NCBI GenBank assembly: GCA_031431925.1
Contig: JANPEL010000369.1
Location: forward strand, 22,134 to 86,133
Length of the DNA: 64,000 nucleotides
DNA from: Gemmatimonadota bacterium
GTDB taxonomy: Bacteria; Gemmatimonadota; Gemmatimonadetes; Gemmatimonadales; GWC2-71-9
Direction of reading: 5' to 3'
Part shown: positions 1 to 64,000 of the stretch, in pieces
Layout of the letters: every line of letters starts with the position of its first letter
Numbering within the stretch: the first letter of the stretch is position 1
Translations under genes and position numbers: made by a program
Notes under the pieces: model-generated
The model's database searches: none
What the model was told of the DNA's origin: nothing
Seen by the model: only the letters and a program-made list of their open reading frames with translations

Positions 1-1416
1 GAGCAGCACCAAGTCACCCTACGGGTTTCCCGGTACGACGCCCGCGACGCCGGATTCGGCTACGTCGATGGCCCAGTGCTCGGTGACACGTCCGGGGTGA
101 AGGTTCGGTTGCTGTATCCCGACCAAGATGTGACGCGGGTAACCGCCGGCTACCGCGCCCTGGCGTTAGGCTCTCCCTTGGCAGACCGATTCTCCGCCAC
201 GATCTACCGAACCGCCAACCACCGGATCTTCGACCAACAGATCGACATCCCGTTTGGAGCCCCGCTCCCGCCCACCGCCGGGCTCGCCATTCGGAGCCGG
301 AACATCACCGACATCAACACCGTCGGGGCGCGGCTCGAGGCCGCGAAGGTGCTCGGGGGCCGCCATACGCTGACCTATGGTCTGGACTGGTACCTCGACC
401 ATTCGACGAATACGGACTCGGGCACGACGACCACCAATGGATTCGGCCCGCCCCGGGTTCGGTCGAGCACCGCCCCGACCATTCCGAATGCCAACGCCTG
501 GAGCACCGGCCTCTTTTCCCAAGCCGAACTTCGGCTGCACGACCGCTTCACGTTAGGCTTGGGTCTTCGGGCCCAGGCCATTGGGTCGGAAACCCGTCAG
601 ACACTGGGGCTCGCTCGGAGCCGCGGGGGGATTTCTGCAAGCAATCAGACGCTGGTAGGCGGGATCAGCGGTCAATTCGCGGTGACCGAGCGGATCAACC
701 TGATCGCGACGGCAGGCCGGGCGTTCCGGGCACCGAATCTCGTCGAGCGCTACTTCGATGGAGTCACGGCCGAGGGCAACGGGTACCTGACGGCCAACCG
801 CAACTTGGCTCCCGAGACCAGCTTGAACATCGATCTTGGGGTGAAGATCCGAACCGACCGCGGGTACGGCGAACTGATGTATTTTTCGAATACGATCGCC
901 GACGGCATTCGGATCGTCCCCCTTGGCACCCGGATCAACAACTTCCCGGCGTTCCAGAACCAGAACATTCAGCGGCTGCGGGATCGGGGGTTTGAAGCGC
1001 TGGCCGAGTTGCGGTTGGCCCACGGGTTCGAGATCCTCGGTCACGCGACGAAACTGACCTCGAAGAATCCCGACAACAATATCCCAGTTGGCGACAGCTA
1101 TGGCAGCAAGGTGGGGGGGCAGGTCTCGTGGCGGGACCCGAAAGGGCGCCTGTTCGTCGGGTATGAGATGCGCCACCAGGGGGAGCGGAAGGATCTCGTT
1201 CTCGTCGCCAATCCGGTCGGGGACCGGTTGCCGGCTTTCACGGTGCATACCGCGCGGGGCGAGTTCCGGTTGGGTGCGTTGGGTGGTGTGAACCCGTCGC
1301 TCGGTGTAGCGGTAGCGAACTTGACCAATGCGCTGTACGCCGAGGCGTCGAACACCTCGTTCTTCCGGCCGGAATCACGCCGAAGCGTGATCGTGACGAT
1401 CCGGACCGAGTTCTAG
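1..1416 (+). CDS. TonB-dependent outer-membrane receptor, C-terminal beta-barrel part (5' end outside window)
   Basis: Frame 1 is open from base 1; the listed ORF 76..1416 only begins at an internal GTG. Alternating beta-strand pattern with Gly/Asn/Thr-rich loops. Ends ...VIVTIRTEF, with the terminal Phe typical of TonB-dependent barrels. Confidence 0.8.
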   Translation, partial: EQHQVTLRVSRYDARDAGFGYVDGPVLGDTSGVKVRLLYPDQDVTRVTAGYRALALGSPLADRFSATIYRTANHRIFDQQIDIPFGAPLPPTAGLAIRSRNITDINTVGARLEAAKVLGGRHTLTYGLDWYLDHSTNTDSGTTTTNGFGPPRVRSSTAPTIPNANAWSTGLFSQAELRLHDRFTLGLGLRAQAIGSETRQTLGLARSRGGISASNQTLVGGISGQFAVTERINLIATAGRAFRAPNLVERYFDGVTAEGNGYLTANRNLAPETSLNIDLGVKIRTDRGYGELMYFSNTIADGIRIVPLGTRINNFPAFQNQNIQRLRDRGFEALAELRLAHGFEILGHATKLTSKNPDNNIPVGDSYGSKVGGQVSWRDPKGRLFVGYEMRHQGERKDLVLVANPVGDRLPAFTVHTARGEFRLGALGGVNPSLGVAVANLTNALYAEASNTSFFRPESRRSVIVTIRTEF

Positions 1417-1420
1417 CCTC

Positions 1421-3862
1421 CTATTGCGCTCGGATGGCTGACCAGGGGTCGATCCGAGCGGCCCGCCCGGCGGGAATCCAACACGCCACCACGCCGACCG
1501 TCGCCATCAGCACCGCCACCGCGCCCAGGGTCACGGGATCGTGGGGCGCCACCCCAAACAACAGACCCTGAATCATTCGGGTAGCCACCAGCGAGCCCAG
1601 CACGCCAAGCACGAGTCCCGCTGCCAGCAGCACCCCGCCTTCCGCCAGGATCATTCGCTGAACCCGGCCGCCTTCCGCACCCAAGCTCATCCGAATCCCA
1701 ATTTCATTGGTTCGGGCGCTCACCGAGAACGCGAGGACGCCGGCGATCCCGACCGCCGCGATGATTACCGCGAGGGCGCCAAACGAGGTGACCAAAAGCG
1801 CGTTCAAGCGTTGCGGTGCGATGCTCTCGTTCTTGATCTGATTGACCGTGAGGACATTTTGAATCGGGGCCTGCGGCGCAATGCGCCGAACCAGCTGCGT
1901 GGCGGTAGCCGCCATGCCGGCCGCGTTCTGCCGGGCTCGAATGACGATGCCGGCGCCGGGGAAAATATCTTGGGCGGAGGGCTGGAACACGACCGACCGA
2001 AACCCGCCGCCTAACCCGTCGTCCCGGGTGTCGCCGACGACCCCGACGATGGTGCGCCAGTCGCCGCTGATGCCGATGAACCGGAGAACGTCGCCGGTCC
2101 AGGCCACTCGCTGACCAATGGGGTCTTTGCCGGGAAAGAGCCGCTCGGCCAAGGTCTGGTTGAGAATCATCACGAGGGGCGACCCGATCCGGTCCGTCGT
2201 CGCAAACTCCCGACCCGCGATCAGCGGGATCCCGGCGGCGCGGAAGTACTCGGGGCTGGCGGTTCGGTAGTCGGCCCGCGGGATCGCTTCGCCCGGCGCC
2301 AGCGGGCGACCATCGGCCTTGAGTTCGAGCTGGAACCCTTGGCTGTTCCGCAGCGGAACGGTCGATCCGAACCCGACTTCGGTGACGCCGGGCACCGCGA
2401 CCAATTCAGCCTGGATCCGTTGGTACAAGGCGACTTGATCGGCGGCGCTCCGGCCGCCGTCGTCCACCGGCACCTCCATCGTGAGCACTTCCTCGGCATT
2501 CACGCCGGTGTCGACCTGCGCGAGTTGGAGCATCGTGCGGGTGAGGAGGCCGGCGCCGGTGAGAAGGATGACCGAGACGGCGATCTGGGCCACGACCAAC
2601 CCACGCTGGAGCCGCTGGCTGCGGCGATTGGCGGAGGACTTGCCGGCTCCGGCCAGCCAGGCGCCCAGAGCGGTTTCCTTGACGAATTTTGGCCCGTAGG
2701 ACAGGATGACGGCCACCACGACGGCCAAGCCTAACGTGAAGCCGAGCACCACGCCGTCGACCTTGATTTCGGTGGAGCGGGGCGAATACCGGGCCGCCAG
2801 GGACGTCAGCATTCCCACGCCGCCAAAGGCCACGATCAACCCCAACGCGCTGCCGACCAGGGTCAGCACCAGGTTCTCAGCCAGCAGCAGCCTGCGGAGG
2901 ACGCCCGGCCCAGCGCCGAGGGCGGCCCGCACGACTAACTCCTGCTCGCGGCGGACTCCGCGCATCAAGGTGAGATTGGCCACGTTGGCGCAGGCAATGA
3001 TCAGTACGAAGGCGGCGGCCCCCATCAGGAGCCAGAGCGTGAGGCGGGCTTGCTCGCCCAAGACGTCTTGGAACGGGGTCAGGGTCACGGTGTACGCCGA
3101 GGCGGTATCGTACGCGTCGGGGTGGTCCGCCTGGACCCGGGTTCGGATATCGGTGACTTCTTGGCGCGCTTGGGCCACTGTGGCGCCCGGGGCCAGCCGG
3201 GCGATCATTTCCGTCATCCGGTGAGTCCGGCCCTGGACCATGGTGGCGCTGGTATGGTGTTCGCTGATGACCATGTTCATCAGCGCGTCCATTCGGGTCG
3301 GAAACGAGGGAGCCGGTTGGACGACGCCGATGACGGTCACCGCTTGGCCGTTGAGCCGGACCGTCCGGCCGACCATCCCACTGTCGCCGGCAAAACGGTT
3401 GATCCAGAACTCGTGCGTCAGCACCATGACGGGCGGGACGCCGGTGCCGTCGTCGGCCGGGGTCGTCAGGCGTCCGAGCACGGCGGTGAGCCCCATGACC
3501 GAGAAATAGTTGCCGGTGACCAGCCCGACGTTGATCCGGACCGCGTCGTCATTGCCCTGCAACGTGAAGGTCTGGGCCGAATACTCGGCGATACCGGCCA
3601 GACTCTGGGAACTGGTCCGAAAGTCGTGAATCTCGGGCACCGAGAACGCGACGTTCTCGCTGCCGAGGCCTTTGGCGGATTGGCGAAGGTAGACCAGCCG
3701 GTCGCCATCTTGGTGGGGTAAGGGCTTGAGCAGGACTCCGCGGACTACTGAGAAAATGGCCGTGTTGGCGCCGATGCCGAGCCCTAAGGTCAGGACTACC
3801 GCCAGGGTGAACCCGGGGGCGCGGCGTAGCGATCGGAGGGCGTAGCGTACGTCCTTGAGCAT
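1421..3862 (-). CDS. MacB/FtsX-type ABC permease, duplicated orphan (ADOP-like) form, 813 aa
   Basis: N-terminus MLKDVRYALRSLRRAPGFTLAVVLTLGLGIGANTAIFSV is the hallmark start of ADOP/MacB permeases. Two large periplasmic domains and two FtsX 4-TM modules. No ABC ATPase gene is adjacent. Confidence 0.85.
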   Translation of the reverse strand: MLKDVRYALRSLRRAPGFTLAVVLTLGLGIGANTAIFSVVRGVLLKPLPHQDGDRLVYLRQSAKGLGSENVAFSVPEIHDFRTSSQSLAGIAEYSAQTFTLQGNDDAVRINVGLVTGNYFSVMGLTAVLGRLTTPADDGTGVPPVMVLTHEFWINRFAGDSGMVGRTVRLNGQAVTVIGVVQPAPSFPTRMDALMNMVISEHHTSATMVQGRTHRMTEMIARLAPGATVAQARQEVTDIRTRVQADHPDAYDTASAYTVTLTPFQDVLGEQARLTLWLLMGAAAFVLIIACANVANLTLMRGVRREQELVVRAALGAGPGVLRRLLLAENLVLTLVGSALGLIVAFGGVGMLTSLAARYSPRSTEIKVDGVVLGFTLGLAVVVAVILSYGPKFVKETALGAWLAGAGKSSANRRSQRLQRGLVVAQIAVSVILLTGAGLLTRTMLQLAQVDTGVNAEEVLTMEVPVDDGGRSAADQVALYQRIQAELVAVPGVTEVGFGSTVPLRNSQGFQLELKADGRPLAPGEAIPRADYRTASPEYFRAAGIPLIAGREFATTDRIGSPLVMILNQTLAERLFPGKDPIGQRVAWTGDVLRFIGISGDWRTIVGVVGDTRDDGLGGGFRSVVFQPSAQDIFPGAGIVIRARQNAAGMAATATQLVRRIAPQAPIQNVLTVNQIKNESIAPQRLNALLVTSFGALAVIIAAVGIAGVLAFSVSARTNEIGIRMSLGAEGGRVQRMILAEGGVLLAAGLVLGVLGSLVATRMIQGLLFGVAPHDPVTLGAVAVLMATVGVVACWIPAGRAARIDPWSAIRAQ

Positions 3863-3944
3863 TCAGAAACCTCTGCCAGTCGGTCTTTGAATCAAGTACG
3901 CGGCGGGCCGGCCGAAGTTTCCTGGTACGGCGCCGCGATGTCGG

Positions 3945-5264
3945 TCATGATTCGCCGACAAACGGGGTGTCCGGTAGCGGAAAAGCCCACCGGGCGCCTT
4001 GCTCGAGGGCGTCGAGTTGGAGAAGGAACGTGCCGATTCCGGCGGCGCCCTGCATAAATCCGGTCTGCGCCACCACGTTCTCCGGTTGGGTCCGGTTCTC
4101 GGCTTGCACCCACCGGAGGCCGGTCTGATCGTCGGTGGCCCGGCGGGTGGTGTCGTCGATGATCCGCTGCTGATACGGCGCATTGGCATTCGACCGTCGG
4201 TACCGGGCCAGGTCGATGCAGTACTGTCCGATGCCGACGTTGCCGCAGCACTGGCTGACATTGTTCCAATACCCGGTGGTTCGTGCCTCGGGCACCCCGC
4301 TGTCGACCACCCCGCGAGTCAGTGAGTCGACCCAGGCCGACCACCGCGCCTCGCCGGTGATTTGATGGAGCCGGTAGAACAACCGAGCCGTCCCGACCGG
4401 CCCGTGGCACCAGCTGAGATAGTACCGATCCTCGCCGCCGCCGCTCTGGTGAAAGATTCTGGTGGCGCCATCGCGTCTGGTGGCGACCGCCTCGAGATAG
4501 GTGGCGCCCTTGAGCGCGGCGTCGAGGAACGCCCGCTCCTTGGTTTCGCGGTAGAGCGACGCCAGGAAATACGAGATGCCCGCGGTGCCGTGGGAGAAAT
4601 TCGGATAGTTCCGTCGAAGCGAGCCGGCCGGAAACCACATCGTGCCCCCCTCAGCCGATTCGCCCGCGGCGATCAGTCGGTGGCCGACCTTGGTGGCGAG
4701 GTCCGTCGAACCCGCCCAGAGCAAGAAGAGTCCGGTTCCAGCTAGGCCGCTGATGATGTCCCACGAATCGGTCGTCTGGGCCCGGGCTCCCACAGGATCG
4801 ATCAGGCGCCGGGCCTCGTCGCCCCACTGGGTGTTCGGCTTGCTCCGACTGAGACAATGCAGACTGTAGCTGATGCCGGCGAGGCCGGTGTAGAGACCGC
4901 CATCGAGCTGGTCGCCTTCGGTGGCTACGGCGTGCAGGAGGTACCTGCCCCCGGCCTCCGCGGCGGCGAACCAGGCTGGGTCTTGGGTGGCATGATGAAG
5001 CGCTGCGTAGAATGCGACGACACCCGGCATCCCGTTGTAGAAGTCGAGCCCGACCGATTCAGGCTTCCGGGGATCGGCGGGGTAGCGAACCCCATGCTCC
5101 GTCTCCTGGCGGCTCGCTTCGATCCATCGAGCCGTGCGGAGGGCCAAGTCGAGATACGGTCGCGCGGTCCACCGCCGGAGGCCGAACACCTCGGCCCGGA
5201 GGAAGCCGGGGAGGCCGACGGCGGCGGCTCCGGCGGCGAGCATGATCCGGCGGGAGGTCAGCAC
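3945..5264 (-). CDS. LanC-like (lanthionine synthetase C-like) protein with predicted twin-arginine signal peptide
   Basis: Repeated GxxG helical-toroid motifs (GLAGISYSL, GLAGTGLFL, GTAGISYFL, GAAGIGTFL). LanC metal/active-site motifs SHG, WCHG and a CCG variant of CHG. N-terminus (GTG start) VLTSRRIMLAAGAAAVGLPGFLRA resembles S/T-RR-x-hydrophobic Tat signals. The start is ambiguous; the alternative is ATG at 5243. Confidence 0.8.
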   Translation of the reverse strand: MLTSRRIMLAAGAAAVGLPGFLRAEVFGLRRWTARPYLDLALRTARWIEASRQETEHGVRYPADPRKPESVGLDFYNGMPGVVAFYAALHHATQDPAWFAAAEAGGRYLLHAVATEGDQLDGGLYTGLAGISYSLHCLSRSKPNTQWGDEARRLIDPVGARAQTTDSWDIISGLAGTGLFLLWAGSTDLATKVGHRLIAAGESAEGGTMWFPAGSLRRNYPNFSHGTAGISYFLASLYRETKERAFLDAALKGATYLEAVATRRDGATRIFHQSGGGEDRYYLSWCHGPVGTARLFYRLHQITGEARWSAWVDSLTRGVVDSGVPEARTTGYWNNVSQCCGNVGIGQYCIDLARYRRSNANAPYQQRIIDDTTRRATDDQTGLRWVQAENRTQPENVVAQTGFMQGAAGIGTFLLQLDALEQGARWAFPLPDTPFVGES

Positions 5265-5275
5265 GGGGGGGTCGA

Positions 5276-6898
5276 TCAGGGCCGGTAGCCCGGACCCCGC
5301 AGGACCCGGCCCGGCTTGGCGCCGGTGTACTTCCCGTTTTCCAGCACCACCTGCCCGTTGACCAGCACTTGGCTGATGCCCTCCGAGGCCACCATCGGCT
5401 CGGCAAAGGTGGCCCGGTCGCGGATGGTGGCGGGGTCGAACACCACGAGGTCCGCGGCCAGCCCAATGGCGATTCGGCCCCGATCGTAGGCCATGATTTC
5501 GTTGGCCGCTCCGGCGGTGGCCCGCTGGACGGCCGCCTCGAGCGACAGGACACCGAGATCTCGGACGTACCGGGCAAAGACCCGGGGAAAGGCGCCGAAC
5601 CCGCGAGGGTGCACCGAATATCCCGCCGCGGCCGGGCCGGCGTCGGTGTCGAACGAGGTGAACTCCTCGCGCATGGCCTTTATCTTATTGGCTTCAGACA
5701 TGGTCTGCGGCATCGCGAAGACATCGAATTTGGCGATCTCGAAGAAGAGATCCCACGGGTCTTTGGCAGTGGCCTTGGCAATGACCCCAACCGTTTGGCC
5801 GTTGTACTGGGCGTAGGCGGTCTTGGCGAGTCCGGCCACCACGATCCGGTCCCAATCTTTGCCGGCGTGGGCAAACCAGTTTTCCCAGCCGCCTAACGAC
5901 TCCATTTCGCGCCGCATCTCGATCCGGGTGGCCGGGCTGCCGAGTTTGGCGAGCAACGCCTCCTGACCCTCGGCGGCGTGCCGGGGGTGGATCAGCGCCC
6001 GAATCCCGAGTCCGTTGTTGATGTAGGGGTAGACATCGACGGCCACTTGCTGTCCGGCGGCCCGGGCGGCTTTGATCCGGGCCAGGGCCTGGTCCATTTT
6101 GCCCCAATTGCCCTGGCCGGCGGTCTTCAGGTGGTAGATGTGAACCGGGGTGCCCGCCGCCTTCCCGATCCGGAGCGCTTCGTCGATGGCTTCGAGGAGC
6201 CGGTCGCCCTCGTTCCGCATGTGAGTGAAGTAGCGGCCGCCATAGGTCCCGGCCACCTTGGTCAATTCGGCGATCTCCTCTTCGGAGGCGTAGATCGCAG
6301 GCGGATAGATCAACGAGGTCGAGACGCCGATGGCGCCGGCTTCCATGGCCTCGCGAACATACCCCCGCATCCGTTCGAGTTCCGCGGGGGTGGCTTGCCG
6401 GTCTTTGTCTCCGATGACGATTTCCCGGATTTGGGTATGGCCCACGGTCTGGACCATGTTCATCGGCATGCCCGCGTGTTCGAGCTTCGTGAAGAACTCA
6501 CGGGTCGTGCTCCAGCCCCGGTCAGCGGCCTCCTTGCCGGCCAGCGGGGCGTCGCTGCCGCCTTCACCGGCGTTCAGGGTGGTAATGCCCTGGCTCAGGA
6601 GATTGAACGCGGTGGCGGGGTCTTTGATGAAGGGCGCTGCGGTCTGTCCCATCATATCGATGAAGCCCGGGGTCACCACCTTGCCGGTGGCGTCGATGGC
6701 CTGGCGGGCGGCGGCCGGGTTGAGCCGGCCGATCGCGATGATCTTGCCGTCCTTGATGCCGACATCGCCGTGGTACCAGGGGGTGCCGGTGCCGTCGACG
6801 ATCCGTCCGCCGTGAATGACGACATCGTAGGTCTGAGCCCGCGCCAGCGGGGCGGCTGAGACGAGGGCGGCGAGCGCGGTGGCGAACTTCAGTTCCAT
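5276..6898 (-). CDS. N-acyl-D-amino-acid deacylase family amidohydrolase (COG3653-like), secreted
   Basis: YDVVIHGGRIVDGTGTPWYHGDVGIKDGKIIAIG...VVTPGFID is the typical D-aminoacylase N-terminus. Signal peptide MELKFATALAALVSAAPLARAQ. Start trimmed from 7039 to the ATG at 6898; the upstream part of the ORF is Arg/Pro/Gly junk overlapping the neighbouring gene. Confidence 0.8.
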   Translation of the reverse strand: MELKFATALAALVSAAPLARAQTYDVVIHGGRIVDGTGTPWYHGDVGIKDGKIIAIGRLNPAAARQAIDATGKVVTPGFIDMMGQTAAPFIKDPATAFNLLSQGITTLNAGEGGSDAPLAGKEAADRGWSTTREFFTKLEHAGMPMNMVQTVGHTQIREIVIGDKDRQATPAELERMRGYVREAMEAGAIGVSTSLIYPPAIYASEEEIAELTKVAGTYGGRYFTHMRNEGDRLLEAIDEALRIGKAAGTPVHIYHLKTAGQGNWGKMDQALARIKAARAAGQQVAVDVYPYINNGLGIRALIHPRHAAEGQEALLAKLGSPATRIEMRREMESLGGWENWFAHAGKDWDRIVVAGLAKTAYAQYNGQTVGVIAKATAKDPWDLFFEIAKFDVFAMPQTMSEANKIKAMREEFTSFDTDAGPAAAGYSVHPRGFGAFPRVFARYVRDLGVLSLEAAVQRATAGAANEIMAYDRGRIAIGLAADLVVFDPATIRDRATFAEPMVASEGISQVLVNGQVVLENGKYTGAKPGRVLRGPGYRP

Positions 6899-7848
6899 GA
6901 CAATCCCCGCAGTTGATCGAGGTTGAGGTTCCCACCGCTCAGGACGCAGACGACCTTGGAGCCGGGGGCAAGGTGAACCAGGTTGTGGAGGAGGGCCGCC
7001 ACCGGCGCGGCAGCTGCGGCCTCCGGCACGAGTTTGCACCGCTCCATGATCCAGATGACGGCCTCGAAGATCTCGCGGTCTGGCAGGGCCACGATCTCAT
7101 CGACGAAGCGCTGGCAGACCGAGAAGGTGAGATGACCGACGGTTTTGACTCGGAGGCCGTCGATGACGGTCCGGCAATCGATGGTGGTGACCCGGCCCGC
7201 CGCGATGCTTTCCTTCATGGCCGGCCCGTCGGACGACTCGACGCCGATGATCCGGGCGGCTGGATTGTGGCTCTTGACCGCCATGGACACACCGGAGATG
7301 AGCCCGCCGCCTCCGATCGGAACGATGACAGCGTCTACCTCGGGCCAGTCCTCGACGATCTCGAGGCCCAAGGTACCCTGGCCGGCGATCAGGTTCGGAT
7401 CATCGAACGGGCTGATATAAACCAAGCCTTCGGTTCGCACCAACTCTTTGGCGCGCTCGTTGGCCTCGTCCCAGATCCGGCCGTGGAGCACGACCTCGGC
7501 GCCGTACCCCCGGGTGGCGGCTATCTTGGCGGGGGTGGCGTTCTCGGCCATGCAGACGACGGCGCGGATGCCGTGAATCCTGGCGGCCAGGGCAACGCCT
7601 TGGGCATGATTGCCCGCCGATGAGCACACCACGCCGCGGCGCTTCTCCTCCTCGGTCAGGAACGTGAACCGGTTCAAGGGTCCGCGGAACTTGTACGAGC
7701 CGACCCGCTGGAACATCTCGGCCTTGAGCCGGATGTCGAATCCGGTCAGCTCCGACAGCTGTCGGCTTCGGAGCAACGGCGTGTGGTGGATATGGGGGGC
7801 GATCCGGGCGCGGGCCTGCCGAAAATCGTCGAGCGTGAGTGTCAACAT
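6889..7848 (-). CDS. Fold-type II PLP-dependent serine/threonine dehydratase family protein (no ACT domain)
   Basis: Lysine motif GSYKFRGP, SSAGNHAQGVALAA, and glycine loop IGGGGLISG. 319 aa. Its stop overlaps the downstream amidohydrolase start by 10 nt. Confidence 0.85.
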   Translation of the reverse strand: MLTLTLDDFRQARARIAPHIHHTPLLRSRQLSELTGFDIRLKAEMFQRVGSYKFRGPLNRFTFLTEEEKRRGVVCSSAGNHAQGVALAARIHGIRAVVCMAENATPAKIAATRGYGAEVVLHGRIWDEANERAKELVRTEGLVYISPFDDPNLIAGQGTLGLEIVEDWPEVDAVIVPIGGGGLISGVSMAVKSHNPAARIIGVESSDGPAMKESIAAGRVTTIDCRTVIDGLRVKTVGHLTFSVCQRFVDEIVALPDREIFEAVIWIMERCKLVPEAAAAAPVAALLHNLVHLAPGSKVVCVLSGGNLNLDQLRGLSWN

Positions 7849-7923
7849 GGGTCAGATGATAGCGGCCGAAGCCGGGCTGGGCCAGCCGACCGGTTCTCTT
7901 AGACTGCGAAAGGGGCGAAGCCG

Positions 7924-9006
7924 ATGATCAAGGTTCTACTGGCGGCTCTTGGGACTGCCCTGGTGGCCGCCCCGATCGCGGCGGCTCAGGCGGTGCGGGT
8001 TCGGGTGACCGCCGAATCCGGGGGACCGGTGCTCGGGGCCATCGTGCGGCTGCTCGATCGGAACGACAGCATCGTTCAACGCGGTCTCAGCAACGAGGGG
8101 GGACGGGTTCTACTCAAAGCGCCCCGCGGGGGCGAGTACCGGATCCGGGTAGACCGGATCGGTTATCGCGGCCTTCAGTCGGGGTCGATGGTGGTTCCGG
8201 ATACCGGGAGTGTCGGCCTGGAACTCGTCATGCCCGATCAGGCGGTCGTGCTGCCCGAGATTTCAGTAACCGGAACGACCACATGCTCGACCGATCCGGG
8301 CCGGGCTCCCGCAACGGCGGCGCTCTGGGGCGAGATTCGCAAGGCGCTCGACGCGACGGCAATTTCGAAACGTTCGGGGTTGACCTTCACGATGACGGTG
8401 TGGAAACGGGACCTCGACTCGACGATGGCGATCCGATCCGAGGAAAGCGATACGCTGCAGACGACGGTGCCCCGTCCATTCCATGCCATCGCGGCTTCGT
8501 TCCTGCTGGAGAGGGGATACTTGATCCAAGGTGAGGGCCGGACGTGGAGCGTCTTCGGGCCCGACGAGGATGTGTTGCTTTCGGACGGGTTCCTGGCGAC
8601 GCACTGCTTCGGACTGGCCACCAAGGAGGAGCGGGGCCAGCGGTTGGTCGGCCTCCGGTTCGAGCCGACCCCCCGGCGGACGGTTCCCGAGATTTCCGGG
8701 ACGCTCTGGGTCGATGCGAGGACCAGCCAGCTGCGCTACGCCGAGTTTCGCTATGTCAATTTGCCGCAAGACCTGTCGGACGGCGGCGTGCGGGGTCGGG
8801 TGGAGTTCGCCCGACTTCCGGAGGGATGGTGGGTGGTGGACAAGTGGTTCATCCGTTCCGCACGGGTGGTGGAAATCCGCGCCCTTTCCCAGCTCCTTGA
8901 CCAGGTGCCGATTCGGGGCCAACGCCTGATTGTGGGGTATCTGGAGGACGGCGGCGCCGTTTTGAGGGTCAAGGGCCCCCAGCGGGTTGAACTCGGGGCG
9001 CCGTGA
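7924..9006 (+). CDS. Secreted hypothetical protein with N-terminal carboxypeptidase-regulatory-like (CarboxypepD_reg) fold
   Basis: Signal peptide MIKVLLAALGTALVAAPIAAAQA. VRVRVTAESGGPVLGAIVRLLD...GGRVLLKAPRGGEYRIRVDRIGY is the typical Ig-like regulatory-domain pattern. The rest has no recognisable family. Confidence 0.6.
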   Translation: MIKVLLAALGTALVAAPIAAAQAVRVRVTAESGGPVLGAIVRLLDRNDSIVQRGLSNEGGRVLLKAPRGGEYRIRVDRIGYRGLQSGSMVVPDTGSVGLELVMPDQAVVLPEISVTGTTTCSTDPGRAPATAALWGEIRKALDATAISKRSGLTFTMTVWKRDLDSTMAIRSEESDTLQTTVPRPFHAIAASFLLERGYLIQGEGRTWSVFGPDEDVLLSDGFLATHCFGLATKEERGQRLVGLRFEPTPRRTVPEISGTLWVDARTSQLRYAEFRYVNLPQDLSDGGVRGRVEFARLPEGWWVVDKWFIRSARVVEIRALSQLLDQVPIRGQRLIVGYLEDGGAVLRVKGPQRVELGAP

Positions 9007-9102
9007 GGCCGACGCCGGTCCCGAGCATTTGCTCCCAAGGTGTGCGGGGCCTACTATCCCTGGCGTCCTACTCCCCGACACCTCGACCCGTGAGCCCCGA
9101 CC

Positions 9103-9870
9103 ATGGATCTCGGCACTGCCCGGTTATTCCGCTGGACCGACATTCCGACCGAAGCCGTTACGGACATGATTTCCCGTCAAGTCATTACCGGCGAAAAGGT
9201 GATGGCGGGTCACATCCGGCTCAAGAAGGGCTGCGTCGTTCCCTACCATAAACATGAGGCCGAACAGCATTCGCTGGTATTCTCCGGCGCCCTCAAGTTC
9301 ATCATCAACGGCCAGTCGATCGTCGTGGGTCCCGGCCAGATGTTGGTGATCCCGTCGTGGGTTGCCCACGAGGCCGTGGCGCTGGAGGACACCTACGAAA
9401 TGGATGTTTTCAGCCCGATCCGGCACGACTGGCTGAACCGGTCGGACTCGTACTTCACGAACCAACCCTCCCAGCCACCGGGGTTCGAGAACCCGGCCAC
9501 CGGGGACAACCCGGCGCGACTGGTGCAATGGGCGGAGGTCCCGACCGAACCCCTGACTTCCATGATCGACCGGTCGTTCGTGTCCGGCGAGCGGGCCACG
9601 GTTTGCAACTTCCTCCTTCGCCAGGGCGCCCTCGTGCCGGTCCATCAGCACGAGAGCGAGCAACTGACATGGGTTCGTCGGGGTCACCTTCGCCTGACGG
9701 TGGCCGACCAACCCTTCGAGGTCACGGCCGGGTCGGTGATTCGGATCCCATCCCAAGCCCCGCATATGGCAGAAGCGATCGAAGAGACCGAGGCCACGGA
9801 TCTCTTCGGTCCCCGGCGCGAGGATTGGGCCTCCGGACACGATCACTATCTACGGCAGGGCAACCGATAG
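9103..9870 (+). CDS. Bicupin (two cupin_2 modules)
   Basis: Two internally repeated halves, each with a metal motif: PYHKHEAEQHSLVFSG ... HEAV and PVHQHESEQLTWVRRG ... PHMAEA. Confidence 0.75.
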   Translation: MDLGTARLFRWTDIPTEAVTDMISRQVITGEKVMAGHIRLKKGCVVPYHKHEAEQHSLVFSGALKFIINGQSIVVGPGQMLVIPSWVAHEAVALEDTYEMDVFSPIRHDWLNRSDSYFTNQPSQPPGFENPATGDNPARLVQWAEVPTEPLTSMIDRSFVSGERATVCNFLLRQGALVPVHQHESEQLTWVRRGHLRLTVADQPFEVTAGSVIRIPSQAPHMAEAIEETEATDLFGPRREDWASGHDHYLRQGNR

Positions 9871-9882
9871 GAGGCGGCTCCC

Positions 9883-10860
9883 ATGCGCGCGATCAGAGTT
9901 CACGGGTTTGGCGATCCATCGGTCATGGTGGTGGAAGAGGTTCCCGTCCCGGTCCCCGGGCCCGGGCAAGTCCAGGTCAAAGTCCACGCCGCGGGCGTCA
10001 ATCCGGTGGAGACCTACATCCGAAGCGGCCGGTACGGCGCCCTGCCCACGTTGCCGTACACCCCGGGTTCGGACGGCGCCGGCGTGATCGTCGGAGTGGG
10101 CGACGGACCCCATCCGTGGAAGGCCGGCGATCGGGTCTTCTTCCACGGAACGGCGGTGGGCCAAACGGGCGGGTCCTACGCGGAAATGGCCGTGTGCGAG
10201 GCCAGTCAAGTGTACCGATTGCCGGCCCATGTCGGGTTTTCCGAGGGCGCGGCGTTAGGCGTTCCCTATGCGACCGCCTACGTCGGACTGTTCTTGAAGG
10301 CGGCGGCCAAGCCGGGTGAAATCGTCCTGGTCCACGGCGCGAGCGGCGGTGTCGGCACCGCGGCCCTGCAGCTGGCCCGCTGGAAGGGTCTCAAGGTGAT
10401 CGGTACAGCGGGAAGTCCGGACGGGCTTGAGTTGGTGCGGGCCAACGGAGCGCACTTTGCCGTGGGGCATCGGGAAGCGTTGTATCTCGACCAGATCAAG
10501 GCGGCCGCCAACAACGGCCGGGGCCCGGATGTCGTTCTCGAAATGCTGGCCAACGAAAACTTGGATCATGATTTCGACCTGGTGGCCCCCCGGGGCAGGA
10601 TCGTCGTGATCGGAAACCGCGGGCGGATCGAGATCGATCCCCGGAAGATCATGGCGAAGGATCTGACCGTGACCGGAGTGTTCCTGTGGGGTGTCGGTCC
10701 GGAGCAGCTCGCGACGGTTTACGCCGACATCAGCGCCGGTCTCGAGCAACGGGCGCTCGTCCCGGTCATTGGGCAAGAGCTGCCGTTGGCCGAGGCGGCT
10801 CGGGCCCACGAAGTCATCATGGGCGGCCGGGCTTACGGTAAGATCGTGTTGGTTCCGTAA
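9883..10860 (+). CDS. NADPH:quinone oxidoreductase / zeta-crystallin-type medium-chain dehydrogenase
   Basis: MRAIRVHGFGDPSVMVVEEVPVPVPGPGQVQVKVHAAGVNPVETYIRSG, nucleotide loop VLVHGASGGVGTAALQLA, and C-terminus GKIVLVP. Confidence 0.85.
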   Translation: MRAIRVHGFGDPSVMVVEEVPVPVPGPGQVQVKVHAAGVNPVETYIRSGRYGALPTLPYTPGSDGAGVIVGVGDGPHPWKAGDRVFFHGTAVGQTGGSYAEMAVCEASQVYRLPAHVGFSEGAALGVPYATAYVGLFLKAAAKPGEIVLVHGASGGVGTAALQLARWKGLKVIGTAGSPDGLELVRANGAHFAVGHREALYLDQIKAAANNGRGPDVVLEMLANENLDHDFDLVAPRGRIVVIGNRGRIEIDPRKIMAKDLTVTGVFLWGVGPEQLATVYADISAGLEQRALVPVIGQELPLAEAARAHEVIMGGRAYGKIVLVP

Positions 10861-10863
10861 CGC

Positions 10864-10900
10864 GACGAAACGCCGGACCGGGGGGATCCGACGTTTCGTC
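10864..10900 (+). terminator. Stem-loop immediately after the quinone oxidoreductase stop (possible terminator; no U-tract)
   Basis: GACGAAACG (10864-10872) pairs with CGTTTCGTC (10892-10900). An inner CGGA/TCCG extension has one C.A mismatch. It is followed by TGGGGG rather than a T-run. Confidence 0.35.
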
Positions 10901-11238
10901 TGGGGGAGGCTCCGGACCGTCGGCCCGTTGCCGACACTCTGTTGAGCAATCGGCATGCCGCCTGATTCGGATCGGGCTTCAGGCAAGCAACTCGCTCGGC
11001 CGCAACAACTTGGGATGAGCATCCGGAGACCGAAGGCCCGATCGGGCCGAACCGAACTATCGTGGTGCCACACTCGACTGTAGACCTCGAGCGACGTGCC
11101 GGTCGAAAATTCGGCCGATCGGACCGTTGTGTGCTCTGGGCCCCGGACCAGGCCCCGCGGCATTCGATTCGTCAGGAACGCCCGGACTTCGGAGACCACC
11201 CAGCGGCGGAGCATCGCCCCAACCTGGGGCCTTTCGCC

Positions 11239-11685
11239 TCAGAGTCGGACCGGCCCGGGCGGCTCGGCGGCCAGCAACTGATGGATGGCGGCGACGGCGC
11301 CGTTGTCGTCGCTCAACAGAACCAGCTCGCCCCCCCGTGATTGAATCCGGACCGTGCATCGAATGACGGCACGGAGCCGAGCAAGAATCTGCACGGCGGG
11401 CAGGTCGTTTCGGAGGATCCTGATGCTCTGAAAGTCGCCCCGGCGGATGGCCGCGGCGCTTTCCAGCAACTCCCGCCTAACAGCTTCGATGCCAACGGAA
11501 TCGGCGGCCGGCATGGAGATCTTGACCCGGCCGCCGCTTTCGTTCGGGAGGTACTCGACGAGCGGTTGGCTCACCGTTGCCATCGCCAGGGATGCAGAAC
11601 TCTGCGCGGCGACCACGGTGATCCGGCCCAGGGCCGTTAGGCCGAAGACTGCCACGAATGCAAGACGCAACAAGAATGTAGGCAT
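11239..11685 (-). CDS. Secreted hypothetical protein (148 aa), last gene of the amidoligase run
   Basis: Signal-like N-terminus MPTFLLRLAFVAVFGLTALGRITVVAAQ and balanced non-artefactual composition. No family recognised. Confidence 0.5.
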   Translation of the reverse strand: MPTFLLRLAFVAVFGLTALGRITVVAAQSSASLAMATVSQPLVEYLPNESGGRVKISMPAADSVGIEAVRRELLESAAAIRRGDFQSIRILRNDLPAVQILARLRAVIRCTVRIQSRGGELVLLSDDNGAVAAIHQLLAAEPPGPVRL

Positions 11686-11734
11686 TGCCGACCCAAGGGG
11701 GGCAAGAGAGGTGCCAGGGTCGGGGGCCGGTCCG

Positions 11735-12505
11735 TTAGGTATTGTGGAAGGCAGCGGCCGCGTTGATAAACTCTCGGAACACGTGCCGGGTGTTGGGATC
11801 GGTTAGCTCGAAGACCTCGGGGTGCCACTGGACCCCGACCAGGAAATGATCGTTGGTCGACTCGGCGGCTTCGATCAAACCGTCTGGTGCCACGGCGCTC
11901 GCCACGAGGCTCGGGGCCAAGGTCTTGATGCCTTGGTGGTGCATGCTGTTGACGGCGATTCGGTCTTTTTCGTACAAATGCCGGAGTCGGGAGCCGCGGG
12001 TCAACGCCACGTCATGGGCGAGGTGGTCGCGCTCGAAACCGTAGGTCGGGAAGTAGTCGTGTTTGATGGCGTTCGGATACTGGTCGTCGAGATCCTGATA
12101 GAGGGTCCCGCCGAGCGCGACGTTGATGACTTGGAGACCCCGGCAAAGGCCGAGGAGCGGACGCTTGTCCTCCACGGCCCACTCAGTCAACTGAAGTTCA
12201 ACTCGGTCACGGGCGGGATCGATGCGGCCGAGCTTGGCGTGGGGTTCTTCGCCGAAGCGTTCGGGGTCCATGTCCACGCCGCCCGGAATCATGATGCCGT
12301 CACAGGCCTCGTACACCGCGCGGAGGGCCTCGGGTTCGTCGTCGAGCAGCGGGATCAGGATCGGCGCGGCCCCGACCAGGGCGACCGCGACGTAGTACCG
12401 TTGGTTCATAACGACCGACTGGGGCAGTCCCTCGGGAATGCCGTCAATCGAGTGGAGCGTCTGGGTCGTGACCCCGATGATGGGGCGCCGGTTGAGTTTT
12501 TTCAT
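11735..12505 (-). CDS. Peptidase C26 / class I glutamine amidotransferase-like gamma-glutamyl amidase (PuuD-like)
   Basis: PIIGVTTQ start, nucleophile elbow LLGLCRGLQVINV, and VNSMHHQG / VQWHPE motifs. Start trimmed to the ATG at 12505 (MKKLNRRP) so it does not overlap the upstream gene. Confidence 0.8.
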   Translation of the reverse strand: MKKLNRRPIIGVTTQTLHSIDGIPEGLPQSVVMNQRYYVAVALVGAAPILIPLLDDEPEALRAVYEACDGIMIPGGVDMDPERFGEEPHAKLGRIDPARDRVELQLTEWAVEDKRPLLGLCRGLQVINVALGGTLYQDLDDQYPNAIKHDYFPTYGFERDHLAHDVALTRGSRLRHLYEKDRIAVNSMHHQGIKTLAPSLVASAVAPDGLIEAAESTNDHFLVGVQWHPEVFELTDPNTRHVFREFINAAAAFHNT

Positions 12506-12545
12506 AGTGGCTTGATCCAATCTGGCAGCAAGGGACGGGCCAGCA

Positions 12546-13655
12546 CTAGCGAATCCCCTCTTCGGTCTCGGCAATCAGTTGGTCGACCACGGCATGGAGG
12601 TCGCCGCCGGTTCGTTCGTAGGTGGCCAACTGCCGGTCGGCGCTGGTCCCGTTTTCAAGGATGTGAAAGGCGTACTCGATTTCCTTCCGACTGCCAAGCT
12701 CATCGACGACGTCATCGACGAACCACTCGATCATCTCGCGGATCAGGCTCCGGGCCGGGAGTTCGATCCCCTTGCCGAAATCGATCAACTTACCATCGAG
12801 TCCGTACCGGCAGGCCCGCCACTTGTTCTCTTCGATGAAGGCGGCCGAATACTTCCGCCAGTTCAAGTTGTCACGCCGGAGCTTGTACACCTTGGCGATA
12901 ATGGCTTGAAAGAGGGCGCCGATACACACCGCTTCGTCGACCCGGGTGCAGACATCGCAAATCCGCATCTCGAGCGTCGGGTAGCTCCAGCTGGGCCGGA
13001 TGTCCCACCAAATTTTCGAGGCGTTGGGGATGCTCTTGGTTTCGACCAGAGTATTGACGATATCCTCGAACTCACCCCAGGAATGCAGTTCCCGGGGAAT
13101 CCCGGTTCGGGGAAAGCTTCGAAACACGATGCTCCGGTAGGACTTGAGGCCGGTTTTTCGGCCGAGCCAAAACGGCGAGCTAGTCGAGAGGCAGAGCAGG
13201 TGCGGCATGAAGTAACTGGCCGCATTCATGGCCTCGATCAAGAACTCGCGATCTTCGATGCCGATATGGACGTGGGTGCCGAAGATCAGCAGCCGCTGGG
13301 CCAATTCCTGAAGGTCCTCTTTGACGCCGAGATACCGGTCGAGCGGGGTAATCTCCTGCTCCATCCAGCTCGAGAACGGATGGCTGCCGGCGGCCGCCAC
13401 CTTGAGTCCGTTCTTGGCCGCCAAGTCCATCACCAGCCTCCGAAGCCGGACCAGCTCCGCTCGGGCTTCCGCCGGGGTCCGGCACACCTTGGTGCCGACT
13501 TCGACCATCGATTGATGGAGCTCGGGCTTGACCTCGCCAAGCACTACCGAGTCCTCTTTCAGGATTTCGGTGATGTACGAACGCAATTCCCGGGTCTTGG
13601 GATCGATGATCTGGTACTCTTCCTCGATCCCGATTGTTAGGCTTGGCGGTTTCAT
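12546..13655 (-). CDS. Carboxylate-amine ligase, glutamate-cysteine ligase family 2 (YbdK/GCS2-like)
   Basis: SLTIGIEEEYQIIDPKTRELR, ELHQSMVEVGT, FGTHVHIG and the WWDIRP motif, all typical of GCS2. Confidence 0.85.
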   Translation of the reverse strand: MKPPSLTIGIEEEYQIIDPKTRELRSYITEILKEDSVVLGEVKPELHQSMVEVGTKVCRTPAEARAELVRLRRLVMDLAAKNGLKVAAAGSHPFSSWMEQEITPLDRYLGVKEDLQELAQRLLIFGTHVHIGIEDREFLIEAMNAASYFMPHLLCLSTSSPFWLGRKTGLKSYRSIVFRSFPRTGIPRELHSWGEFEDIVNTLVETKSIPNASKIWWDIRPSWSYPTLEMRICDVCTRVDEAVCIGALFQAIIAKVYKLRRDNLNWRKYSAAFIEENKWRACRYGLDGKLIDFGKGIELPARSLIREMIEWFVDDVVDELGSRKEIEYAFHILENGTSADRQLATYERTGGDLHAVVDQLIAETEEGIR

Positions 13656-13673
13656 GAACTCACGGGTTTGGGG

Positions 13674-15026
13674 CTAGGGAGCTCGGGGCTCGACCAGCAG
13701 GGTCGGGACCGTCGATCCGCCGCCGGCGGTGACGTTCACGAGCGTGGCGGTCGAGACGCGGGTCAAGCATCCTTCGGCAAACGATCCATCAAAACAGAAC
13801 GGTGCCGTGTCGACGATCCGGCCGGCCAAGACCACCTTGCCGTCGACCAGGCTCGGGAACAGCTCCGAGGGCAGGCCGATTCGCTGCTGAACAATGGAGG
13901 GGTGCTCAATGGCCTTGGCTACCTCGGCTTGCCATGTCGCCGGATCGACCTCCCAGCCGAGCACCACGCCGGCGCCGCCGTAGTCGTCATTCGGCTTGAG
14001 GACGAGCCGGTCTTGGTTGGCGGCAACGAAGGGCAGCAGGTCAATCGGACGGCCGTCGATCACGGTGTTCCGCTCCTCGACCACCCGGGTCCACGGGACA
14101 TGGGCCGCAATGACCTCCCGTTCGGCCGCCGAGAACAGCGCGGCGTTTCGTTCGTCGGAGAGCACGGCCAGGCTGGCCTTCTTGTGGAGAATTTTACAGC
14201 GAAACGGGTTCGTCATGCAGACGGCCCTGTCCCGGACTGCGCGCACCATCGGGTGGTCGAGGCCCCCATCGGCGACGAGTTCATTGATCAGGACCCGCTT
14301 GTAGATCAGGTCGATCTTGACGCCACCCGAGTAGAGGGCGCCGCCCAGGTATTCGACCTCGCGCGGGTCACCGATGACGCAGTGGATGCCGACTGACTGA
14401 AAATAGTCCCGATAGAGCACGAACTCGCTCATCGTCGGGACTTCCTTCCAGTCGAGAATCCCGATGGTCGGCTTGGTTCGCCCGCCTGAAAATCTTTGGT
14501 AGGCTTTGAGCAGTGAATGGAGCACGTTGTGCCGGGCCGGGATCGGGCTCACCGCAAACCGGCGCCGGAACTCCCGCATCAGGGGAAGCGCCAGAAAGAG
14601 ATCGGTCAGGGCATCGTTGTACGCCGAGCCGGCCGGGGTCTCCGCGTTGTACTCGGTAAACCGAAGCTGCCCGTCATCGGGCGAGAAAAAGGCGTCGAGC
14701 CGGGACACCGGTGAGGCGTCGGTCCCTGGGTCCTCCAGTACCAACGTCCGTTCCCAGTCTTCGAGACGGAATTGGTCGAGCACGGCCGGATTGGCCAGCG
14801 CGGCCTCAAGGGCGGTGTTGAACGCCCCGAGGAGCACGGCGATCCGCTCACGCATCAGATCGTAGTCGGGCCGGGACAGAAACCGGGGGCGGATGACCGT
14901 GCAGAGGGGCCGCTCGCCGAACATCAATCCGCGTTTGGCCAGTTCGGCATTGAGCCACTCGCCCGATTCGGCTCCGATGGCCTGGGTGGCGCTGTCGTGC
15001 CAGGCCTCGATGGCGGCCCGGGTCAT
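13674..15026 (-). CDS. Glutathionylspermidine-synthetase-like / circularly permuted ATP-grasp superfamily amidoligase
   Basis: VSRLDAFFSPDDGQLRFTEYNAETPAGSAYND matches the R-x-D...E-x-N-x-x-T-P-x-G core of GSP_synth/CP-ATP-grasp enzymes. Start trimmed to the ATG at 15026, which forms an ATGA overlap with the upstream stop (15023-15026). Confidence 0.7.
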   Translation of the reverse strand: MTRAAIEAWHDSATQAIGAESGEWLNAELAKRGLMFGERPLCTVIRPRFLSRPDYDLMRERIAVLLGAFNTALEAALANPAVLDQFRLEDWERTLVLEDPGTDASPVSRLDAFFSPDDGQLRFTEYNAETPAGSAYNDALTDLFLALPLMREFRRRFAVSPIPARHNVLHSLLKAYQRFSGGRTKPTIGILDWKEVPTMSEFVLYRDYFQSVGIHCVIGDPREVEYLGGALYSGGVKIDLIYKRVLINELVADGGLDHPMVRAVRDRAVCMTNPFRCKILHKKASLAVLSDERNAALFSAAEREVIAAHVPWTRVVEERNTVIDGRPIDLLPFVAANQDRLVLKPNDDYGGAGVVLGWEVDPATWQAEVAKAIEHPSIVQQRIGLPSELFPSLVDGKVVLAGRIVDTAPFCFDGSFAEGCLTRVSTATLVNVTAGGGSTVPTLLVEPRAP

Positions 15027-15970
15027 GGCCGAACCGATCGTCCCTTCAGGAAATTCTCCCAACTCGGCCGGAGCGTGGCCGGCGGCGCCTTGGCCAGACG
15101 AATGGCCATATCGGCCATGGCCTTGACGACACACTCAAAATGCGCAGGCGTCAGCGAGTAGATATCCATGTCGGGGGCCGGATTCATGAAGTCGATGGCG
15201 TAGGGAATCCCGTCTTTGACGGCCCATTCGATCGAATTCATGTCGTAGCCTAACGCCCGGACCAAGGTCAGCGAATCGGCGACGATCCGCTGATTCAAGG
15301 CGGGCGGCAGGAAATCGAGTTCGGGGTGGTATTTCCGGGCCTTGGGGTCGTACTTGATCGGATAGATGACTTCCTGCCCGATGCAGAGGCAGCGAACGAA
15401 CTCGTCCCACTCGATGAACTCCTGGACGATCATGGTCAACAGGCCGGACCGATCGTAGTTGTAGATCAGCTCTTCGAGGCTCTTGCAGACATAGACCTCT
15501 TTCCAGCCGCCGCCGTGGGCATCTTTCAGAATGCAGGGCAACCCAACGTGATCGACGATTGCCTGCCAGTCGAGCGGGAATTGAAGATTGCGGAGACTTT
15601 CCGAGTGGACGATCCCGGGAACGTACTCCTTGTTCGGCAGCACCATGGTCTTTGGATGCGCCAATCCGAGTGAGGTCGCCAAGGTGGCACCGAAGAACTT
15701 GTCGTCGGCGGTCCACATGAAGGGGTTGTTCACGACGGTGGTGCCCTGGAGGGCCGCATGTTTCAAAAAGGTGCGGTAGAACGGCACCTCATGGGAGATC
15801 CGGTCGATGATGACGCGATACTCCGGGGCCGCGTCCATCCGGGGTGCACCGAGGGTCACGTATTCGGCAATAACGCCCTGATCGCGGCTGGCAACTTCTT
15901 CGATAAACGCTGGCGGCCAACTCCACTCGCGGCCGACGATGAGGCCGATCTTCTTTTGATCTGACGGCAT
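15023..15970 (-). CDS. ATP-grasp domain ligase (RimK-like), 315 aa
   Basis: PCILKDAHGGGWKEVYVCKSLEEL, MIVQEFIEWDEFVRCLCIG, NSIEWAVKDGIPYAIDFMNPAPD. Start trimmed from 16669 to the ATG at 15970 (MPSDQKKIGLIVG); the upstream 230 codons are Arg/Pro-rich antisense junk over the esterase gene. Confidence 0.75.
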   Translation of the reverse strand: MPSDQKKIGLIVGREWSWPPAFIEEVASRDQGVIAEYVTLGAPRMDAAPEYRVIIDRISHEVPFYRTFLKHAALQGTTVVNNPFMWTADDKFFGATLATSLGLAHPKTMVLPNKEYVPGIVHSESLRNLQFPLDWQAIVDHVGLPCILKDAHGGGWKEVYVCKSLEELIYNYDRSGLLTMIVQEFIEWDEFVRCLCIGQEVIYPIKYDPKARKYHPELDFLPPALNQRIVADSLTLVRALGYDMNSIEWAVKDGIPYAIDFMNPAPDMDIYSLTPAHFECVVKAMADMAIRLAKAPPATLRPSWENFLKGRSVRP

Positions 15971-16080
15971 GGCGGATACGTCCCTGCGGATTGGGTCGGA
16001 AAGGGGCTCGGGCGTCCACCCGGTCCCCAGTTGCTCTGCGAATGTACGGTGGTTGGAGAGCGGCGGGAAGCCGTCGCCGC

Positions 16081-16902
16081 TCAGGGGTTGGAACGGGCCG
16101 TCAAGAAGGGCAAGCACCGGCTGAATCGGCGGCCCCAGGTGGCTTCGTCGTGGATGCCCCCGACGTCTTCCACGTACTCGATCGTCGGCGCCGCACCGGG
16201 CCCGAGCTTGGCCAGCAGATCGCGGAGGGCCCGGGCGTCGGTCACGGCTCCTCTCGGCTCTTGCAGTCCGATGTCGAGATAGAGCCGCCCGACGGCCAGG
16301 GCGGACCAGGTGTCGACGTAGTCGAGGATCGACCGGCCCGCATACCAGAGCGACGGGCTCATGACCCCCGCCGCGCCAAACACATCGGCAAACCGATAGA
16401 GCCCGTACAGGCTGATCAGGCCCCCCATCGAGGACCCCGCGATCGCCGTCGAGGACCGAGCGGGGTTGGTTCGAAAATCTCGATCGACGATCGGCTTCAG
16501 GGTCTCGGCCAGGAAAGCGAGGTAGCGGTCGCCGCCGCCGCCGCCGCGAAGCGGATCGGGAAACGGGCTGTATTCGTAGAGCCGGTTCCGGCCGTGGTTG
16601 GCGATCCCGACGACGATGGCCTCGGTCCCCTGCGCGGCCAGTTCGGCCAAGACCGCGGTGAGCTGCCAATGGCCGGCAAACGCGGTGGCTGGATCGAACA
16701 GATTCTGACCGTCGTGCATGTACACAACGGGGTACCGGTCCGTCGTGGTGTTGTACGAAGGTGGCAAGGCGATCATGACGTCGCGATAGTTCCTGAGCTG
16801 GGGGCTCAAGACTCGTCGACGCACCAAGAGGCGGATGCTCGGATCGAGGGCGCCGGGATACGGCTGCCAGGCCGGATCAACCGGCGGGGAAATGGGCGTC
16901 AT
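16081..16902 (-). CDS. Esterase family alpha/beta hydrolase (putative esterase / siderophore-esterase-like fold)
   Basis: YPVVYMHDGQNLFD and the nucleophile elbow IAGSSMGGLISL; about 270 aa. Confidence 0.7.
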   Translation of the reverse strand: MTPISPPVDPAWQPYPGALDPSIRLLVRRRVLSPQLRNYRDVMIALPPSYNTTTDRYPVVYMHDGQNLFDPATAFAGHWQLTAVLAELAAQGTEAIVVGIANHGRNRLYEYSPFPDPLRGGGGGDRYLAFLAETLKPIVDRDFRTNPARSSTAIAGSSMGGLISLYGLYRFADVFGAAGVMSPSLWYAGRSILDYVDTWSALAVGRLYLDIGLQEPRGAVTDARALRDLLAKLGPGAAPTIEYVEDVGGIHDEATWGRRFSRCLPFLTARSNP

Positions 16903-16985
16903 GGAAGGAAACCGGGATGGAAAATAGCCGTAGGGCCCCCAAAGCGGTTAAACTCGTGTCATCTCCCTACTTGAGGCGTGCGCCG

Positions 16986-17642
16986 ATGGGTCCAATTCGA
17001 ACCATGGTTGGGGTGGCATTGGTCGCCGTGGCAACGGCGGCCGAAGCCCAGCGGTCGAGCCAAACCAGCATTGCCCTCACGCCCTACTTCGGATTGGTGA
17101 GCCCGGGTCGGGAGTTGTTGCTTCGGCCCGGGCTCGACCCGCTGCGTGACCCGGAATCCCAAGCCCTGTTTGGGGTCGCGGGCGGCCGGCTCACGGTTGG
17201 CCTATCGGAGAAGCTCGGCGTCGAGGCCGACGTCGGTTTTGGCAAGAGCGGGCTCCAAGTTTCGAAGCTCAGTGCGCCGTCGGGAACCAACGCGAAGGTC
17301 ACGACAATCAGCGGCCGCCTGGTGTATCGAACCAAGCCGACCACGGAGCCATCGTCCGTCACCCTTCACGCCGGGCTCGCCTCGGTGAGCCGTCGGTTTA
17401 CCGAGAAGTCCGGCGGGCCGAGTTCGGTCAAAAATCGATCAAACCTGGGGGCGGTGCTCGGGGCGACGATTGGGTTTCGGATGACGGCGCGGACGGCCCT
17501 CATGATTAGCGCCGAGGACTATGTCTACAACGCGAGCTTTGAGGTGACCGGGCCGGGAGGGGCGCTGCAACGGACTCAATCGTTGACCCAGAATGACATT
17601 CGGGTAACGGTCGGCGTCCGCTTCGCGCTGTTTGGCCAATAA
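16986..17642 (+). CDS. Small outer-membrane beta-barrel protein
   Basis: Signal peptide MGPIRTMVGVALVAVATAAEAQ, alternating strands, C-terminal ...VTVGVRFALFGQ. Start trimmed to the ATG at 16986. Confidence 0.55.
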   Translation: MGPIRTMVGVALVAVATAAEAQRSSQTSIALTPYFGLVSPGRELLLRPGLDPLRDPESQALFGVAGGRLTVGLSEKLGVEADVGFGKSGLQVSKLSAPSGTNAKVTTISGRLVYRTKPTTEPSSVTLHAGLASVSRRFTEKSGGPSSVKNRSNLGAVLGATIGFRMTARTALMISAEDYVYNASFEVTGPGGALQRTQSLTQNDIRVTVGVRFALFGQ

Positions 17643-17660
17643 CGCGATCCTGGTGCGAGG

Positions 17661-17697
17661 AAAAAAGAGGGGCGGGCATCGAGCCCGCCCCGCTTTT
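17661..17697. terminator. Bidirectional intrinsic terminator between convergent genes
   Basis: A-tract AAAAAAGA, then a 9-bp GC stem GGGGCGGGC (17669-17677) / GCCCGCCCC (17683-17691) with loop ATCGA, then GCTTTT. It reads as stem plus T-run on both strands. Confidence 0.65.
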
Positions 17698-17718
17698 ACT
17701 TGGTGGTGTTTCGACGAG

Positions 17719-20259
17719 CTAGAATCGGGTGGTCAAACCACCGAGGAGGCGGCGCCCGTTGACCGAGCCGCCGAAGATCGAGTAGCGCTGCTGGTCGAAC
17801 AGATTGGTGGCCGCCACATAAACTCGGAGGTTGTTGTTGACGGCAAATCCCGCGTTGGCGTCGATCGTGCCCTGGGGTTCGATCCAGCCGGCGAACACCC
17901 CGGCGGCCCAGTCATACCCCTTCACCGCCCGGAAGTTCACCCCCAGATCGAGGCCACTCCGGCCGGCGTACGTCACCGCGATGTTGCCTTTCGAACTGGG
18001 CGTGTTGGGAAGCAGTTGATCGCCCGCCAATTGCTCGTTGATGTCGAACCGGAAGATCGTCAGGTTCGCATCGACCCGGAACTCGTCCGCCAACTGGAGG
18101 CCCGCGGCGAACTCGAAGCCGTACTGCGTGGCTTTACCGGCGTTGGCATACGACACGACGATGGCGGTCTTGCCATCTTCCTGCCGGGTCAGGCCCCGGC
18201 CGGCGGTGGCGGTGGCCGGATTGGCGAGCAAGGCGCTTCGGACCGCGCCTTGGAGGGCGGCCCGGGCGGCGGCGGGTACGGCGGTCGGAGCGGTCCAGGC
18301 ACCAAAGGCCGGGTTGACGCCGGGCAGCAGATCGGTGACGAAGTCTTTCAGCACGTTCAAATAGGCGTCGACCGAAAAGTAGAACCGATCGGTCAGGTCG
18401 CCGCGGTAGCCGATCTCGATGCCGGTGTTCTTTTCGACTTGGAGCTTGTTATTGCCCCGGGCCCGGACCGGGACGGCGGCGGTGTTGTCGAACAGCTGTC
18501 CGGCCGGCACGCCGGCGAGGAGGGGGCCTAACTGCGGGTTGGCCCGGAGACCGGCTTCGAGGGCCGAGAAATTGGCCGGCGCGCCGGCGGCGGCATTGAG
18601 GAAGAACTCCGAGTAATTCGGGGTCTGGAATGCCTTGTTGAACGTGAACCGGATCGAATGCCGGTCGCTCGGCGAGTAGACGATGGCCGCCTTGGGCGAG
18701 AATTGGGCGTCGATCAGGCCGCCGAGATCGTACCGGCCGGCCGCCACCAGTTTGGTGACGTCGCTGAGCTTGTATTCGAACTGGCTGAAGAGCGCGTAGT
18801 AATTGTCGGTCCGGTCGTCATCGGGACGATTGATCAGGGTCCGCTGGGTGTTGAGGCTGTACTTGCGGAAGGAACCGCCGAGCACGAACCGACCCTTGCC
18901 GTCCGCGAAGGTGTTCTTCTGCTGGCCCTCGACGTGGAAGATGTCGGACCGTTCCTCGAGGCCCGCACCGGACGCGAGCGAATACTGCGGCTCTTCGGTA
19001 TTGCGGCCATTCCAATAGGCCATCACGTCGAAGGCCTTCGCGGCGTAGTTGAAGCGGGTGTAAGGCCGGATCGATTTGGTGATTTGCACGCGGCCGATGC
19101 CGGTGACGGCGGTTTCATTTTCGGCCATCGCCATCCCGAACTCACCGGTGGCGATGTCGCCGTTGGCGGTGTAGTAGTCGAGCCGAGCTGACCCGTAGGT
19201 GCTCTTGACGGGGTCCCGGTCGCCGGTCAGTGCGCCGGTGGCCAGGTCGGCGGTCTGGCCGTTCAAGGCCCTGAGCTCCCGCCGGGAACACGACGAGCAA
19301 AAGCCCCGGAAGGTCAGGGAGTCGGTGGCGGGCCGGTATTCGGTCTTGAGGGCGCTGCCGTCGGCCAGGGTCCGGGAGCGGGACCAGGTGTCGCTGCGGT
19401 AGTAGCCAACGTTGACTCGGTACCCGAACCGGCCGTCGTACAGCAATCCCGCGTGTCGGAGATCCGCCTTGGCGGTGGAAAGCCCGCCGCCGCCGACGCT
19501 CAGTTTGGTGCCGACGACTTCGCGCGCCGCGGGGGTCTTGATGTTGAGGACACCCGCGTAGGCGTTGGCTCCGTAGAGCGCCGAACCGGGGCCGCGGACC
19601 AATTCCATCGAACCGATATCTTCGGTCGGGACCGAGAGCGCGTTCCACTCTTGGTTGCCGAGGAAGCCGGTGGCCACATCGCGACCATCGATCAGCACCA
19701 GCACCCGGCGGTTCAACGACGAGTTGAATCCGCGGGTGTTGACGTTGAAGTCGTTGACCCCATTTTGGGCCAAGTCCACCCCGGGGACCGCGGCTAGGGC
19801 GAGCGGCGCCTGTCCGGTAATCGAGGTGGTCTGGAGGGTCCGGGCGTCGATGACCGACACGGCCGCCGGTGCTTGGGTGGCCCGCTCCGGAGCTTTCGAG
19901 GCGGTGGTGACGATCAAGTCATTCAAGGCGATCGGATGGGCTTCCATTTTGGCGTCGGCCGTGGCGCTGCCACCGGCGGTTACCGTGACCGACACCTCGG
20001 TCGGCTTGTAGCCGAGCCAGCGAAACACCAACGTGTAGGTGCCGGCGGGTACCCGCTCGAGCACGTAACGGCCTTGGGTGTTGGTGACGGCGCTGGTGCC
20101 GGGGCCGCGGACCCCAACTACCACGCCGGCCAGCGGGGCGCCATCATCCGCTCGGGTGACTTTGCCGGTAACTGTGCCGGTGCTCTGGGCCATGACCGTG
20201 GGTGCCGCAAGGAACGCGAGGGCGGCCGCCAGCACGCCCGCCGAACGAAGCAAACGCAT
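17719..20259 (-). CDS. TonB-dependent receptor with N-terminal carboxypeptidase-regulatory-like domain
   Basis: Signal peptide; GTVTGKVTRADDGAPLAGVVVGVRG...GRYVLERVPAGTYTLVFRWLGY; plug region (TQAPAAVSVID, PGVDLAQNG); C-terminal ...RLLGGLTTRF. Confidence 0.85.
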   Translation of the reverse strand: MRLLRSAGVLAAALAFLAAPTVMAQSTGTVTGKVTRADDGAPLAGVVVGVRGPGTSAVTNTQGRYVLERVPAGTYTLVFRWLGYKPTEVSVTVTAGGSATADAKMEAHPIALNDLIVTTASKAPERATQAPAAVSVIDARTLQTTSITGQAPLALAAVPGVDLAQNGVNDFNVNTRGFNSSLNRRVLVLIDGRDVATGFLGNQEWNALSVPTEDIGSMELVRGPGSALYGANAYAGVLNIKTPAAREVVGTKLSVGGGGLSTAKADLRHAGLLYDGRFGYRVNVGYYRSDTWSRSRTLADGSALKTEYRPATDSLTFRGFCSSCSRRELRALNGQTADLATGALTGDRDPVKSTYGSARLDYYTANGDIATGEFGMAMAENETAVTGIGRVQITKSIRPYTRFNYAAKAFDVMAYWNGRNTEEPQYSLASGAGLEERSDIFHVEGQQKNTFADGKGRFVLGGSFRKYSLNTQRTLINRPDDDRTDNYYALFSQFEYKLSDVTKLVAAGRYDLGGLIDAQFSPKAAIVYSPSDRHSIRFTFNKAFQTPNYSEFFLNAAAGAPANFSALEAGLRANPQLGPLLAGVPAGQLFDNTAAVPVRARGNNKLQVEKNTGIEIGYRGDLTDRFYFSVDAYLNVLKDFVTDLLPGVNPAFGAWTAPTAVPAAARAALQGAVRSALLANPATATAGRGLTRQEDGKTAIVVSYANAGKATQYGFEFAAGLQLADEFRVDANLTIFRFDINEQLAGDQLLPNTPSSKGNIAVTYAGRSGLDLGVNFRAVKGYDWAAGVFAGWIEPQGTIDANAGFAVNNNLRVYVAATNLFDQQRYSIFGGSVNGRRLLGGLTTRF

Positions 20260-20365
20260 GATTCCGTCTCAACCGTGGGGGTGAACGTAAACCCGCGCCG
20301 GAACGGGGTTCCGGTTTGGGCCGAAGAAGGTGCATCCCGAACCGAGGGTAGGCAAGGGCGAACCG

Positions 20366-21556
20366 CTATTTGACCAGACTGACTTTCGTGACCCGGACGC
20401 GTCCCGGTTCGCTGCCGCTTGGGGCCGGTTCGGCGTAGGCCACGTAGAGATCCGATCCCACCAGGGCTGTCCGGGGGAATCCACCGTCCCGGGACCGGCT
20501 GGTCGTCGCGACTGTCAGGATCTCTCGATCGGCACCCCCCCCGCCAACCGAGCGGACCCGCCAGAAGGCCTGATTGCCGTCGGCCTCGAGCCAAGTCACG
20601 ACGCCTCGACCTGGGCTGGTCATCTGGAAGTGTACCCGCCCCAATGGGTTACCCTCGTCAATCCGGATCGGCTTTCCGAACGTCCGACCCCCGTCGGTCG
20701 AGAAGGCGGCATTGACCTTCGGGACGCCGTTGGCCGCGGTAAACCACGCCACGCCCACGTCGTTGCCCGAGGCGGCGATGGACGGACCGTTCACGGGACA
20801 TTGTCGCGAAACCCACCCGTCGTTTGCCACCTTCACTGGTTCCGACCACCCGGCTCCGTCCTGACGGACGACAGCGATGTCCCGGATCTCCTGTTCCGAC
20901 CGATCCCGGTAGGCCACCACCAGCCCACCTCGCCCCGCAGTCATCGAGACTTGGCAGCACTCGCAGGTTCGGGTGTCGAGCGCGGCCTCGGCCGAGACGG
21001 TTCCATCGGGGTTCCAGAGGGCAGTCCGGACGGACATTGCGCCGGCGGAGTCGGTCATTTGGCGGCCGTCGAGCCAGGCCACGGCCACCGAACCCGAGCT
21101 GAGGGGGACCATGGCGACGAAGCCGTGCTCGGTGGCGGAGGTATCGGAATGGACGGTGACCGGTGCCGACCAGGTCCGGCCCCGGTCTCTGGAGGCGGCG
21201 AGCTTCACATGATATGCGTAAGCCTTCGTCGCGGTCTTCTCCAACCAATGGACGACCCAGGTACCGGTCGTGGTTTCAGTGATCGAGGGGAAGTCAGCCC
21301 AGTTGACGAAGAACTTGTCGCTTTCCGCGATCGTGACGGGGGGAGACCAGGCCCCGGCTGATCGGCTGGCCGCTCGGAGCGCGTAGCGACGATCCGCCCG
21401 GGGTTCGAACCAGCTGAGCATCAAGTCGCCCTTGGAGGTGCGACTCAAAAACGGTTTGCTGCTGCCCGGCGGGCCGGTCCATTCGAGGGTGGTTTTCCCA
21501 CTGGGGGTGCTTCCCCCAACCGCCAGAGCCGCGAGGACGATCCACGCTGTTCGCAT
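20366..21556 (-). CDS. BNR/Asp-box repeat protein of the sialidase (exo-alpha-sialidase-like) beta-propeller superfamily, secreted
   Basis: Asp-box motifs SRDRGRTWS and STDGGRTFG, an N-terminal signal, and repeated propeller-blade pattern. Confidence 0.7.
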   Translation of the reverse strand: MRTAWIVLAALAVGGSTPSGKTTLEWTGPPGSSKPFLSRTSKGDLMLSWFEPRADRRYALRAASRSAGAWSPPVTIAESDKFFVNWADFPSITETTTGTWVVHWLEKTATKAYAYHVKLAASRDRGRTWSAPVTVHSDTSATEHGFVAMVPLSSGSVAVAWLDGRQMTDSAGAMSVRTALWNPDGTVSAEAALDTRTCECCQVSMTAGRGGLVVAYRDRSEQEIRDIAVVRQDGAGWSEPVKVANDGWVSRQCPVNGPSIAASGNDVGVAWFTAANGVPKVNAAFSTDGGRTFGKPIRIDEGNPLGRVHFQMTSPGRGVVTWLEADGNQAFWRVRSVGGGGADREILTVATTSRSRDGGFPRTALVGSDLYVAYAEPAPSGSEPGRVRVTKVSLVK

Positions 21557-21591
21557 GGTTCAATATCGCATCGGCCGGCCGGGTCCGCCAA

Positions 21592-22041
21592 TCAGTCGGT
21601 GGCGGCCTCGAGGGCTGCTTGGTTGGGCCACCGGGTGTGGCCTTTGGCCAGGTCAGCCAGGGTGGTGTGGCGGAGGAACCGAACCACCCGGTCGCCGAGG
21701 GCGCTCCAGGCCGCGTGGGCCGGACAGGCGGCCTTCGCGGTGCACTCGGGCTGGCCTAGCAGACACCGGCGAACCGAGTCGAACCGTTCGAACGGCTCGA
21801 CGATCTCGTACAGGGTGATCTGGTTCCGGGGTCGGGCCAGCAGGAAGCCGCCGTGTTTGCCTCGGACCGAGTCCAAAACCCCGACCCGCGCCAACTGGGA
21901 GAGGGTTTTGGAGAGGTAATTCCTCGGCACGTCGAGGGCGTCAGCCAGGACGGCGACATGGACCGGGCCGTGGGCCTCGTGTTGGGCCAAGACCGTGGCG
22001 GCCCGGAGGGCATACTCGGATGTTTGCGAGAGAATGGCCAT
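21592..22041 (-). CDS. Rrf2-family transcriptional regulator with Fe-S ligand set (NsrR/IscR-like)
   Basis: MAILSQTSEYALRAATVLA...NYLSKTLSQLARVGVLDSVRGKHGGFLLARP is a winged-HTH. C-terminal RCLLGQPECTAKAACPAH gives C-x6-C-x5-C-x2-H. Divergent from the nos operon. Confidence 0.85.
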   Translation of the reverse strand: MAILSQTSEYALRAATVLAQHEAHGPVHVAVLADALDVPRNYLSKTLSQLARVGVLDSVRGKHGGFLLARPRNQITLYEIVEPFERFDSVRRCLLGQPECTAKAACPAHAAWSALGDRVVRFLRHTTLADLAKGHTRWPNQAALEAATD

Positions 22042-22053
22042 TTAGACTCCTCT

Positions 22054-22075
22054 AACGTCATGATAATATGACATT
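22054..22075. promoter_or_regulatory. AT-rich inverted repeat, candidate Rrf2 operator in the divergent nos/rrf2 promoter region
   Basis: AACGTCAT-gataat-ATGACATT has 7 of 8 positions complementary. It begins 13 nt upstream of the Rrf2 start codon (22041), inside a 166-nt intergenic segment of visibly lower GC. Confidence 0.4.
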
Positions 22076-22207
22076 TACGGCGTGCAAGTCCTTGATTTCC
22101 ATAGACCCTGAAGAGCCCCTCACGTTCAATTAATGAATTCTCGCCTGGAACCGCGATAGGATCATCGTGAGCAAGCAGTCTCCAATGACACTCACGAGCG
22201 GGGGGGT

Positions 22208-22681
22208 ATGCGCGGTTTTCTGGCGGTGGTCGCGGTGACGGTGATGGCGGCGGGTTGCGGCGGGAAGGACAGTGCCGGTTCGGCCCCTCCGGCGGCCGGC
22301 GCCCCGGCGAGCGACCTGACGCCGTTTCAGCTCGAGCACGGGATCGGGCCGATCACCGAGGTCCTGACCCTTGGGGCGCTCGATCAGGGCCTCGCGGATT
22401 CCGGTCAGACGGTGTTTGGCGCCAAGTGCACCGCGTGCCACAAGATGGCCGAGAAGTATGTGGGCCCGGCGTTAGGCGAGGTACTGACCCGCCGGTCGCC
22501 GACGTTCGCGATGAACATGATCCTCAATCCGAATGAAATGGTCGAACGTCACCCGGTGGCCAAGCAGATGTTGGCCGAGGCGATGACGATGATGGCGAAT
22601 CAGGGGTTGACGACCGGCGAGGCGCGGGCCGTCGTGGAGTATCTCCGCACCCAAGCCACCGGAACGGTGAAAACACAATGA
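22208..22681 (+). CDS. nosC: Monohaem c-type cytochrome lipoprotein (NosC-like electron donor)
   Basis: Lipobox VMAAGC, single haem motif CTACH, and downstream Met-rich segment. Its stop overlaps the nosZ start as ATGA (22678-22681). Confidence 0.8.
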   Translation: MRGFLAVVAVTVMAAGCGGKDSAGSAPPAAGAPASDLTPFQLEHGIGPITEVLTLGALDQGLADSGQTVFGAKCTACHKMAEKYVGPALGEVLTRRSPTFAMNMILNPNEMVERHPVAKQMLAEAMTMMANQGLTTGEARAVVEYLRTQATGTVKTQ

Positions 22682-24621
22682 CACGGAGGAATCGAACCAT
22701 GCGGGTCGCGACGTTGGGGTTACTGGTGCTGGCGGGATGTGCCGGCCAAGGCGGAAGCCCGATCGGGGGCAGTGGCGACGCTGCCTCCAAGGTGTACGTG
22801 GCGCCGGGCCAGTACGACGAATTTTATGCGTTCATGTCCGGCGGATTCAGCGGGCAGGTGACGGTCTACGGGCTTCCCTCCGGCCGGCTGCTCCAGCAAA
22901 TCCCGGTGTTCTCCCAGTATCCGGAAAAGGGCTACGGCTACTCGGAGGAGTCCAAGCCGATGCTGGCCACCAGCTTCGGGTCGGTGCCGTGGGACGACGC
23001 CCATCATCCGCAGCTCTCGACGACCAATGGCGAGCACGACGGCCGGTGGCTCTTCATCAACGGCAACAACACGCCCCGGATCGCCCGGCTCGACCTCACC
23101 AAGTTCGAAACCGAAGAGATCCTCGAGATTCCGAACTCGGGCGGCGGGCATGCTTCGCCGTTTCTGACGGAGAACACGGAATACGTCGTCAGTGCCACTC
23201 GGTTCTCGGTGCCGACGCCCCAGGCGGACGTGCCGATCGCGGGATCGAAGTTCGGGGGTCTGTTGTCGTTCGTGAAAGTCGATCCGACGAGCGGCCACAT
23301 GGCGTTGGCCTTCCAGATCCATATGCCGGGGTTTCACTACGATCTGTCGCGGGCCGGCAAGGGTCCCTCGCATGGCTGGTCGTTCTTCAGTTCCTACAAC
23401 TCCGAAGAGGCGAAGACCCTGCTCGAAAAGAACGCCTCGCAGAAGGACAAGGACTTCATTGCCGCGGTCAACTGGAAACAAGCGGAACAGTGCGTCGCCG
23501 ACGGCAAGGCCAAGCAGTGGCCCGCCAAGTACGCCCACAACATCCGCAGTGCGGATGGCGTCGCGACCACGGAAATGCTGACCTCCGCCACGGTGCTCGA
23601 GCCGGCCGACTGTCCCGGCATCGTCTATTTCCTGCCGACCCCGAAGTCGCCCCACGGTGCGGATGTCGATCCGAGCGGCGAGTTCATCGTCGGTGGCGGT
23701 AAGTTGGCGACGATTCTGCCGGTGCACTCGTTCTCGAAGATGATCAAAGCGATCGCCGACAAGGCGTTCGAGACCGAAATCGACGGCGTGCCGGTGATCC
23801 GGTACGAAGCGGTCAACGCTTGCGAAGTGCAGAATCCGGGCTTGGGCCCCTTGCACACTGAGTTCGACGACAAGGGCTTCGCCTATACGTCGGTGTTTCT
23901 GTCGTCGGAGATCATCAAGTGGGACCTCAAGAAGTGTGTCGTGGTCGATCGCACTCCGACGTTCTACTCAATCGGACATTTGATGGTTCCCGGCGGCGAC
24001 ACCCGGAAGCCCGATGGGAAGTACGTCGTCGCGCTCAACAAGATCACCAAAGACCGGTATCTGCCGACCGGGCCTGAGCTGACCCAGTCGGCCCAGCTCT
24101 ATGACATCACCGGCGACAAGATGAAGTTGTTGCTCGACTTCCCGACCACCGGCGAACCGCACTACGCCCAGGCGATCCTGGCCTCCAAGATCAAAGACAA
24201 GCAGCTCAGGACGTTCGCGTTGGAAGCCAACCACCATCATGCCGCGGTCAAGGCCGAGAAGGACGTCAAGGTCGTTCGCGAGGGGACTACGGTCCACATC
24301 TACATGACGGCGATCCGGAGCCACTTCATGCCGGACAACATCGAAGGGGTGCACGTGGGCGACGAAGTCTTCTTCCACCTCACCAACCTGGAACAGGACT
24401 GGGACGTGCCGCACGGCTTTGCGGTCATGGGCGCGAATACGTCGGAACTCTTGGTGATGCCGGGCCAGACCCAGACGATCACCTGGAAGCCGACTAGGCC
24501 CGGCGTCTTCCCGTTCTACTGCACCGACTTCTGCTCGGCGTTGCACCAGGAAATGCAGGGGTACATCCGGGTCTCGCCGAAGGGCTCCGGCACTAAAGTG
24601 TCGTTCAACACGGGGCAGTGA
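22678..24621 (+). CDS. nosZ: Nitrous-oxide reductase, clade II (atypical, Sec/lipoprotein-type) NosZ
   Basis: CuA motif CTDFCSALHQEMQGY. First CuZ motif is DDAHHPQ (DxHH without the third His), as in clade II. Seven-blade propeller length (647 aa). N-terminus has lipobox LVLAGC rather than a Tat signal. The start could alternatively be Met8 (22699). Confidence 0.95.
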   Translation: MTRRNRTMRVATLGLLVLAGCAGQGGSPIGGSGDAASKVYVAPGQYDEFYAFMSGGFSGQVTVYGLPSGRLLQQIPVFSQYPEKGYGYSEESKPMLATSFGSVPWDDAHHPQLSTTNGEHDGRWLFINGNNTPRIARLDLTKFETEEILEIPNSGGGHASPFLTENTEYVVSATRFSVPTPQADVPIAGSKFGGLLSFVKVDPTSGHMALAFQIHMPGFHYDLSRAGKGPSHGWSFFSSYNSEEAKTLLEKNASQKDKDFIAAVNWKQAEQCVADGKAKQWPAKYAHNIRSADGVATTEMLTSATVLEPADCPGIVYFLPTPKSPHGADVDPSGEFIVGGGKLATILPVHSFSKMIKAIADKAFETEIDGVPVIRYEAVNACEVQNPGLGPLHTEFDDKGFAYTSVFLSSEIIKWDLKKCVVVDRTPTFYSIGHLMVPGGDTRKPDGKYVVALNKITKDRYLPTGPELTQSAQLYDITGDKMKLLLDFPTTGEPHYAQAILASKIKDKQLRTFALEANHHHAAVKAEKDVKVVREGTTVHIYMTAIRSHFMPDNIEGVHVGDEVFFHLTNLEQDWDVPHGFAVMGANTSELLVMPGQTQTITWKPTRPGVFPFYCTDFCSALHQEMQGYIRVSPKGSGTKVSFNTGQ

Positions 24622-24625
24622 TCCA

Positions 24626-25204
24626 ATGATGACCAGATGGGCCAGAATCCTGTTGGCGGTCGCCGCTTTGGGTCTGGTGACGAGCTATGTGGCGCCGCTC
24701 TGGCACATTGCCTTGAAGGCGCCCCAGTACCCCGAGGGGCTCGGCATGTACATCTGGTCGAGCAAAATTACGGGCGAGCTCCGGAGTATCAACGGGCTCA
24801 ACCACTACATCGGGATGAAGGAAATCCACCCCGAGGCCATCCCCGAGCTCCGGCTGATGCCGCAGATCGTGGCCGGCCTCGTGGTGCTTGGCCTGATCGC
24901 GGCGGCGTGGGGGCGCCGGAGCGGGCTGTACGCCTGGACCGGACTTTTTCTGGCCGGCTCACTGGTCGGCCTGGCGGACTTCTGGCGCTGGGGCTATGAC
25001 TATGGGCACAACCTCAATCCAGAGGCGGCGATCAGGATTCCCGGGATGAGCTATCAACCGCCGTTGATCGGGCCCAAACAGCTCCTCAACTTCCAAGCGA
25101 CGTCGTGGCCCGCGACGGCCGGGTGGTTTGCCGTCGGCGGGCTGACGGTTGCCGTGGTCCTCTCGGTACTCGAATGGCGCCGAGCGCGGCGGGTGCCGGT
25201 CTGA
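24626..25204 (+). CDS. nosB: Four-TM membrane protein in the NosB position of clade II nos clusters
   Basis: Hydrophobic segments ILLAVAALGLVTSYVAPLW, IVAGLVVLGLIAAAW, LYAWTGLFLAGSLVGLADFW and WFAVGGLTVAVVLSVL. Position directly after nosZ. Confidence 0.6.
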   Translation: MMTRWARILLAVAALGLVTSYVAPLWHIALKAPQYPEGLGMYIWSSKITGELRSINGLNHYIGMKEIHPEAIPELRLMPQIVAGLVVLGLIAAAWGRRSGLYAWTGLFLAGSLVGLADFWRWGYDYGHNLNPEAAIRIPGMSYQPPLIGPKQLLNFQATSWPATAGWFAVGGLTVAVVLSVLEWRRARRVPV

Positions 25205-25656
25205 GCCGGCTTGGCGCCATCCTCCTTGCCGTCTCGGCGGGGATCAGCGGGGCGGGGTGTGGTCACCCCGCCCCGCGGCCGCTGGTGGAGGGCCGGGAGG
25301 TCTGCGATCATTGTCACATGACCATGGTGGAGCGGCGTTTCGCCGCTGAACTGGTGTCGACCACCGGCAAAGTGACGCCGTTCGATGATGTTGGTTGCCT
25401 GGCCATGGGTGTCCTCGCGGCCGACTCGAGCCGGATTGCTTCGCTCTGGGTGGCCGATTTTCTCGAACCCGACTCGATCGTATCGGTCGAACGGATGGTC
25501 TTCCTTCGGACCGATTCCATTCGGACGCCGATGAACTATGGGATCGTGGCGGTCCGTCCCGGGCCGGGCGCGGACAGTTTGGCCCGGGTGGTAGGCGGCG
25601 TCCGGCTCGCCTGGCGCGACGTGATGGTCTGGGCCCGGAATTCGGGGGCCCGGTGA
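25174..25656 (+). CDS. nosL: NosL copper-chaperone lipoprotein
   Basis: Signal with ISGAGC lipobox, then EVCDHCHMTMVERRFAAE and PFDDVGCL, characteristic of NosL. Start trimmed to the ATG at 25174, which overlaps nosB by 31 nt. Confidence 0.8.
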   Translation: MAPSAAGAGLSRLGAILLAVSAGISGAGCGHPAPRPLVEGREVCDHCHMTMVERRFAAELVSTTGKVTPFDDVGCLAMGVLAADSSRIASLWVADFLEPDSIVSVERMVFLRTDSIRTPMNYGIVAVRPGPGADSLARVVGGVRLAWRDVMVWARNSGAR

Positions 25657-26855
25657 TCGGTCTGCTGGCGGTGATCGGCGTGATCACGGTGTCGCCGGCT
25701 GGTCCGGTCCGCCTGCTGTCGGCGGGGGTGGCGCTGGCGCGGGCCGGCGATACGGTGCTCGTGACCGCCGGCCGGTACCAGGAACAGGGTTCGATCCGGA
25801 TCGACCGGCCGGTGACGATTCTTGGCCGGGGCCGTCCGGTGATCGTGGGGCGCGGCGACCACACGGTACTCCTGGTTGCCTCCGCCGGGGTGACGATTAC
25901 CGGGCTCGCGATCGAACACGTCGATCCGATCAGCACCGAAGACCGGGCCGGGATCCGGCTCGAAGGTGCCACCGGTTGCCGGATCGAGGACAATGCCATT
26001 CGCGACACGTACTTTGGGATTTATGGCGCCAAAGTCGAGGACTGCCGGATCGTCGGCAACCGCGTCACCGGTCCACGCCACTCGGAGCAAGCCAGCGGTA
26101 ACGCGATCCAGTTCTGGAATTCGAACCGGATCACCATCCAAGGCAACACCGTAACCGGGCATCGGGACGGGATCTATCTCGAGTTCGTCACCGAAAGCTT
26201 GCTGGCGGACAACGAGAGCCGAAACAACCGGCGGTATGGCCTTCATTTCATGTCGTCCCACGGCTGCACCTATCGGCGAAACCGGTTCATCGCGAACGGG
26301 GCCGGGGTGGCGGTGATGTACACGAAGCGGGTGGTCATGGAGGCCAACGACTTCCTCGACAATCGGGGGCCCGCGGCCTATGGGCTCTTGCTCAAAGACA
26401 TTACCGATAGCGACATCCGCGGGAATCGGTTCCGGAGCAACAGCACGGGCCTCTATCTCGAGGGCGCCAATCGCCTGATGATTTCGGGGAACCGCTTCGA
26501 GGGCAACGGATGGGCGGTCCGGTTGCTGGCCAACTCGATCGACAACCGGTTCGAAGCCAACGGGTTCTTCGGGAATGCCTTTGACGTGGCGACGAACAGC
26601 CGAACCGCCTCGAGCACCTTTGCCGGAAATTATTGGGATCATTACCGGGGGTTCGATCGGAATCGCGACGGGAAGGGCGATGTGCCCCATCGCCCGGTTC
26701 GGCTCTTTTCCCTCGTCGTCGAGCAGAACGACCCCGCGTTGATCCTGCTCCGAAGCTTGTTCGTCGACCTCCTCGACCAGGCCGAGCGGGTGTTGCCGAT
26801 CCTCACGCCCGAAACGCTCGTGGACCTGACCCCGCTCATGGAGCCGCCGCCGTGA
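25653..26855 (+). CDS. nosD: NosD periplasmic right-handed beta-helix (CASH domain) protein
   Basis: Repeated ~23-aa beta-helix turns (NAIRDTYFGIYGAKVEDCRIVGNRVTG, NTVTGHRDGIYLEF, NRFIANGAGVAVMY ...). GTG start at 25653 forms GTGA with the nosL stop. The upstream part of listed ORF 25395.. is in-frame junk. Confidence 0.85.
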   Translation: MIGLLAVIGVITVSPAGPVRLLSAGVALARAGDTVLVTAGRYQEQGSIRIDRPVTILGRGRPVIVGRGDHTVLLVASAGVTITGLAIEHVDPISTEDRAGIRLEGATGCRIEDNAIRDTYFGIYGAKVEDCRIVGNRVTGPRHSEQASGNAIQFWNSNRITIQGNTVTGHRDGIYLEFVTESLLADNESRNNRRYGLHFMSSHGCTYRRNRFIANGAGVAVMYTKRVVMEANDFLDNRGPAAYGLLLKDITDSDIRGNRFRSNSTGLYLEGANRLMISGNRFEGNGWAVRLLANSIDNRFEANGFFGNAFDVATNSRTASSTFAGNYWDHYRGFDRNRDGKGDVPHRPVRLFSLVVEQNDPALILLRSLFVDLLDQAERVLPILTPETLVDLTPLMEPPP

Positions 26856-27589
26856 CCGGTTTAGCTGGTCCGGCCGAGGTCCGGGTTGAGGGCCTCCGGA
26901 AACGGTTCGGCCGAGTCGAGGTGCTCCGTGGCGTGGACTTCACGGTCCGAGCCGGCCGGGTCACGGCGCTCGTCGGGCCGAACGCGGCCGGCAAGAGTAC
27001 TCTGATCAAGGCGATCATCGGTTTGGTGAAGATCCGGCCGGGCGACGGCCGGGTGCTTCTCGACGGCGCGCCGATCAATGGTGACGTGGGATATCGGGAG
27101 CGGATCGGGTACATGCCCCAGGCGGCCCGGTTTCCCGACCAGCTGAATGCCCGCGAAGTGCTGGCGCTGGTCCGGGGGCTTCGGGCGCCTGGTACCCCGG
27201 TCGACTTGGAACTCGTGGAGCGGTTTCAACTCGAACCGATGCTCGATCAGCCGATTCGCACCCTGTCCGGCGGCAGCCGCCAGAAACTCAATGCGGCGGT
27301 GGCGTTCCTGTTCCGGCCGTCCTTGGTCATCCTGGACGAACCGACGGCGGGTCTCGATCCGATTGCGAGCGGGATCTTCAAGAACAAGGTCCAAGGCGCG
27401 CCTGCCGCGGGGACGACCGTGCTGCTTACCTCACATATCCTGAGCGAGATCGAGGAATTGGCGGAGGACATCGTCTTCTTGATCGACGGGCGGGTGGTGT
27501 TCGAAGGCCCGATTCCCTCGCTCCTCGAACAGGCCGGGGCCACCCGTCTTGAGCGCGCCGTGGCCACGCTGATGGAGCGGGGCCGATGA
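26852..27589 (+). CDS. nosF: NosF ABC transporter ATP-binding protein
   Basis: Walker A GPNAAGKST, signature LSGGSRQK, Walker B LVILDEPTAGLD. GTG start overlaps the nosD stop as GTGA (26852-26855). Confidence 0.85.
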   Translation: MTGLAGPAEVRVEGLRKRFGRVEVLRGVDFTVRAGRVTALVGPNAAGKSTLIKAIIGLVKIRPGDGRVLLDGAPINGDVGYRERIGYMPQAARFPDQLNAREVLALVRGLRAPGTPVDLELVERFQLEPMLDQPIRTLSGGSRQKLNAAVAFLFRPSLVILDEPTAGLDPIASGIFKNKVQGAPAAGTTVLLTSHILSEIEELAEDIVFLIDGRVVFEGPIPSLLEQAGATRLERAVATLMERGR

Positions 27590-28377
27590 CGCCGTTTCGG
27601 CGGGTGCTTTCGTCCCAGCTTCGCAATGTGATCCGGAGCCGGTGGATGGTTGGGCACACGATCCTCCTGCTCGGCGTGACCATGTTGTTGCTCCGGTTCG
27701 GCGGAAGCGGCGCGAGGGCGCTGTTGAGTCTGGTCAACTTGGTGTTGCTGCTGGTGCCGTTGGTCAGTGTGGTGTTCGGGACGCTGTACGTCTACAACGC
27801 CCGCGAGTTCATCGAATTGCTGCTGGCTCAGCCGGTCAAGCGGGGCGCCGTCTACCTCGGGATCTTCGGCGGGCTCGCCATCCCGCAGGCGGCCACTTTG
27901 TTGGTGGGGGTCGGCGGACCGCTGATGATCCAGGCCCTCCGGGAGCCGGCGATGGTCCGGCCCTTGGTGATGCTGCTCTCCGTGGGCGTCTGTCTCACTC
28001 TGGTTTTCACCGCCTTTGCGCTCTGCGTGGCGGTGTTAGTTGAAGAGCGGTCCCGAGGATTTGGGGTCGCTCTCCTGGTTTGGCTCGGGTGTACGGTGAT
28101 CTACGATGGGATCATCCTGCTCGTGGTCACGCTGTTCCGCGACTACCCGCTCGAGACGCCGGTGCTGATCCTCACGTTCTTGAACCCGGTCGACCTGGCC
28201 CGGGTGGTACTGCTCCTCACCTTCGATGTCGCGATCCTGATGGGGTATACGGGCACCCTGTTTGCCGAACTGTTTGGGAGCGGATTGGGGATCGTCGCGG
28301 CGTTTGTCGTGCTCCTGGCTTGTGCCGCGGTTCCGCTGGTGGCCGGGTTCCGGTGGTTCGGGAGGAAAGACTTCTAG
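27586..28377 (+). CDS. nosY: NosY ABC-2-type permease
   Basis: Six hydrophobic segments, 263 aa, ATGA overlap with nosF (27586-27589). Confidence 0.8.
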   Translation: MTPFRRVLSSQLRNVIRSRWMVGHTILLLGVTMLLLRFGGSGARALLSLVNLVLLLVPLVSVVFGTLYVYNAREFIELLLAQPVKRGAVYLGIFGGLAIPQAATLLVGVGGPLMIQALREPAMVRPLVMLLSVGVCLTLVFTAFALCVAVLVEERSRGFGVALLVWLGCTVIYDGIILLVVTLFRDYPLETPVLILTFLNPVDLARVVLLLTFDVAILMGYTGTLFAELFGSGLGIVAAFVVLLACAAVPLVAGFRWFGRKDF

Positions 28378-28379
28378 CG

Positions 28380-29375
28380 TTAGGCAGACCGGGCCGCGGC
28401 CTCGAATCGGGCCATGATGACGGCCACCGGTTCGATGCGGTGAATCGTGCCGACGCTCATCCCGGCTTGCCAGATGGCCGTCGCGGCATCGTCGGCCCGC
28501 CCTTGGCCCCGGATCGAGGTGCGTTTGAGATCCCGAATGGCCCGGAGCCCGAACCAGGCCCGGATCCATTTCTTGGTGCGGCGGCCTGTGAAGAGCCATC
28601 GGGCCACCGGACCGACCTTGGTGCCGATTCGGGCGATGTAGGGCGTCTTGATGACCGCGACCGGTACCCCGCTCAATCGCTCGGTGTGGGTGATGTCGGC
28701 TTCCGTTGCCGCGACGATGGCCTGCTTGTAGGCCTCGCTCGCGGTGCATTCCGGGGTCGCGATGAAGCGGGTGCCGAGTTGGACGCCGGCGTAGCCCAGG
28801 GTGAGCGCCGTTACGAATTCCGCTTCGCTGCCGATCCCGCCGGCAGAGACCACCGGCAGTCCGAGGTCGCTGAGTTCCGCGAGAAGTTGCTCGGGATTCC
28901 GGTTTCCGGAATGTCCCCCGGCCCGGGCGTTGACGGCAATCAGGCCGTGGACCCCGCCATCGCGGGCCTTCTCGGCCCACTTCCGCTCGGTCACATCGTG
29001 GTAGACGATGCCGCCTTGGCGGGTGACGGTGTCGACGACCCAGCGGGGATTGCCGAGTGAGGTCACGAAGAATCGAATGCCTTCCTCGAGGGCGATGTCG
29101 ACCCATCGCATCATCCGGTCGTGATAGGTCTTGGAACTGGTCTCGATCAGCGCGTTCATCCCGATCGGTTTCGAGGTGAGTCGCTTGATGAGTTGGAGGC
29201 CGGTACGAAACTCGTGGCCATGGACGTAGGTCAGCGCGATCGGTTGGACGATCCCGATGCCGCCGGCCTCGGACACCGCCGCGACCAGTTCGGGGTTGCT
29301 GCAGGGGTACATGGCGCCGCCGATGATCGGGAGGGCAATGCGGGCGTGAGCGGTGAGCGAAGTCTCGAGGCGCAT
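28380..29375 (-). CDS. Nitronate monooxygenase / NAD(P)H-dependent flavin oxidoreductase (2-nitropropane dioxygenase family)
   Basis: ALPIIGGAMYPCSNPELVAAVSEAGGIGIVQP, GLIAVNARAGGHSG, PVVSAGGIGS. Its stop lies 2 nt from the convergent nosY stop. Confidence 0.8.
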   Translation of the reverse strand: MRLETSLTAHARIALPIIGGAMYPCSNPELVAAVSEAGGIGIVQPIALTYVHGHEFRTGLQLIKRLTSKPIGMNALIETSSKTYHDRMMRWVDIALEEGIRFFVTSLGNPRWVVDTVTRQGGIVYHDVTERKWAEKARDGGVHGLIAVNARAGGHSGNRNPEQLLAELSDLGLPVVSAGGIGSEAEFVTALTLGYAGVQLGTRFIATPECTASEAYKQAIVAATEADITHTERLSGVPVAVIKTPYIARIGTKVGPVARWLFTGRRTKKWIRAWFGLRAIRDLKRTSIRGQGRADDAATAIWQAGMSVGTIHRIEPVAVIMARFEAAARSA

Positions 29376-29472
29376 GGAACCGGCAATTTAGCGCCGTTGA
29401 CCCCTCAAACCCGACCGCTCGTCCCAGAACAATTGCCCGGGGTATGTCCGGCGGGTATGCTGATAGAGGAAC

Positions 29473-31794
29473 ATGGGGACGCTCGATGAACAACTCGCTC
29501 TGGCTTTAGGGCCGGACTTCCGGGTCGAGCGGGAGCTCGGCGGCGGGGGGATGTCGCGGGTCTTCCTGGCCCGTGACGTGACCCTTGATCGCCTGGTGGT
29601 CGTCAAGGTCCATCCGTTCGAAAGCCGGGGCCAAGGCGGCGAGCGGTTCCGCCGCGAGATCCAGGTCGCGGCGCAACTCCAGCACCCGAATCTGGTGCCC
29701 GTCCTTTCGGCCGGCGAATCCGACGGCCTGCTCTACTTCATCATGCCATTCGTCGAAGGCGAGTCACTTCGGGCGCTGCTCGACCAGGAGGGGCCCATGG
29801 CGCCCGCCCGGGCGCGGATCGTCCTCCGGGACATCGCTCGGGCGTTGGCCTTTGCCCATGCCAACGGGATCGTCCACCGCGACATCAAACCCGACAATGT
29901 CCTGATGGCCGGCGATGCGGCGATGGTCACTGATTTCGGGGTGGCGAAGGCGCTGTCATCCGCCCGGGAGGCCGGTCCTTCCCTGACCGGGATCGGGATG
30001 TCGCTCGGGACTCCGTCGTACATCGCCCCCGAGCAGGCGGCCGGCGACGGGGATGTCGATCACCGCGCCGATCTCTACGCCTGGGGCTGTGTGGCGTTCG
30101 AGGTGTTGGCGGGGTCGCCGCCGTTTGCGGGCCGGAGTGCCCAGCAGCAGATCGTGGCGCACCTTGCCGAACCGGCTCCGGCACTCGGGCCGCGGTGCCC
30201 CGATGCCCCGGCCCGGCTGGTGGCGTTGGTGATGCAATGCCTCGAGAAAGACCCGACCCGGCGTCCGGCCACCGCCCAAGTACTGGTCGATGCGCTGGAG
30301 CAGACGGACGATCGCTCGTCCGGCCCCCGGCGCCGGTGGTGGCCCGTCGCGTTAGGCGTCCTTGGCGGGTTAGCCGCCCTCGGGTGGTGGTCACTCCGGG
30401 CGGGGCGGCCCGGCGGCCCGAGCACCGGCCCGATCACGGCGCTGGCCGTCCTTCCCCTCGTCTCGGGCGGCGAGGCCGAGGCCTATTTTGCCGACGGGAT
30501 GACCGAGGAGCTCATTGCGGCTTTGGGCCGGGTTGCCGGGCTTCGGGTGGCTTCTCGTACGTCGGTCTTTGCTATCAAACGATCCGAGGGACTCGACATC
30601 AAACAGATTGCCCGACGGCTCGACGTCGGGGCGGTGCTGGAGGGGTCGATCCGCCGGGCCGGCGGGCAGCTTCGGCTCAATGCCCAATTGACCAGCGCCG
30701 CCGACGGACTGGCGCTCTGGTCCGAAACCTATCAGCGGGCTGATGCGGACCTCTTTCAAGTTCAAGACGAACTGGCCCGCGCCATTGCCGGGGCCTTGCA
30801 GGTCAAACTGACCGGCGCGGTGCCGACGGGTCGGGGCACCGCCGATCTCGCGGCCTACGACCTCTACCTCCGGGCCCGGCACCGATGGCGGCAACGGGGT
30901 GAACCGGCGCTTCGGGAGGCCATCGGCTTGTTCCAGGAGGCGCTGACGAAGGATTCAGCCTTTGCCCGGGCCTGGGCCGGGCTGGGCGACGCGCTCGGTC
31001 TCCTGCCGCTCTATGGCGGTACCTCGCTCGATTCGGTCGCCGGGCCCGCCCGGTCCGCGGCGGAACGCGCGATCAAACTCGATCCGGGTTTGGCGGCCGC
31101 ATATGCCACCCTGGGCAACCTCGCCAAGAGCGAGGGCGACTGGCCGGCCGCGGCGCAGGCGCTCGACCGGGCCATTCAACTCGACTCGACTGATGTGAAC
31201 GGACTGCAATGGCGGGGTGAAGTGGGGTATCTCACCGGGCGGATACCCCAGGCGATCAGCGCCTTCGAACGGGCGGCGCGGGCCGATTCCGCTTCACCGT
31301 TAGTTGCCGCCCAACTCGGCCACGCCCTTGGGTTGGCGGGTCGCGATGGGGAGGCGGTGCGTGCGGTGGAACGGGCCATCGGGTTGGCGCCGAACCTGGG
31401 CGCGGTCTACTTCTTTGCCGGCTCCGTCCATCTGAGCGGCGGCCGGTTTGCCGACGCGGTCCGGGCCTTTGATCGCGCCGGCTTGTTGTCGCCCGGTTTC
31501 CTGGCGAGCGTCGGGCTCAGGTGTCATGCCTTGACCCGGGCTGGGAGTCCGGATGCCGCCCGGGCCTGCACGTTGCCGGTCGATCCGGTCGCGTCACCAA
31601 CCAGCGCCGCACTGGTGGCGTTGGCCCGCGGCGATCGGGCGACGGCGCTCGGGGTCCTCGAGCGAGGATTCGCCCGGCGAGACCCATTTTTGTTGGCGTC
31701 GTCGCTCACCGCGCCATGGTGGGCCGAACTTCGAGGGCAGCCCCGGTTTACCGCGCTCGCGGCCCGGCTCGGGGTCGAGTTACCGGCCCGCTGA
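29473..31794 (+). CDS. Membrane Ser/Thr protein kinase with periplasmic TolB-N-like module and TPR repeats
   Basis: Kinase motifs GGGGMSRVFLA, VVVK, HRDIKPDNVL, DFGVAK, TPSYIAPE. TM segment WWPVALGVLGGLAALGWW. Then ALAVLPL...EAYFADGMTEELI and several TPR-like repeats. Confidence 0.85.
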   Translation: MGTLDEQLALALGPDFRVERELGGGGMSRVFLARDVTLDRLVVVKVHPFESRGQGGERFRREIQVAAQLQHPNLVPVLSAGESDGLLYFIMPFVEGESLRALLDQEGPMAPARARIVLRDIARALAFAHANGIVHRDIKPDNVLMAGDAAMVTDFGVAKALSSAREAGPSLTGIGMSLGTPSYIAPEQAAGDGDVDHRADLYAWGCVAFEVLAGSPPFAGRSAQQQIVAHLAEPAPALGPRCPDAPARLVALVMQCLEKDPTRRPATAQVLVDALEQTDDRSSGPRRRWWPVALGVLGGLAALGWWSLRAGRPGGPSTGPITALAVLPLVSGGEAEAYFADGMTEELIAALGRVAGLRVASRTSVFAIKRSEGLDIKQIARRLDVGAVLEGSIRRAGGQLRLNAQLTSAADGLALWSETYQRADADLFQVQDELARAIAGALQVKLTGAVPTGRGTADLAAYDLYLRARHRWRQRGEPALREAIGLFQEALTKDSAFARAWAGLGDALGLLPLYGGTSLDSVAGPARSAAERAIKLDPGLAAAYATLGNLAKSEGDWPAAAQALDRAIQLDSTDVNGLQWRGEVGYLTGRIPQAISAFERAARADSASPLVAAQLGHALGLAGRDGEAVRAVERAIGLAPNLGAVYFFAGSVHLSGGRFADAVRAFDRAGLLSPGFLASVGLRCHALTRAGSPDAARACTLPVDPVASPTSAALVALARGDRATALGVLERGFARRDPFLLASSLTAPWWAELRGQPRFTALAARLGVELPAR

Positions 31795-31796
31795 CG

Positions 31797-31967
31797 CTAC
31801 GGCCGGCGGCGAAGCTGCTGCTTGGCCCGAGGCTTCTGGGCCTTGGCGGCGATGCTCGCGGCGCTGGTGGGCAGCGCCGCGGCCCGGGCCGCTTTCTTCT
31901 TTTCGAGAATCGCCCGAAACGCCGCAACGTTCGGATCATCCGCCGGTTTCTTAGGAGGTTTTGACAT
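31797..31967 (-). CDS. Possible small basic Lys/Ala/Pro-rich protein (56 aa)
   Basis: MSKPPKKPADDPNVAAFRAILEKKKAARAAAL...QLRRRP. Only the part after the internal ATG at 31967 looks protein-like. No family recognised. Confidence 0.3.
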   Translation of the reverse strand: MSKPPKKPADDPNVAAFRAILEKKKAARAAALPTSAASIAAKAQKPRAKQQLRRRP

Positions 31968-32019
31968 GCCTTCAAGGTAGTAGATTTGGCGGGACCCCTC
32001 CAGCCAAGACGAGAACTCC

Positions 32020-32622
32020 ATGAAACGGCTGTGGTGTCTGATGGTGGCGGCGGCGCCGGTGGCCGCCCAGACCGACCCGGCCGATGCCTGGGTGCCCTCG
32101 TTGACCAACCTGATGGGCCGGCCGGCGAGCGAACTCCGGGATGTGGTGGCCCGCTACTCGTCCGATCGCCGGGCCCTCGGCCGCCGGTACGACCTCGAAG
32201 CCTCGGCCGTGCGACGGAGCGCCATGGCCCGCTTTGATCGCGCGTGGCTCAAGCAAAATCACGGGCATCGGGTTCGACCCGCTCGGACTCGATGGGCGCA
32301 TCGATCACCTGTTGCTCCGGAATCTCCTCACCCGTGATCTGGCCGAGTTGCGGCGCGATTCCCTCCGGGCCGCGGCGGCTGAAGTCCGGCGGTCGTTCAA
32401 CGGAACCTATTCGCCGCTGTATCAAATCGCCTACATGATGGGAGGGCTGCAGTTTCGGGCCTTGCGGCGAGAGTTGGTGGACAGCGGCAAGGTGACCACC
32501 AAGGCCTTTCACGACGCCATCCTGCAATCGGGAACCTGCCGGTCGAGTTGGTCCGAGCCGGGTTGAGGAAGCAACCGCCGCGGGGAGATTTCGAGCCCAG
32601 TTGGCGGTTTGCGGGTTTCTAG
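32020..32622 (+). pseudogene. Decayed DUF885-family gene: N- and C-terminal remnants joined by a large internal deletion, with two frame changes
   Basis: Frame 1 gives a signal peptide plus DUF885-like N-terminus (RYSSDRRALGRRYDLEAS...FDRAWL). Frame 2 from about 32255 gives ITGIGFDPLGLDGRIDHLLLRNLL, then directly the family C-terminus EVRRSFNGTYSPLYQIAYMMGGLQFRALRRELVDSGKVTTKAFHDAILQSG. Frame 1 again from 32533 gives NLPVELVRAGL...SWRFAGF, then stop at 32620-32622. About 200 codons remain, versus roughly 550-600 for intact members as I recall. Confidence 0.6.
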
Positions 32623-33089
32623 GCGCGGGCCAGGCGCCACACGGTGGTGACCCGGCAGACGACATCTCCGCTCTGGTCGGTAATGGTGGTCTCCACGCGG
32701 TGGTCGACCGGGAGGTTCCCAACCGGGGGCACCGTCACGCGGGCGGTGGCGACCAGTGGGCCGCGGGCTTTCTTGAGGTAGTCCGCGGCAATACTCGTGA
32801 CGATACCCCGGATGTCCGGAGGGAGGGCCAAGGTCATGGCGAGTCCGCTGGTCATCTCGCCGGCGTTGACCAACGCCACCGCATGCACCGACCGAAGGTG
32901 GTTCCGGAGGGCGCGCCGGTCCTTGATCGTGACGCGGCAGTGGCCGGGCTCGAGTTCTTGGACCGTGGCCCCGATCGACCCGCTATACGGAACGAACCAA
33001 CCGAAGAGACGTGAGAAGATCCACCGGCCGGCTGGGAGACCGCTACAGCGGGTCCAGAGGGTGGCCAGCTGTTCCTGCCGAGACGCCAT
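32619..33089 (-). CDS. Hotdog-fold protein (DUF4442 / PaaI-thioesterase-like)
   Basis: PYSGSIGATVQELEPGHCRVTIKDRRALRNHLRSVHAVALVNAGEMTSG. Start trimmed to the ATG at 33089 (MASRQEQ). Confidence 0.65.
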   Translation of the reverse strand: MASRQEQLATLWTRCSGLPAGRWIFSRLFGWFVPYSGSIGATVQELEPGHCRVTIKDRRALRNHLRSVHAVALVNAGEMTSGLAMTLALPPDIRGIVTSIAADYLKKARGPLVATARVTVPPVGNLPVDHRVETTITDQSGDVVCRVTTVWRLARA

Positions 33090-33177
33090 GCTTCGGTCCT
33101 TGGGTGGAGCGGACGTGGATACTAACCGGACGTCGGCGCTCCCGAAGAGGGGTCGGCCAGGGCACATTTCAGGCTCA

Positions 33178-35469
33178 ATGCCTGAACCCACCGCGGCCCA
33201 GACGATTTCGCTCATCGGCATTGTGGTCGAATTGGGAGCGTGCTTGCTGTTCACCACGCTGGTCCTCGGGCTCCGCCGTGAAACAACGCCTCGGCCTTAC
33301 TTCATTCACTGGTCATGGGCCTGGGTGGCCCTGTCCGTTGCGTTGGCGGCGATGGCGGTCCGGTACGGCTTCATTCCGGTGGTGGCTCCCACGATGGTGG
33401 AGCCAGGTGCCGGCGTCCTCCTGGCCCCGTTTTACGCGATCTACCAATCGGCCAAGTTCTTCTTCCTTGGGTTTCTTTTGCTCGGAGTGTTGGCCTACCT
33501 GGGCCGGGGCTTCGAGATCCGGCGGGCCCGGTTCGTGGTCGCCGCCGTGGCGGTTCTGCTCGGCTCCATTCCGGTTCTGGTGACGGTCGATCTCAACGCC
33601 CTGGTGGTGCTTCAGGCCGCGGTTGCGGCGCCGTTGTTCGCGGTCTCGGCGTGGTGGGTCCGTCCCCAACCGTCGACCCGGCGGCTTGGGATTCAGATTC
33701 TTCGGTTCGCGATGGTCATCTTGGCGGTGCAGTGGAGCTTGTATACCCTGGCCTTTGCGGGTGCCGGGCAACCGGTGATGACGGCTTGGCAGCAGTTGCT
33801 CCGGTGGATGGCCGCGTACAATTCGTATCTCGATGCCGGACAAGTGGTCGTCTTGGGTGTCGGCATGGCCCTGACCTTGGTCGAGGACGACCACCGCGAG
33901 GCCGCGCGGGCCCAGCAGATCCGGATCGTGGCGGCCACGACTGCCGAGGCTCGGTTGGCGGAAGTGCTGCGGGCGGCCCACGAGGGGATCGTAACCCTGA
34001 GCGGCGACCGGCGGATCGGACTCGTCAACCGGGCGGCCGAGACAACGTTGGGTCTGGTCGAGGATTGCCGCGGCGAACTGTTCGACCGGTTCCTTCGTCC
34101 GGATCAGCGCGAGCCGTTGTGGGCAGCGCTGGCAGCCACCACTCGGCGATCCGAGGCGAATCCGCCGGTTGCCCTTCGCCGGGACGTCATCGGCCTCCGG
34201 GCGAATGGCGACGAGTTCCCGCTCGAGCTGTCGGTGTCGTCGTTCGGGGACGGCCCCGCCCGCGGGTTCGTGCTGGTTCTTCGCGATCTGACGGATCAGA
34301 TCCGGTCCCGCGGCGAGCAAGACCAACTGCGGGCCCAACTGGCCCAGACGGCGCGGCTCGAAGCGGTGGGCCGGATGGTGTCGGGGGTTGCCCATGAACT
34401 CAACAACCCGCTCACGGCCATCATGGGTTTCGGGCAGGACCTGCTCGGGTCGGCCCGTAGCGAGGAGGATCGCGAAGCCTTGGCGGTCATCGTGCAGCAG
34501 GCGGAACGTTGCCGGGTCATCGTCGGTGATCTGCTCATTTTCGCTCGGAGCCGCCGGGAAGAACGGCGCCGGACGACCGCGGACGAGTTGGTGGGTCGGG
34601 TGGTCCGGGTGTTCGAGCGCGACTCGGCCCACCACAACGTCTCGTTCTCGGTGAATCTGGCGCCCGATTTGCCGCCGCTCGAGGCCGATGGGCCGGGTAT
34701 TGAACAGGTCTTGACCAACTTGCTTACCAACGCCTTTCAGGCGGTGGCTCCTGGGGGAGGGGTCACGCTCGACGTCATGGTCCGGGACAATCGTTTGGTG
34801 TTCCAAATCGACGACGACGGGCCCGGGGTTGCTCCTGACGCGATGCCGCGGCTCTTCGAACCGTTCTTCACGACCAAGGGACTGGGCGAAGGCACGGGGC
34901 TCGGGCTGTCGGTTTCGCATGCGATCATCAACCAGCATGGCGGCGAAATCGGGGCCGAGAATCTGCCGGGACGGGGCGCTCGATTCACGGTGGCGCTACC
35001 GTTCGTCGAGCGCCGGATCGACCCTCCGATGCCGGCCGATGGCCTGGGGCCCGGCCCGGCCCGCCATGGGGATCCCGCCCCGGTTGGCCGGGCGTTGGTC
35101 GTCGATGACGAAGCCGCGATTCGGGCCGCGGTGCGCCGGAGCCTCGAACGCCACGGCTGGCAGGTGGACGAAGCCGCGGACGGCCAGGAAGGTTGGCTTC
35201 GACTGGACGTCGGCGGCCGGCCGGGGCCCTATCATGTCGTCGTCACCGATCTCCGGATGCCGGGTCTCTCCGGCATCGAACTGGTCGATCGCTTGCGAGC
35301 CACCCATCCCGAGTTGGCCGACCGAACCGTCGTCATCACGGGCGATACGGCGTCACCGGCGGTGGCGGCGTTTCTGGCCCGGCTCAAGACCCCTCACTTG
35401 CAGAAGCCATTCGATATCCGGGTGTTGGTCCAGATGGTTGAGCGGTTTCGGGGCGGGTCGGAATTGTGA
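33178..35469 (+). CDS. Hybrid sensor histidine kinase (multi-TM sensor - PAS - HisKA - HATPase - REC)
   Basis: About 7 N-terminal hydrophobic segments; PAS-like VTLSGDRRIGLVNRAAE; H-box SGVAHELNNPLTAI; N/G boxes NLLTNAFQA, DDGPGV, GLGLSVS; receiver VVDDEAAIR...VVVTDLRMPGLSG. Start uncertain; the ATG at 33178 was chosen. Confidence 0.8.
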   Translation: MPEPTAAQTISLIGIVVELGACLLFTTLVLGLRRETTPRPYFIHWSWAWVALSVALAAMAVRYGFIPVVAPTMVEPGAGVLLAPFYAIYQSAKFFFLGFLLLGVLAYLGRGFEIRRARFVVAAVAVLLGSIPVLVTVDLNALVVLQAAVAAPLFAVSAWWVRPQPSTRRLGIQILRFAMVILAVQWSLYTLAFAGAGQPVMTAWQQLLRWMAAYNSYLDAGQVVVLGVGMALTLVEDDHREAARAQQIRIVAATTAEARLAEVLRAAHEGIVTLSGDRRIGLVNRAAETTLGLVEDCRGELFDRFLRPDQREPLWAALAATTRRSEANPPVALRRDVIGLRANGDEFPLELSVSSFGDGPARGFVLVLRDLTDQIRSRGEQDQLRAQLAQTARLEAVGRMVSGVAHELNNPLTAIMGFGQDLLGSARSEEDREALAVIVQQAERCRVIVGDLLIFARSRREERRRTTADELVGRVVRVFERDSAHHNVSFSVNLAPDLPPLEADGPGIEQVLTNLLTNAFQAVAPGGGVTLDVMVRDNRLVFQIDDDGPGVAPDAMPRLFEPFFTTKGLGEGTGLGLSVSHAIINQHGGEIGAENLPGRGARFTVALPFVERRIDPPMPADGLGPGPARHGDPAPVGRALVVDDEAAIRAAVRRSLERHGWQVDEAADGQEGWLRLDVGGRPGPYHVVVTDLRMPGLSGIELVDRLRATHPELADRTVVITGDTASPAVAAFLARLKTPHLQKPFDIRVLVQMVERFRGGSEL

Positions 35470-36224
35470 TGGCCCTGGCGGGGTTCGGCTTGGCGGTCGT
35501 TGTCGGCGTCCTCCTTGGCCTGCTGGGCGGCGGCGGTTCGATCATGACCATTCCGGTCTTGGTGTATGCCCTGGGTGTCCCGATGAAGCAGGCGGTGCCG
35601 ATGAGCTTGATCGTGGTTGGGGTGACGAGCGTGGTTGGCGCGGTCAGCCATCATCGGCGGGGCAACGTCCGATGGGAGGCGGCCCTGAGCTTCGGCCCGA
35701 CCGCGATCCTGGGGGCCTTCATCGGGGCCCGGTTGGCCCATTTGGTGTCGAACCGGGTTCAGCTCGTGATCTTTGCCTGCCTGATGCTGGCGGCCGCGGT
35801 CTCGATGTTCCTCGGTCCCGGGATCTGGCAGAAACCGGACGGGCCGGCTGAAACCCAGGTCAGGCGTCCTTTTCCGATCATAGCGGCGTTAGGTTTAGGG
35901 GTGGGGATGTTGACGGGCCTGGTGGGGGTCGGTGGCGGATTCCTGTACGTGCCGGCCTTGGTCCTGCTGGGCGGGCTGGCAATGAAGGACGCGGTCGGGA
36001 CCAGCCTGATTCTGATCATCATCAGTTGCCTGGCCGGGTTTGTCAGCTACCTCGGTACGGTCCAGCTCGACTGGAGCGCCACCGGCCTGTTTACCGGCCT
36101 GGCGATCGTCGGGGTGGCGATCGGGAGCCGGCTGACGGGCATGGTCCCCCAGACGGCGCTCCGCCGGGGGTTTGCGGTGTTGTTGGTTTTCATGGGATTG
36201 CTGGTGTTGTTCAAACCCAGGTGA
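35466..36224 (+). CDS. TauE/SafE family sulfite/anion exporter permease
   Basis: GLLGGGGSIMTIPVLVYALG and the internal repeat GLVGVGGGFLYVPALVLLGG. The start (GTG 35466 or ATG 35469) overlaps the kinase stop (35467-35469). Confidence 0.8.
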   Translation: MMALAGFGLAVVVGVLLGLLGGGGSIMTIPVLVYALGVPMKQAVPMSLIVVGVTSVVGAVSHHRRGNVRWEAALSFGPTAILGAFIGARLAHLVSNRVQLVIFACLMLAAAVSMFLGPGIWQKPDGPAETQVRRPFPIIAALGLGVGMLTGLVGVGGGFLYVPALVLLGGLAMKDAVGTSLILIIISCLAGFVSYLGTVQLDWSATGLFTGLAIVGVAIGSRLTGMVPQTALRRGFAVLLVFMGLLVLFKPR

Positions 36225-36239
36225 TGGATCAGGAGAGTC

Positions 36240-37655
36240 ATGTACTTTCGTCGTTTCTATGATGAGCAGCTCGCCCAGGCCAGCTACTTGATCGGCTGCC
36301 AGGCCAACGGGACCGCAATCGTGATCGATCCCTCGCGGAGTATTCAACCGTACCTCGAGGTCGCGGCGGTGGAAGGATTCACGATCGTCGCGCTGACTGA
36401 AACCCATATTCACGCCGATTTCGTGTCGGGTATTCGGGAATTGGCCGTGGCGACCAATGCCCGGACGTATGTCAGCGGTTGTGGTCCCGCCGACTGGCAG
36501 TACGAGTTTCGGGAGGCGTCGAATGTGACGGTCCTGGGCGATCGGAGCGTCATCAAGATCGGCAACATCACGATCACCGCGGTGCACACGCCCGGTCATA
36601 CACCCGAGCACCTGTCGTTCCTGGTGACGGATGGCGCGGTGGCCGAGGAACCGATCGGGGTCATCACCGGCGACTTCGTGTTCGTCGGCGACGTCGGCCG
36701 GCCCGACCTGCTGGAGAGGGCGGCGAAGATTGCCAACACCGCGGAGGCCGGGGCCCGGGATCTCTATCGGAGCCTGGCCTGGTTCAAGACCCTCCCGGAC
36801 TACGTCCAGGTCTGGCCCGGACATGGGGCCGGGTCGGCGTGCGGCAAGGGACTCGGCGCGATTCCCCAGTCCACGGTCGGATACGAACGCCGGTTCAACT
36901 GGGCCTTCGGCGTCGAGTCTGAGGACGAGTTCGTCCGGCAGGTGCTGGCGGGGCAACCGGAACCGCCCCGGTACTTCGGCCGGATGAAGCAGGTCAATCG
37001 GGCCGGCGCCGCGGTGCTCGGCCCGCTCCCGCCGGTTCCCTCGCTCAACTCGGCAGCGTTCAAGCGCCATCTGACCGCCGGTGCGATGGTGGTCGATACC
37101 CGGCCGAGTGAGGAATTTGCCGCCGGTCATGTTCCGGGCACCATCAATATTCCGTTGTCGAAGAACTTCACGACCTATGCCGGGTCGGTGTTGCCCTACG
37201 ACCAGGAAATCTGCGTGGTGCTCGTCGATGCTACGGTCGGCGAGGCCGTGGCGCGGAATCTCCGGGCCATCGGGTTCGACCGGATCGGCGGCATCATCGA
37301 GGCGACGGTGGTCGACGCGTGGAAGGGCCGCGGCAACACGCTCGGAACCGCGGCCGAGATGACCGTGGAGCAACTGGCGGACGGCCCGCCGGTCGACCGA
37401 TTGGTGATCGACGTCCGGAATCGATCGGAGTGGACGGCAGGGCACATGGGACATGCGACCCTGATCCCTTTGCCGGAACTGCTGGAACGATTGGACGAGA
37501 TTCCGAAGGGCGCTGATATCCTCTTCCACTGTCAGACCGGCAGCCGGTCGGCAATTGCCGCGAGTGTGCTCCGGTCTCGGGGCTACGAGCGGGTCACGAA
37601 CCTGATCGGCGGCTTCAGCGCCTGGGTCGGGATGGGCGGCCGGATCGAACGTTAG
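36240..37655 (+). CDS. MBL-fold persulfide-dioxygenase-like hydrolase fused to two rhodanese domains
   Basis: TETHIHADFVSG (HxHxD), TPGHTPEH, two rhodanese modules. The second carries the active-site loop HCQTGSRS; the first lacks a catalytic Cys. Confidence 0.85.
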   Translation: MYFRRFYDEQLAQASYLIGCQANGTAIVIDPSRSIQPYLEVAAVEGFTIVALTETHIHADFVSGIRELAVATNARTYVSGCGPADWQYEFREASNVTVLGDRSVIKIGNITITAVHTPGHTPEHLSFLVTDGAVAEEPIGVITGDFVFVGDVGRPDLLERAAKIANTAEAGARDLYRSLAWFKTLPDYVQVWPGHGAGSACGKGLGAIPQSTVGYERRFNWAFGVESEDEFVRQVLAGQPEPPRYFGRMKQVNRAGAAVLGPLPPVPSLNSAAFKRHLTAGAMVVDTRPSEEFAAGHVPGTINIPLSKNFTTYAGSVLPYDQEICVVLVDATVGEAVARNLRAIGFDRIGGIIEATVVDAWKGRGNTLGTAAEMTVEQLADGPPVDRLVIDVRNRSEWTAGHMGHATLIPLPELLERLDEIPKGADILFHCQTGSRSAIAASVLRSRGYERVTNLIGGFSAWVGMGGRIER

Positions 37656-37666
37656 GCCGACTGGCC

Positions 37667-38083
37667 CTACCAGCCGAGGACCCATCGGGCGAACCCGGCC
37701 GCCCACGCGAGGCCCGCCATCGCCACAGGCAGCAGGGTCAATCCCACCGAGAAGATCAGTCCTTGGCGGAAGAGGACCGGCCCAATCTCCGGCGGGTCCT
37801 TCCGCCACCAGGCATTGAAGAGGAGTTCGGTCCCCCAGCCGGCCGAATACAAGACGTTGGCGAGGATGCCGTACGCCAGTGCGGGGAGGATCGGGATGCC
37901 CGGGACCGGGCCCGAGAGGGGCGGCAGTCCCAAGATCATGTTGACCAGCCCGAGCGAAAAGAGCCCGCTCGTCCCGACCACGAGATTGAAGGTCACCCGC
38001 CGGCGTTCCCACCAACCAATCACCGCCACAGGCGTCCGGGACCGGGCGGCTAGCGGATAGAGCAGACGGACTAACGGGGACAC
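37667..38083 (-). CDS. Small integral membrane protein (4 predicted TM), unknown function
   Basis: Hydrophobic segments FNLVVGTSGLFSLGLVNMILGL, ILPALAYGILANVLYSAGW and LIFSVGLTLLPVAMAGLAWAAGF. No family recognised. Confidence 0.5.
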   Translation of the reverse strand: MSPLVRLLYPLAARSRTPVAVIGWWERRRVTFNLVVGTSGLFSLGLVNMILGLPPLSGPVPGIPILPALAYGILANVLYSAGWGTELLFNAWWRKDPPEIGPVLFRQGLIFSVGLTLLPVAMAGLAWAAGFARWVLGW

Positions 38084-38138
38084 TCGGGTTTACTCCGACG
38101 GACGGTTGTACCCAGTCTATCGGTTCACCTGATTTTTG

Positions 38139-39002
38139 TCAAGTACTTTTTACCACAAAGTCACTCATCCGCTCATCCCGAAACCAACGGTCGACAAGGG
38201 CATTGAACCGGTCGGGCCATTGCCAGTTCCACGTGTGGCCCGCCCCCGGAATGAACCCACCCCTGGCATTCGGCATCAGGGCAACTAATCGGCCCACACT
38301 CTCTCGGATCTTCCGGTGCTCCTTGCTGCCCGCCACCACGAGGACCGCCTGGCGGCGCTCGGCCAGGACTGGAGGGGGCCGGAACGTCGTGACATCGAGG
38401 ATCATCTGGTGGAGTGGTCCGGCCTCCAAGCGCCGGACGTCCGCCTGCAGGCTCGGATAGTCCGCCGACGGCACGGCCATCATCCTCGCCGTCAGACGAA
38501 CCAGCGGTCCGAACTTGCCAATGGGGAGCGTTAGAGCCGTCAGCCCGGCGAGGGCCCGAGCTCCGGCGATTCCAGTGGCCAAGGTGCCGCTGACCAGCAT
38601 CTGGTCAACGGTGTCGGGGTCCTGGGCCAACAACTGGAGAGCCACGACGCCGCCGAGGCTCAGGCCGACGACGTGGGCTTTGCCTCCGGGCACCTCGTTC
38701 TTGATGACCCTGGCCACGGCGTCGGCCGCGTCGGGCACGGAAACCCAGGGCGCTCGTGAGGCCCCGTGGCCGGGAAGCTCGACGGCCAGGCCCTTGAATC
38801 CGACCAGTGACGCCAGCTGCTGCCGCCACATCCAACTCGAAATGCCGGCTCCGTGAATGAACACGATCGTCGGCTCCTTGCCAGTGGGCGCCCCGGGCGA
38901 TACGTTCTCGCCGTGCGGTACTCCCGTCGTCGTTCCAGCCCCATTGCCCAAGCCATCACCCCGTTGTTGGCCCTCTACCTGTTGCTCCAACTGTTTCTCC
39001 AC
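38139..39002 (-). CDS. Alpha/beta-fold hydrolase
   Basis: TIVFIHGAGISSWMW, nucleophile elbow HVVGLSLGGVVAL, GAGHTWNW. The start is set at GTG 39002, 5 nt after the upstream stop. The longer listed ORF would overlap the S9 peptidase gene. Start uncertain. Confidence 0.7.
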   Translation of the reverse strand: MEKQLEQQVEGQQRGDGLGNGAGTTTGVPHGENVSPGAPTGKEPTIVFIHGAGISSWMWRQQLASLVGFKGLAVELPGHGASRAPWVSVPDAADAVARVIKNEVPGGKAHVVGLSLGGVVALQLLAQDPDTVDQMLVSGTLATGIAGARALAGLTALTLPIGKFGPLVRLTARMMAVPSADYPSLQADVRRLEAGPLHQMILDVTTFRPPPVLAERRQAVLVVAGSKEHRKIRESVGRLVALMPNARGGFIPGAGHTWNWQWPDRFNALVDRWFRDERMSDFVVKST

Positions 39003-39007
39003 AGCCG

Positions 39008-41209
39008 TTAGGGATTGGCCGCGAGATACTTGTCGTACCACGCCACGATTCGGCGGTGGAAGTCGACAAAATCCGCCGCCGTCGTGGCCGGGGTCCCGTG
39101 TCCGCCGTTCATGTAGTTTGCCCACGCCACCGGTTTCCCCAGCCGTCGCAAGGCATAGTACATCTCGCGGGTGTTGTCCGCCGGCACATTGGCGTCGAGC
39201 GCACCGGTCATCAGGAGCAAGGGCGTCGCAATCCGATCCGCGAACATGATCGCCGATTGATCGAGGTACTTTTGCGGCTGCTGCCAGAGCGTGGCGCCGA
39301 TGCGGTCCTGGCTCTTTTCCGCCGCGTGGACGTTCCGGACACCGAGCCGGGGTGAGTCGGTGTAGAAACTAATGAGATCGACCTTGCCGGAAATGTTGAT
39401 GGCGGCCTTGAATCGCTTGGTCTGGGTGACCAGCAAGTTCGTGGCATAACCGCCGTAGCTGATGCCTTGGACGCCGAGCCGCGCCGAGTCGGCGATGCCC
39501 CGTTCAATCAGCCGATTGGCCGCGGCGGTTACCCCCTTGAGCCACCCCTCGCCCGGGTACCCGGTCTCCAGGCTCACCGACGGCTGCACCACCACGTAGC
39601 CCGCCCCGGTCAGCGTGTTGATGATGGACTCGTACCGATCGTCGAAGAACGACTCGTAGACATAGAAGACGGTCGGATACGGCTTTCCGGCCTCGAACCC
39701 GGGAGGGTAGTAGACCACGCCGAACTGGCGTTTTCCGTCAACGTCGAGGTACTCGATGAGCTCGTTTCGCCCAAAGCTCACCGTTCGAAGATCCGGGTTG
39801 GTCTCGACCAACCGGGTGGCGTTTCGGAGATCCCCGCTGGCTACGAAGAGATCCGGCGGTCGGCTTCCGTCGGCCACAGTGAAGACGCCCCGGCTTCCGT
39901 CGCGAGAGAAGCGAGGGGTTCCGTAGCTCCGGCCGTCCGTGATGGTGGGCTCGAGCCGCCCGGTCCGCCGGTCAAACCGCGCGAACCCTCGCTCCCAGGT
40001 TTTGCGTGACGCCACGGAGAGCAGCACGGATTGCCGGTCATCGCTCCAGCCGACCACCGCGTATCGCGGGGCCATGGTGGCGGAATCCGGCGTGGCCAGA
40101 AACATGGTTCGGGCGCCCCCGGTTGTTTCGACGAACCACATCCCCTCGGTGTTGCCGGCAATCAACTCCTGACCGTCGGGACTCAACCGAATCGGGCTGA
40201 AGCGCTCCTTCTCTCGGTGGTCGCGGGCCACCTTGGTGGTATCGATCGCAGGCGTGGTCTCCTTGGCTCCCGCGATCTGGCGGGCCGCGGTATCACCGAT
40301 CGACCCGAGCAGCAGCCGGCCGTCCTTGGCATAGGCAAACCGCCGCCCGTCCCGGGACCAGACCAGGGTGAGGCCCTTGGTTGAGCCGAGGACGGTTGAC
40401 CGGGCGCCGTCGCGCTGTGAAACCAGCCGACCCTCGGTGCCGAAGATGACGTCGTAGTCGGTCTTCGGGGTAATGTCCTCTTGATAGACCAGACTCGAGT
40501 CATCGTCAGCCAGGTGCCACGAGATGATCCCGTTTTCGGGGGTGAGTTCCTGGGTGCGCCCGGTTTTAATGTCGATGGCCGCCACGATCCGCACGAACCC
40601 CTGGCGACGGAGGTCATCCCAGGCCAAGAACGGCTCGTCGCTCGACTGCACGAACACCGGCCCCGCGGTCATCTCCCGAAAGCGGTCTGCCGTCCGTTTT
40701 CGCCAACCCTGGCTTCGAAGCGCGACCAGGAGCCTGGTCCCGGCGCGGTCCCAGCGGAGTTCGCTGTTTTCCGCCACGAATCGGCCGGCGGGAAGTCTCA
40801 CGGGAGTCAACCGGGCGCCGTCCCGGTCCCAGACCACCGGCACGACCTGATCACCTTCGACCACGAGGATGGCGAGTCGGCGTCCGTCCGGCGACCACGC
40901 CGCCGTCCTCACGTTCCGGGGTCCGGAAAAGACCCGGGTTTTCGACCCATTGTCGCTATTGATGATCCAGAGCTCCGCGCTCGTTGGCCGGAGGTACGAT
41001 GGGTCGCCATCGCGGTGGTGATCGACGCCCAACTGATCCCGCCGGCTCGAAGCCGTTGCCGCCACCCAGCGACCATCCTCCGAGACATCCTGCACCGCAT
41101 ACCCCACCACACCAAGCGCAATCTCCGGCGTAAAAGGTCGAAGCCCCTGAGCCCCCCCCACCCCCGCCCCCCCAACCACCACCAACCCCGCCACCCCAAT
41201 CCACCGCAT
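39008..41209 (-). CDS. S9 family serine peptidase (prolyl oligopeptidase/dipeptidyl-peptidase type) with N-terminal beta-propeller
   Basis: Gly-rich signal peptide, WSPDGRRLA-type propeller repeats, catalytic GVQGISYGGYATN, and C-terminal D...H region (GALDANVP, NGGHG). Confidence 0.85.
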   Translation of the reverse strand: MRWIGVAGLVVVGGAGVGGAQGLRPFTPEIALGVVGYAVQDVSEDGRWVAATASSRRDQLGVDHHRDGDPSYLRPTSAELWIINSDNGSKTRVFSGPRNVRTAAWSPDGRRLAILVVEGDQVVPVVWDRDGARLTPVRLPAGRFVAENSELRWDRAGTRLLVALRSQGWRKRTADRFREMTAGPVFVQSSDEPFLAWDDLRRQGFVRIVAAIDIKTGRTQELTPENGIISWHLADDDSSLVYQEDITPKTDYDVIFGTEGRLVSQRDGARSTVLGSTKGLTLVWSRDGRRFAYAKDGRLLLGSIGDTAARQIAGAKETTPAIDTTKVARDHREKERFSPIRLSPDGQELIAGNTEGMWFVETTGGARTMFLATPDSATMAPRYAVVGWSDDRQSVLLSVASRKTWERGFARFDRRTGRLEPTITDGRSYGTPRFSRDGSRGVFTVADGSRPPDLFVASGDLRNATRLVETNPDLRTVSFGRNELIEYLDVDGKRQFGVVYYPPGFEAGKPYPTVFYVYESFFDDRYESIINTLTGAGYVVVQPSVSLETGYPGEGWLKGVTAAANRLIERGIADSARLGVQGISYGGYATNLLVTQTKRFKAAINISGKVDLISFYTDSPRLGVRNVHAAEKSQDRIGATLWQQPQKYLDQSAIMFADRIATPLLLMTGALDANVPADNTREMYYALRRLGKPVAWANYMNGGHGTPATTAADFVDFHRRIVAWYDKYLAANP

Positions 41210-41228
41210 ACCATCCCCCCCGTTGTGC

Positions 41229-41263
41229 GCCGAGTGCCGAGCGCCGAGTGCCGAGTGCCGAGG
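41229..41263. repeat. Five tandem heptamers GCCGAG[T/C/G] in a divergent intergenic region
   Basis: GCCGAGT GCCGAGC GCCGAGT GCCGAGT GCCGAGG, read directly. Lies between the S9 peptidase start (41209) and the mtnP start (41315). Confidence 0.8.
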
Positions 41264-41314
41264 TTACAATTGATGCGTACTCGGCCAAACGCTCAACCGA
41301 CCCAGTAGATCCGG

Positions 41315-42172
41315 GTGATCGGAATCATCGGGGGCAGCGGGCTGTATCAGATGGACGGGTGGGAGGGGGCCGCCTGGCAACGGGTCACCACCCCGTGGGG
41401 TGATCCCTCCGATGAGCTGCTGGTGGGAACCCTGGGCGGCCAAGCCGCGGCGTTTCTGCCTCGTCACGGCCGGGGCCATCGAATTCCGCCTTCAGATCTT
41501 AATTTTCGCGCGAACATCGCCGCGCTGAAACAACTGGGCGTTTCCGATGTGCTGAGCCTCTCGGCGGTCGGGTCGCTGCGTGAGGACCTGCCGCCCGGAA
41601 CGTTCGTGGTGGTCGACCAATTCGTCGACCGGACCTTTGCCCGCGCCAAGAGTTTCTTTGGCCCCGGGCTGGTGGCCCACGTGTCGGTGGCCGATCCCGT
41701 CTGTCGCCGACTCGGCGATCTGATCGCCGACGCCGCCCAGCACCTGAACCTGCCCACGGTCCGGGGCGGGACCTACCTCGTGATGGAAGGGCCCCAGTTT
41801 TCTACCAAAGCGGAATCCGCCCTCTATCGGTCCTGGGGCATGAGCGTCATCGGGATGACCAACATGCCGGAGGCCAAGCTCGCCCGCGAGGCCGAGCTTT
41901 GTTATGCAACGATCGCAATGGTCACCGACTACGATTGCTGGCATCCCGACCACGCCCACGTCACGGTCGATCAGGTGGTCGGGGTGGTGCTTCGAAATGC
42001 CGCGGCCGCCCAGCAGCTGATTCGGACGGTGGTGCCCCGGCTGACCGACCGGCCAACCCCCTGTCCGTGCGGTTGCGATCGGGCCCTCGACTCGGCGGTG
42101 ATGACGGCACCCGGTGCGCGGGATACTAGACTGGTCGAGCAACTTCGCGGCATCGTGGGGCGGGTACTGTGA
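41315..42172 (+). CDS. mtnP: S-methyl-5'-thioadenosine phosphorylase
   Basis: (GTG)IGIIGGSGLYQM, FLPRHGRGHRIPPSDLNFRANI, GMTNMPEAKLAREAELCYA. Confidence 0.85.
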   Translation: MIGIIGGSGLYQMDGWEGAAWQRVTTPWGDPSDELLVGTLGGQAAAFLPRHGRGHRIPPSDLNFRANIAALKQLGVSDVLSLSAVGSLREDLPPGTFVVVDQFVDRTFARAKSFFGPGLVAHVSVADPVCRRLGDLIADAAQHLNLPTVRGGTYLVMEGPQFSTKAESALYRSWGMSVIGMTNMPEAKLAREAELCYATIAMVTDYDCWHPDHAHVTVDQVVGVVLRNAAAAQQLIRTVVPRLTDRPTPCPCGCDRALDSAVMTAPGARDTRLVEQLRGIVGRVL

Positions 42173-42699
42173 AAGATCTCAAGGCGTTGGTCCGCTCGAT
42201 TCCCGACTATCCCAAACCCGGGATTCTCTTTCGGGATATCACCACCCTGATGGCTGACGGACCGGCCTTCCGCGAGCTCGTGGACCGGTTCACCTCCCGG
42301 TATCGCAACGAGCGGATCGACCGAGTGGCGGGGATCGAGGCCCGCGGGTTCATCCTGGGTGGCGCGGTGGCCGAGCGATTGGGCGCCGGGTTCGTGCCGA
42401 TCCGAAAGCAGGGGAAGTTGCCTTCGGCCACCATTGGCCGCGACTACCAGCTCGAGTACGGGACGGACCGGGTTGAAATCCACCGTGATGCGGTCGGGAC
42501 GGGGCAGCGGGTCATTCTGATCGACGATCTGATCGCGACCGGCGGCACCGCGCTCGCGGGCCTGTCGCTGCTCGGGCAGGTCGGCGCGACGGTGGTCGAG
42601 GCCTGCTTTGCGATCGATCTTCCGGAACTGGGCGGGCGCCGGCGGCTCGAAGCGGTCGGCTGCAAGACCTACTGCGTGATGGAGTTCGAGGGCCACTGA
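42169..42699 (+). CDS. apt: Adenine phosphoribosyltransferase
   Basis: IPDYPKPGILFRDITTL, and PRPP loop VILIDDLIATGGTA. GTGA overlap with mtnP. Confidence 0.9.
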   Translation: MKDLKALVRSIPDYPKPGILFRDITTLMADGPAFRELVDRFTSRYRNERIDRVAGIEARGFILGGAVAERLGAGFVPIRKQGKLPSATIGRDYQLEYGTDRVEIHRDAVGTGQRVILIDDLIATGGTALAGLSLLGQVGATVVEACFAIDLPELGGRRRLEAVGCKTYCVMEFEGH

Positions 42700-43742
42700 T
42701 GCGGGTCGGCGACCGCTGGTACCGAACGATCTGGGTCGAGGATGATGGTTGGACGGTGGCGGTCATCGATCAGACCGCCTTGCCCGGAACACTGGTCATT
42801 GCGCGGCTGCAGTCGCTCGACGACGTGGCCGATGCGATTTGCCGGATGCGGGTCCGTGGCGCGCCGCTGATCGGGGTGGCCGCCGCCTACGGCGTTGCCT
42901 TGGCCCTGCGAACCGACCCCAGTGACGCCGGGCTGTCGCGGGCCGTCGCAACGTTAGGCAAAACTCGGCCGACCGCGATCAACCTCCAGTGGGCGCTCGA
43001 CCGGGTGGTCGGCCATTTGGAGTTGTTGTCGCCCGCTGACCGGCCGCAGGCCGGCTCCGACTACGCCGCTCGCTTGGCCGATGACGACGCGGCCACCTGC
43101 CGGGCGATTGGTGAGCACGGCGAGCCGTTGCTTCGCGCCCTCTTTGAGCAGAACGGCCGGACTCGACCGGTCAATGTCTTGACCCACTGCAACGCCGGGT
43201 GGCTCGCGACGGTGGATTGGGGCACCGCGCTGGCGCCGATCTACCTGGCCCATGATCGAGGCGTCCCGCTCCATGTCTGGGTCGACGAGACCCGGCCCCG
43301 AAACCAGGGCCTCCTGACGGCCTGGGAACTGGCCGGTCACGGGGTGCCCTGCACGGTCATTGCCGACAACGCGGGCGGCCACCTGATGCGAACCGGCCAA
43401 GTCGACTGCTGCCTGGTCGGGACCGACCGGACCACCCGTCAGGGCGATGTGGCCAACAAGATCGGGACCTACCTCAAAGCGCTGGCCGCCGCCGACACCG
43501 GGACTCCTTTCTACGTCGCGGCCCCGTCCTCGAGCATCGACTGGACGTTGACCAAGGGCAGCGACATTCCGATCGAGGAACGATCCGGAGCGGAGCTTGG
43601 CCATGGGCCCGGCGTTCCGGTAGCCAATCCAGCCTTCGACGTGACGCCGGCGCGTTTGGTCACCAGGCTGCTGACCGAACGCGGCCTTGCCGAACCATCG
43701 CTCGAAGGCCTGGCCCGACTTTTTCCGGAGGGCAGCCGATGA
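42699..43742 (+). CDS. mtnA: S-methyl-5-thioribose-1-phosphate isomerase
   Basis: AICRMRVRGAPLIGVAAAYG, RPTAINL, THCNAG, VDETRPRNQG, VGTDRTTRQGDVANKIGTY. 1-nt TGATG overlap with apt. Confidence 0.9.
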   Translation: MRVGDRWYRTIWVEDDGWTVAVIDQTALPGTLVIARLQSLDDVADAICRMRVRGAPLIGVAAAYGVALALRTDPSDAGLSRAVATLGKTRPTAINLQWALDRVVGHLELLSPADRPQAGSDYAARLADDDAATCRAIGEHGEPLLRALFEQNGRTRPVNVLTHCNAGWLATVDWGTALAPIYLAHDRGVPLHVWVDETRPRNQGLLTAWELAGHGVPCTVIADNAGGHLMRTGQVDCCLVGTDRTTRQGDVANKIGTYLKALAAADTGTPFYVAAPSSSIDWTLTKGSDIPIEERSGAELGHGPGVPVANPAFDVTPARLVTRLLTERGLAEPSLEGLARLFPEGSR

Positions 43743-44383
43743 CCGATGAAGCTGAACGCAACCTGGTGATCGCGGCGGCCCGTCGGACCGTCACGCTTGG
43801 CCTGACGCACGGCACCTCCGGGAATGTGAGTTGCCGCACCCCCGATGGGATGTTGATCACTCCGTCCGGCATCTCCTACGACAGCCTCGAGCCCGCTGAT
43901 GTGGTCGCCATGGCGCTCGACGGTACGATCGCCCCCGGCGGGCGCCGTCGTCCGTCGAGCGAGTGGCGGATCCATGCCCGTCTCTACCAGGCCCGGCCCG
44001 ACGCCGGGGCGGTGGTCCACGGGCACTCTCCAGCGGCCTCGGCCGTTGCCTGCCTTGGCCGCGGGCTGCCGTCGTTCCACTACATGATCGCGATCGCGGG
44101 CGGTGACTCGGTGCCGGGTACCGGCTACGCCCTCTTCGGCACCGAGGCCTTGGCGGACTTGGCCGCTGCGGCGATGCGGGATCGATGGGCCTGCCTGCTG
44201 GCCCATCACGGATTGTTGGCCGCGGGAACGACCCTCGACCACGCGATGGCGGTGGCGGCAGAGGTCGAGTTCCTGGCCGACCTATACCTCCGGCTTCTGC
44301 CACTCGGCGAGCCGGCCCGGCTCGATCCCGAGCAGATGCGGGCCGTGATCGACCGGTTCCGGTCCTATGGCCAACCGGGCTGA
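43739..44383 (+). CDS. Class II aldolase/adducin-family protein (MtnB dehydratase or MTRu-1-P aldolase)
   Basis: GTSGNVSCRTPDGMLITPSG, PSSEWRIHARLY, AVVHGHSPAA. ATGA overlap with mtnA. Confidence 0.75.
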   Translation: MTDEAERNLVIAAARRTVTLGLTHGTSGNVSCRTPDGMLITPSGISYDSLEPADVVAMALDGTIAPGGRRRPSSEWRIHARLYQARPDAGAVVHGHSPAASAVACLGRGLPSFHYMIAIAGGDSVPGTGYALFGTEALADLAAAAMRDRWACLLAHHGLLAAGTTLDHAMAVAAEVEFLADLYLRLLPLGEPARLDPEQMRAVIDRFRSYGQPG

Positions 44384-44450
44384 GGCTCCCTTGCCCCCAG
44401 GCTGCTTTCACGGCAACATTGCCGCCTCCTCTCCCAATCCGGGTCGAACC

Positions 44451-45974
44451 ATGGGTTCATGCCGTGCCGCCTTCGCGGCGGTTGTCCTGTTGTCTGGGTG
44501 TCAAACGGCCTCAGGGCCGAGCGGCACGATGATCATCAACGTGCGGATTGTCGACGGAACGGGGTCTCCCGCCGCGTCCGGTGCGGTCCGGATCGTGGGC
44601 GACACAATCGTGGCGGTTGGCGCGGTCACGCCGGCCCCGGGCGATTCGGTTATCGATGGCCAAGGCATGGTGCTCGCACCCGGGTTCATCGATACCCACA
44701 GTCATCATGATTGGGGTCTGCTCAAGACACCCGATGCTCTCGGGGCGGTGAGCCAAGGTATCACGACCATTGTGGCCGGTAACGACGGGAGCCATCCAAT
44801 GCCCCTCGCCGCAACCTTCGACACCCTGGCCAAGGCTGGTTCCTCGATCAACGTGGCGTTCTACGCCGGGCATGGCAGCATTCGCTCCGCGGTCATGGGG
44901 GAGAACTTCAAGCGTCACGCCAGCTCCACGGAAGTCGATTCAATGGCGGTGCTCCTCGGGCAGGAACTCGACGCCGGCGCCCTCGGCCTGTCGAGCGGCC
45001 TCGAGTACGACCCCGGCATCAACTCGGACCGGGCCGAGGTGCTGGCGCTTGCCAAGGTTGCCGCCAAAGCAGGCGGACGATACATCAGCCATATCCGGAG
45101 CGAGGATCGGTGGTTCTGGGACGCCATCGATGAGATCATCACGATCGGCCGGGATGCCAAACTCCCGGTGCAAATCAGCCATATGAAGCTGGCCATGGTC
45201 CCACTCTGGGGAAAAACCGACAGCTTGTTCGGGCTCTTGGACGCCGCGCGGGCCAGCGGCATCGACATTACCGCCGACGTGTATCCGTACACCTATTGGC
45301 AGTCCACCCTGCAGGTTCTCTTTCCGAAGCGGGATTTCGCGAACCGGGCCGAGGCCAACAAGATTCTCAAGGAAATCTCGACGCCCGAGGGGCTCTTGAT
45401 CGGCGACTTCGAGGCCAATCCGGCCTACAAAGGCAAGACGGTGGCCGAGATCTCGAAACTCCGGAACGAAGATCCGGCGAGCACGTTGATGGGCCTGATT
45501 CGGGAAGCCATGGTGTGGGAAAAGGCCCACCCGGGTCAAGGCGGCGAGAGCGTCGTGGCCACCAGCATGGATGAAGGCGACATCGGCAAGCTTTTGGCGT
45601 GGGACCATACCAATGTGTGTTCCGATGGCGCGCTCGACGGCGCCCATCCGCGGGGATTCGGCGCCTTTCCGCGGGTATTAGGCAAGTACGTTCGGGAGCA
45701 GAAGGTCATGCCGCTCGAAGTGGCGGTCAAGAAGATGACCAGTCTGGCGGCGGCGCATGTTGGGCTCACACGCCGGGGAACGATCGCGCCCGGCCAGTTT
45801 GCCGACTTGGTTCTGTTCGACCCGGCCACGGTCGGCGACCGGGCCACACCCGCCGAGCCGCACCTGGTGTCGACCGGCATCGCCCGAGTCTGGGTCAACG
45901 GCCTTCCGGTCTGGCAGGACGGCAAGACGGTGGCGAGCCGGGCCGGACGCATGCTCAAGCGCCAGGCTCAATGA
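44451..45974 (+). CDS. N-acyl-D-amino-acid deacylase family amidohydrolase (COG3653-like), lipoprotein
   Basis: Lipobox VLLSGC; IINVRIVDGTGSPAASGAVRIVGDTIVAVG; canonical metal motif PGFIDTHSHHD. Start trimmed to the ATG at 44451. Confidence 0.8.
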   Translation: MGSCRAAFAAVVLLSGCQTASGPSGTMIINVRIVDGTGSPAASGAVRIVGDTIVAVGAVTPAPGDSVIDGQGMVLAPGFIDTHSHHDWGLLKTPDALGAVSQGITTIVAGNDGSHPMPLAATFDTLAKAGSSINVAFYAGHGSIRSAVMGENFKRHASSTEVDSMAVLLGQELDAGALGLSSGLEYDPGINSDRAEVLALAKVAAKAGGRYISHIRSEDRWFWDAIDEIITIGRDAKLPVQISHMKLAMVPLWGKTDSLFGLLDAARASGIDITADVYPYTYWQSTLQVLFPKRDFANRAEANKILKEISTPEGLLIGDFEANPAYKGKTVAEISKLRNEDPASTLMGLIREAMVWEKAHPGQGGESVVATSMDEGDIGKLLAWDHTNVCSDGALDGAHPRGFGAFPRVLGKYVREQKVMPLEVAVKKMTSLAAAHVGLTRRGTIAPGQFADLVLFDPATVGDRATPAEPHLVSTGIARVWVNGLPVWQDGKTVASRAGRMLKRQAQ

Positions 45975-46966
45975 ACCTCCTCGACCGGATCGAGGCCGCG
46001 GAGCAGCGAATCCGGGCTCAGGTTCGGGAAACGCCGCTGGTGCTCTGTCCGAGTCTCTCGGCGGAGACCGGTGGTCGGGTATTCCTGAAACTCGAGAATC
46101 AGCAGCTGACTGGTTCGTTCAAAGTCCGCGGTGCGCTCAACAAGATGTTGTCGCTCTCGGCTGACGAGCGGGCCCGGGGTGTGGTCACGGCGTCGAGCGG
46201 CAACCACGGCGTGGCGGTCGCGTATGCCGGGAAGTTGGCGGGCGTGGTACCCACGGTATACCTGGCGGACAACGCGGCGCCGTCCAAGGTGGCCAAGATT
46301 CTGAAGTTGGGCGCCCGGATCGAGATCTTCGGCAATGACTCCGGGTTGTCGGAGGTCGAGGCCCGGCGGGTCAGTGAACGAACCGGTCAGGTCTACCTGT
46401 CACCCTACAATGATTGGGATGTGGTGGCGGGGCAGGGCACCATCGGCATCGAGTTGCTCCGGCAGTGCCCCTCACTCAGCGCGGTGGTCGTGTCGGTCGG
46501 GGGTGGTGGGTTGATCGGTGGTATCGCGACGTGGCTCAAAGCCCATCGTCCCGAATTCTTGGTCCTCGGCTCATCGCCGAAGAACTCATGCGTCATGGCC
46601 GAGTCGGTGGCTCGAGGCGAGATTCTCGACTTGCCCTCGCTCCCGACCTTATCGGACGGAACCGCGGGAGGCGTCGAGGCCGGCGCCTTGACGTTTGACC
46701 TCTGCCGTGACTTGGTGGATCAGTACGATCTGCCCGAGGAATCGGACATCGTGGCAGCCCTCCGGCTCTTGTTCGAAGAGGAGCGTCTGGTGGTGGAGGG
46801 GGCGGCGGCCGTGGCGGTGGCTACCGTGCGACGACATCCCGACCGAGTGGCCGGTCGAGATGTCGCCGTGGTCCTCTGCGGCGGTAACATTGGTGCTGAG
46901 GTGTGGTGCCGGGCGGTCACGCCGGAGGAATCCGGAGCGTCACTTGGTCGCCGGGGCTCACCATGA
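45971..46966 (+). CDS. Fold-type II PLP-dependent serine/threonine dehydratase family protein
   Basis: ETPLV..., lysine motif TGSFKVRGA, SSGNHGVAVAYA, VGGGGLIGG. ATGA overlap with the upstream amidohydrolase stop. The upstream part of listed ORF 45599.. is rejected. Confidence 0.85.
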   Translation: MNLLDRIEAAEQRIRAQVRETPLVLCPSLSAETGGRVFLKLENQQLTGSFKVRGALNKMLSLSADERARGVVTASSGNHGVAVAYAGKLAGVVPTVYLADNAAPSKVAKILKLGARIEIFGNDSGLSEVEARRVSERTGQVYLSPYNDWDVVAGQGTIGIELLRQCPSLSAVVVSVGGGGLIGGIATWLKAHRPEFLVLGSSPKNSCVMAESVARGEILDLPSLPTLSDGTAGGVEAGALTFDLCRDLVDQYDLPEESDIVAALRLLFEEERLVVEGAAAVAVATVRRHPDRVAGRDVAVVLCGGNIGAEVWCRAVTPEESGASLGRRGSP

Positions 46967-47282
46967 TCTCATCGGACACCGGGGCCCGGGCGCTCCCGAT
47001 CGGGTCGGCTTGAAACCGAATCGACGTCATGCTCCGGACGAGGTACTTCGGCAGCGTGAACTTGGTCTGGCTGTTGCCGCCGGCCAAACCGAGCCGGACC
47101 CGTCGCCCGCCTTCGAGCGCGTAGATTGTCATATCGGGGAACGACTGGTTGTCCACGACGAGGAGCGTCGGCGTGTTGGGATCAATGTCGGTTTCAACCC
47201 GGTTGCGGTTGCACCCTGCTGTTCCGAGGGTGGTGATGGCGACCAGCGCCAGCGATAACGTCATGTTCATACGGCCTCCCAT
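46917..47282 (-). CDS. Small lipoprotein, unknown function
   Basis: MNMTLSLALVAITTLGTAGC lipobox and balanced composition. Its 3' end overlaps the convergent dehydratase gene by 50 nt. Confidence 0.5.
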   Translation of the reverse strand: MGGRMNMTLSLALVAITTLGTAGCNRNRVETDIDPNTPTLLVVDNQSFPDMTIYALEGGRRVRLGLAGGNSQTKFTLPKYLVRSMTSIRFQADPIGSARAPVSDEIMVSPGDQVTLRIPPA

Positions 47283-47373
47283 GTCCTTCGCGTCTCCGAC
47301 CCAACCGTAGTGCGCACCCTACCGACACCGGATCGGGCCCGCTCCCCTGATCGGCGTTCTTTTCACGAGGTGA

Positions 47374-48357
47374 ATGGTGACTGAAGTACCCCCGACTCTG
47401 CAAGCGATCGCCGCGGCCGCGGCCCGGATGGCGCCGTACATCCGGGAAACCCCGGTGTGGGATTGGCAGGACGACCTGGTGTCGGCGACGCTCAAACTCG
47501 AGTTGTTCCAGCATTCGGGAACCTTCAAGGCCCGGGGCGCGATCAACAACGTGTTGTCCCTCACGGACGACCAGCGGCGGCGCGGGGTGACGGCGGTCAG
47601 CGCGGGGAATCATGCCGCCGCGGTGGCCTATGCGGCCCACACGCTGGGTACCACCGCGAAGGTCGTGATGCCGAAGACCGCGAGCCCCGCCCGGATGGCG
47701 ATCTGCCGCCGGCTCGGTGCCGAAATCGTGCTGGCCGCCGACGTTCATGAGGCGTTTGCGCTGGTCAAGGAGGTCGAATCAGCGGAGGGCCGGACCTTCG
47801 TCCACCCCTTCGAGGGACCGACCACCGCCACCGGTACCGCCACGGTCGGACTCGAGTTCCTCCGGCAGGCCGATGATCTCGAGGCGATCGTGATTCCGAT
47901 CGGCGGCGGCGGATTGATCGGGGGCATGGCCGCCGCCATCAAACAAATCCGGCCTGACTGCCTCGTGTACGGGGTCGAACCGTCCGGCAATGATGTGATC
48001 AAACGAAGCGTGGCCTCAGGCGTTCCAGAAACCAGCCCGAACCCGAATACCATTGCCGACAGCCTGAGCCCGCCGTTCGCGTTGCCGTATAGTCTGAGCC
48101 TGGTGCAGCGGTTTGTCGACGACATCGTGTTGGTGAGCGACGACGATCTGACGGAAGCCATGTACCTGCTGTTTGAACGCATGAAACTCGCGGTGGAGCC
48201 GGCCGGCGCCGCCACGACGGCCGCCGCCCTGGGTCCGCTCCGGGAGCGCCTTCGCGGGAAGCGAACCGGCCTGCTGATCTGTGGCGCGAATATCGACGCC
48301 ACCCGCTTCGCCGAGTACCTGCAGCGGGGCGCGGCTCGATGGAGCAGCCGGGAGTAG
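47374..48357 (+). CDS. Fold-type II PLP-dependent serine/threonine dehydratase family protein (third paralog)
   Basis: ETPVW..., lysine motif SGTFKARGA, SAGNHAAAVAYA, IGGGGLIGG. Confidence 0.85.
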   Translation: MVTEVPPTLQAIAAAAARMAPYIRETPVWDWQDDLVSATLKLELFQHSGTFKARGAINNVLSLTDDQRRRGVTAVSAGNHAAAVAYAAHTLGTTAKVVMPKTASPARMAICRRLGAEIVLAADVHEAFALVKEVESAEGRTFVHPFEGPTTATGTATVGLEFLRQADDLEAIVIPIGGGGLIGGMAAAIKQIRPDCLVYGVEPSGNDVIKRSVASGVPETSPNPNTIADSLSPPFALPYSLSLVQRFVDDIVLVSDDDLTEAMYLLFERMKLAVEPAGAATTAAALGPLRERLRGKRTGLLICGANIDATRFAEYLQRGAARWSSRE

Positions 48358-48379
48358 GGGTGGTGACGACGTGATCGTC

Positions 48380-48544
48380 ATGGTCCTATACCTGGTGTTG
48401 GTCGGGGGACTCTTGGTGCTGCTGATGGCGTCGCTCAGTGCGCTCCGGGAGGCCATTCGACAGCGGGCTCGTTGGCAGGGCATCGGGCTGGCGATTGGCC
48501 TCGCGCTCGCGTCCCTGCTTGGTATTTGGGCTATCCTCATTTGA
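48380..48544 (+). CDS. Possible small two-TM membrane protein (54 aa)
   Basis: MVLYLVLVGGLLVLLMASL...IGLAIGLALASLLGIWAILI. No family recognised; the start could be GTG 48371. Confidence 0.3.
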   Translation: MVLYLVLVGGLLVLLMASLSALREAIRQRARWQGIGLAIGLALASLLGIWAILI

Positions 48545-48557
48545 AGCAGGGTCAGTG

Positions 48558-49019
48558 ATGAGCGCATCAGCCATAGTCCGCCAGGCCACGCCCGATGATC
48601 TCGAGCCGGTGGCGCACCTGTTCGACCAGTACCGGCAGTTCTACCGCCGAACCTCCGATCTGGCCGCGGCCCGCGCGTTCATTGGGAGCCGGCTCCAGAA
48701 CGGCGACTCGATCATCTTCGTGGTCCAGGCCGAACCAGGCGGAGCCCTCGTCGGATTCACCCAACTCTATCCGCTGTTCGCCTCGCTTTCGATTGGCCGG
48801 GCCTTCGTCCTGAACGACCTCTTCGTCAGTCCGGTGGCCCGGGGGTTCGGCCTGGGCCGCCATCTCTTGGAACGGGCCGCCGAGTATGGCCGGGATACCG
48901 GCGCCCGCTATCTCGAGCTGTCGACCGAGACCACCAATGCGGCAGCTCGGCGATTGTATGAAAAACTGGGTTGGGTCCGCGAAACCTCGTTCTACCACTA
49001 TTCGTTGGACCTGGGGTGA
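48558..49019 (+). CDS. GNAT family N-acetyltransferase
   Basis: VLNDLFVSPVARGFGLGRHLLERAAEYG is an acetyl-CoA motif A; also AARRLYEKLGW. Start trimmed to the ATG at 48558. Confidence 0.75.
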   Translation: MSASAIVRQATPDDLEPVAHLFDQYRQFYRRTSDLAAARAFIGSRLQNGDSIIFVVQAEPGGALVGFTQLYPLFASLSIGRAFVLNDLFVSPVARGFGLGRHLLERAAEYGRDTGARYLELSTETTNAAARRLYEKLGWVRETSFYHYSLDLG

Positions 49020-49771
49020 CCGGTAACGCCTTTCAAGACCATTTCTCGGCCCGCGCTGAAGGGTACGCCCTGTTTCGGCCGTCGTACCCGGCGGCGCTGT
49101 TCCGGTGGTTGGCCGACGCGTGCCCCGCTCGGTCGGTGGCCTGGGACTGTGGCACGGGCAGCGGGCAGGCCGCCCTGGGCTTGGCTCCCTACTTTGACCG
49201 GATCGTGGCCACCGACGCGAGTGCCTCGCAACTCGAGCATGCCAAGGCGGCACCAAACGTCGAGTATCGAGTGGCGCCGGCCGAGTCGTCAGGCCTCGAC
49301 GACCGGAGCGTCGATCTCGTGAGTGTGGCCCAGGCGCTCCATTGGTTCGAACGCCCCCGATTCTTCGCGGAAGTGGGACGGGTCCTTCGCCCGGGCGGCT
49401 TGCTGGCGTGCTGGATGTACAACGTCATGGCGGTGAGCGAGGCGGTCGACCGGGTGGTGGCCCACCTCTATACTGATGTCGTCGGCCCATTTTGGCCTGG
49501 CGACCGGGTCCTGATCGACCAAGACTATCGAAGCATCGTGATGCCGTTCGCGGAGTTCGAACCGCCGGGTTTCGAGATGGCGGAGCAATGGTCGTTCGAG
49601 CACGTGGTCGGCTACCTTCGGACCTGGTCCGCCGTGACCCGGTATCGCCAAGCGAAGGGCCCCGACCCGGTCGGCTTGATTGAGGCCGATTTGCTGGCGG
49701 CCTGGGGCGATCCCGCCCGAATCCGGCCGATTCGCTTTCCGTTGACGCTCCGGGTTGCCCGGCCCGCGTAA
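49016..49771 (+). CDS. Class I SAM-dependent methyltransferase
   Basis: Motif I VAWDCGTGSGQAA; post-I IVATDAS; LRPGGLLACW. GTG start forms GTGA with the GNAT stop. Confidence 0.75.
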   Translation: MTGNAFQDHFSARAEGYALFRPSYPAALFRWLADACPARSVAWDCGTGSGQAALGLAPYFDRIVATDASASQLEHAKAAPNVEYRVAPAESSGLDDRSVDLVSVAQALHWFERPRFFAEVGRVLRPGGLLACWMYNVMAVSEAVDRVVAHLYTDVVGPFWPGDRVLIDQDYRSIVMPFAEFEPPGFEMAEQWSFEHVVGYLRTWSAVTRYRQAKGPDPVGLIEADLLAAWGDPARIRPIRFPLTLRVARPA

Positions 49772-49807
49772 CCCTGTTGCCGTTCTGGCCCACTCATTGA
49801 GGCTGCC

Positions 49808-51169
49808 ATGTTGCTCACCGCCGTCCTTGCGCTATTCACTGGTCCGAGTCCGATGGCCGTACTGCCGCAGCCCCCGCGCCGGTACGCGTTCATCAATGTT
49901 TCGGTCGTACCGATGGACCGGGACCGGGTCTTGTCCGGGCAGACCGTCATCGTCGAGGGCGACCGGATTACGGCGGTTGGCGCGACCGGCTCGGTGGCCG
50001 TTCCCGCCGATGCGGTCCGGATCGAGGGCCGGGGCAAGTTCCTGATTCCGGGCCTCGCGGAAATGCATGCGCACATTCCCCCTGGTCGACAGGTGGCCGA
50101 CTCGACGATCGAGCGGGTACTGGCGTTGTTTGCGCTGAACGGTGTCACCACCGTCCGCGGCATGCTAGGCGACCCGCGCCATCTGCCGCTTCGCGATCGG
50201 GCGGCCCGGGGCGAGTTGCTGAGCCCGACGATCTACTCGTCGAGTCCGTCGGTCAACGGCAACACGATGCGGACCCCGGCTGCGGCCGCCGACTCCGTGA
50301 CGACCTACCGGCGGGCGGGCTACGATTTCCTCAAGATTCACCCGGGGCTCTCCCGGGAGGTCTTCGACACGATCGCGGCCACGGCCAAACGGGTGGGGAT
50401 TCGGTTCGCCGGCCATGTCCCCCTCGACGTCGGGATCGAGCGGGCGATCGAAGCCGGCTACTGGTCGGTGGATCACTTCGACGGCGTGATGGAAGGGCTG
50501 GTGCCGGCTACCCGGCCTTTTACCGCGGCGGAGGATGGTTTCTTTGGGCTGGGCTTGATCGACCGGGCCGACGAACGACGAATTCCGGTCTTGGCCGCCA
50601 AAGCCAAGGCGGCCGGCGTGTGGGTCGTGCCGACCGAAACCCTGATGCGGCACATCGTCGGCAACTACTCAGTCGATGAGATGCGGGGATGGCCGGAACT
50701 CAAGTACATGACGGCCGGTGAAGTGGCAGGCTGGGTTCGGACCACGGCCGCCATGCGTGGCGACACGACGGTGTCGGCCGCATCCAAAGCCCGCTACCTC
50801 GGGTTCCGAAACCGGTTGATCAAGGAATTCCACCGGGCCGGCGTCGGTTTCCTGCTCGGGTCCGACGCACCGCAGGTGTGGAATGTGCCCGGCTTCTCGT
50901 TGCGCCGAGAGCTCCGCTATCTGGTCGATGCCGGTCTGACGCCGTTCCAGGCGCTCGAGTCCGGCACCCGGAACGTGGCCGTCTACTTCGGAATCGAGGC
51001 GGCGACCGGTACGATCGCGGCCGGGAAACGAGCGGACCTGGTCCTGCTCGACGGGAATCCGCTCCAGGACATTGCCAATGTCGGCCGCCAGAGCGGGGTC
51101 ATGGTCCGGGGCCGGTGGCTCGACCAGGCCGAGATCGCCAGCCGCCTCAAGGCGATCGAAGCCAGGTAG
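49808..51169 (+). CDS. Secreted amidohydrolase-superfamily metallohydrolase (COG1228-like)
   Basis: GKFLIPGLAEMHAHI (HxH), IRFAGHVP, VDHFDG, GSDAP, PGFSLRRELRYLVDAGL. Confidence 0.8.
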   Translation: MLLTAVLALFTGPSPMAVLPQPPRRYAFINVSVVPMDRDRVLSGQTVIVEGDRITAVGATGSVAVPADAVRIEGRGKFLIPGLAEMHAHIPPGRQVADSTIERVLALFALNGVTTVRGMLGDPRHLPLRDRAARGELLSPTIYSSSPSVNGNTMRTPAAAADSVTTYRRAGYDFLKIHPGLSREVFDTIAATAKRVGIRFAGHVPLDVGIERAIEAGYWSVDHFDGVMEGLVPATRPFTAAEDGFFGLGLIDRADERRIPVLAAKAKAAGVWVVPTETLMRHIVGNYSVDEMRGWPELKYMTAGEVAGWVRTTAAMRGDTTVSAASKARYLGFRNRLIKEFHRAGVGFLLGSDAPQVWNVPGFSLRRELRYLVDAGLTPFQALESGTRNVAVYFGIEAATGTIAAGKRADLVLLDGNPLQDIANVGRQSGVMVRGRWLDQAEIASRLKAIEAR

Positions 51170-51170
51170 C

Positions 51171-52541
51171 CTACCGGGGCAGGCGCTCCTCGAGGTCGGC
51201 CACGACGAAGGCCATGACGGCCATGGCGGCGACGTTCATGGCCACCTCGCGGGGGTCGAGTTTGTCGACGTTGTCGGCTTCGGTGTGGTGATACCAGAAG
51301 TACTTGGTGCCGTCGACATTGTGGCCCATACCGGGAACACCTAACGCCATGATCGGGCCGATGTCGGCCCCGCCGCCGGCGGGTCCGATCGAATCGGCGC
51401 CGACTCGCTTCAGCAGGGGCGACATCCGCTTGAGGATGGCCCGGGCCGCCTCCGACCCGGTAAACCCGAACCCGGTGGGTCGGAACACCCCGCCGTCCGA
51501 CTCGATGGCCAGAATGTGTTTGGCCAACTCGCTCTGGTGGGCATCCCGGTACCCGGCGCCCCCGCGGCCCCCATTTTCTTCATTGGTCCAGCCCACGACC
51601 CGGATCGTCCGCCGGGGCCGAAGTCCGAGCTGTTTCATGAGCCGGATGGCTTCCCAGGCGATGACCACCCCGCCGATGTCATCCATGGCCCCGGTTCCGA
51701 CGTCCCAGGAGTCGGTGTGGCCGCCCATCACGACGATTTCGTCGGGCTTTTCGGACCCGCGAATTTCGCCGATCACGTTCTTGGATGGTGAATCCGGCAG
51801 GGTGGCGGCGGCCATCTCCACTTTGACCACGACCTTCTCGCCCCGGTTCCTGATCCGGTGAATCATCGACGCGTCTTCCGCCGTGATGGCGAAGTGCGGG
51901 ATCTTGGTGACCGCGGCGTCGTACCGCATGCCGCCGGTGTGGGGCGTCCGCATCCCGAACGGTCCCACCGAGCGAATCATGCTGGCCACGGCGCCGACCT
52001 TGGCCGCCTCGACCGCGCCGGCGCCGCGGTACTGCACGGTGGCGCCGTAATTGGTGAACGGCACATCGAACAGCACGATCTTTCCCCGGGCCTCGGCGGC
52101 CCGGGCTTTCAGGTCGTCGAAACTGGTGACGACCATGACCTCCGCCGTGATCCCGCCGGACGGCGTGCCGATGCTCCCGCCGAGCCCGAGCATCGGGAGC
52201 TGGCCGAAGCGGGGCTGCAGCATGGCGGCGCTTTCCCGGCCTCGGACCCAGCGGGGCACCATGACCGGTTCGCCCCGGACATTTTCGAGTCCATCCGCCT
52301 TCATCCGCTCGAGGATCCAGTCGTGGGCCTGTTCCAGGGCCGCCGAGCCGGAGATCCGGTGCCCGAACCGGTCGGCCAGCTCGGCGATCTTGTTCCAGGC
52401 GGCGCTATCGGCGAGGGCGGCCGAGGTCAGCCGGTCGGCGACGGCCTGATAGCGGGTGACGATCGGGTCGGGTTGGGCCTCCGCGGCGACCGACGCGAGC
52501 GAGAGCATGGCAAGGACGGCAAGGCGGATCGACGGCGACAT
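51171..52541 (-). CDS. M28 family aminopeptidase with PA domain, secreted
   Basis: Signal peptide; VVMGGHTDSWDVGTGAMDDIGG; WTNEENGGRGG; YHHTEADN. Confidence 0.8.
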   Translation of the reverse strand: MSPSIRLAVLAMLSLASVAAEAQPDPIVTRYQAVADRLTSAALADSAAWNKIAELADRFGHRISGSAALEQAHDWILERMKADGLENVRGEPVMVPRWVRGRESAAMLQPRFGQLPMLGLGGSIGTPSGGITAEVMVVTSFDDLKARAAEARGKIVLFDVPFTNYGATVQYRGAGAVEAAKVGAVASMIRSVGPFGMRTPHTGGMRYDAAVTKIPHFAITAEDASMIHRIRNRGEKVVVKVEMAAATLPDSPSKNVIGEIRGSEKPDEIVVMGGHTDSWDVGTGAMDDIGGVVIAWEAIRLMKQLGLRPRRTIRVVGWTNEENGGRGGAGYRDAHQSELAKHILAIESDGGVFRPTGFGFTGSEAARAILKRMSPLLKRVGADSIGPAGGGADIGPIMALGVPGMGHNVDGTKYFWYHHTEADNVDKLDPREVAMNVAAMAVMAFVVADLEERLPR

Positions 52542-52634
52542 AGGCCCGTGGTCTGGTGGTTGAGGTTCGGAAGTCTAGCGCTGCCCGCCGGGCATCTCTA
52601 GTATCCGGCACCCCGTGGAACCGAGTGTGTTGGT

Positions 52635-53153
52635 ATGGTGACCGATCTGGTGTTGGCTCTTGCTCTCGCAATGGGATGTGGCGGTACTCCGATGGACCAA
52701 CAGATCCCGACCTATCGGAACCACAACTATCGGCAGCGGGTCGACACCTTGGGGGTCGAAGCCTTCGTCCCGTCCCCGGCCGGTCGGGTATGGGAGGTGT
52801 TGCCGGCGGTGCTCACGGATCTTGGCTTGGAGATCAACTTTCGGGAGCCCACCATCAAACGGATCGGTAGCTGCTACCAGAAAACCCGGGTCCGGCTCGG
52901 GACGGAAGCGTTGTCCACGTTCGTCGACTGCGGCGACAGTCGCGGCCTCCCGAACGCCGATCGGTACGACGTGGCGCTCACCGTTCTCGTCACGGTGGTT
53001 CCGACGTCTCCGACGACGACGAAGATCTTCACCTTCTTGCTCGGCGTCGGCCTGGAATCCTCGGGTACTGCAGGCAGTCGAATCTGGTGCTTTTCCCGCG
53101 GGGTCCTCGAAGAACGAATTCGGACCAGGCTGGAGCAGCAGACCCGAACCTGA
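52635..53153 (+). CDS. Lipoprotein, unknown function
   Basis: MVTDLVLALALAMGC lipobox; no family recognised. Confidence 0.5.
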   Translation: MVTDLVLALALAMGCGGTPMDQQIPTYRNHNYRQRVDTLGVEAFVPSPAGRVWEVLPAVLTDLGLEINFREPTIKRIGSCYQKTRVRLGTEALSTFVDCGDSRGLPNADRYDVALTVLVTVVPTSPTTTKIFTFLLGVGLESSGTAGSRIWCFSRGVLEERIRTRLEQQTRT

Positions 53154-53221
53154 CCGGTGTTTGCAGAGAGCCGGGACTCGCGCTACTCTCCAGTGTATAC
53201 CAACTTGGATACCGCCCTGAA

Positions 53222-54112
53222 ATGACCCGCTTGCTTGGTCTGATTTGTTGGATTGCCCTGACCCAGGGCGATTTCGTCGTGGCGCAGTCGGGCGCCAAGC
53301 TCGACCTCTATTGGCGGAAACTCGGGGCGGACATTGCCAAGGTCGAGAACGGGTTCGATGGCGTGATGGGCGTGGCGGTGAAGGACCTGACCGACGGCCG
53401 GACCTACCTCCTCAACGCCACCGAGCCGATGCCGACGGCCAGCATGATCAAGATTGCGGTGCTCGCGGAATTGTTCCGGCAGAACCGGCTCAACGAGCGG
53501 TATGTGGTCGACCGAAAGGATGGGCTGCCCGGCGACGACATCCTCTCCCGGCTGACCCCGGGCGTTACCACGCTGACCCTTCGAGACGTAGCCGTGCTGA
53601 TGGTGGCGGTCAGCGACAACTCCGCTACCAACGTCTTGATCGACCGGCTCTCGATGGCCGCGGTCAACCGGCTGCTCGATACCCTGGGCCTGACCGCCAC
53701 CCGCTTGAATCGCCGGATGCTGGATCTCGATGCCGCCCGGGCTGGCCGGGAGAACGTGGCCACGCCGCTCGAGATGGTGCGGCTCCTCGAAGCCATCCAT
53801 GCCGGCCGCGCGTTCCCTGCGGAGCGGCTGCCGGGGTTCCTCGAGATCTTGAGCATTCACAAAGAGGGGTACCTCAACGCCTGGCTTCCCGAAGGCACCC
53901 CGATGGCCAACAAGCCGGGGTGGCTCGACGGCGTTCGGACCGATGCCGCCCTTGGCCTCCTCCCCAGGCGGCCTTATGCGGTGGCGGTCATGACGACGTA
54001 CGCCCCGATCGACCGGTCGGCCGATACGGCCATCGCGACCATCGGGAAGTTGGTTCACGAGTTCTTCGACCGGCTCGGGCGTTCGTCGCCCCTTGGCCGG
54101 CAGCTGCCATAG
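53222..54112 (+). CDS. Class A beta-lactamase-related serine hydrolase (non-canonical motifs)
   Basis: SxxK = ASMIK, SDN = VSDNSATN, but KPG in place of KTG and no clear ExxLN omega-loop. Start trimmed to the ATG at 53222. Confidence 0.75.
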   Translation: MTRLLGLICWIALTQGDFVVAQSGAKLDLYWRKLGADIAKVENGFDGVMGVAVKDLTDGRTYLLNATEPMPTASMIKIAVLAELFRQNRLNERYVVDRKDGLPGDDILSRLTPGVTTLTLRDVAVLMVAVSDNSATNVLIDRLSMAAVNRLLDTLGLTATRLNRRMLDLDAARAGRENVATPLEMVRLLEAIHAGRAFPAERLPGFLEILSIHKEGYLNAWLPEGTPMANKPGWLDGVRTDAALGLLPRRPYAVAVMTTYAPIDRSADTAIATIGKLVHEFFDRLGRSSPLGRQLP

Positions 54113-54122
54113 CGGATCGTCG

Positions 54123-54608
54123 ATGCAGCCCACGCTCGCGCCCCTGGCCGATCTGTTCCGGCTCAACACCAAGTTGTTTCGGAACACCTTGGCGGGTCTT
54201 GACGAGGTCGACGCCACCGCGCGGCCGAACGAGCACACCAACAGTGCCGCCTTTATTGGCGGCCACTTGGTCGAAACCCGCGCCTGGATGGGCCGGTATC
54301 TTGGTCTCGACACCAAGGCGCCGTTTGGCGGTGTGCTCGAGCATGCGGCCAGCCTCGAGCAGCTTGCGGACCTCCCCAAACTCTCCGAAATCCGGCCCGA
54401 GTGGGAGGCGCTGAGCGAGGCGGTTTCGGTCCGCCTCGAGGAGCTGGGCGAGCCGCAGTTGGCCGGTCCGGGCACCCAGAAGTTTCCCGGGGTCGCGCCG
54501 ACGCTCTTGGGCGGGATCGGATTCTTGTTGCAGCACGAGTCGTATCACATTGGGCAGTTGGCGTATTTGCGGAAGTATCTCGGGCTCCCGCCGATGTCGT
54601 ATCGGTAG
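54123..54608 (+). CDS. DinB-family four-helix-bundle metalloprotein
   Basis: His triad pattern HLVETR ... QHESYHIGQLAY; 161 aa. Confidence 0.7.
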   Translation: MQPTLAPLADLFRLNTKLFRNTLAGLDEVDATARPNEHTNSAAFIGGHLVETRAWMGRYLGLDTKAPFGGVLEHAASLEQLADLPKLSEIRPEWEALSEAVSVRLEELGEPQLAGPGTQKFPGVAPTLLGGIGFLLQHESYHIGQLAYLRKYLGLPPMSYR

Positions 54609-54642
54609 CGGTCCGGTCATCCTACAGGGAAAGGGAAGGACC

Positions 54643-56025
54643 ATGCGGCGGAATCAGATCGCAGTGGCGGGAATCCTCGTGATGGCGGCGTGCGGCGGCG
54701 CCAAGACGGCCACGGCGCCGTCGGGCAATGCCGAACGGCAGGCGTTGGTGGCCAAGATCGATTCGATCATCAGCGAGCCCATCGCGGCCGGCAAGGTAGC
54801 CGGTGCTTCGATTGCGATCGTCAAGGGCCGGGACACGATTGCGGTGCAGGGCTTCGGCCGGGCCAACCTCGAACTCGAGGTGCCCACCAAGGCGCATGCC
54901 ACCTACGAGATCGGCTCGGTGACCAAGCAGTTTACCGGCGCGGCGATCATGCAGTTGGTGGAGCAGGGCAAGATCAACCTCGACGATGACCTGTCGAAGT
55001 ATCTGCCCGACTACAACGCCCAAGGCCGGAAGATCACGGTCGAACGGCTCCTCGATCACACCTCAGGGATCAAAGGCTACACCGAGATTCCCGAGTTCCG
55101 GACTCTCGGGGCGTTCAAATACCCCCGGGACACCTTGGTCAAGATCTTCAGCAAGAAGCCGTTCGATTTCGAGCCGGGCCAAGAGCAGATCTACAACAAC
55201 TCAGCGTTCTTCTTGGCCGGTTTGATCATCGAGAAGGCCAGCGGGATGTCGTACGAGGATTACGTCCAGAAGAACCTGTTTGACAAAGCGGGCATGAAGG
55301 ACGCCCACTATTGCAGCGAAACCAAGATCATCAAGGGCAAGGCCACCGGCTACGACGCGGACTCCGCGGGTCTGGTCCAGAAGGCGCCGATCAGCCACCA
55401 GTGGCCCTACGCGGCCGGCTCGCTTTGCTCCTCAGCCATCGATCTGGTGGCGTGGAACGAGGCGCTGCACCAGAAGGGCACGATCCTCGGTGCGGCGGCC
55501 TACCAGGAGTTCATTACCCCCGAGACCCTCATCGACGGCTCAGTGCTCGGATATTCCAAGGGTATTGCCATCTATCCGCGGCTTGGCCACAGGGCTCTGC
55601 ACCACGGTGGCGGGATCCCTGGATTCTTGTCATCGAACAACTATTTCCCCGACGATTCCTTAAGCGTCGTCGTGCTCTTCAACGGCAGCGGAGCGGGCCC
55701 GGATGAGTACGCCATGAAGATCGCGGAGCTGGTCCTTGGCAAACCGGCCGATCAGGCCAAGCCGATGGATGGCGACGCGGCCCGATTCGCCGCTGTTTAT
55801 GCCGGGCGCGGCCGGGGTCGGCCGATGGAGATGACCATCGCGGTAACCGACGGCAACGTGACGGCCAAGACGCCGTTCGGCGAGAAGCCCGACACCCTGA
55901 CCTACATCGGCAACAACACGTTCCTGATGGGGGAGACCCACCTGATCTTCACCGAGGAGGGCGGCAAGATCGCCAAGGTCCGGATCGACGGGGGCTATGG
56001 CAACAACGTTTTGAACCGGAAGTAG
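54643..56025 (+). CDS. Class C beta-lactamase-family serine hydrolase (family VIII esterase/PBP-like), lipoprotein
   Basis: Lipobox VMAACG; SxxK = SVTKQF; YxN = YNNSAFF; HGG third motif LHHGGGIPGF. Confidence 0.8.
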   Translation: MRRNQIAVAGILVMAACGGAKTATAPSGNAERQALVAKIDSIISEPIAAGKVAGASIAIVKGRDTIAVQGFGRANLELEVPTKAHATYEIGSVTKQFTGAAIMQLVEQGKINLDDDLSKYLPDYNAQGRKITVERLLDHTSGIKGYTEIPEFRTLGAFKYPRDTLVKIFSKKPFDFEPGQEQIYNNSAFFLAGLIIEKASGMSYEDYVQKNLFDKAGMKDAHYCSETKIIKGKATGYDADSAGLVQKAPISHQWPYAAGSLCSSAIDLVAWNEALHQKGTILGAAAYQEFITPETLIDGSVLGYSKGIAIYPRLGHRALHHGGGIPGFLSSNNYFPDDSLSVVVLFNGSGAGPDEYAMKIAELVLGKPADQAKPMDGDAARFAAVYAGRGRGRPMEMTIAVTDGNVTAKTPFGEKPDTLTYIGNNTFLMGETHLIFTEEGGKIAKVRIDGGYGNNVLNRK

Positions 56026-56032
56026 CGGCGCG

Positions 56033-57409
56033 ATGCGATCTCTCGGTGTGCTCTTCGTCGCCGGTGTGTGGCTCACGCCGCCGGTTCTTCCGGCCCAAAC
56101 CCGCTCCCGGGCCGAGATGGTCCGGGCCATCGATTCATTGGCCTTGGCCCCAATCCAGCGGGGCCAGATTGCCGGGATGTCGGTGGCGGTGGTCAAAGGC
56201 CGGGACACGATTCTGATCAAGGGCTACGGCAGCGCCGATCTGGAGCTCGAGGTGCCGACCCCGGCCAACGCGGTCTACGAAATCGGTTCGGTCACCAAGC
56301 AATTCACCACCGCCGCGTTGCTTCAGTTGGTGGAGCAGAGCAAGGTGTCGCTCGACGACGACATTACGAAATACCTGCCGACCTATCCGTCTCGGGGCAA
56401 CGCGATCTCGATTCGCCGGATTCTCGATCACACCTCGGGAATCAGAAGCTATACCGAGATTGCCGAGGCCCGCGGGGCCATGAAGAACCCGATCAGCAAA
56501 GATTCGCTGACCGCGCTCTTTGGCGGTAAGGGCTTCGATTTTGCGCCCGGGACGAATCTGGTCTACAACAACTCGGCGTTCTTTCTCGCCGGCCTGATTA
56601 TCGAAAAAGTCAGCGGCCATTCGTACGCCGACTATGTCCAGGCCAATATCTTCGATCGGTTGGGGATGTCGAACTCGAAGTACTGCAGTGAGTCGGCCCT
56701 GATGAAGCGCAAGGTCCATGGCTACGGCTTTGCCGGGTCGGGATTGGTCAAGGCGTTCCAGCAGGACCATAGTTGGCCCTATGCCGCCGGGTCGCTCTGC
56801 TCGACGGCCGGCGATCTGATCACGTGGCTCAGGGCCCTCCACACCACCGACCAAGTGATCAGCCGGGCCTCGTACCAGGAGATGATTACGCCGGGAACCC
56901 TGAACGACGGGTATCGAGTCCGGTACGCCAAGGGAATCGTGGCCGGTGAAGAGGACGGCCGCCGGATGATCTCGCATGGTGGCGGCATCAGTGGCTTCGT
57001 TTCGGAAACCCGGTACTATCCGGATGACGATCTCTACGTCGTCGTGCTGATCAACACCGCCGGACCCGTGGGGGCCCCGGATGGCGCCAAGGGAATCGCC
57101 CAGATTGTGTTAGGCCCCGGTAAGGCACTCAAGGGTCAGTCCTTCGCGGGCGATCTCACTCAGCTCGCCGGCAAGTATCGCGGTGTGGGCCGGGGGTTTC
57201 CGATGGAACTCACGCTGTCGGTCGACGGCGGGGTTCTCAAGGCCCGGCAAGCAAACCAAAACGCGACCCGAACTCTGACCTACCTCGGAAACGAGACCTT
57301 CCAGGGTCCAGGGTCTGATCGCTACGTCATGATTCGTGACGGCGCGAAGGTCACCGCCGTTCGGGTGGATATGGTGTCGGTCGTGTCGATGGCCCGGCGC
57401 GTCGAATGA
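56033..57409 (+). CDS. Class C beta-lactamase-family serine hydrolase, tandem paralog
   Basis: Same motifs (SVTKQF, YNNSAFF, SHGGGISGF). Collinear with the upstream gene; by eye over half the aligned residues are identical. Confidence 0.8.
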   Translation: MRSLGVLFVAGVWLTPPVLPAQTRSRAEMVRAIDSLALAPIQRGQIAGMSVAVVKGRDTILIKGYGSADLELEVPTPANAVYEIGSVTKQFTTAALLQLVEQSKVSLDDDITKYLPTYPSRGNAISIRRILDHTSGIRSYTEIAEARGAMKNPISKDSLTALFGGKGFDFAPGTNLVYNNSAFFLAGLIIEKVSGHSYADYVQANIFDRLGMSNSKYCSESALMKRKVHGYGFAGSGLVKAFQQDHSWPYAAGSLCSTAGDLITWLRALHTTDQVISRASYQEMITPGTLNDGYRVRYAKGIVAGEEDGRRMISHGGGISGFVSETRYYPDDDLYVVVLINTAGPVGAPDGAKGIAQIVLGPGKALKGQSFAGDLTQLAGKYRGVGRGFPMELTLSVDGGVLKARQANQNATRTLTYLGNETFQGPGSDRYVMIRDGAKVTAVRVDMVSVVSMARRVE

Positions 57410-58650
57410 CCCGCCGGCTGATGGCGGGGGCGCTGGCGGTCGTCGTCCCGGCCCTGTTGTTGGCTCAGAATCGGAACCCGGACGGGAGCTTGGCTCAGCC
57501 CGACGTGGCGCTGATCAACGCCAATGTCGTTGACGTCCGGGGCGGGGCGATCCGGCGCGGCGTGACCGTGCTGGTCCGCGGGGGTCGGATTGTGTCGGTG
57601 GGTGCGGCTCTGCTTGGGGCGGGAATGACGGTGGTCGATCTCCGGGGCAAGTATGTGATGCCTGGGCTGATGGATGCCCACACTCATCTCGACAACCTGG
57701 CCGCGGCCAAACGGGCTCTCGAGACCGGCGTCACCACGGTTCGAAGCGCCAGTGTCGGGTCGTTTCGGGACGTTGCCCTTCGTGAAATGTCCCGGGCCGG
57801 CTTCATCGCGGGTCCCGACGTGTTGGCGGCCGGTCTGTTCGTGACGCCGAATCTCGATGATGCGGTGCTCGCGGACCCCTCGCTCGGCAACTTGATCGCC
57901 GGGGTAACGACGATTGACCGGCTCCGCCAACTCGTCCGGGCCAACGCGGCGCACGGGGTCGACGTGATCAAGACCCGGGGTACCGAACGGGCCGGCCGGC
58001 CCGAAACCGACCCACGGCAGCAGACCTACACCGAAGCGGAGCTCCGCGCCGTCGTCGATGAAGCAGCCGCTCGGAACATTCCGATCTTGGCCCATGCCCA
58101 CGGCGATGAAGGCGCCTATGCCGCCGTCAAGGCCGGGGTCCGGAGCATTGAGCACGGGACCTACCTGTCCGACTCGACCCTGGCGTTGATGAAAGCCAAG
58201 GGCACCTACCTGGTGCCGACCTACTCGACATTGGTCGATTTGGTGGAACCGGGCGGTGACTACGATGATCCGGTCACCAAGGCGCGGGGCATGCACATGA
58301 TGCCGCGAATGGAAGAGACGTTCCGGAGGGCCCGCGCGCTCGGCATCAAGATGGTTACCGGGGCCGACGTGAGCTACACCCCGGCGAGCATCACCAGGGT
58401 GTCGCACGAGGTGGCCAACTTCGTCAAGCTCGGGATGACGCCGCTCGAAGCACTCCAATCCGCCACGTCTACAGCAGCCGAGTTGTTCCGGATCGAGAAG
58501 AAAACCGGGGCCATCGAGCCGGGTCTCGAAGCCGATCTGATCGTGGTGGAGGACAATCCGCTCGAGGTGGTGCGGACCCTTCAGGACGTTCTGTTTGTCA
58601 TGAGCAACGGGCGGATCGCGATGGACCGGCTCCGGTTCGGGAAGACCTGA
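57406..58650 (+). CDS. Secreted amidohydrolase-superfamily metallohydrolase (COG1228-like)
   Basis: GKYVMPGLMDAHTHL, ILAHAHGDEG, IEHGTYL, TGADV. ATGA overlap with the upstream gene. Confidence 0.8.
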   Translation: MTRRLMAGALAVVVPALLLAQNRNPDGSLAQPDVALINANVVDVRGGAIRRGVTVLVRGGRIVSVGAALLGAGMTVVDLRGKYVMPGLMDAHTHLDNLAAAKRALETGVTTVRSASVGSFRDVALREMSRAGFIAGPDVLAAGLFVTPNLDDAVLADPSLGNLIAGVTTIDRLRQLVRANAAHGVDVIKTRGTERAGRPETDPRQQTYTEAELRAVVDEAAARNIPILAHAHGDEGAYAAVKAGVRSIEHGTYLSDSTLALMKAKGTYLVPTYSTLVDLVEPGGDYDDPVTKARGMHMMPRMEETFRRARALGIKMVTGADVSYTPASITRVSHEVANFVKLGMTPLEALQSATSTAAELFRIEKKTGAIEPGLEADLIVVEDNPLEVVRTLQDVLFVMSNGRIAMDRLRFGKT

Positions 58651-58975
58651 TCAGGGCGTTGGCCGGAAGTGCAGGTCCAACGCGAGAAACAGGGTTTTCG
58701 AGAACGGATAGAAGAACAGCGGCATCGCGATCGCGGTGATCGGGCCGACGATCTGGAGCGTTCCCCAGGGCACGTCGGGCCAGGTCACGACGGCAACGGT
58801 GACCCACATGGCGGTATTCACGGTCTCGGCCGCGAAGAGATTGAGCCAGATCCCTCCCAAAGCATAGCCGGATCCACCGGCTGAAGAGGGGGCCACCTCC
58901 GCAAGCCGGGCACCGGCGCCGGAGGGCCCGGCCGAACATGGTCGCCGGTCGCGGTGGTGTGGTTACTGTGGGCAT
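58651..58975 (-). pseudogene. DUF983-like zinc-ribbon membrane protein, apparently frameshifted with loss of the second Cys pair
   Basis: From ATG 58975 the frame reads MPTVTTPPRPATMFGRALRRRCPACGGGPLFSRW, a family-typical N-terminus. The family-like membrane part GYALGGIWLNLFAAETVNTAMWVTVAVV...PLFFYPFSKTLFLALDL is in a different frame, beginning 4 nt later. The total span of 325 nt is not a multiple of 3. Confidence 0.4.
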
Positions 58976-59025
58976 GGCCCAAGGTCTCGGGGTCTGCCGC
59001 CGTCGTCAAGGGAGTGTCCTCGGCC

Positions 59026-59057
59026 AAGAAGAAGCCGCCCGGCGGGTGCCGGGCGGC
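59026..59057 (-). terminator. Intrinsic terminator downstream of the S8 protease gene
   Basis: On the minus strand, a 10-bp GC stem GCCGCCCGGC / GCCGGGCGGC (59034-59043 / 59048-59057) with a 4-nt loop, followed by TTCTTCTT. Confidence 0.55.
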
Positions 59058-59082
59058 GTGAAACGTGGAGCCTGGCGCCGGG

Positions 59083-60798
59083 TTAGGGCAGCACCGTGAA
59101 GGTGACCGACTTGGTACTGGTCAACCCGGCCGCATCCCTGACCGTGAGTGTCCACGTAAGAGTGCCCACGTCGAAGTTTTTGGTAAAGACCGCCGAGGTC
59201 GAAACCACGGTGCCAAGCGGATTCCGCCAGGTGTACCCCGTGACCCGGATGTCGTCGGTCGAGCCGGTGCCATCGAGCGTGCACATCCGGCCGGGAACGC
59301 AGGTTACCACCGGCACGGCGACCGGCGCTTGGTTAGTGCCGCCGCCGCCGCTGCTTACGGTGACGGTGCGGGTCACCGAGTTGGTGAGCGAGCCCGCGTC
59401 GGACACGGTCAGCCCGACGGTGTAGGTGCCGGCCGCCGCGTACGCATGACTCGGCGTGGTACCGGTGCCCGTCGAGCCATCCCCGAAGTTCCAGGCATAG
59501 GAGGTCACCCCAATGTCATCGGTCGATCCGGTGCCATTGAAGGCGCAGGAGAGGCCGGTGCAGGTCGAGGTGAAGGCCGCCGTCGGGGGTTGATTGACTG
59601 GGACGCCACCAGTCAGAAAGCCCATGTACAGCAGCTTGTTCGGTGATCCAGTGCCGGGATTGGTGACCTTGTTGCTGGTGGCGTTGCTGACCAGCGCGGT
59701 GGCGACGGCCGCGGGGGTCGCCGTTGGATTCAGTTGCAGGTAGAGGCCGGCGGCACCGGCGACGTGGGGGGCCGACATCGAGGTGCCGCTCATGGCCGCG
59801 GTGGTCGGCTGGCCGCTGGCGGTGCGATACGCCGCGGTAATCGAGGAACCGGGGGCGAAGATGTCGACGCAGGTCCCGAAGTTGGAGAAGCTCGACCGGG
59901 CATCGGCGCTCGTCGTAGACCCGACCGTCAGTGCGTTCGGCGCCGACGCCGGAGACGCGTTGCAGGCGTTGGCGTTGCTGTTGCCGGCCGAGACACTGAA
60001 CACGATGCCGGACGCCACCGCGTTGGCGACCGCGGTATTGAGGGCAGTCGACAGGCCGCCGCCCAGGCTCATGTTGGCGACCGCCGGCTTGACGGCGTTG
60101 GTCCGAACCCAGTCGATCCCGGCCACTACGCCGGAGGTAGAGCCGGATCCATTGCAGTCGAGCACTCGGACCCCAACGATGGCCATTCCCTTGGCCACGC
60201 CGTACGTGCTACCAGCGGCGGTCGATGCAGTATGGGTTCCGTGCCCGTTACAGTCGATGGCCGCGCCGCCCGCCGTGACGGCATCAAAACCGGCGGTGGC
60301 CCGGCCGGCAAAATCCGGGTGGCTGTAGAGGATGCCGGTGTCGATTCCGTAGAGATGCACCCCGGCGCCGTTCTGGGTAAACGTGTACGAGGTGCTGAGC
60401 GGAAGGTTCTGCTGGTCAATCCGATCAAGGCCCCATGAGGGGGTCGGCGTTTGGGTCGTCGTGGTCGAGAGCACGGCGTCGGGCTCGATGAATTGGACCC
60501 GAGGATCGGCCCGGAGTGCCCGAACCTGACCTGGGGTCAACACGGCGGCAAACCCCTGAATCGCATTCTCGTAGCGGTATCGCACGGCAAAGATCGCGTG
60601 CCGCTGTTCCAGCGAACCGGTCAACGCGTTCGCGCCGACCATGTTGGCCTGATATACCACCAAGTACGACTGGGCCTGCTCCGCAGGAGCCGCCGCGGTC
60701 CGGTCGGAGTTCTGGGTCTCAGGGTTCGGCGCCACCACTTCACTGCTACACCCGGCCGCGAACAGACTCATCGCGGCGAAAATTCCCCGATTTTTCAT
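59083..60798 (-). CDS. S8 subtilisin-family serine protease lipoprotein with I9-like propeptide and two C-terminal PKD domains
   Basis: Lipobox LFAAGC. Catalytic motifs YGIDTGI (Asp), GHGTHTAS (His), GTSMSAPHVAG (Ser). Two repeats of ...C.F.G.GSTDDIGVTSY.W.FGDG... Start trimmed to the ATG at 60798. Confidence 0.85.
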   Translation of the reverse strand: MKNRGIFAAMSLFAAGCSSEVVAPNPETQNSDRTAAAPAEQAQSYLVVYQANMVGANALTGSLEQRHAIFAVRYRYENAIQGFAAVLTPGQVRALRADPRVQFIEPDAVLSTTTTQTPTPSWGLDRIDQQNLPLSTSYTFTQNGAGVHLYGIDTGILYSHPDFAGRATAGFDAVTAGGAAIDCNGHGTHTASTAAGSTYGVAKGMAIVGVRVLDCNGSGSTSGVVAGIDWVRTNAVKPAVANMSLGGGLSTALNTAVANAVASGIVFSVSAGNSNANACNASPASAPNALTVGSTTSADARSSFSNFGTCVDIFAPGSSITAAYRTASGQPTTAAMSGTSMSAPHVAGAAGLYLQLNPTATPAAVATALVSNATSNKVTNPGTGSPNKLLYMGFLTGGVPVNQPPTAAFTSTCTGLSCAFNGTGSTDDIGVTSYAWNFGDGSTGTGTTPSHAYAAAGTYTVGLTVSDAGSLTNSVTRTVTVSSGGGGTNQAPVAVPVVTCVPGRMCTLDGTGSTDDIRVTGYTWRNPLGTVVSTSAVFTKNFDVGTLTWTLTVRDAAGLTSTKSVTFTVLP

Positions 60799-61140
60799 GG
60801 AGGGCCCCTGTCGAATTGAATGGGTTCGCTTTGGTCCTTGATATCGCATCAGCGTAATAATCCTAGCCATTTTTGCCAACATATTCTAGCTGTGCGTCCG
60901 TACCACATGTCTTTGCCGTTCAATCACTTATAGTGAGCCTTTTGAACACATCGACCGATATTCATCACATTTTCTGACCGAATATTGGTCAGTCGAGCTT
61001 CCGGAGGCCAATGGGAGGACTTGCCGACGGGCCGAAACCAAGACGATGGCATCCTCAGGTCACCGCCCGGACCGCCGATACTACCCGATGCGGACCATAG
61101 CAGGCTGGAACCGGGAGTTCGGGTCAACGGGGAGCGTGGG

Positions 61141-61851
61141 ATGTCGGTAGAGCTGGATCAGGATCTGATGCTCGAGTTCAAGGCGGCCGCCCGGCACGCC
61201 ATCGTGGATCTCGGCACCTGGCTTGGCGCGCTCCCGAGTGACCCCACAGCGCAGGAGCGGATTACCAGGCTGGCCCACCAGCTTCGCGGCTCCGGGGGTG
61301 CCTACGGCTTTCCCGCCGTGTCGACGGCGGCCGCCCGAGTCGAAGAATCGACCCGGCGGGCCCTTCGCGGGCGGGTCAATCGCTTAGTGGTTGAGCTGGC
61401 CGCGGTCGACTCCGCCATTCCCGACGCCCCGCCGTCGCCGCCGGCCCCGATTGCCGTGGTCCCGACGCCGGATCATCAGGTTCGGATCCTGATTGCCGAG
61501 GATGACCGACTCACGTTGTCGCTCGTCAAGGACCGGCTCGAACGGGCGGGCCATCAGGTCGATCATCGACCCGACGGGATTGAGGCGTTGGAGGCGGCGA
61601 CGAGCGGCTCATACGATCTCTTCATCATCGACGTGAAAATGCCCCGGCTCGACGGATTCGGCTTGGTCCAACAGGTCCGCGCGTTGCCCCGGTACGCCAA
61701 AACCCCGGTCCTCATGTTGACGGCGTTAGGTGGTCCCCAAGACGTCGTCCGGGGGTTTCAGATCGGTGTCGACGACTATGTCCGGAAGCCGTTTTCGCCC
61801 ACCGAACTTCTCGCTCGAGTCGACCGGCTCCTCGCACGCCCGGCCCGATGA
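61141..61851 (+). CDS. Hpt domain fused N-terminally to a receiver (REC) domain; no output domain
   Basis: Hpt motif RLAHQLRGSGGAYGF. REC: RILIAEDDRLT, phospho-acceptor context LFIIDVKMPRLDG, PVLMLTA, DDYVRKPF. Start trimmed to the ATG at 61141. Confidence 0.8.
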   Translation: MSVELDQDLMLEFKAAARHAIVDLGTWLGALPSDPTAQERITRLAHQLRGSGGAYGFPAVSTAAARVEESTRRALRGRVNRLVVELAAVDSAIPDAPPSPPAPIAVVPTPDHQVRILIAEDDRLTLSLVKDRLERAGHQVDHRPDGIEALEAATSGSYDLFIIDVKMPRLDGFGLVQQVRALPRYAKTPVLMLTALGGPQDVVRGFQIGVDDYVRKPFSPTELLARVDRLLARPAR

Positions 61852-62861
61852 CCTCCCCGGCGTTGGCCGCGTCGGACCCCGCGCTTCGGTTGCTCGCCGT
61901 GGGCCTCCTGCTGCTGCTCCTCTTGATTGCCGCTTTGATCCGGACCGCGCTGTCCTACCGGGTGGCGAACAATCGCACCCGCACGCAGTGGTTGCGGCGG
62001 GAAGCGGCGTGGGAGCCGGCCGTCCTCAGCGTGCTCGGCGGCGGGTTGGCCGATGCGGAGCTCCACGCCCTCGTCGGAAGTCCCGACCGGCTGTATTTCG
62101 TCGATTACCTCCTCCGGTTTGCCCGGCGGCTCCAGGGCGATGAGCGTGCCACGGTTGAACGGCTGGCCGCACCCTATCTGCCCGCGATCGCGGCGCGCCT
62201 CGATCAGCGAGACGAGGAGTTCCGGGCTCGCGCCATCAACACCTTGAGTAGCCTCGGCCTTTCGGACTACGGTCCGGTCGTGGTGGCGGCGCTTGATGAC
62301 CGGTCCGACCTGGTTGCGATGGTGGCGGCCCGGTCCCTCGCGCGGCCGGGGGTGCCCGAGTATGCCGAGGAGGTGCTCCGGCGGCTGGGGCGGTTTCGGC
62401 AGTGGCGCCCCAGTTTCCTGGCGTCGATGTTGGCGCAAATCGGTCTCGATGTCGCTCCCGTCCTCAGGCGCACTCTAACCGACGCCGCGGTCGAGCCCGG
62501 GGTCCGGGCCATTGCCGCCGAGGCCCTTCGTGAACTTCACGATCCGGAAGCGGCTGACCCGGCGGCCGAGGTGCTTCGGACCAGCGAAGACCGCGAACTG
62601 GTCGCCGCGGCTCTCGGCGTATTGATGGAGGTCGGCCAGCGAGAGCACCTCGACCAGGTCCGCCCGTTGGTCGGCTCGAAGGAGCCGATCCTTCGAGCCA
62701 GGGCCTATGCCATCGTGGCGCGATTGGGCGGGGTCGACGACGTGGCGCTGATTCGGAAAGCGTTCCAAGACGACTCGCCCTGGGTCGTGATTCGGGTGGT
62801 GGACACCCTGCGGGCGGCGGGGGCCCGCGAGGTGCTTGCGCAGCTTGGCGAGGCCACGTGA
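61848..62861 (+). CDS. Membrane-anchored HEAT-repeat protein
   Basis: N-terminal TM LRLLAVGLLLLLLLIAALI. Repeated D-x-x-VR-x-x-A-x-x-AL type HEAT/PBS-lyase repeats (FRARAINTLSSLG, LVAMVAARSLAR, VRAIAAEALRELHD, ILRARAYAIVARLG, WVVIRVVDTLRAAG). ATGA overlap with the upstream gene. Confidence 0.7.
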   Translation: MTSPALAASDPALRLLAVGLLLLLLLIAALIRTALSYRVANNRTRTQWLRREAAWEPAVLSVLGGGLADAELHALVGSPDRLYFVDYLLRFARRLQGDERATVERLAAPYLPAIAARLDQRDEEFRARAINTLSSLGLSDYGPVVVAALDDRSDLVAMVAARSLARPGVPEYAEEVLRRLGRFRQWRPSFLASMLAQIGLDVAPVLRRTLTDAAVEPGVRAIAAEALRELHDPEAADPAAEVLRTSEDRELVAAALGVLMEVGQREHLDQVRPLVGSKEPILRARAYAIVARLGGVDDVALIRKAFQDDSPWVVIRVVDTLRAAGAREVLAQLGEAT

Positions 62862-64000
62862 TCGCCGCCGTCTGGGTTCTCGTCGACCTGCTCAACCGGT
62901 TGGTGTTAGGCTATTTCCTGGTCCTTAATGCCGGCTATTTGCTGTCGTCGTTGGCCGCCTTTCGGGCGCTCCGCCGGTACACCCGGCGGCTCCGGGCTCT
63001 TGATCTGAGCGATCTGCTGGCCAGTGCCGGGATGCCTCCCATCACACTGGTGGCTCCGGCCTACAACGAAGAGGCCACCTGTGTCGACGCGATTCGCTCG
63101 CTGCTGATGTTGTCCTACGCGGAGTTCGAGGTCATCGTGGTCAACGATGGTTCGCGAGACGACACCCTCGGCCGGCTTCGGGCGGCGTTCGACTTGGAGC
63201 CGGCCAATCGTCTGGCCAGCGGCACCCTCACAACCGCCACGATCGTCCAGGTCTACCGGAGCCGGGCGCACCAGAACCTCTGGGTCATCGACAAGGCCAA
63301 TGGCGGCAAGGCCGATGCGCTGAACGCCGGTCTCAATTACACCCGGACGCCCCTCTTCTGTGCCATCGACGCCGACAGCCTCCTCGAGCGCGACGCGCTG
63401 ACCCGGATCGTGCGGCCGTTTTTGGAGGACCGCACCACCGTGGCGGCCGGCGGGATTATCCGGATCGCCAACGGCTGCGTGGTTCAGGACGGCAACGTGA
63501 TCAGCATCGGGCTTCCGCCCGAGTTACTTCCCCGGCTTCAGGTGCTCGAGTATCTCCGGGCGTTTCTGGCCGGCCGGATGGGCTGGGAGGCCATCAACAG
63601 CACCTTGATCATCTCGGGGGCGTTCGGGGTCTTTCGGCGGGATGTAGTGCTCGGGGCCGGCGGGTATGCCACCGACACGGTGGGCGAAGACATGGAACTG
63701 GTTGTCCGACTCCATCGGTATTGTCGCGAACGGAAAATGCCGTACCGGATTGCCTTCGTGCCGGACCCGGTGGCGTGGACGGAGTGTCCCAACCGGGTGG
63801 CCGTGCTCCGGCGCCAGCGGGACCGCTGGCAGCGCGGGTTGATCGAGAGCCTGATCCGCCACCGCGTCATGTTGTTCAATCCCCGTTACGGGCGAATCGG
63901 GCTCCTGGCGTACCCGTTCTTTTTCTTCCTCGAGATGCTCGGGCCCGTCATTGAACTGGCCGGCTACCTGGCCTTCCTGGTAACGGTCGTGGCGGGCCGG
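62858..64000 (+). CDS. Processive family-2 glycosyltransferase (PgaC/IcaA/cellulose-synthase-like), 3' end outside window
   Basis: Frame open to the window end, so absent from the ORF track. GTG start forms GTGA with the HEAT gene stop. N-terminal TM, VVNDGSRDD, GKADALN, DADS, TVGEDMEL, and the processivity motif QRDRWQRG. Confidence 0.8.
   Translation, partial: MIAAVWVLVDLLNRLVLGYFLVLNAGYLLSSLAAFRALRRYTRRLRALDLSDLLASAGMPPITLVAPAYNEEATCVDAIRSLLMLSYAEFEVIVVNDGSRDDTLGRLRAAFDLEPANRLASGTLTTATIVQVYRSRAHQNLWVIDKANGGKADALNAGLNYTRTPLFCAIDADSLLERDALTRIVRPFLEDRTTVAAGGIIRIANGCVVQDGNVISIGLPPELLPRLQVLEYLRAFLAGRMGWEAINSTLIISGAFGVFRRDVVLGAGGYATDTVGEDMELVVRLHRYCRERKMPYRIAFVPDPVAWTECPNRVAVLRRQRDRWQRGLIESLIRHRVMLFNPRYGRIGLLAYPFFFFLEMLGPVIELAGYLAFLVTVVAGR

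Follow-up and report, generated by a model that had tools for sequence, protein, structure and literature searches.

The palindrome P1, which lies between an Rrf2-type regulator gene and a divergent clade II nitrous-oxide reductase (nos) operon, is predicted to be the operator of a Gemmatimonadota-wide Rrf2 subfamily, with the approximate form WWTRTCAT-N6-ATGAYAWW, to which the subfamily protein would bind. P1 overlaps the predicted promoter of the regulator gene itself, and the nos operon of this genome appears to have a separate, conserved control element, the B2 box, distinct from the Rrf2 operator. Our preferred explanation, which taken as a whole we consider slightly better than an even proposition, is that the Rrf2 protein is an autorepressor of the rrf2 unit and cross-binds with a paralog, and that nos is driven separately via B2.

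The window, a 64,000-nt stretch of a Gemmatimonadota contig, carries rrf2 on the reverse strand (21592–22041), encoding a protein of 149 aa that was assigned by the translation of the ORF, profile and structure matches, and alignment. On the forward strand, profile matches identify a nosC-like monoheme cytochrome c gene (22208–22681) and nosZ (22678–24621), whose product scores 918.1 bits on the Sec-type model TIGR04246 (cut-off 625) versus 366.7 bits on the Tat-type model TIGR04244, as found for a Sec-dependent clade II nitrous-oxide reductase. nosZ is followed by an ORF without a family match and by nosD, nosF, and nosY, and the group extends to 28377. The translated rrf2 ORF contains the pattern C93-x6-C100-x5-C106-x2-H109. 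Translation, Pfam, and TIGR04246 together confirm the description in the first-pass annotation, namely a 149-aa Rrf2 protein with three cysteines and a histidine in this spacing, encoded divergently from clade II nosC-nosZ.

Residues 4–133 of the Rrf2 protein match the Pfam Rrf2 family (PF02082) with 109.3 bits (E 2e-31, cut-off 30), and the NCBIfam superfamily model TIGR00738 is exceeded with 116.1 bits (cut-off 73.3). IscR is the best-scoring named model at 75 bits. The IscR equivalog models are not reached (TIGR02010, 75.1 versus 207.55; NF008110, 62.9 versus 275), nor is the NsrR equivalog NF008240 (54.8 versus 182), and the protein lies far below the cut-offs of the RirA (47 versus 193) and CymR (48 versus 195) models. 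Its best matches in the structure database are IscR (1e-13) and RsrR (2e-13), with a much weaker match to Streptomyces coelicolor NsrR (5n07, 1.7e-5). In the alignments, H109 falls on the IscR ligand His107, the cysteines lie within 1–2 positions of the mutated cysteine sites in 4hf0, and the Cys3-His ligand set of IscR (C92, C98, C104, and H107 in IscR numbering) thus has its counterpart in the Rrf2 protein; E9 occupies the position of the N-terminal acidic ligand, Asp8 in NsrR and Glu8 in RsrR. All 21 aligned relatives carry C93, C100, C106, H109, and W112, and their recognition helix NYLSK shows hardly any variation. The three cysteines and the fourth ligand, invariant in the relatives, support an Fe-S-type Rrf2 regulator, in line with the first reading of the protein, and a cluster is predicted. 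The genome, a 5.2-Mb MAG of a soil Gemmatimonadota bacterium, codes for three Rrf2 paralogs, including one on contig C241.

The distribution of the subfamily was analysed over 110 loci, drawn from 61 related genomes, in which relatives of the protein were collected, and from a species-representative collection, of whose 450 matches the best 80 were used. All of these best 80 matches belong to Gemmatimonadota. rrf2 is divergent from nosC-nosZ-nosD in 52 of the 110 loci, and the adjacency to clade II nos, which the first-pass annotation had suggested looking for in other genomes, is thereby found to be widely conserved. In 42 loci, rrf2 instead has a divergent cytochrome b/Fe-S gene on one side and a COX2-like/COX1-like pair on the other; the last 16 loci are found on short contigs or in other places. 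A paralog encoded in the same genome as the window, on contig C424, belongs to the oxidase-linked class. The COX1-like subunit at its locus scores 71 bits on the CtaD model and has GHSSQQ where oxygen reductases have the cross-linked tyrosine; the partner subunit II contains the CuA motif CNEFCGIGHHTM, and a gene for CtaA (heme A synthase) is nearby. Loss of this tyrosine together with the presence of CtaA marks eNOR/sNOR-type NO reductases (Murali 2024, PMC11214002). The tyrosine-less, CuA-containing heme-copper oxidase is thus a candidate NO reductase. The paralog has the same recognition helix as the Rrf2 protein of the window and a near-identical operator (C424:7166-7187), and the two proteins probably cross-bind. 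In a quick tree of this short protein, a long branch sets the subfamily apart from the canonical NsrR-like proteins, and members from nos and oxidase contexts are intermixed in the subfamily, with at least five forced switches each.

The rrf2–nosC spacer (22042–22207) comprises 166 nt with a GC content of 0.488, compared with 0.653 in the window. It contains P1, AACGTCAT-GATAAT-ATGACATT (22054–22075, without strand orientation), with the core GTCAT-N6-ATGAC at 22057–22072, and 12 nt separate P1 from the rrf2 start codon. The length and composition of the spacer and the location of the palindrome are as the first-pass annotation gave them. Within the window alone P1 has no significance, because GTCAT-N6-ATGAC with at most one mismatch is matched 3 times against an expectation of 1.33. 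P1 is convincing owing to its conservation across loci, and not as a palindrome by itself. Nearly all of these rrf2 genes have the dyad in front of them. Upstream of rrf2, many oxidase-linked loci carry a perfect TTATCAT-N6-ATGATAA dyad, and the nos-linked loci carry ATCAT-N6-ATGAT. Matches of at least 9/10 to ATCAT-N6-ATGAT within 150 nt upstream of rrf2 occur in 19 of the 43 nos-linked and 31 of the 41 oxidase-linked non-redundant loci, versus shuffled expectations of 0.10 and 0.04, respectively; the related genomes are not independent, so that these counts express conservation and carry no probability. Across more than 60 loci in the two gene contexts, the arms ATCAT/ATGAT are conserved while the 6-nt spacer varies (ATTATC, ATCATC, ACGCGT, GAGCAT, and GAACAT).

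A matrix scan of the 5.2-Mb genome returned just two strong sites, the promoter of the paralog (28.8 bits) and P1 (24.4 bits). The next-best matches scored 19.8 and 18.8 bits and were rejected as operators: C61:6537 is within a gene, and C26:5995 is weak and coincides with the beginning of a 150-aa ORF that is unannotated and immediately precedes a TolC-like gene. The 166-nt spacer holds no second operator-like site besides P1. Of the genome-wide targets that the first-pass annotation had envisaged for the palindrome, in front of nir, nor, hmp, or isc genes, the search yielded the candidate NO-reductase locus of the paralog, no operator at nirK, and no strong site at isc/suf.

P1 includes the predicted −10 element of rrf2, TATCAT (22060–22065, reverse strand), which was read from the sequence and whose position is conserved in the orthologs and in the oxidase-linked class. 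The predicted −35 element, TTGCAC (22082–22087, reverse strand), is separated from it by a 16-nt spacer, and the rrf2 transcript would be expected to start near 22053 (reverse strand). This assignment is based on conservation at a fixed distance, with TTGC in the close orthologs (L005–L009 and L012), TTGG in L010 and L011, and CTTGCG in the oxidase-linked class. A strict sigma-70 and terminator scan of 21500–22700 called nothing, and the rrf2 and nos promoters are both predicted from conservation. Since P1 overlaps the rrf2 −10, autorepression is likely. The proposal in the first-pass annotation that the Rrf2 protein represses its own gene via the palindrome is strengthened in this respect, as the dyad recurs as the putative operator of the family and coincides with the −10 of its own gene; we regard autoregulation at P1 as likely.

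The transcription unit probably extends beyond rrf2. A gene for a BNR-repeat propeller protein (20366–21556, reverse strand) follows rrf2 in the same orientation after 35 nt, and next comes a gene for a TonB-dependent receptor identified by profile match (17719–20259, reverse strand). In the scan of 21500–22700, the gap between rrf2 and the BNR gene shows no predicted terminator, and the BNR gene is probably co-transcribed with rrf2. The rrf2-BNR-TonB-receptor array is kept in the clade of the window and in some more distant loci. Given the absence of a predicted terminator and the conserved array, the operator probably governs the entire rrf2-BNR-TonB-receptor unit. The receptor was also considered as a copper channel of the NosA/OprC type, and this was rejected because it matched no copper-receptor model.

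On the nos side of the spacer, conservation reveals the B2 box, TGAAGAGCCCCTCA (22109–22122, without strand orientation), which is of the TGAA-N6-TTCA type with 7 of 8 positions matching and serves as the predicted upstream element of the nos promoter. A comparison anchored on B2 places a third half-site 7 nt past the box (22130–22133, forward strand), TTAA here and TTCA in most relatives, and a predicted −10 element, TAGGAT, 34 nt past the box (22157–22162, forward strand). A (T/G)AnnnT hexamer is found 33–35 nt downstream of B2 on the nos-directed strand in 29 of the 43 non-redundant nos-linked loci, and a further TTCA often occurs 7 nt past B2 in this class, producing an 11-nt repeat period. 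B2 matching at 8/8 positions is present in 22 of the 43 nos-linked loci and in none of the 41 oxidase-linked loci, with 0.07 expected. The predicted nos start lies near 22169, which puts the centre of P1 (22064.5) at about −104. The centre of B2 is near −53.5 relative to this start. This is an unusual position for an activator box.

Because the predicted nos promoter is separate and about 100 nt away, P1 would not be placed to block nos transcription in this genome. B2 is also independent of the Rrf2 subfamily, since two genomes, G147 (99% complete) and G072, keep B2-type nos promoters before nosC and lack the subfamily; their sole Rrf2 matches are weak and of a housekeeping type. The genome carries a bona fide nirK, and therefore the organism makes NO. 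The nirK upstream region contains TTCA-N7-TTCA-N12-TATTGT, and no Rrf2 operator was found in that region.

The best candidate for the B2-binding protein is an OmpR/PhoB-type response regulator encoded at G000:C220:4443-5138. A gene for a cytoplasmic GAF histidine kinase comes before it, and one for a P1B heavy-metal ATPase after it. The promoter of the response-regulator gene itself reads TGAA-N6-TTCA-N7-TTGA-N7-TTCA-N12-TAnnnT, directly followed by ATG, and this architecture is kept in most of the approximately 25 genus- and family-level relatives examined. Orthologs with 76–78% identity are located 2–4 kb from nos in G147, G072, and G111. In the two sister-family genomes searched (G057 and G055), the nosZ promoters lack B2, and the response-regulator paralogs are just 45–47% identical. 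Two CRP-family genes of the genome exceed the Pfam cut-off, and two others match more weakly. A CRP/FNR protein was rejected as the B2 binder, as the upstream regions of three of the genes show no clear box and none is linked to nos. Reading B2 as an FNR site was likewise rejected on account of its TGA-N8-TCA spacing and its position near −53.5, neither of which resembles a class II FNR site.

The arrangement differs among the relatives. Many of them carry B2 on the rrf2 side of the operator, with a centre-to-centre distance fixed at 25–26 nt or 33 nt. In such loci the nos-directed −10 comes 33–35 nt past that B2, which places the operator within the promoter, either on the −10 itself or in the region from about −35 to −20. 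Loci L112 and L069 are examples with the operator between box and −10. Strict criteria identify this layout in 8 of the 43 loci. Three further loci (L098, L102, and L117) have the operator overlapping the nos −10, and another three (L108, L111, and L114) combine a weaker box with a like layout directly before the first nos gene. The Rrf2 operator of at least 11 relatives is consequently placed within the predicted nos promoter, between the box and the nos −10, where it would be expected to repress nos directly; the same dyad overlaps the rrf2 promoter too in these relatives. The idea that the palindrome is a nos operator, advanced in the first-pass annotation, finds no support here, where P1 lies about 104 nt off and outside a separate nos promoter, yet it stands for the family, in those relatives whose predicted nos promoters enclose the operator.

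A comparable organization is seen in a sister family, represented among others by a complete 4.6-Mb genome. In this family a canonical NsrR-like protein, starting with MRLTRFTDNALR and about 31% identical, is encoded divergently from nosZ. At one locus (L141), an NsrR-type box, AAGATGCAAGTAATATGCATCTT, lies between the NsrR-like gene and nosZ, and weaker boxes are found in L142 and L130. These comparisons suggest that Rrf2 control of clade II nos is a recurrent theme in the phylum, and that the clade of the window has separated the Rrf2-operator and nos-promoter modules.

We propose that a cluster-bearing Rrf2 dimer on P1 would cover its own −10 and most likely repress rrf2, probably with the BNR and TonB-receptor genes. 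Repression would be lifted upon modification of the cluster, most likely by NO, with O2 or the redox state as further possible triggers. The nos promoter, about 100 nt away, would be served from B2, for which the OmpR-type regulator paired with the GAF kinase is the best candidate binder. NO is the more likely signal in view of the gene context, namely the candidate NO-reductase targets, nirK, and the NsrR analog of the sister family. The conserved divergent linkage of rrf2 and nos nevertheless argues for some functional tie between the two units, and P1 at about −104 could act via looping, interplay with an activator, or coupling of the divergent promoters.

An alternative to this separation is that P1 alone controls both rrf2 and nosC-nosZ, as the site of a distant repressor or of an anti- or co-activator of the box-bound factor. 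Retention of the divergent linkage across the clade would agree with such dual control, as would the relatives whose nos promoters include the operator at a fixed 25–26 or 33 nt from the box. The centres of P1 and B2 are 51 nt apart, which equals about five helical turns. Across loci, however, the operator and the nos-proximal box are between 51 and 91 nt apart, so that no rigid composite is formed; furthermore, P1 is centred approximately 104 nt ahead of the predicted nos start, the spacer offers no second site, and genes acquired by the clade behind rrf2 provide a different target for the operator. We accordingly regard control of both units by P1 as unlikely, and retain separate control of rrf2 and nos as the preferred explanation. 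For the signal, the cluster may sense O2 or the redox state, as in RsrR or oxidised IscR, and report the aerobic–anaerobic transition. The structure matches to IscR and RsrR, which far surpass that to S. coelicolor NsrR, fit this assumption, and so do His109, which aligns with the IscR histidine ligand, and the Cys3-His set, which is more IscR-like than NsrR-like; eNOR-type enzymes also need heme A and microoxic conditions (PMC11214002). Half of the family, on the other hand, is situated at candidate NO-reductase loci, a classic NsrR-type target; the sister family has an NsrR-like protein before nosZ and an NsrR-type box in at least one locus; and the organism has nirK and makes NO. Sensing of O2 or redox is therefore conceivable, but we consider it doubtful in comparison with NO, which we retain as the more likely signal in the preferred explanation.

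Two other readings concern the identity of the protein and of the DNA element. The Rrf2 protein might be a general IscR-like regulator of Fe-S assembly whose adjacency to nos is coincidental. IscR is indeed its top named model, and some database sources label the relatives as iron-sulfur cluster assembly regulators, but the score of 75 bits is far under the IscR cut-off of 207.55. Of the two strong operator sites, one belongs to the nos-side locus, the other to the oxidase-side locus, and none to isc/suf; the genome has another Rrf2 paralog on C241, and the gene context is kept in 94 of the 110 loci. A role in general Fe-S assembly is thus very improbable. We give no more credence to the possibility that the palindrome is not a protein site and is simply an AT-rich part of the promoter or a hairpin formed by the rrf2 leader RNA. 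P1 does include the predicted −10, and a 7-bp RNA hairpin could form (−12 kcal/mol over a 50-nt stretch, z-score −2.0). The −10, however, falls outside the spacer of the dyad in many relatives, no Rfam family matches the rrf2–nosC spacer, and conserved arms around a variable spacer constitute the pattern of a dimer operator and not that of covarying RNA pairs. The preferred explanation treats P1 as an operator for these reasons.

On a wider scale, we tentatively suggest, with rather less than even confidence, an evolutionary scenario for the phylum. In most Gemmatimonadota, an OmpR-type response regulator served by a cytoplasmic GAF kinase would activate clade II nos from the TGAA/TTCA repeats, and a phylum-specific Fe-S Rrf2 protein would repress in the gap before the −10. 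rrf2 would have moved repeatedly between nos and eNOR-like loci, and in the clade of the window it would have been uncoupled from nos and rewired onto the BNR/TonB-receptor unit.

In agricultural soils, Gemmatimonadota rank among the most abundant groups that carry clade II nosZ (PMC9530729); the text of that study mentions no regulator. With the present analysis, two DNA elements and two candidate proteins are named for the control of Gemmatimonadota nos. N2O reduction is predicted to be gated by an Fe-S repressor, probably NO-sensing, in some lineages and not in others, this genome among the latter. Such lineage-dependent gating would bear on when Gemmatimonadota act as N2O sinks. An enrichment of Rrf2 regulators on clade II nos scaffolds from marine sediment has been noted (Calderoli et al. 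2018, PMC6264515). The queries and scaffolds of that study are of the Bacteroidota type, and it contains no analysis of operator, promoter, or subfamily (PMC6264515). Rrf2–nos adjacency is thus already published for other phyla, and an Rrf2 repressor on a nitrogen-oxide gene is a familiar principle. Our literature search found no functional study of an Rrf2 protein at clade II nos and no nos regulator of Gemmatimonadota. In Campylobacterota, Crp/Fnr-type Nss proteins regulate clade II nos (NssA/B/C of Wolinella; Nitrosophilus, PMC11539149), and no other clade II nos regulators with experimental support were found in the literature. The Nss proteins belong to a different protein family, and the Gemmatimonadota box, TGA-N8-TCA with 11-nt repeats, is unlike a class II FNR site.

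Compared with known systems, the regulator described here belongs to a familiar type, within which its subfamily and its operator are new. It shares the Rrf2 fold and three C-terminal cysteines with NsrR, the NO-sensing [4Fe-4S] repressor of Escherichia coli, Bacillus subtilis, and S. coelicolor, and its E9 is the counterpart of S. coelicolor NsrR Asp8, both being acidic at the N-terminal ligand position. The NsrR operators and those predicted here are AT-rich palindromes overlapping promoters of NO-related respiration or detoxification, and both regulators are autoregulated, in our case by prediction. In contrast to the 11-1-11 operator of NsrR, of the AAGATGCATTT type, the subfamily has an 8-6-8 operator with even symmetry and an ATCAT-N6-ATGAT core. 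The Rrf2 protein has the additional invariant His109, and the predicted targets of the subfamily are nos and the eNOR-like oxidase, whereas NsrR targets hmp, nirK, and norB. With E. coli IscR, a [2Fe-2S] protein with Cys3-His ligation, it shares the ligand pattern and the position of the regulator gene at the head of the repressed unit, the repression being predicted here. Unlike IscR, it has no isc/suf context, and its operator presumably differs from both type 1 and type 2 IscR sites. At the nasD and hmp promoters of B. subtilis, activation by ResD, a member of the OmpR family, is combined with repression by NsrR. The logic predicted for the relatives is alike, with OmpR-type upstream repeats and an Rrf2 operator in the core promoter of a gene for nitrogen-oxide respiration. 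Other proteins and other motifs are involved than in the ResD/NsrR system, the target is a different one, clade II nos, and in this genome the two elements are on separate promoters.

In the genome that contains the window, consecutive genes outside the window (C220:2572-6407) code for a histidine kinase with a GAF domain, a response regulator of the OmpR type and a P1B heavy-metal ATPase. The leaderless promoter of this response regulator and the nos promoter have in common the B2 box, TGAA-N6-TTCA, together with TTCA repeats spaced at 11 nt. In three related nos-carrying genomes (G147, G072 and G111), the kinase-regulator-ATPase cassette is 2-4 kb away from nos. The GAF-containing kinase is cytoplasmic, and a universal stress protein gene is divergent from the cassette. 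The region upstream of nirK (C489:12388-13365, minus strand; 470 bits) reads TTCA-N7-TTCA-N12-TATTGT, in the same phase as in the nos and response-regulator promoters, and contains no Rrf2 operator. A Crp/Fnr-family gene (C369:87880-88089) is located on the contig of the nos cluster, approximately 40 kb downstream of it and about 1.7 kb past the window end; one B2-like match (7/8) precedes its putative start by 82 nt.

An Rrf2 operator also occurs at a second locus, outside the window (C424:7166-10157), where a near-perfect copy, ATTATCAT-ATCATC-ATGATGTT, accompanies a paralogous rrf2 gene that is followed by genes for a CuA subunit and for subunit I of a heme-copper enzyme. Subunit I reads GHSSQQ, without the active-site tyrosine, and a heme A synthase gene is situated near the oxidase genes. 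This heme-copper enzyme is a candidate NO reductase of the eNOR/sNOR type.

The window rrf2 is followed on the same minus strand (17719-21556) by genes for a 396-aa BNR-repeat propeller protein, which matches no NCBIfam model, and a TonB-dependent receptor, and the three genes are kept together in the window's clade. Nothing supports assignment of the receptor to the NosA/OprC-type copper receptors, as no copper-receptor model matched it. On the opposite strand, a 192-aa ORF between nosZ and nosD (24626-25204) has no match in Pfam or NCBIfam; it also follows nosZ in G147, G072 and G111, with 36-61% identity.

In a subgroup of the nos-linked loci (L014, L018, L022, L026 and L027), the ATCAT-N6-ATGAT dyad is replaced by another, GGATATT-N8-AATATCC. 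At L014, the two divergent promoters seem to share a single B2 box, and rrf2 is apparently leaderless. In the sister family, nosZ is divergent from a canonical NsrR-like gene (loci L124-L133, L141 and L142, which include one complete 4.6-Mb genome), and the spacer between the two genes at L141 carries an NsrR-type box, AAGATGCAAGTAATATGCATCTT.
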